DNA from: Eledone cirrhosa
Taxonomy: Eukaryota
Reading direction: 5' to 3'
DNA: 64,000 nucleotides
NCBI GenBank assembly: GCA_964016885.1
Contig: OZ024742.1
Location: 125,860,001-125,924,000 of the forward strand
Shown here piece after piece: positions 1 through 64,000 of the stretch. A program made the translations under genes and the position numbers. How positions within the stretch are numbered: position 1 is the first letter of the stretch; every line of letters starts with the position of its first letter. The notes under the pieces are model-generated. The model saw only the letters and a program-made list of their open reading frames with translations. It did not search any database and had not been told where the DNA came from.

Positions 1-15309: not shown

Positions 15310-15930
15310 AATGGCATAAGGCGTTTCTGAGGCATTTTATGCCTGGCGGAGCCCATCCCTCTCCAGATATGAGTACTGCATATTTCGTCGAGAGAAGGAT
15401 AGAAGGTGAGAGAAAGAAAGTGAGAAAGAGATATAAAGGATGAATCGACCCCAGTATTTGACTGGTACTTTTTTATCGACCTCGAAAGGATGAAAGGTGA
15501 AGTTGATCTCGGGGGGATTTGCACTCACAGACCAGAGAGCTAAACGAATACTACAAAGCATTCTACCCGATTCTGCCAATTCACCGCCTAATTTTCTACT
15601 ATGCATGCATAGTCCCGTAATACCTGGGGGAATCTTACGGGTAGGTTTCTAGGGCATTTTATACATAGCAGTGTCCTATCCTCTCCAAGCCTGAATACAG
15701 CAGATTTCTTCCAGAGAAGAAAAGAGAGAATGAGAGAATGGAAGTTCAAAAGAGATTTAGAGGAAGAATCGATCCTAGTACCAGACTGAGAGTTTTTTTA
15801 TCGACCTCGAACGGATGAAAGGCAAAGTTGACCTCGGCACGATTTTAACTCACAGTGCAGAGAGTAGAAACGAATACGGCAAAGCATTCTATCCGAGATT
15901 CTAACGACTCAGCCAATTCGCCGCTTAATT
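15310..15930 (-). mobile_element. Two tandem SINEs with an alternative ~150 bp 3' tail (third copy at ~3975-4260)
   Basis: Same head and core as the main SINE, joined to a different tail (plus strand TTTCTAGGGCATTTTA...ACAGCAGATTTC...AGAAGGATAG). Confidence 0.72.
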
Positions 15931-16185
15931 TTCTAATATATCAAGCATTAACCCAATATATATCTTCATTGTATTGTATTCTTCTTCTATGTATATTTTC
16001 TTGTTGACTTTTCTTATATTAGAATGCGTAAATATTTGTTTCATATACTGTCATGTAGCTATCTGATTCAACATTAAATGACCATGTTAGTTAGGAAGGA
16101 AATACATGTTTCCAGTGTGTGTTCGTTCAGTTACGGTAAATAGTCTCTGTTAAGAATGATAGTTAGTAGTTTATATAATATATAG

Positions 16186-16203
16186 ATAGATAGACATACA
16201 GAC

Positions 16204-16260
<57 letters not shown>
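16186..16260. repeat. (GATA)n array at the 3' junction of the Tx1 element
   Basis: Read directly from the sequence; a few GACA variants. Confidence 0.95.
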
Positions 16261-16524
16261 TATTTCTTTTATTTGCCACTAGGGCATCAAAAGTGGGACA
16301 AGTACAAAGGGGGGAGTTTACACAAAAAGGCGTCCTCAATAAGGAGAAGGCAATAACAAAATATAAAAATAAAATAAGATATAACAAAAAATAAAATTTT
16401 TAACAAAATCCTCAATAGAGAGGAGGCGCCTTGGGGGGTCGCACACACCCCCGAAAAAAGTGTGCAACCCTTCTCCTCAGGAGCACAGAGAAGGGGTGCT
16501 CCCTTGGTCTTTTATCTTCCTCAC

Positions 16525-19500
16525 CTATAGTCTGATGTAGAGTGAAGGCCCATTCACACGGGCCATTCTCGCCACTTTCACCCATCTTTCATAGAAACGG
16601 CTGGGGTGCAGCACCTCTCTCTCCATCCTGATCCTTCTTCCGAAATGATATCGGAAGAAACGGACCAGTTGTTGGCCAGAGAGAAAGGTGCCCGACCTCA
16701 GTCCTTTCAGACGCGTCCACCATACAACCTCTTTCGCCATGGCTATTACGCACAGAAACACCGCCTCTGCTTCATCTTTGAAGGGGGGAGGCGGCTTGAT
16801 CATTACAATCGACTCGGTGGTCAACCGGATCGGTCCCACCCTTGACAGCAGTTGTTCGACATAGCCCCACAGATCGGCTACGCCCGAGCAGTGTACTAAT
16901 GCGTGTGCAACGGTTTCCTCGTCGCACACGCATCTGGGACAGATCTTTTTGGCGGGGTCCCTACCCGGGCGCCCGTGTCTGTAGAGCCTTTCTCGAACGG
17001 GTAAAGCCCCTCGGTAGCACTGCCAGGCCAGGGACTTCTGGAAGTTGTCCATAGGTCCCGGGCTGAATGTCCTACCGAACAGGCTGGCCAGTTCGTCCTC
17101 CTCCATGTCTAGGGCTTCTCCGAGGGCGTCGTCGCACCTGCTGCGTAACAGCCCTCTATAGAATGTTGCGGTGGAGTCTCCACTGATAACCGGATCCGCC
17201 TGCCAGAGGGCGGTGAGCGCCTGGGCACACTCAGTGTGCCAGGCGCCCAGTTTTCTCGGTCTTTGCTTGACCCAGGATTGCAGCTCGGTGAGTGAGACGA
17301 GTCTGGGAAAGGTTCGTCTCACAAACGAGGCCCACACCGGTTGTCCGGTGAGGAATACGTAGAGGTGCCGTAGCCTTAATGCGTGTTTACGCATCATTAG
17401 CCACGGCATCCCCAGCCCTCCTTTCGAAGGGTGTTGACAGCAGATGGATCTCCTCACCATAGGAGCCCGCCTCTTCCAAAGGAATTGGAAGAGCGCGCGC
17501 TCCATCTTGGTGAGGGTTTCCCTTGGGCAGGGCACTACGGTCAGGCGGTAGTAGATGACGGACGCTATGTAGGTGTTCGCCACCTCCGCCCGACCTTTCA
17601 GGGATAGTTTGCAACTGGCCCACTTCTGGGTCAGTGCAAACACCCTGTTCGTAACCTCCGCCCAGTTTTTCTCCACCTGGAGGTCCGGTCCGAACCAGAC
17701 CCCGAGCAACTTCACCGGGCCCTCCGTCCAGCGTCCGACGACGCTATCGGAGGGCATCGGTCTGCCCCTCCACGTGCCGAGTTGCAAACCGATCGACTTG
17801 TCCCGGTTCAGCTTAGCCCCTGTGAACTTTTCGTACTCCTCCAGTAAGGTGCCGACCGCCTCGATTTCGGAGGCCGTCGACACCATTACTGTCACGTCAT
17901 CGGCGTAGGCCGACACCGCTTTCCGCAATCCCGGTTCCAAAGGGATGCCCTGCAACAACTCCAACTTCCGCAGTAGTGGCTCGAGAGTCAACACATACAG
18001 AAGGGAGGAGAGAGGGCACCCTTGTCGGATGGACCGCTCGATTTTGAACGGCTCCGAGAGGTAGCCGTTCACCTTGACCCTAGAGCAGATGCGGCTGCTG
18101 TGCATAGCAGTGATCCAGCCCCTGAAAACGGGTCCGAAGCCTGCCGCCGCTAGCACCGCATCCAGGTAACCATGGTCGACCCTATCGAACGCCTTAGATT
18201 GATCCAAGTTGATCAGAGCCCCACCAAAGCCGGGTTCGTTCCCAACCCTCCCTATGATGTATCGCATGAGGTGGAGGTTGTCATGGATGGACCTGGACGG
18301 GATAGCGCATGTCTGCGCATCTCCCACCAGGTTGCCCACGACAAGCGCCAACCTCTTTGCTAGCACCTTGGCCAAAATCTGTAACTCTGTATTTAGCAGT
18401 GTTATGGGCCTGAAGTTACTTATTTCGTCCCCCTTGTTCTCGTCCTTCCTCACTAGCGTGACTACGCCCTTGGTCACAGTACAGGGAATTCTCCCGTTCT
18501 GTTGCCAGTTGCAGTAGACCGCCTCGAGGAGATCGGGGAACAAGTCCGGCATAGCTAGATATAATTCGTAAGGAAGACCATCGAGACCCGGGGATTTGCG
18601 TTTGCCGCTTTGGCTCAGCACGTCCTCTATCTCAGCGGCCGAAATCGGCTCCTCGCAGGACTTCGCCTCCCTGTCCGAGAGGCGCGGCAGGCCGTCGAGG
18701 TATGGACCGAAGTCCACGTTCCCAACCGGCTCCCCGCCCCTCCCGAACAGTCGGGCAAAGTGCCTTTGAAAGGCCTCACACATCTGCTTAGGCTCAAGAA
18801 TCGCCCGTCCATCCAGGTCTCGCAAAGACCGGATGGTGGATTTAGTTCCACTGTTGGCCTCTGTCACGCGGGCCCAGCTAACAGCTTTGGTCCCCTCGTT
18901 CCCTAGAGCACGTATTTTACTTCGGACAACGCAGCCTTCGTGCTTCGCGTCGAAAAACTGGCTCAACGCCGTTCTCGACGCTAGCACTCTGGCCACGTCG
19001 CCGCTTCTAATTGCCTCTTCTACTCTATCTATTAGCTCCCTTTCCTTCCTATTCCTATCCGCAGCTAGAACCTTACTAAATTCTATCGAGACTACTCTAA
19101 TCTCTCTCTTTAGAGATACCCACCACCTGCTGTTGACGATCGCTCCAGTCAACCGTTCCTTAACTAACGTACTAATCCGATTCCTGTAGGCTCTACTTGC
19201 CGACAAGGACAAGTTGAGCTTCCAGTAACCGGGGCCCTGTCTATGAGTTCTGTCAAGGTTGACCATGCAGGTCACTAATTTGTGGTCTGAATAGCCAACA
19301 ATGCGCATTTTTGGACAACTTAAAAAGTCCTTATCCTTAATTCTAACTAAGAACCTATCTAGGTACGACCTAGATGATCCGCTACGATTTGCCCAAGTCC
19401 AGGTTGGCGCAGTCGGAAAATCTAGTCGATATCTATCGGCCAGGTCAAATCGACCGATTAACCCTTTGAGGCTATTACACCCCTCTCTATCGGGGCAGGC

Positions 19501-19962
19501 CCCTACGTAGTCCCAGCGTGCATCTAGGATACCATTCCAGTCCCCCACTAATAGCAAGGAGCGGGACGTCCCTAGAAAAGTCTCCAGACGATGGAAGAAG
19601 TCCGGCCGCATTGACCCGAAAGGGCCGTAGGCGGCTACCAACCTAAACGCTCCGCCTTTACCACTGCCAAGGTCCAGAACCACTAGTCGACCCTCCGGGT
19701 CCAAATGTACCATCTGTGTTGCGAGACCCAGATGTTTTTGCAGCAGAACGACAACTCCACCCCCACCTCCGGGCTGACAGAGAGATGCGTGCATCTCAAA
19801 GTCATCAAAGGTGGGGGCCAGCTGTTGCACGTTGCTGATCCGGGCCTCGCAAATAACCATCACATCTATACGTTGTGACCTGAGGTCATTTAGAAGCATT
19901 GCTTGCTTCCAAGTTGAGCCCAGGCCACGCGCATTTAAACAGCCTACTCTTAGCATAGCCAT
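16525..19962 (-). CDS. Retrotransposon ORF2: AP endonuclease + reverse transcriptase + C-terminal CCHC finger (~1145 aa from first ATG)
   Basis: APE motifs CLNARGL, ICE, AYGP, GDWN, YLDR, SDH. RT motifs KSPGLDGLPYE, FRPITLLN, LDQSKAFDRVDH, RQGCPLS, AYADD. C-terminal CPRC-x8-H-x4-C. The open frame extends to 19986; first ATG is at 19962. Confidence 0.96.
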   Translation of the reverse strand: MAMLRVGCLNARGLGSTWKQAMLLNDLRSQRIDVMVICEARISNVQQLAPTFDDFEMHASLCQPGGGGGVVVLLQKHLGLATQMVHLDPEGRLVVLDLGSGKGGAFRLVAAYGPFGSMRPDFFHRLETFLGTSRSLLLVGDWNGILDARWDYVGACPDREGCNSLKGLIGRFDLADRYRLDFPTAPTWTWANRSGSSRSYLDRFLVRIKDKDFLSCPKMRIVGYSDHKLVTCMVNLDRTHRQGPGYWKLNLSLSASRAYRNRISTLVKERLTGAIVNSRWWVSLKREIRVVSIEFSKVLAADRNRKERELIDRVEEAIRSGDVARVLASRTALSQFFDAKHEGCVVRSKIRALGNEGTKAVSWARVTEANSGTKSTIRSLRDLDGRAILEPKQMCEAFQRHFARLFGRGGEPVGNVDFGPYLDGLPRLSDREAKSCEEPISAAEIEDVLSQSGKRKSPGLDGLPYELYLAMPDLFPDLLEAVYCNWQQNGRIPCTVTKGVVTLVRKDENKGDEISNFRPITLLNTELQILAKVLAKRLALVVGNLVGDAQTCAIPSRSIHDNLHLMRYIIGRVGNEPGFGGALINLDQSKAFDRVDHGYLDAVLAAAGFGPVFRGWITAMHSSRICSRVKVNGYLSEPFKIERSIRQGCPLSSLLYVLTLEPLLRKLELLQGIPLEPGLRKAVSAYADDVTVMVSTASEIEAVGTLLEEYEKFTGAKLNRDKSIGLQLGTWRGRPMPSDSVVGRWTEGPVKLLGVWFGPDLQVEKNWAEVTNRVFALTQKWASCKLSLKGRAEVANTYIASVIYYRLTVVPCPRETLTKMERALFQFLWKRRAPMVRRSICCQHPSKGGLGMPWLMMRKHALRLRHLYVFLTGQPVWASFVRRTFPRLVSLTELQSWVKQRPRKLGAWHTECAQALTALWQADPVISGDSTATFYRGLLRSRCDDALGEALDMEEDELASLFGRTFSPGPMDNFQKSLAWQCYRGALPVRERLYRHGRPGRDPAKKICPRCVCDEETVAHALVHCSGVADLWGYVEQLLSRVGPIRLTTESIVMIKPPPPFKDEAEAVFLCVIAMAKEVVWWTRLKGLRSGTFLSGQQLVRFFRYHFGRRIRMEREVLHPSRFYERWVKVARMARVNGPSLYIRL

Positions 19963-19986
19963 GTTGGTGGTGAAGAGAAAAGGCAC

Positions 19987-21771
19987 TTACCTCTCTGCGT
20001 CCCGGGTATCGGGCTGCACAATTTCCATTAGGGTGGGGGATGGGTTGTTGGGTGGGGTGGTGGTTTGTGGAAGTGTGGGGGCATCAGTGTGTTGTGTGGT
20101 TGGGGAGCTTGGAGTTGTGAGGGTGTTTGGGGAGGGGGTGGGATAGTTTTTTAGGAGGACGCGGTTAATGGGCCCGACGCAGGGGGGACCCACGTCCTCT
20201 TTAAAATTGTTTTTTAAAGTTTTATAGGTGTCCTGTGGGGCCTTAATCATTTTGAGGTGGGGGAAATCCCCTGCCTGGGTGAAGTTAGGCCCTTGTGTTT
20301 TTATTAGATTGTTGTTGTACACAATGTTTAACAGTTTTTTGTTTCTTGTATTTATGTATGTGTATGCATGTTTTTGTTTTTGTGTGGTGTTTTTTGTTTG
20401 CTGTTGTGAGCTCTTTTGTGTTGGTGTCAGTGTTATGTTTTGGGGAGGGTTTTTTTTCATTTGTGTGTCTGAGGTGTGTTTTCTTTTTTTTCTTTTGATT
20501 GTGTGGAAGTGCTCCTCCTCGTCTGACGACGAACTGGGGTCATCTTCTGCGTTGGAGGGGAGGGGTATATTTTCGGGTTGTGTTTGCGGTACGGGTGTTT
20601 TGGAAATTGTTTTTGTTTTTTGGGTGGAGGGGATGGGTTGGACATTGTTTTGTTTTGGTTTGAGCTGTGGTGGTTGTTTTTGTAGTGGTAGTTGTGGTGA
20701 TTGTGTTGGTTGTGCAGTTGTTGGTGGTGTAGGCAGGATTGGGGTTTTCTTATTAAGTTGGGGACAGACAGCCCTCAGGTGACCTCTGGTTCCGCAGAGG
20801 TAACACGAGGGCCGTCTACCCTCAACGGTAATGTTGATGAAGGTTAGATCATCCAGTATGACGCGTTCAGGGATCTGGGCGATCCTTTCGGGCCTCATTT
20901 GAACTACAAGTTCGAGGCTCGTTCCACTGAACGCGTCACCCGATGCCTTTCCCATGGACACCAGCATGTCATCCTCCAGGTCCAGAAAACCTGTCAAAAC
21001 CCACCATATGTCCATAATCGGCAGGATGGTGTGGATTTTTATTTTTTGTGTTCTTCTACCCATGTACGTAGGGTAGAAGGTGTATGCGGTGGATGTGATT
21101 GGTTTGATGGACAGTTTCACTGCTGTGTCCCTGTCCTTCATGAGAATGGATAGACTCCCGTAGAGTCTATCCTTCTGAATGAAGGTGATGTCCTTCATGA
21201 CGTCTTTTAAAACCAGCTCTATCTCGCTCTGTGATGGTTGAGCTGGTTTTTTACTTTTGTTCGAGATTGTCCTAAACATGACCGTGTTTAGGAGTCTCTG
21301 GCTTTTTAGTTCCGGGGGGGAATGGATTGTGAATGAACCATTTTCCCCGTACACTATATATTTTTTCGCATCCGCCAGTAGCTCCTTCGCTTTTGTTATA
21401 TCTACTGGCAGATAGTCGAGGGTTTTCCTTGTCGTCTCGGCGAAGGAGAAATTTTGTTTGTTTGTGTTGTTGTTGTCGTTGGTGGTGTTGTTGTTATCAT
21501 TGTTGTTGTTGTCACCGTTATTGGTCTTGTTGTTGTTATTGTTATTGTTATTGGTGTTGCTTTCGTCCGTCGCATTGTTGTTGTTGCTGTTGCTGCTGGT
21601 TCTTTGGGTTGTTGCCATGGCAACGTCAAGTTGTCGGTTAACAGGTGGAGAGAATTCTTCCTCTGGCTGACCTATCTTCTTGACCTCTGCTACTGTGACA
21701 GTGGCAGGGGGAAGCTGTAAGTTCATCTTCCCCTTTCCTCCTTCGAATTTTGGTGAAGAAGCTTCGGCCAT
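19987..21771 (-). CDS. Retrotransposon ORF1 (gag-like nucleic-acid-binding protein, 594 aa)
   Basis: Starts at ATG. Asn/Thr-rich N-terminal tract, CCHC zinc knuckle CYLCGTRGHLRAVC (20764-20805), Pro/Gln/Thr-rich C-terminal half with a basic KRKKRK motif. Lies immediately upstream of ORF2. Confidence 0.9.
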   Translation of the reverse strand: MAEASSPKFEGGKGKMNLQLPPATVTVAEVKKIGQPEEEFSPPVNRQLDVAMATTQRTSSNSNNNNATDESNTNNNNNNNNKTNNGDNNNNDNNNTTNDNNNTNKQNFSFAETTRKTLDYLPVDITKAKELLADAKKYIVYGENGSFTIHSPPELKSQRLLNTVMFRTISNKSKKPAQPSQSEIELVLKDVMKDITFIQKDRLYGSLSILMKDRDTAVKLSIKPITSTAYTFYPTYMGRRTQKIKIHTILPIMDIWWVLTGFLDLEDDMLVSMGKASGDAFSGTSLELVVQMRPERIAQIPERVILDDLTFINITVEGRRPSCYLCGTRGHLRAVCPQLNKKTPILPTPPTTAQPTQSPQLPLQKQPPQLKPKQNNVQPIPSTQKTKTISKTPVPQTQPENIPLPSNAEDDPSSSSDEEEHFHTIKRKKRKHTSDTQMKKNPPQNITLTPTQKSSQQQTKNTTQKQKHAYTYINTRNKKLLNIVYNNNLIKTQGPNFTQAGDFPHLKMIKAPQDTYKTLKNNFKEDVGPPCVGPINRVLLKNYPTPSPNTLTTPSSPTTQHTDAPTLPQTTTPPNNPSPTLMEIVQPDTRDAER

Positions 21772-21983
21772 TTAAAAAAATATTGACTTTTCAACAAGAA
21801 AAAAACTTTTTTTTTAACTATTTCGCCTAAAGGCGTAGAATATTTTGAGAGACTGACCAGATCAAAGTTTGACCTGGCAGTCCCTCTACAAAATGGTACA
21901 AAAATTAAAGTTATCAGACAAGAATTTCTATAGAAATTTAAACAGAACTTACTCAGCAAGTTATACGCGTGTGTCCATCCCAG

Positions 21984-22031
<48 letters not shown>

Positions 22032-22064
22032 GTTTGTATCTATCTATCTATCTATCTATCTATC
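21984..22064. repeat. (GATA)n array at the 5' junction of the Tx1 element, followed by an inverted (TATC)n array
   Basis: (AGAT)n 21984-22031, then GTTTG, then (TATC)n ~22037-22064. Confidence 0.95.
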
Positions 22065-23449
22065 AATCTATGTGTCTATGTATCTATGCACGTATGTATA
22101 TGATAGTAGATATTCCACCTGTCTGCGTTAACTTTTCATTGTAGATTGTATGCTTGTATATTATTTACAACTTCTACTAAGGGAGTTTTGATTGTTTGTC
22201 CAAACTTACCTTCAAATTCACCTTTTACATACCTCGTATATGGCATACATATTTATTTGCGGAGCGGGGTATCGATTAAATCGACCCCAATCCATTACTG
22301 GTATTTTATTTTATCGACCCCGTAAGGCTGAAAGGCAATGCTAACCTTGGCAGAATTTGAACTCAGGGCACAAAGGGACGTAACTCTATGCCACAAAGTA
22401 TGTTTTCCGACGCTCTACCGATACTCTCATTCTATCGCTCTTACCTACCTCTTATATACAACCTTCTACTAAGGGCTGTGGATTGGCAGTATCGGTAGAG
22501 GGTCGGACGCCATGCTTTGACGTATAGAGTTACGGTCCTTGCCATTCTGAGTTCAAATCCCGCCGAGGTTAACTTTGCCTTTCATCCTTACGGGGTCTAT
22601 AAAATAAAGTACCAGTAATGCACTGGGTAATTGCTGGCCTTGTGCCAAAAGTAGAAACAATTATTTACAACTTCTACATTTCATAATCTTGTCCATGAAT
22701 CTGATTATCGAAGATGTTCAAATTTTTTCTACTTGGTTGTATATAAGAGGTAGGTAAGAGCGATAGAATGGCAGTATCGGTAGAGCGTCGGAAAACATAC
22801 TTTGTGGCATATAGTTACGTCCCTTTGCGTTCTGAGTGCAAATTCTGCCAAGGTTAGCATTGCCTTTCAGCCTTACGGGGTCGATAAAATAAAATACCAG
22901 TAATGGATTGGGTCGATTTAATCGATACCCCGCTCCGCAAATAAATATGTATGCCATATACGAGGTATGTAAAAGGTGAATTTGAAGGTAAGTTTGGACA
23001 AACAATCAAAACTCCACAGATTCCTACCCTATTACTCACAGTATAGACAGAGTTCTCTGGTTTAAATTAAAATAAATATCGCTCGTCAGTTCCACCTATA
23101 TGAAAATAGGTTCCGTGTTTCAGTAATACGTGCTAGAGAACAAGAAAAGAAATCACAGTATAAGTATAGAGTATTTAACTACATCACAATACTGAGTTGA
23201 TAAGGAAAATCTGAACCTGTATCAAATAAGGAAGTAATGGATTGGCTGAAACATTAGATCGCCAGACAAAATGATTTGCGGCATTTAATTACGGTTCTTT
23301 ACATTCTGAGTTCAATTCCCGCCAAGATAAGTTTTGCCTTGTGGGTCGATAAAATAAAGTACCAATCACGTACTGGTGTCGATTTAATTTTTGGCCTAGT
23401 GCCTAAATTAGAAATCATTAAATTAAACAACGAGAAATGATTGCGTTGT

Positions 23450-23730
23450 GTGGAGACGCGTGGCCTAAAGGTAAAGCTGTTGAAATTACGATCATAATGT
23501 TGTGGGTTCGATTCCTGGGCTGGATTGTGTGTTATGTTGTTGAGGAAAACACTTCAATTCACATTGCTCCTGTATACTCAGCTGACAATGAGTACCAGCA
23601 ATAGCTGGGAATTTAAAACTGCAATGGACTGGCGCCCTATCCAAGGGGAGTCTTGTATTCTCAGTCGCAAAACGCCGCGGAAACCGGGATAAGCACCAGC
23701 CTGGTGGGCCTCCGGGATCGAGACAGATTT
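23450..23730 (+). mobile_element. Second tRNA-derived SINE family (related copy at ~13850-14140, minus)
   Basis: TGGCCTAAAGG A-box, GGTTCGATTCC B-box, shared AAAACACTTCA..TCAC.TTGCT...TACTCAGCTG body. Confidence 0.7.
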
Positions 23731-24223
23731 TTAAATCATATCAGGCTAAGAGATCCTGAAACCTACAGCATCAATAGGATACCAATTCTAAGGTGACATC
23801 GTTAACAATAACAACAACAATAGAAACAAAGACAACAACGACGTCTTATATTGATAGCACATATATGTACGTACATAGATATCAATATAGGTGTATGTTA
23901 TATTGATATAGTTTATGTACACATATACATACATATACATTACAACTTGATGTGTGTTGTGTTCAGATATTTATTGTATTTCTTCTATATAGTTATTTTA
24001 TGAACAATAGCGCCCTTTGTTACAGGTTTACATGGGACCAATCACTGGTTCACTGCTTTTAAGATGTCTGCAGTGACAGGGGGTGAGCTGTGCAGATCAT
24101 GCGGAATAAATATCACACAGGGATTTTCTTTCGAACGTATCGATCTATTAGTTTTCTTGTCGCTCTTCCGACGATGTACATGCATAAACATGTATAAATA
24201 CACATTAAAACGAAATGCATAAG

Positions 24224-24301
<78 letters not shown>

Positions 24302-24435
24302 CTAATGGCCTATATGTTCACGCATACACACACAGACTCACACATATACATATATATATATATATATATACATATATATATGAGTAATATATAGCAATAA
24401 TAATCAATGTGAAGACTAAAATATGTGTATATATA

Positions 24436-24515
<80 letters not shown>

Positions 24516-25177
24516 GAGAGAGTGAGAGAGAGAGGGTGAGAGAGAGAGAAAGAGAGAGAGAGGGAGAGAGAGAAACTATATATCGACATTATAGGAATAT
24601 ATGGATCTTTAAAGAATATATTCCAACTACGTTCGTAAACTTATACGGGGCTTGGGGACAGTAAAACGAAACTGAATAACTTTTAAGATTTTTCATAAGC
24701 CAAGAGCCTTAAGAGTGCCAGTTATTGTTGTACATTATTTCATAGTGATGATGAAAAAGGTATTTAACAGTATATGTGTGTTTTACGTTTTACGTTTTAC
24801 GTTCGTGCATTCATATCTGGACAAAACTGACAGTGCTTTTCATGTGACCGAGATCGATAAAGTAAAGATCAGTAACAATGTTCGACCTGTCTCCTCATAT
24901 TCAAACGTAATCTGTCATCCTGCACTTTCCTTCCCTAGTAAGTGCAGTCACATCAATACTATGCATTGATAGGAACCACACACGTAGACACATCAGAGGG
25001 GACAAACTTCCACCAAAGGCGTTTAGTGAATACTTTTATGTTTCTAAACGAAAACAACAAACATTGTGTGCGTGTATATATGTATATATATATATATATA
25101 TATATAAACATGGATTACATTATACTTTAGTGTTTTCATTTCCTATATTTATGCACCACGCACACACACACACTTGT

Positions 25178-25212
<35 letters not shown>

Positions 25213-25378
25213 ATATATATTTATTAAAATAACAGATTAAAGTTTAAGCAAAGAATCGCTGCTTTCACCTTTAACGGGATCTTCTGAAACTAACCTTTGC
25301 TCTACGATTCTTATATATTTGATATATATTTTCCTTATCGAGCCCTCTTTGGATTTTAGTCTTCAATTTTATTATTAT

Positions 25379-25485
<107 letters not shown>

Positions 25486-25493
25486 ATCATTCT

Positions 25494-25563
<70 letters not shown>

Positions 25564-25879
25564 AGAATGATAAAAAAAGAGTTTTGAAAAGTGCACCTGG
25601 TATATATAAAGGATCTTTGTAACATATACAAAAGTTAATGTTAATAATTGGTATTTAGCAAAGACTACTTTCTCTGTATTGGATTATCAAAACATTTGTT
25701 ATTAGATTAAATTGTTTTGTTTTGTTTTGTTTTGTTTCTCTAGTTAAAGCTTCTGCATGCTTGTATCCCTTACTTTATCAAAGACAGAAAAGACCCAAAC
25801 CAATGTAAGCTAAACTACCTGAGATCCCGCTACATCTTAGTACTTATAGTTTATATTTGAGAAAGAGGATGGAATTTCA

Positions 25880-26420
25880 AACTACGCCTTTCCTACACAC
25901 TGGGGCAACGAAGCGATCAGGGCTCTGTTTTCCCTTCTACTTACTAGAACATTAGTCGTTGTCAGGTTGACTTTACGACCCTTTGTTTCTAGGTCATGCT
26001 TCCAGGTTTGGAATGTATTCTCTAATTCTGTCATAGATTCAGCTATACGTGTAAGATCATCCGCATACATGGGGTTCCCATGGTTAGCCAGTCATAAACT
26101 CCTCTCTTATAGCCTGCAGAACCATAATAAACAGGAGAGGGCTGTGAACATAGCCCTGGTGGACGCCAGCCTGTACGCTAAATTCTTCATTATATTCATT
26201 GTTAATCCTCTTTGCTGACTGTTCCCTATGATAACTTGTACAGCCTTCCCAAGCCATTAATCTACTCCTAGTTATCTGAGAGCCCACCAAATTATGGCAC
26301 GGGGTCTCTGTCAAAAGCTTTCTCCATGTCATCAAATACCATGTAGGGAAGCTTACTTTTAGCTAGGTACTTCCCCTGTAGCTGCTTCACAATGAAGAGG
26401 ACATCCGTGGTACTTTTACC
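25880..26420 (-). pseudogene. Decayed RTE-type LINE reverse transcriptase fragment
   Basis: Frameshifted pieces FSVQAGVHQGYVHSPLLFIMVLQAI and MYADDL...LETKGRKVNLTTT. Confidence 0.8.
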
Positions 26421-26439
26421 TAGAAGTTATTAAAATCAC

Positions 26440-28880
26440 TCGTTTTTTCACTCTTCTTGTTATCTCTCGGATCAAGCATCTTCAGAGGCCACCTACCAAG
26501 ATTGGTGTAGGCAAGCTTCAATCAGTTAATGTGAGGCTGAAACTTTCTGTGATGCTTGACTCATCCCTCGACTCTGTCCTGATTACTGATGGCATTGAGT
26601 CTTCCTGGAAAGTGCTCAAAGATGCCACCTATGCAGCCTCTGTAGAAATCTTAGAATTACCTATGGAAGAACCTAAGGGCTGGTTTGATGAAGGCAACGC
26701 TGATGTCCAGAACCTTATCAATAGGATGCATAGCGTACACAGGATTTGGATTGGAGATAAAAATTTGGCAACAAAAAGATAGCCTACAAAGATTGCAAGC
26801 AGCAGGTATAGTCCTCACTTAGAAAGATGAAGGATGCCTCATGGACGGCTAAAGCAGCCAAACTACATGAAGCTGCTGATAAAAAGGACTCACGAGCCTT
26901 TTATAATGGCCACAAGGCGGTGTATGATCCAGTGCTTTCCTCTGATGGAACAACCCTATACACGGACAAAGCTGAGATTCTCACTCGTTGGAAGGAACAT
27001 TTTGAGGAGGTCCTTAATACTGAATCAAAGGTCAATGAAGATGTAACTTCATCTATTCCACAAAGTCCGGAGATCCTTTGATTAGCGTTAAACTCAAACT
27101 TGAATAAAATTAAAGCTGCTATCAGGCAGTTATCATCCAATAACGCTCCTGGTAAAGATGGCACCGGAAATCTTTAAATATGATGGTAAAAAACTGGTTC
27201 GTTGGCTTCTTCGGCTGTTTCTGGAGATTTGGAGAGCTGAAAGTGTCCCCTAGGGATTCAGAGATGCATCGATTTTCCACCTATTCAAAAACAAAGGTAA
27301 AAAATCTATCTGCGACAACTCTCGCAGCATCTCCCTCCTCTGTATTGCTAGTAAGATACTATCCTGTGTCATCCTCAACAGAATTACATCCATACTTGCT
27401 GACGATATCTACCCTGAAAACCAATGTGTTTTCCGCTCTGGTTGGGGTACTATTGACATGATTTTCTCTCTTCGCCAAGTTGCAGAGAAGGTTTAGGAAA
27501 AGAACACGGAGCTGTTTATCGTTTTTGTTGACCTAAGGCCTTTGACACTATCTATCGCAAAGCTCTCTGGAAAATCCTCAAAAAGCTTGGCATACCTGAT
27601 AATATGCTAGATATCATCATATTTTTCCATGAGGGCATGAAAGCATCAGATATGTCAGATGGTGAATTCTGTTACAAATGGTGCGAAGCAGGGTTGTGTC
27701 ATGGCTCCTGTCCTCTTTGCTTTGTTCTTTTCTGTAATACTCCAGCATGTATTTGACAATTTGGACACAGGTGTCAGATTTGAGTTCCGTACGTCGGTTG
27801 GGTTATTCAACCATCAGCGCTTTAAGGCTAAAACACTCACACGAACAAGTAACTTTCGCGAGTTACTGTTTGCTGATGATGCCGCACTTATTGCAACAGC
27901 CCTAAAAGAGGCACAGGAATTGATGAACCACTTTTCGTTGGCCTGTATGGCATTTAGTCTAACAATCAGCATCAGGAAGACTAAGGTGGTACATCAACCA
28001 AAGCCATCCTCCAGGCATGCAGGAGGCGTTGAACAGGTGCAGCCAGATCGAAGGCATCCTCTTGCACCCATCACTATTGATGACAGGGATCTGAAATATG
28101 TTAGCTCCTTTACTTACCTTGGCAGTAAGGTGAACCATTGTGCATCCCTGGATGATCAGATTGTTAAGCGCATCTCCAAGGCAACTGATACTATAGAGTG
28201 TCAGGGGTATATCCCTGAAAGCAAAAGTTGCAGTTTATCGTGCAGTGGTATTGACAACACTCTTATATTGCTCAGAGTCATGGACACTTTACCGCACTCA
28301 CATTCATAGACTTGATGTCTTCCACAAACGCTGTCTGCACTCTATCTGTCGATATACACTTTCTGACAGAATCTCCAGTGTCGAACATTGGTAGGTTTGA
28401 GTCATTTCTGATGCAATCCCAACTCAGATGGACTGGTCATGTCCTACAGATGTCTGAGGACCGCACACCTAAGGTACAGTTGTATAGTCAGCTCCAGGGT
28501 GGTGTGCATAGCGTGGGCAGGCCACTACTCCGATATAAGGGCAAACTCATGTACAATCTTAAGTCTGTCAACGTACCCCTTTCTTCGTTTGAAGCCATGA
28601 CTGCCAAGCGTAAAAGATGGAGAACTATCTGCGACGAAGTTATAAAGAACTTTGAGAAATCTCGTTTAGCCCACCTCTGTGTGATAAGATCTAACACCAA
28701 AGTTCAGCCAGGCATTCCAGCCTGCTCTGTTAGAGATCCTGTCGCCTGCACAGAATGCGGATTGGTGTATAAATCAGCAGTGGATTGAAGTACCATTTAA
28801 GGCATAAACATAAAACAATGAACTGAAAAGCCTGTTGCATCCTAATACGTCGAATCGACGGTAGAGTCCATTATATATGA
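26440..28880 (+). mobile_element. 5'-truncated, decayed RTE-clade (BovB-like) LINE
   Basis: Fragments with stops and frameshifts: AEILTRWKEHFEEVLN, GAKQGCVMAPVLFALFFS, RELLFADDAAL, FTYLGS, QLRWTGHVLQMSEDRTPKVQLY, C-terminal CTECG. Confidence 0.88.
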
Positions 28881-28909
28881 ACTATATACTATAGACACAC
28901 ATACACATA

Positions 28910-28963
<54 letters not shown>

Positions 28964-29331
28964 TATTGAAGTTTGCTTGAAGCATTGTGGAATAATAAGG
29001 TAAATTTCTTTAAGTCGTTTGGAAGCCTCGACAATGCAGATGGGTAAATCTCCGGGTAACAAGATCCGGTGGTGGAGAGAGAGATGTAAGTGGGTGTGCG
29101 TTGAGATGCGTGGCGTGTATAAGACTGTAGCGCGTAGGGGAATGAAGGAAGGAGCGTAAAGGATAAAAATAAAAATAACAACACGAGATAGAGTTACCTT
29201 GGGAGAGATTTAATTGTCCCTATATATTTCGGATTAACATCCATCAACTGGGGTTTTTTCTGGGGGAGGAGGTTGTCTGTCGGAAAGGTGCGAAACGTGT
29301 CCTCCACTGTTCGTTGTTTTGAATATCTATA

Positions 29332-29391
<60 letters not shown>

Positions 29392-30840
29392 AAAAAATTT
29401 TTAATATTTTTTAATATATTGATATCTGTAGAATCCTTGTTTTTTAAGTTATAATATTTTATTTTTATTATTTTTTTATTAGATTCATTTTATTTATTTT
29501 TTTATTAGATTCATTTTTGTATTAGATTCATTTTATTTTTTATTTTTTATTAGATTTGTTTTTATTCTGATAGCTTCTCATAATTTTTATTAGATTTATT
29601 TTTGTTTTTTTTATTCTGATAGCTTCTCATAATTTTCAAAAGTTTGTCCTCTCAATGTCTTGATTAAAATATACGTAAGATAAATTTCTATGCTAAATAT
29701 ATTAAACATATTATTTTAACTTGAAATATTCTATAATATTTTGGGATATTTTAGTATTTTGATGTTTGTAGAATTCGTTTGCCTTTTAAGCTATATTGAT
29801 ATAATTATATTTCCAAAATATAATCCTTTTGTATTTTATATACTCAATTGTACTATGTTATATATTGATGTATACTTATGTCTATGTACGGCTTATGTAT
29901 CTATATGTGTGTGTTGACATACATATACATGTGTTATAGGTTTTTTTGTGATTATATGTCTGTCTATATATATGCATGAGTGACGCGTGTATACCAATTG
30001 AAGATGCACACACATATCTATTCATGTATAGCTAAGAATTATGGGTGTGAATGTACAGGCTTACACATGCAGCTTTTGATTGCAGATATGCATAATTTAA
30101 CAGCCATAAATGCAGAAAAGTTAATCCTATATATTTATATATATATACTAAATTTTTTAATTAATAACACAAGGAGTGTATAGCAATAAATAAAAAAATC
30201 ACTTATGCTTTGTATGTATACACTATGTGCGGGAGTAGATATAATGTGTATTTTCTGAGTGAGTGAGTATATATATATATTTATGTACCTTTGCCTATGT
30301 ATATGTGATATACGATAGATAATCTCTCTAGCAATATATATATTTTATAATGTTTAAATTCCAATTTTTAATATATTGATCTCAATTTTTAAACTAAATA
30401 TATAATCATAATTAAACAATGTGTAATTTCTCATATTATATATCTATATTCCATTCACGAATATTAATATTTCTAATTTTATTTATTCATTTCATCTCAA
30501 TTGTTAACTCAACTTAATATAACATAACTTAAGGTTTTCGTTCTCTCCCCCTCTCTCTATCTCTGCATATCTCTCTCTTGAGTTCTTTCTCTGTCTGATG
30601 TTTTGATATCTCCCCGTTATTTTTCCTCGGTTCTCTTTTCTTTTTGTTTTCTTCTTTTTCTTTATCTATCTTTCCCTTTTTTTCTCCACGTTTCTCTCTC
30701 TCTCTCTCCATCTTTTTACTTACTCTTAACACTATGACTTACTAAAGTAAACAAACCACTATCCGGATGGCCTCCAAAAGCAACGGTCACCTTTTTGAAA
30801 GGGTACGTCAATATCTATTTGTAAAACTGTTATATATTGT

Positions 30841-30903
30841 ATTTTGTCTGATGAAGGCATACCATGATTTAACTTGGTATCCTTGAAATATATATAATGA
30901 AAT
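30841..30903 (+). ncRNA. Type I hammerhead ribozyme motif
   Basis: ATTTTGT-CTGATGA-stem II (AGGCATACCA/TGGTATCCT)-GAAA-TATATA-TA-ATGAAAT; palindromic stem III. Confidence 0.7.
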
Positions 30904-30940
30904 AAATATGGTTTTATAAATATAGTTTCCATTTATTAAT

Positions 30941-31003
<63 letters not shown>

Positions 31004-31505
31004 TATATATTGGTAAACGGAATAGAAAATGCTGACAAATTGTTCACAGTTGAAAAATGGTTTAATTAGGAATAAAAGAGTATTAGTGATTGTATGGGTT
31101 AGTATTCAGTTGTGGTTTTAAGTTTTTAAGTTTTTACCGGTTGCGCATTTCTAAATGCTTTTCAAAAATAATTTTGAGATAGAGTGTCCGTGCTGTTTGC
31201 TCTGATCTGATTAGTTTTGGGAATTCTACCTGTTTTTATGTTAAAAAAGTGGCTCCAGCGTTACTTTGGTGTTGCAAAATTTCTTGTGGTCAAAACAATT
31301 TTGATTGGTCGGTAGAGGTCATGTGAGTGTAAAAAATTGATTTTGCGCCAAGACTGTTTTTATGTTAAAAAAGTGGCTCCAGCAACAATTCTTGTGGTCA
31401 AAAGAATTTTGATTGGTCGGTAGAGGTCATGTGAATAAAAAATTGGTTTTGCGCCAAGATTGAGAAATGACTCTTTCACAACAAATATGTGTGTGTGTGT
31501 GTGTG

Positions 31506-31568
<63 letters not shown>

Positions 31569-31642
31569 TAGTAGTAGTAGTAAGGTGTTCGATGTTGTGA
31601 TAATGGTTAGCAGCGATGTGTGTCAAATGGCTATTGAGATAA

Positions 31643-31677
<35 letters not shown>

Positions 31678-31880
31678 TGTGTGTGTGTGTGTGTATATAT
31701 AGCAGAGTAATTCGTGGTGGCAGGGATGGTCAGTAAAAATGTGTCTGAAAGCAATGGGGGGTATTTTAGCATGTCAAAAGATATTTTTCAGCTTTTGTCT
31801 TATACGGAGAAGTGCGTGTGTGTGTGTGTGTGTGTATAAGTCTCTTTGTATGTTAATGTACGCGTGTGTATGTCTGTGTG

Positions 31881-31919
<39 letters not shown>

Positions 31920-32243
31920 ACCAGTATTTTTTTCCCCTGGTAAAATGGTGTACATTATTCGATTTTTTCAATAAAATCGGTTCTCTTAATAGAACATCAA
32001 AAATCTTAACAATAAAAGGTGTGAAATGATATTCACTATATATATATACACACATACATATATTCACTATATACATATATATATATACATATATACATAT
32101 ATATACACATATATATGCACATACATTTTCTTGTGTTGCACCATAGAGCATGTGTGTTTACGTATGTCATTGTGTTTATATGTGGGTAGAGATGTGTGCT
32201 GATGTAGGTATGTATGTTGACGTGTGTATGTTGTGGGTTCGTC

Positions 32244-33696
32244 TTAGGGAGAAGTGTTTAGACGGGATCCGTATTTGTTAATGAAGTAAGATTCCTTGCT
32301 GATGCGCTGGGTGTGGGTGGCATTATCTTTAAATTTGTAGAGGGGAAAGATTCTGAAGTTGGGATGATTTTGGGCGGCACAGGTATCAATGTGTTCACTC
32401 AGTGGTATTTTCCTGTATTCCCGTATTTTAATTTGGGATCTATGGACAGTCATGCGTTGGCGGAGGCTGTTTTGGGTCTGGCCTATGTATTGTTCTCGAC
32501 AACCTGAACAAGTTAATACATATATTAGATTTTCCGATGCACATGTGAAATTGTGTTTTACTATAAAACGTTGTCCATCTTTGAAATAGAATTCCGAACA
32601 CTCTATTAGGTTGATGCAAATGCCACAGTTGGGTCTATCGCATTTTTTTACTGTGGGTTTCGTTGTTGTGGTTGGCAGTACTTTGGCATGTGTTAAGATG
32701 TTTTTCATTGACTTGGATTGTCTTTTGCTCTTTATGATATCGTGTGTTCGTAGAATTTGGTTCATTCTATGGTCCTTTTTCAATACAGGGATGTTCTGGA
32801 GGATGGTGTCAAAGGCCTCATTGTTGAGGGGGTTGTGTGTGGAGATGTATGGAAGAGCTTTTAGTTTTGGTTGATTTACTTTAGGGTGTCTAAGGTCCTG
32901 GGTACTGAGTTTTAGGGCACGTTGGATTCCATTGTCAATTAGTGATGCAGGGTAGTCCCTGCCTATGAGTGTGTCCTTTAGTTCTTGTAGCCGTAAGTAG
33001 CAGATGTTTTTATTGGAGACTATAGTACAGATTCTCTTGGCTAAGTTGTAGGGAATATTAATTTTAACGTATCTAGTGTGGCAAGAGTTGAAGGGGAGAT
33101 ATTGCTTGGAGTCTGTGGGCTTGTAGTATATGTATGTTTCTATTTTTTGTTATGGATCTTAATGAGGATGTCGCGGAAGAGGAGTTGTTGATGGCTGTAT
33201 TCCATCGTGAAGTTAATATTTGTGTTGAGCCCATTTATAAGGGTGTGAAATTCTTTAAGTTTTTCGATGTTTTCGTGCCAAAGGATGAAGCAATCATCTA
33301 GATATCGCTTCCAGTTCCTTTCAATGTGTAAGTGGAGGGTGTTTCCAAATTTGTTTAGGACTTTAGTGTAGAGGGTGATTTCCAGGTATCCCATGACTAG
33401 GTTGGCATAAGTGGGGGCTGTTTTCGTTCCCATAGCGGTCCCAGATTTCTGCCTGTAGGGTTTGTTATTGAAAACGAAGTAATTGTTCTCCAAGATAAAT
33501 TTGAGTCCCTCTATCACGAATTCTTTTTTGATGCGTTGTGGGAGTTCATTGTGGAAATTATCCAGCCAGAATTGGATAGCTTCTATTCCTAGGTTGTGGG
33601 GGATGTTGGAGTATAGGTTGACTACATCGAACGTCACTAGTAGGGTTTGTTCAGGAAGTGGCATATTAGGGAGGTGATTGAGCATATCTATTCTTT

Positions 33697-33700
<4 letters not shown>
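32244..33700 (-). mobile_element. Penelope-like element (Neptune-type) RT + GIY-YIG endonuclease, 5'-truncated at (TA)n, disrupted
   Basis: FDVVNLYSNIP, GTAMGTKTAPTYANLVMG, WKRYLDDCFILW; Cys linker CDRPNCGIC; NLIYVLTCSGCREQYIGQT. Stop and frameshift between the RT and EN parts. Confidence 0.9.
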
Positions 33701-33786
<86 letters not shown>

Positions 33787-33957
33787 TATGTGTGTGTGTG
33801 CGCGCGCATATGTGTATATGTGTCATGTGTCTATAGTAAGGAGCTTCACCGTGGAAAACAATCCAAAGAAAAAATACAAGGGATTAAACTAATTTGATCA
33901 TATTTCAATATTGTCAAATTTAGCAAAACCTTAGAGACTAATTGCAACTCTGAGTTA

Positions 33958-34022
<65 letters not shown>

Positions 34023-34024
34023 AT

Positions 34025-34103
<79 letters not shown>

Positions 34104-34769
34104 GCGTATTTGTGTGTGTGTGTGCGCATTTGTGTGTGTGTGTGCTTGTCACATTATTTACTCAGTTAAGATATCTTTGTCAACTGTTAGAGATTAGAGA
34201 GAAAGACTCTAAAGCAAGCAAAGTGGTCTAAATATATTTCACGATGAATTATACACATAGAGGACAGGTGTTTGGGGATAGAACATCAATTATTAGACGT
34301 AATATAAGAGGAATAATATATCTTAAATACTAATTAGTAATTATTCTCTATGTGAGCGCGATTCTACTATTTGGTAATACTGCTGGAAGATATATCAAAT
34401 TTATCATGTTATTTCAGTATAGATTCTTCTATTGTCTTGTGAATATAATAGTTATTATCTAGTAAATATTTCATACAAGCATACATATGAATGCCTCTAT
34501 ACGTAACTGAGTGTGTGTATACCTAGTTTTATATATATATATATATTTATTTATTTATGTAATAAACAACATAAGATAATTATTTCATTTACCAGTGGTT
34601 GTTTGAAAGCAAACAAATCTGTTTTCAGTCGTCAGAATTTAAAAAATCCTGGTGTTTTTATTGAAAGTGGATTTGAAAACAAAAATATAAGAAATATGAA
34701 AGTGAGGCTCAGGGAAGAAGAAAAGAAGATTATAAATATATATATGTATATAAACACACACACACACAA

Positions 34770-34807
<38 letters not shown>

Positions 34808-35249
34808 ATACAAACACATACACGTAAATACACAAACACATATATATATGCACATAGATACATATATATGCGCGCACACACATAATTATAAAAATAAGTA
34901 AAGATAAATAAACAAACATATACACACTCGACCATGCGCATATACTAAAATAACCAGTCACATGAACTGGCCAATAAATCAGTAAAAAATAAAGTCAAAT
35001 ATAAAAATAAAAAATAAAACATTACCAAGTTGACAGCGATACGAAAGAAGAAAGAACACAAATAAAAATAAATAAATAAACAAACACACGTGGTAAGCAA
35101 ATGCACAAAATAAAATATATATATATATACACATATACATATATATATATACACACATATACATACATACACATACACAGAAATATACACACACATATAT
35201 ATACAGTACAAACATATACACAGTTAAGTATATACATACAAACATACAT

Positions 35250-35342
<93 letters not shown>

Positions 35343-35547
35343 TACTCACATGCATACACACACATACGCACGCATAGGTACATATACACAAATGTAGGTG
35401 TATATACATATATCAACAAGTATATATTCACACACACATATACAAGAGAAAAAATACATTCAACCACATACACACATATATATAAATAATTACTTATATA
35501 TAAAAATATACAAATACGCACATGTACACGTACATACGCACGCACAT

Positions 35548-35627
<80 letters not shown>

Positions 35628-35835
35628 ATAATAATAACTTTGAAGACTAAAATCCAAAGAGGGCTCGATAAGGATAAATATATATCAAATATATAAGAAC
35701 CGTAGAGCAAATATTTATTAAAATAACAGATTAAAGTTTAAGCAAAGTTTCAGAAGATCCCGTTAAGGGTGACAACAGCGATTCTTTGCTTAAACTTTAA
35801 TGTTATTTTAATAAATATATATATATATATATATA

Positions 35836-38800
35836 ATATAAGATCAAAAGATGGTTAAAAGAGTTCCATGTATTTTATTATGCGCATTTCAAAAACAAAT
35901 ATCATGATGCGATGACATTTGCGTTTTCGTCAGATAAAATAGGGAGACATGATATGAAGGTTAAAAAACACTTGTGAATAGTGCAGTTTTAAATCAACAT
36001 ATGAAAAGTAGTTTAAGATTGATGTGTGATATTGTGGAAAAAAAATGAGGGGGGGGATGAAAAAGAGGAGGAGATGAGAGTAAAGAATGGAGGGGGAGGA
36101 GTATAATAAGGAAGGATGAGATAGGAGGAGAGATGGGTGATTAAAAGAGAGATATAGCCTTTATAACTGAGAAAAATATATTGTTTTACAGAGAGAGGTT
36201 AAAAAGCTGTTGGAAGATAATATATAAATTAAAAGAATTTGAAAATTAATGAAGAGAAAAAATTATGAATAATGTTAAATTAAGGTTTGTATATTGAAGG
36301 GCTTAATAATATGTACGATGAAAAGAAATTGTTAATATGTATTAAGAATAATATTAAATTAAGGTTTGAATATTGAAGGATTTAATAATATGTGCGATGG
36401 AAAGAAATTGTTGATATGTATTATTAAAATAGAAATATTAATGTTATTAAGGATATAATGTGAAAAGAATTAGAAGAGTGGATGAATTATGAATTTAGAG
36501 GAATTAGTTAGTGTTTAAGTTTGTTTTTATGTAATGTAATATGTATGTGTAATATATGTAAATAGTTTGTTTACAAATGAGCGCAGAAAGCAAAGGAGAT
36601 AGTGTTTAAGGAAGAGAAGACTCTAACATCAAAATATGTATGTTTATGAAGTATTTCCTAATGGTAATAATATAATGTAATAAAGGAGATTAGTTAGGGT
36701 TTAAGTTTGTTTTTATGTATTGTGATGTGTAATATGTAAAAGTTAGACGAGCATGAAAGGGAGAAAAAAATAATGAAATGAGGATGAATAATCTAACGTC
36801 AAAAAAAATGTTTATGTTTACGAAGGATATACAATAGTGATACTATAAAGTATTTAAAAGGGTAATAGTAATTTTTATGGCCAGTGATATGGTGGAAGAA
36901 TGTGGTGAGTAAAAATGAGAATTGAGAAGTATCTAGGATGAAAAGGTACAGATTAGAGGTTAGAAATTAAAAGAAAAAAGGAAAAAAAGGAAGAAAGGGA
37001 AGTGATAAATATGAATGATATAGAATGAGTAACTAGTATTATATAATGTATAATAAATAACATTGAAATAAGGTAGAAAGATGGGTATATTTTTAAAGAA
37101 ATATATATATATATATGCCGTTGAGAAAAAGGATTTTAAATTGGTAAAGTATTAGATATTAGCTGTATACTTTATGGAATGTTCTGTGGAATTTATGCAA
37201 GCAGATAGAAAATAAGTCAGTGCGTCTATTTATTATAGAATCTAAATTAGATATAATGGTAAATTTCTCACATAAACAGAGATTACATGTTTTGGATAGA
37301 GTGGCATTCAAGTATGGAGAGGCAGAACAAACTTTCCTCCAAGAGATGTTATAGTTAATATTTTTGTCTTTCAATGACCATATGAGTTCTGAGAGTGCCG
37401 TGTTGGTTCTTTTAAGTTGGTATTTAAAAGACGAATGATGATTATAAAGACGAGTTTTAAAGGAGGTGGAAGTGGAGCCAAAATAGGTAAAGGAATTGGT
37501 GTCAGTTATAACTTTACATTCATTATTAAGTTTTTTTCAAGACAATGGTTGTTGAGAGGACATTTATTTTTAACAGAGCAATTACAATTGCGATTAGAAA
37601 AATTAACAGTGTTATTAACAAGTGACCTAGTGTTATCTATAGGAGGAATTGGATTGGAGAAGTTATTTACGATAGGAATAATAGTTTCTTGATTTAGATT
37701 GGGATTAAGAACATTTAACGAAGTTGCGTTTGACGTCGTATTTGGGTTTGCTGAAATTAGCCTAGAGTTAACAATGACGTCGGGAGTACTATTGCTATTA
37801 TTATGATATTCAGTGTTGGAAGGAAGAGATTTAGTATTTAGTATTTTATTGTTGTGTTTAGAGATAATGTTTGAGATGTTGAAGGAGGTCGAATAGGAAA
37901 ATGTTATAGTGTGTTTGTTAAATATTTTACTATAGCTATGTGAGGGAGGGAAGCATTTATTTAAGGCACTAAAGAATAATTTAGGAATATTATTATTAAT
38001 AGAGATGGATAAAGGAGAATTATACCATATTATATTTTTGTATCTAGGTCTTTTATTAAAGTTATTGGAATGATCATGATTAATTATTTTACTGTAAGAT
38101 CTTCTAGGATTGGTTTCTTTACTGTATTTGATTTTATCAGGATAACCGGCTTTAGAAAGCGCGTTATTATAGTAATTGGCGTTAGCATCAAAGATGTTTT
38201 TATTAGATGATAGGTTTGATATTCTTTTTCCAATATTACTAACTATAGCATTTTTAATGTTAGCGGGGTAGTTGATTTAAAATTAACATAATTTAGATTC
38301 TCATTGTTTTTATGGTAAGGGTAATATAAGCCAGTGTCAAGATTAAGAGATATATCCAAGAAGTTAGCTAGTTTGATGTTGTTATCAAATTCAATTTTTA
38401 AGTTATGTTGGTTAAAGAGATCACGTATATTGTTCTTAATAATATTAAGGTTAACTATGTTGCAATTTAAGATAGTAAAAAGTCCCGATAAATTCCACCG
38501 CTAAGTTGAGGAATTTTCCGATTCAAAGAGTTCAAAATAAAGATACCAATTAAATCTGTCAATTGGGATGAATCGGATGCACCCATTGTAATGTCAAAGT
38601 TGTTGGAGGTTTCAGCTCTGGTTCAGTATTCATTGTTGAACTGTAAGATGGTTTTACATGCGGTGAGAATGATGTGAAGTTCATCTGTGGTGATGTCTGA
38701 ATATTTGTAAGCGAAAGATAGAGCATTGTTGAGAAGTGAGGGCGAAATAGAAGAATAGAAGCTGGCAATATCAAATTGAATAAATTTTTGTTTGTTTTTC

Positions 38801-39176
38801 TTATTCAATTTGTTGAACCAGCCAATTACTTCAGAAGTACCAAACCATAAATTTAAGTTAGAAGTAGAACAATTAGAACGAACCTGTGGGATAATTCTAT
38901 CCAAGATGGCTTTGCTAACAACCCCCAGATCTGATTTAGAGGGGGCGATTAGTCTAACAGGTAGTTCAGTACGAAAGTTGTTTTTGTGATTCTTGCGATT
39001 TATCCTCGGAGTTCTTGGGAGGAATGGTTCGGTCTTTTTTTCGATGCCAAGTTTTGACATAATCTCAGAAGCTTGAAAGTTTATGGATTCTAAATTATCA
39101 TGGTTAGTTTTGCGATATTTCTTCCTAAGTTCTTTAAGGATAAGGTTGTTATAGTTATCCTTACATATACCATATA

Positions 39177-39178
<2 letters not shown>
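35836..39178 (-). mobile_element. Decayed Penelope-like element (Naiad-like) with a hammerhead in its probable 3' pLTR
   Basis: RT pieces (PVRLIAPSKSDLGVVSK, IQFDIASFYSSIS) and EN C-terminus (ISWRKV...CNLCLCEK...NRRTDLFSICLH). A long AT-rich 3' region ends in an HHR at 35871-35941, then (TA)n. Linking the HHR to this ORF is an inference from strand and position. Confidence 0.75.
35871..35941 (-). ncRNA. Type I hammerhead ribozyme motif
   Basis: TATTTTAT-CTGACGA-long stem II (CAAATGTCAT/ATGATATTTG)-GAAA-TGCGCA-TA-ATAAAATA; 8 bp stem I. Confidence 0.82.
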
Positions 39179-39270
<92 letters not shown>

Positions 39271-39475
39271 ATTAAGTATCGAGAAAGAAAAGAAGAAATA
39301 GGCGATACATGTAGTTATATGCCAATAGCATATGCAAAGGGTGCTCAATGCTTGTGCCTGCAGTGTTAAATATTAGAAGTGTTAATATCTAGTGGGCGAG
39401 AAAATCAGCAGAGCGGATTCACGTGGAGAAATATATAAAGGAGAACAAACCGTTAAAACATGTTTATTTAAAATA

Positions 39476-39515
39476 GCACCTACGTACGTTTCGCCCAAAA
39501 GCGCTTCTCAAGGGC
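39476..39515 (-). ncRNA. Hammerhead motif, U3-A8 core variant (imperfect stems)
   Basis: GCCC-TTGAGAA-GCGCttttGGGC-GAAA-CGTACG-TA-GGTGC. Confidence 0.5.
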
Positions 39516-39824
39516 ATAAAAAACTAAAAAGCGTTCCTTACATGACCCGGAATGGGTTTTTAGAAATAAGTTCACGTCACAGTTCATTCTTCGTAACAAA
39601 AACATGTATTGAGTTTGCAGTAGGTCAAGAGAGATAACTCCAACCGGTGTTAGAGCAGTCTTCTCCAGGCGACTTTTTATCCGTTATTACTTTGTAGTTA
39701 CAGCTTTACCATCATCAATACGCACAGGGTCAGGTATGCAACGTTATTTTCCAGATGTTTGTTTGCTGCGCCTGCCCGCCTGGGTCGATTCGTGCCGGGT
39801 CTGGGATGCATATATTTCTCCACG

Positions 39825-39855
<31 letters not shown>

Positions 39856-40157
39856 AAATAAAGATCCGAAGGCATGGTATAAATTTCCAATCATTTTAAT
39901 CATGATACATGTTTCAATAAGAGATAGATCGATCGTGTAGCCATGATCGATTATCACTGAACTCATCAGGTGAAAATGAATTGTCTTCAAATCCTTGATA
40001 TGAGGGAGAAAATTAACGATGTTCACTCACAGAGTTTAGTCCCTCATATGAAGATCAGGCAGTCAAAACATGGCGACTGCTATCGTCTTCAGTTAGGGTC
40101 ATAAAACTATCAAGTCTCTATCTCCCAATAGCTGTAAAAGACGCTGGACATCAATCA

Positions 40158-40378
40158 AATCTGTAGAATTACAGTCGGTCACAGTTAATGTGAGTGGGTA
40201 CACACACACTCACACACATCGACGCGACGTCAAAGAAAAAATATATACATATACCAACATAGCATCATATCTGTAGAACTATAGACGGTCACAGTTAGTA
40301 TGAGTAAGTACACACACACTCACACACACCGATCTGAGGTCAAAGAAAAAAATATATAAATATACCAACATAGTATTC
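40158..40378. repeat. Tandem duplication of a ~110 bp unit
   Basis: ATCTGTAGAA...GGTCACAGTTA...GTCAAAGAAAAAA...ATACCAACATAG occurs twice. Confidence 0.85.
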
Positions 40379-40619
40379 ACCGAAAGTTAGTTTACAAAAC
40401 AACAAATGTTATATTGGTCAAATCTCAATTTGACGATGTGAATTGGAAAGAAATGGGTCAACCGCAACAACCCTATACACACGCAAGTAAGTTCAGTTCA
40501 ATGTTCTGCTATACGTGTATAGATTGAATTGTAACATCCGTATCTCCAAATAGTGTATGTTATGGTATATACACATCCGTATCGTCCAAAAAAGTGTATG
40601 TTCAACACTGACACAGAAA

Positions 40620-40660
40620 CGATGCACTAGTTTCAAGTTTATTAGCTATCGTCAGCATCG
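40620..40660 (-). ncRNA. Hammerhead motif in ~430 bp tandem unit (GUG triplet, probably inactive)
   Basis: CGATG-CTGACGA-...-GAAA-CTAG-TG-CATCG. Confidence 0.65.
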
Positions 40661-41048
40661 TATACCTTTCTGTCAGATGATTGAACGTTTGAAAGTATAT
40701 ACTTTCCTTATGCATATTAACGGCTGAGCAGCCTAATTTGCATATCGAGTGAGTTAGTCGGCCGGGCGCACCGAAAACGATAAATGGAAAAGAATGAAAC
40801 GAAATTTCATTTCTCACTCTTAGTACGGCTGATACCTAAATATGAGTATGTATACGTACATACATATATGTGTACAGACGTACAGTAGTATGTATATATA
40901 TACATACATGCACACATATATATATGTACGTATGGGTTTACTGAACATTTATTATAATGTTCGGTTTGTTTGTAAACAAGCATCCCGAATTACGCCGTAC
41001 AGTGCTCGGCAACCATCGTCGCCCTTTTGTTCAACACTGACACAGGAA

Positions 41049-41089
41049 TGATGTACTAGTTTCAAGCTTATTAGCTATCGTCAGCATCG
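41049..41089 (-). ncRNA. Minimal type I hammerhead in ~430 bp tandem unit
   Basis: CGATG-CTGACGA-tAGCtaataaGCTt-GAAA-CTAG-TA-CATC; palindromic CTAG. Confidence 0.8.

Positions 41090-64000: not shown

Follow-up and report, generated by a model that had tools for sequence, protein, structure and literature searches.

A young Tx1-type LINE inserting at TATCTAT motifs, mostly inside (GATA)n arrays, in the genome of Eledone cirrhosa

The window, by which the whole 64-kb stretch analysed is meant (contig C3:125,860,001-125,924,000, in a genome of 3.0 Gb), carries a full-length non-LTR retrotransposon on its minus strand. The element begins at position 21984 (TCTGGGATGG) and ends at about 16260 (AATAAAAGAAATAT), 5,725 bp in all, and it is bordered by two arrays of the same orientation, (TATC)n on the element strand (Table 1). 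As recognized in the initial annotation, it is a complete element with both reading frames open and the catalytic motifs present, both junctions fall in same-orientation arrays, and AATAAA is followed by the repeat without poly(A); on the element strand, the 3′ end passes directly into (ATCT)n. In ORF2, the APE motifs CLNAR, E39, GDWN, YLDR and SDH align to human L1 ORF2p (E=8e-48), the YADD motif is present, and Pfam matches were obtained to Exo_endo_phos (E=2.5e-8), RVT_1 (E=9.7e-26) and, below the curated cut-off, zf-RVT (E=3.9e-5). The CCHC motif of ORF1, CYLCGTRGHLRAVC, is readable in the sequence, and its Pfam zf-CCHC match is weak (E=0.051). The poly-Asn tract of ORF1 occupies window positions 21465-21559, and intact copies have an ORF1 of 591 to 595 aa. 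A PDB search with the endonuclease (EN) domain alone returned no relevant chain, and a promoter scan of the 5′ end stayed at chance level, with a bacterial model that is inapplicable to such an element. No second match to an L1/Tx1 ORF1 or ORF2 was found elsewhere in the 64-kb window.

Table 1. The window copy and its flanking arrays, in window positions
Feature	Position	Strand	Remarks
5′ flank, (TATC)12	21984..22031	-	Upstream target and duplication; probably also a few units of carried 5′ leader
5′ UTR, begins TCTGGGATGGACAC	21772..21984	-	First 25 bases have 326 exact genome copies
ORF1, 594 aa	19987..21771	-	Poly-Asn tract; one CCHC knuckle at aa 322-338; Pro/Thr/Lys-rich C-terminal half
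ORF2, 1145 aa	16525..19962	-	APE endonuclease at about aa 1-240; reverse transcriptase (YADD); C-terminal CCHC
3′ UTR, ends GGCAAATAAAAGAAA and two subfamily-variable bases (TA in the window copy), without poly(A)	16260..16524	-	
3′ flank, (TATC)n array on the element strand	16178..16260	-	Target DNA including an unresolvable target-site duplication; not an element tail

Some other repeats lie in the window. A 94-bp (TAGA)n array at 14694-14787 has no adjoining member of the lineage and represents an unoccupied potential target. Right behind the 5′ (AGAT)12 array, a degenerate plus-strand (TATC)n at 22037-22087 makes up an inverted repeat pair with it. A short dispersed repeat, possibly a SINE, has many copies in the window (22373-22553, 22769-22837, 8620-8688, 9496-9564, 53395-53459 and 57852-58148).

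The layout of the element is that of the Tx1/L1 group, with two ORFs and an ORF2 composed of an N-terminal APE, a reverse transcriptase (RT) and a C-terminal CCHC. ORF1 of the Tx1 clade carries a CCHC zinc knuckle. Close protein relatives are 38-69% identical and have no family names, and a profile search reached fish proteins named TX1 or YTX2 and the pol-like entries BAC82605, BAC82606 and BAC82609; we take these three entries to be the elements of Kojima and Fujiwara. In an RT tree of 35 rows (LG+G4 without a mixture model, and with Tx1L, Keno, Dewa and mammalian L1 absent as named rows), the window lineage falls into a 100/100 clade with these fish proteins and the three BAC entries, and this clade leaves out the fish L1-named cluster P0206 and plant L1. 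Within it, the window lineage branches separately (100/100) and does not fall in the fish subclade. The tree thus agrees with the earlier assignment to the Tx1 clade. The element is accordingly of Tx1 type and, as far as the rows of the tree go, not an orthologue of Kibi or Koshi.

A 26-base pattern of the 3′ end has 1,959 exact matches in the genome and a 25-base pattern of the 5′ end has 326. Forty scored matches to the 3′ 299 bp, the window copy among them, are all 100% identical, and identity between copies of the family ranges from 99.3 to 100%. An open ORF2 of 1145 aa is found in 23 of 30 loci with a full 5′ end and both ORFs are open in 17 of them, a share that is biased upward because similarity to the window copy guided the selection of these loci. 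In some cases, several copies go back to one event (L187/L188, L199/L200, L354/L355 and L051-L053). The last of these (C3:217.897-217.909 Mb) shows three full-length 5′ ends at a spacing of 5,764 bp with identical junctions, and is probably a head-to-tail array that arose by tandem duplication rather than by three insertions. That the family is young, as proposed earlier, and recently mobile is supported by the identity between copies, the 17 loci with both ORFs open, and an empty allele at L194, the one site tested for polymorphism (described below). Relatives also exist beyond the source species, because seven other organisms (runs X5-X11) contain 21-70% of the sampled words of the element. 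Contigs of four other organisms carry sequence related to the element body.

The 3′ ends of the family show what it prefers. Genome-wide, 1,514 of the 1,959 ends (77%) continue with two bases and then TATCTAT, 187 (9.5%) with two bases and then TATATAT, and 258 with neither. Run starts of (TA)n are about 150 times commoner in the genome (4,092,281 for B(TA)8 versus 27,717 for D(TATC)4), so that the use of TATC over (TA)n corresponds to an enrichment per run of about 1,200-fold, which may be off by a factor of about 2 either way, each pattern catching only some phases of an array. Among the 40 scored matches to the 3′ 299 bp, 38 flanks begin with ATCTA. No poly(A) follows the element in the 40 and 30 sampled ends, and the hallmark of L1 proper, a poly(A) tail with a T-rich nick site, was not seen there. 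Tx1 families are described as target-specific when one repeat type flanks more than 20% of the copies, in the available text of PMC4494074; the family exceeds this at 77% of the 1,959 3′ junctions and at 26 of 27 truncated 5′ junctions.

It is the motif C^TATCTAT that is targeted, mostly inside (TATC)n/(GATA)n arrays, and not the arrays themselves. Unique sites outside arrays are also used (L187 and L194), and insertion can be nested, with copies lying in the flanks of earlier copies. In the window background, 33 of 61 TATCTAT 7-mers fall in arrays, so that a pure 7-mer model and a preference for arrays are inseparable. The initial annotation had proposed a (GATA)n-specific family; the repeat is indeed targeted, but the motif is also used in unique DNA and in satellites, and the specificity is leaky, with about 10% of insertions at (TA)n. 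Landing in (GATA)n likely comes about because the enzyme and the RNA ends read the short TATCTAT motif. A satellite of about 48 bp on contigs C1 and C2 (L085, L198-L201) has been entered several times, and L198 and L201 sit at unit variants that create TATCTAT.

The repeat at the 3′ end could be either target or tail, and the 5′ flanks of truncated copies bear on this. With a query that lacked the repeat, 40 copies including that of the window were scored, of which 13 are full length and 27 are 5′-truncated, no two at the same position. At least four TATC-phase 4-mers were found in the 40 bp upstream of 26 of the 27 truncated and 12 of the 13 full-length copies. This level is reached at 3.65% of window positions (binomial p ~1e-36 for the truncated copies, ignoring non-independence of nested sites), and the GATA-orientation control was low. 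A positional sample was taken from the first 30 matches on contig C1, of which 29 were scored and L127 was dropped for too little flank. Here, the upstream DNA was TATC in 14 of 22 truncated copies, (TA)n in 3 and something else in 5, and TATC in 5 of 7 full-length copies and something else in 2. The five truncated copies with neither repeat upstream count against the insertion mechanism favoured below. Two of the sites with other upstream DNA (L114 and L120/L223) lie in satellites, where the duplication is clear and begins with TATATAT.

Duplications were surveyed in 112 distinct copies with both junctions (from L001-L230), deliberately enriched for imperfect and (TA)n sites. The duplication is non-periodic, and therefore informative, in 46 of them; the remaining 66 are mostly periodic and uninformative, and in several older copies no duplication was detectable. 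At 41 of the 46 informative sites the duplication begins at offset 0 from the element end, with a length of 8-37 bp and a median of 16 bp. The first seven duplicated bases are TATCTAT in 36, TATATAT in 4 and TATCTAA in 1 of these 41. The base preceding the duplication is C in 28 of 40, and the element's own end there is A or T in most copies. Microhomology leaves the position of the nick uncertain by at least one base. At L194, an empty allele was recovered from one other sample (runs X1 and X2). In each of the two runs, one contig spans positions 1-303 and then 4275-4914 with no mismatch and 2 small gaps, and it holds the 15-bp duplication TATCTATTTTTGTCT once.

From the TATC upstream of truncated copies, the offset-0 duplications and the L194 empty allele, it is clear that the repeat is target DNA and that nothing is added as a tail. 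The 3′ array of the window copy is accordingly read as target, since no tail was added at the 41 of 46 informative sites of other copies or relative to the empty site. It had been foreseen in the initial annotation that random 5′ flanks would reduce TATC to a mere tail, and that empty alleles should be sought; the truncated copies and L194 answer both in favour of a target. It is extremely improbable that (TATC)n is only a tail made by slippage, as in RTE-type LINEs, with nearly random insertion: AATAAA does run directly into the repeat, full-length copies can carry 5′ TATC units absent from the target, and a few copies (L024, L028) have a 3′ run longer than the 5′ run, but TATC lies upstream of truncated copies, imperfect sites gained no units, and the L194 empty allele already has the whole motif, to which the filled allele adds none. 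An element-encoded repeat tail of the RTE type was ruled out on the offset of 0 at 41 of 46 sites and on the empty allele.

It is also very unlikely that insertion is unspecific and that the pattern arose because copies were selectively retained in microsatellite-rich DNA or amplified together with it. The duplicates of single events listed above are what co-amplification would leave. However, strand, phase and junction base are all fixed, the 27 truncation points are all different, the copies are nearly identical yet polymorphic, and the far commoner (TA)n runs are mostly avoided. This reading was rejected on the fixed phase, the varied truncations, the polymorphism and the avoidance of (TA)n.

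The 5′ end of full-length copies is a different matter. At non-array sites, such copies show extra TATC units between the target and TCTGGG (L080, L199, L200 and L204), and ATC precedes most of the 30 positional 5′ ends. We infer that the full-length RNA starts in the upstream repeat of the donor; part of the 5′ (TATC)n in full-length copies is leader that the element brought along. The extra units in these four copies are the reason why some are assumed in the 5′ flank of the window copy. The 5′ array there, on which the initial annotation had relied, is thus weak evidence because the leader travels with the element, and it is the truncated copies that carry the argument.

Relatives with the same or other targets were found in the same genome, where searching with the C-terminal protein sequence yielded 39,203 candidates at first look. 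Lineage A2 is 96-98% identical in DNA over the last 1.5 kb. Sister lineage B1 has about 86% DNA identity to the window family; its insertion site is CTC^TATATC within a dispersed, C-rich minisatellite (L231-L259, L262-L290 and L308-L315). Its copies have their own truncation points, and L248 shows a duplication of 17 bp; all 5 visible 5′ ends of full-length copies carry the same leader, which derives from the target. There are 521 exact B-type ends, made up of B1 and a variant sited in (TATC)n. The minisatellite of B1 often ends in a shared non-repetitive stretch, and for this reason it may be part of another mobile element. Family C, with about 57% EN identity, continues into (ATT)n at 17 of 17 exact 3′-end matches (L260, L291-L307 and L321-L327), and (ATT)n is also upstream of several truncated or nested copies; its translated copies look decayed. 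Among positions otherwise constant, the EN of B1 differs from that of four TATC-using lineages only by L4I, G65R and C232G, and the core of its beta-hairpin loop is identical to that of the TATC-using copy L319. The other TATC-using lineages have different 5′ halves. Lineages sharing the 3′ half, A2 among them, differ in the 5′ UTR, in ORF1 (about 55% identical) and in the EN (about 88%) (L191, L193, L197, L213, L216, L230; L398-L402), which suggests that 5′ halves have been swapped repeatedly between lineages.

As to how the site is chosen, we favour, with modest confidence, the view that a young Tx1-type LINE inserts tail-less and with a short duplication at C^TATCTAT, its APE likely being the first chooser of the site and nicking the GATA strand. 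ORF2p would nick this strand opposite the start of TATCTAT, and reverse transcription would begin precisely at the 3′ end, aided by a few bases of pairing between RNA and primer. A second nick 9-20 bases further on would produce the duplication. Transcription of full-length RNAs would start within the upstream repeat, giving a leader that would anneal to the target and close the 5′ junction. Every insertion has target repeats on either side of it, so that arrays fill with head-to-tail copies. Choice by the EN is favoured by the C found before the duplication in most sites. It is also favoured by the ends of copies at (TA)n, where those with the most (TA)n-like end, GAAATA-TAT, are not over-represented (hand count: 29 of the first 100 (TA)n sites versus 42 of the first 100 TATC sites, Fisher p=0.076), and by the scatter of (TA)n-site copies over most haplotypes with no lineage of their own. 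By analogy, the precedent and model for this mechanism is Tx1L of Xenopus laevis, a target-specific element whose EN is described as nicking almost only its own target in vitro; Tx1L is stringent, with one site in the Tx1D transposon, whereas the window family uses a short repeat motif with the leak into (TA)n (PMC1950540).

In a second account, the main selector is pairing between RNA and target. The EN would nick loosely at TAT steps, and only nicks that pair with read-through RNA would prime synthesis; transcripts would span the upstream to the downstream repeat, and a lineage would inherit its target from the site of its donor. This is a minority possibility of real weight. The 3′ junctions are precise and tail-less, target-derived 5′ leaders occur both in the (TATC)n lineage (the four copies above) and in B1, and TAT at the junction is common to all targets in the lineage, TATCTAT, TATATC and (ATT)n. 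R1Bm, I and R2Ol are reported to need pairing of mRNA and target or to benefit from it (PMC6007223, in the text available). Three observations speak directly against choice by the EN: B1 uses another target with an EN differing at 3 otherwise constant positions, near-identical ENs thus serving lineages with different targets; its target-derived leader fits RNA-guided choice equally well; and in one haplotype (TA)n is the site of 5 of the 6 copies, as an effect of the donor flank would predict. On the other hand, the C one base upstream of the duplication is outside the region with which read-through RNA pairs in register, 41 of 46 informative 3′ junctions have no donor-derived extra repeats, and (TA)n-site copies belong to most haplotypes and not to a separate lineage.

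A wider version of RNA inheritance is rather unlikely as a whole. In it, a Tx1 radiation would have targets inherited through RNA, a copy landing in a new repeat founding a lineage that homes there with its EN almost unchanged, as for (TATC)n, the CTC-TATATC minisatellite and (ATT)n. The radiation would occupy most (GATA)n arrays and, via duplication and leader transfer, would have helped to build them. That most arrays are occupied is drawn from D(TATC)4 run starts on C1: of the first 40 distinct ones, 30 adjoin a same-orientation lineage member (L358-L397; 26 by script and 4 as 5′ ends of full-length members). This count leans upward, as the pattern is in phase with the 3′ junction and in some cases two runs mark the ends of a single element. 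If targets are inherited through RNA, one could redirect an active APE-type LINE to a new landing site by editing its RNA ends.

LINEs that home to repeats are already known, and the comparisons here follow the available text of the papers cited. Kibi and Koshi are Tx1-clade LINEs of teleost fish specific to (TC)n and (TTC)n (PMC4494074, PMC3812793). Like the window family, they are APE-type non-LTR elements specific to a microsatellite, and the RT of the window family falls in the same large clade as fish proteins named pol-like or TX1. In contrast, their targets are pure C/T tracts, whereas (TATC)n mixes purines and pyrimidines and neither (TC)n nor (TTC)n is the target here. ORF2 of the window copy has 1145 aa versus about 1250-1330 aa in the Kibi/Koshi comparison, and the aligned fish proteins have an EN hairpin loop longer by two residues. 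Among other LINEs, Waldo and Mino belong to R1, and Dong belongs to R4. The microsatellite targets given for such elements are ACAY for Waldo, AC for Mino, TAA for Dong and TG for Togen; these four are not placed in the Tx1 clade, Togen being near NeSL, and GATA/TATC is not among the targets given (PMC3812793, PMC4640811). The (TAA)n of Dong is the same repeat class as the (ATT)n of family C. Crocodilian Tx1 families on (TTCC)n and (TTTC)n share with the window family a tetranucleotide microsatellite target within Tx1, with a different repeat unit, and their relatives switch between microsatellites and other repeats, as B1 does; one of them, Tx1-Mar, targets a Mariner transposon, and its copies are 85-87% identical to the consensus (PMC4494074), versus the near-identical and polymorphic copies found here.

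In cephalopods, L1-Tx1 has been given as expanded in coleoids, without targets in the text available (PMC8967140). Octopus vulgaris is reported to have 80 L1-Tx1 consensus families, 13 of them recently active with 421 near-full-length insertions (PMC13282606), and an orthologue of the window family may be among them. Neither "target" nor "GATA" nor "TATC" occurs in the available text of that paper, and the target sites of these families do not appear in the one supplement searched (PMC13282606). In full-text searches of the literature, no LINE targeting GATA/TATC and no target-specific Tx1 of a cephalopod was found; a catalogue such as Repbase or Dfam may hold an entry. What is new relative to Kibi, Koshi and the crocodilian families is therefore the (TATC)n target and the lineage, both unreported in the literature searched.

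How APE-type LINEs choose microsatellites is described as not well understood in the available part of a 2013 review (PMC3812793). The present family makes this choice testable, since intact copies are numerous, about 2,000 junctions have been scored, one site is polymorphic, and close sister lineages with different targets differ in the EN at only a few constant positions. Its promise as an integration tool is modest, because the target is short, with tens of thousands of sites, and insertion leaks into (TA)n. For the genome itself, (GATA)n loci are often LINE junctions, and this matters for microsatellite markers and for repeat annotation.
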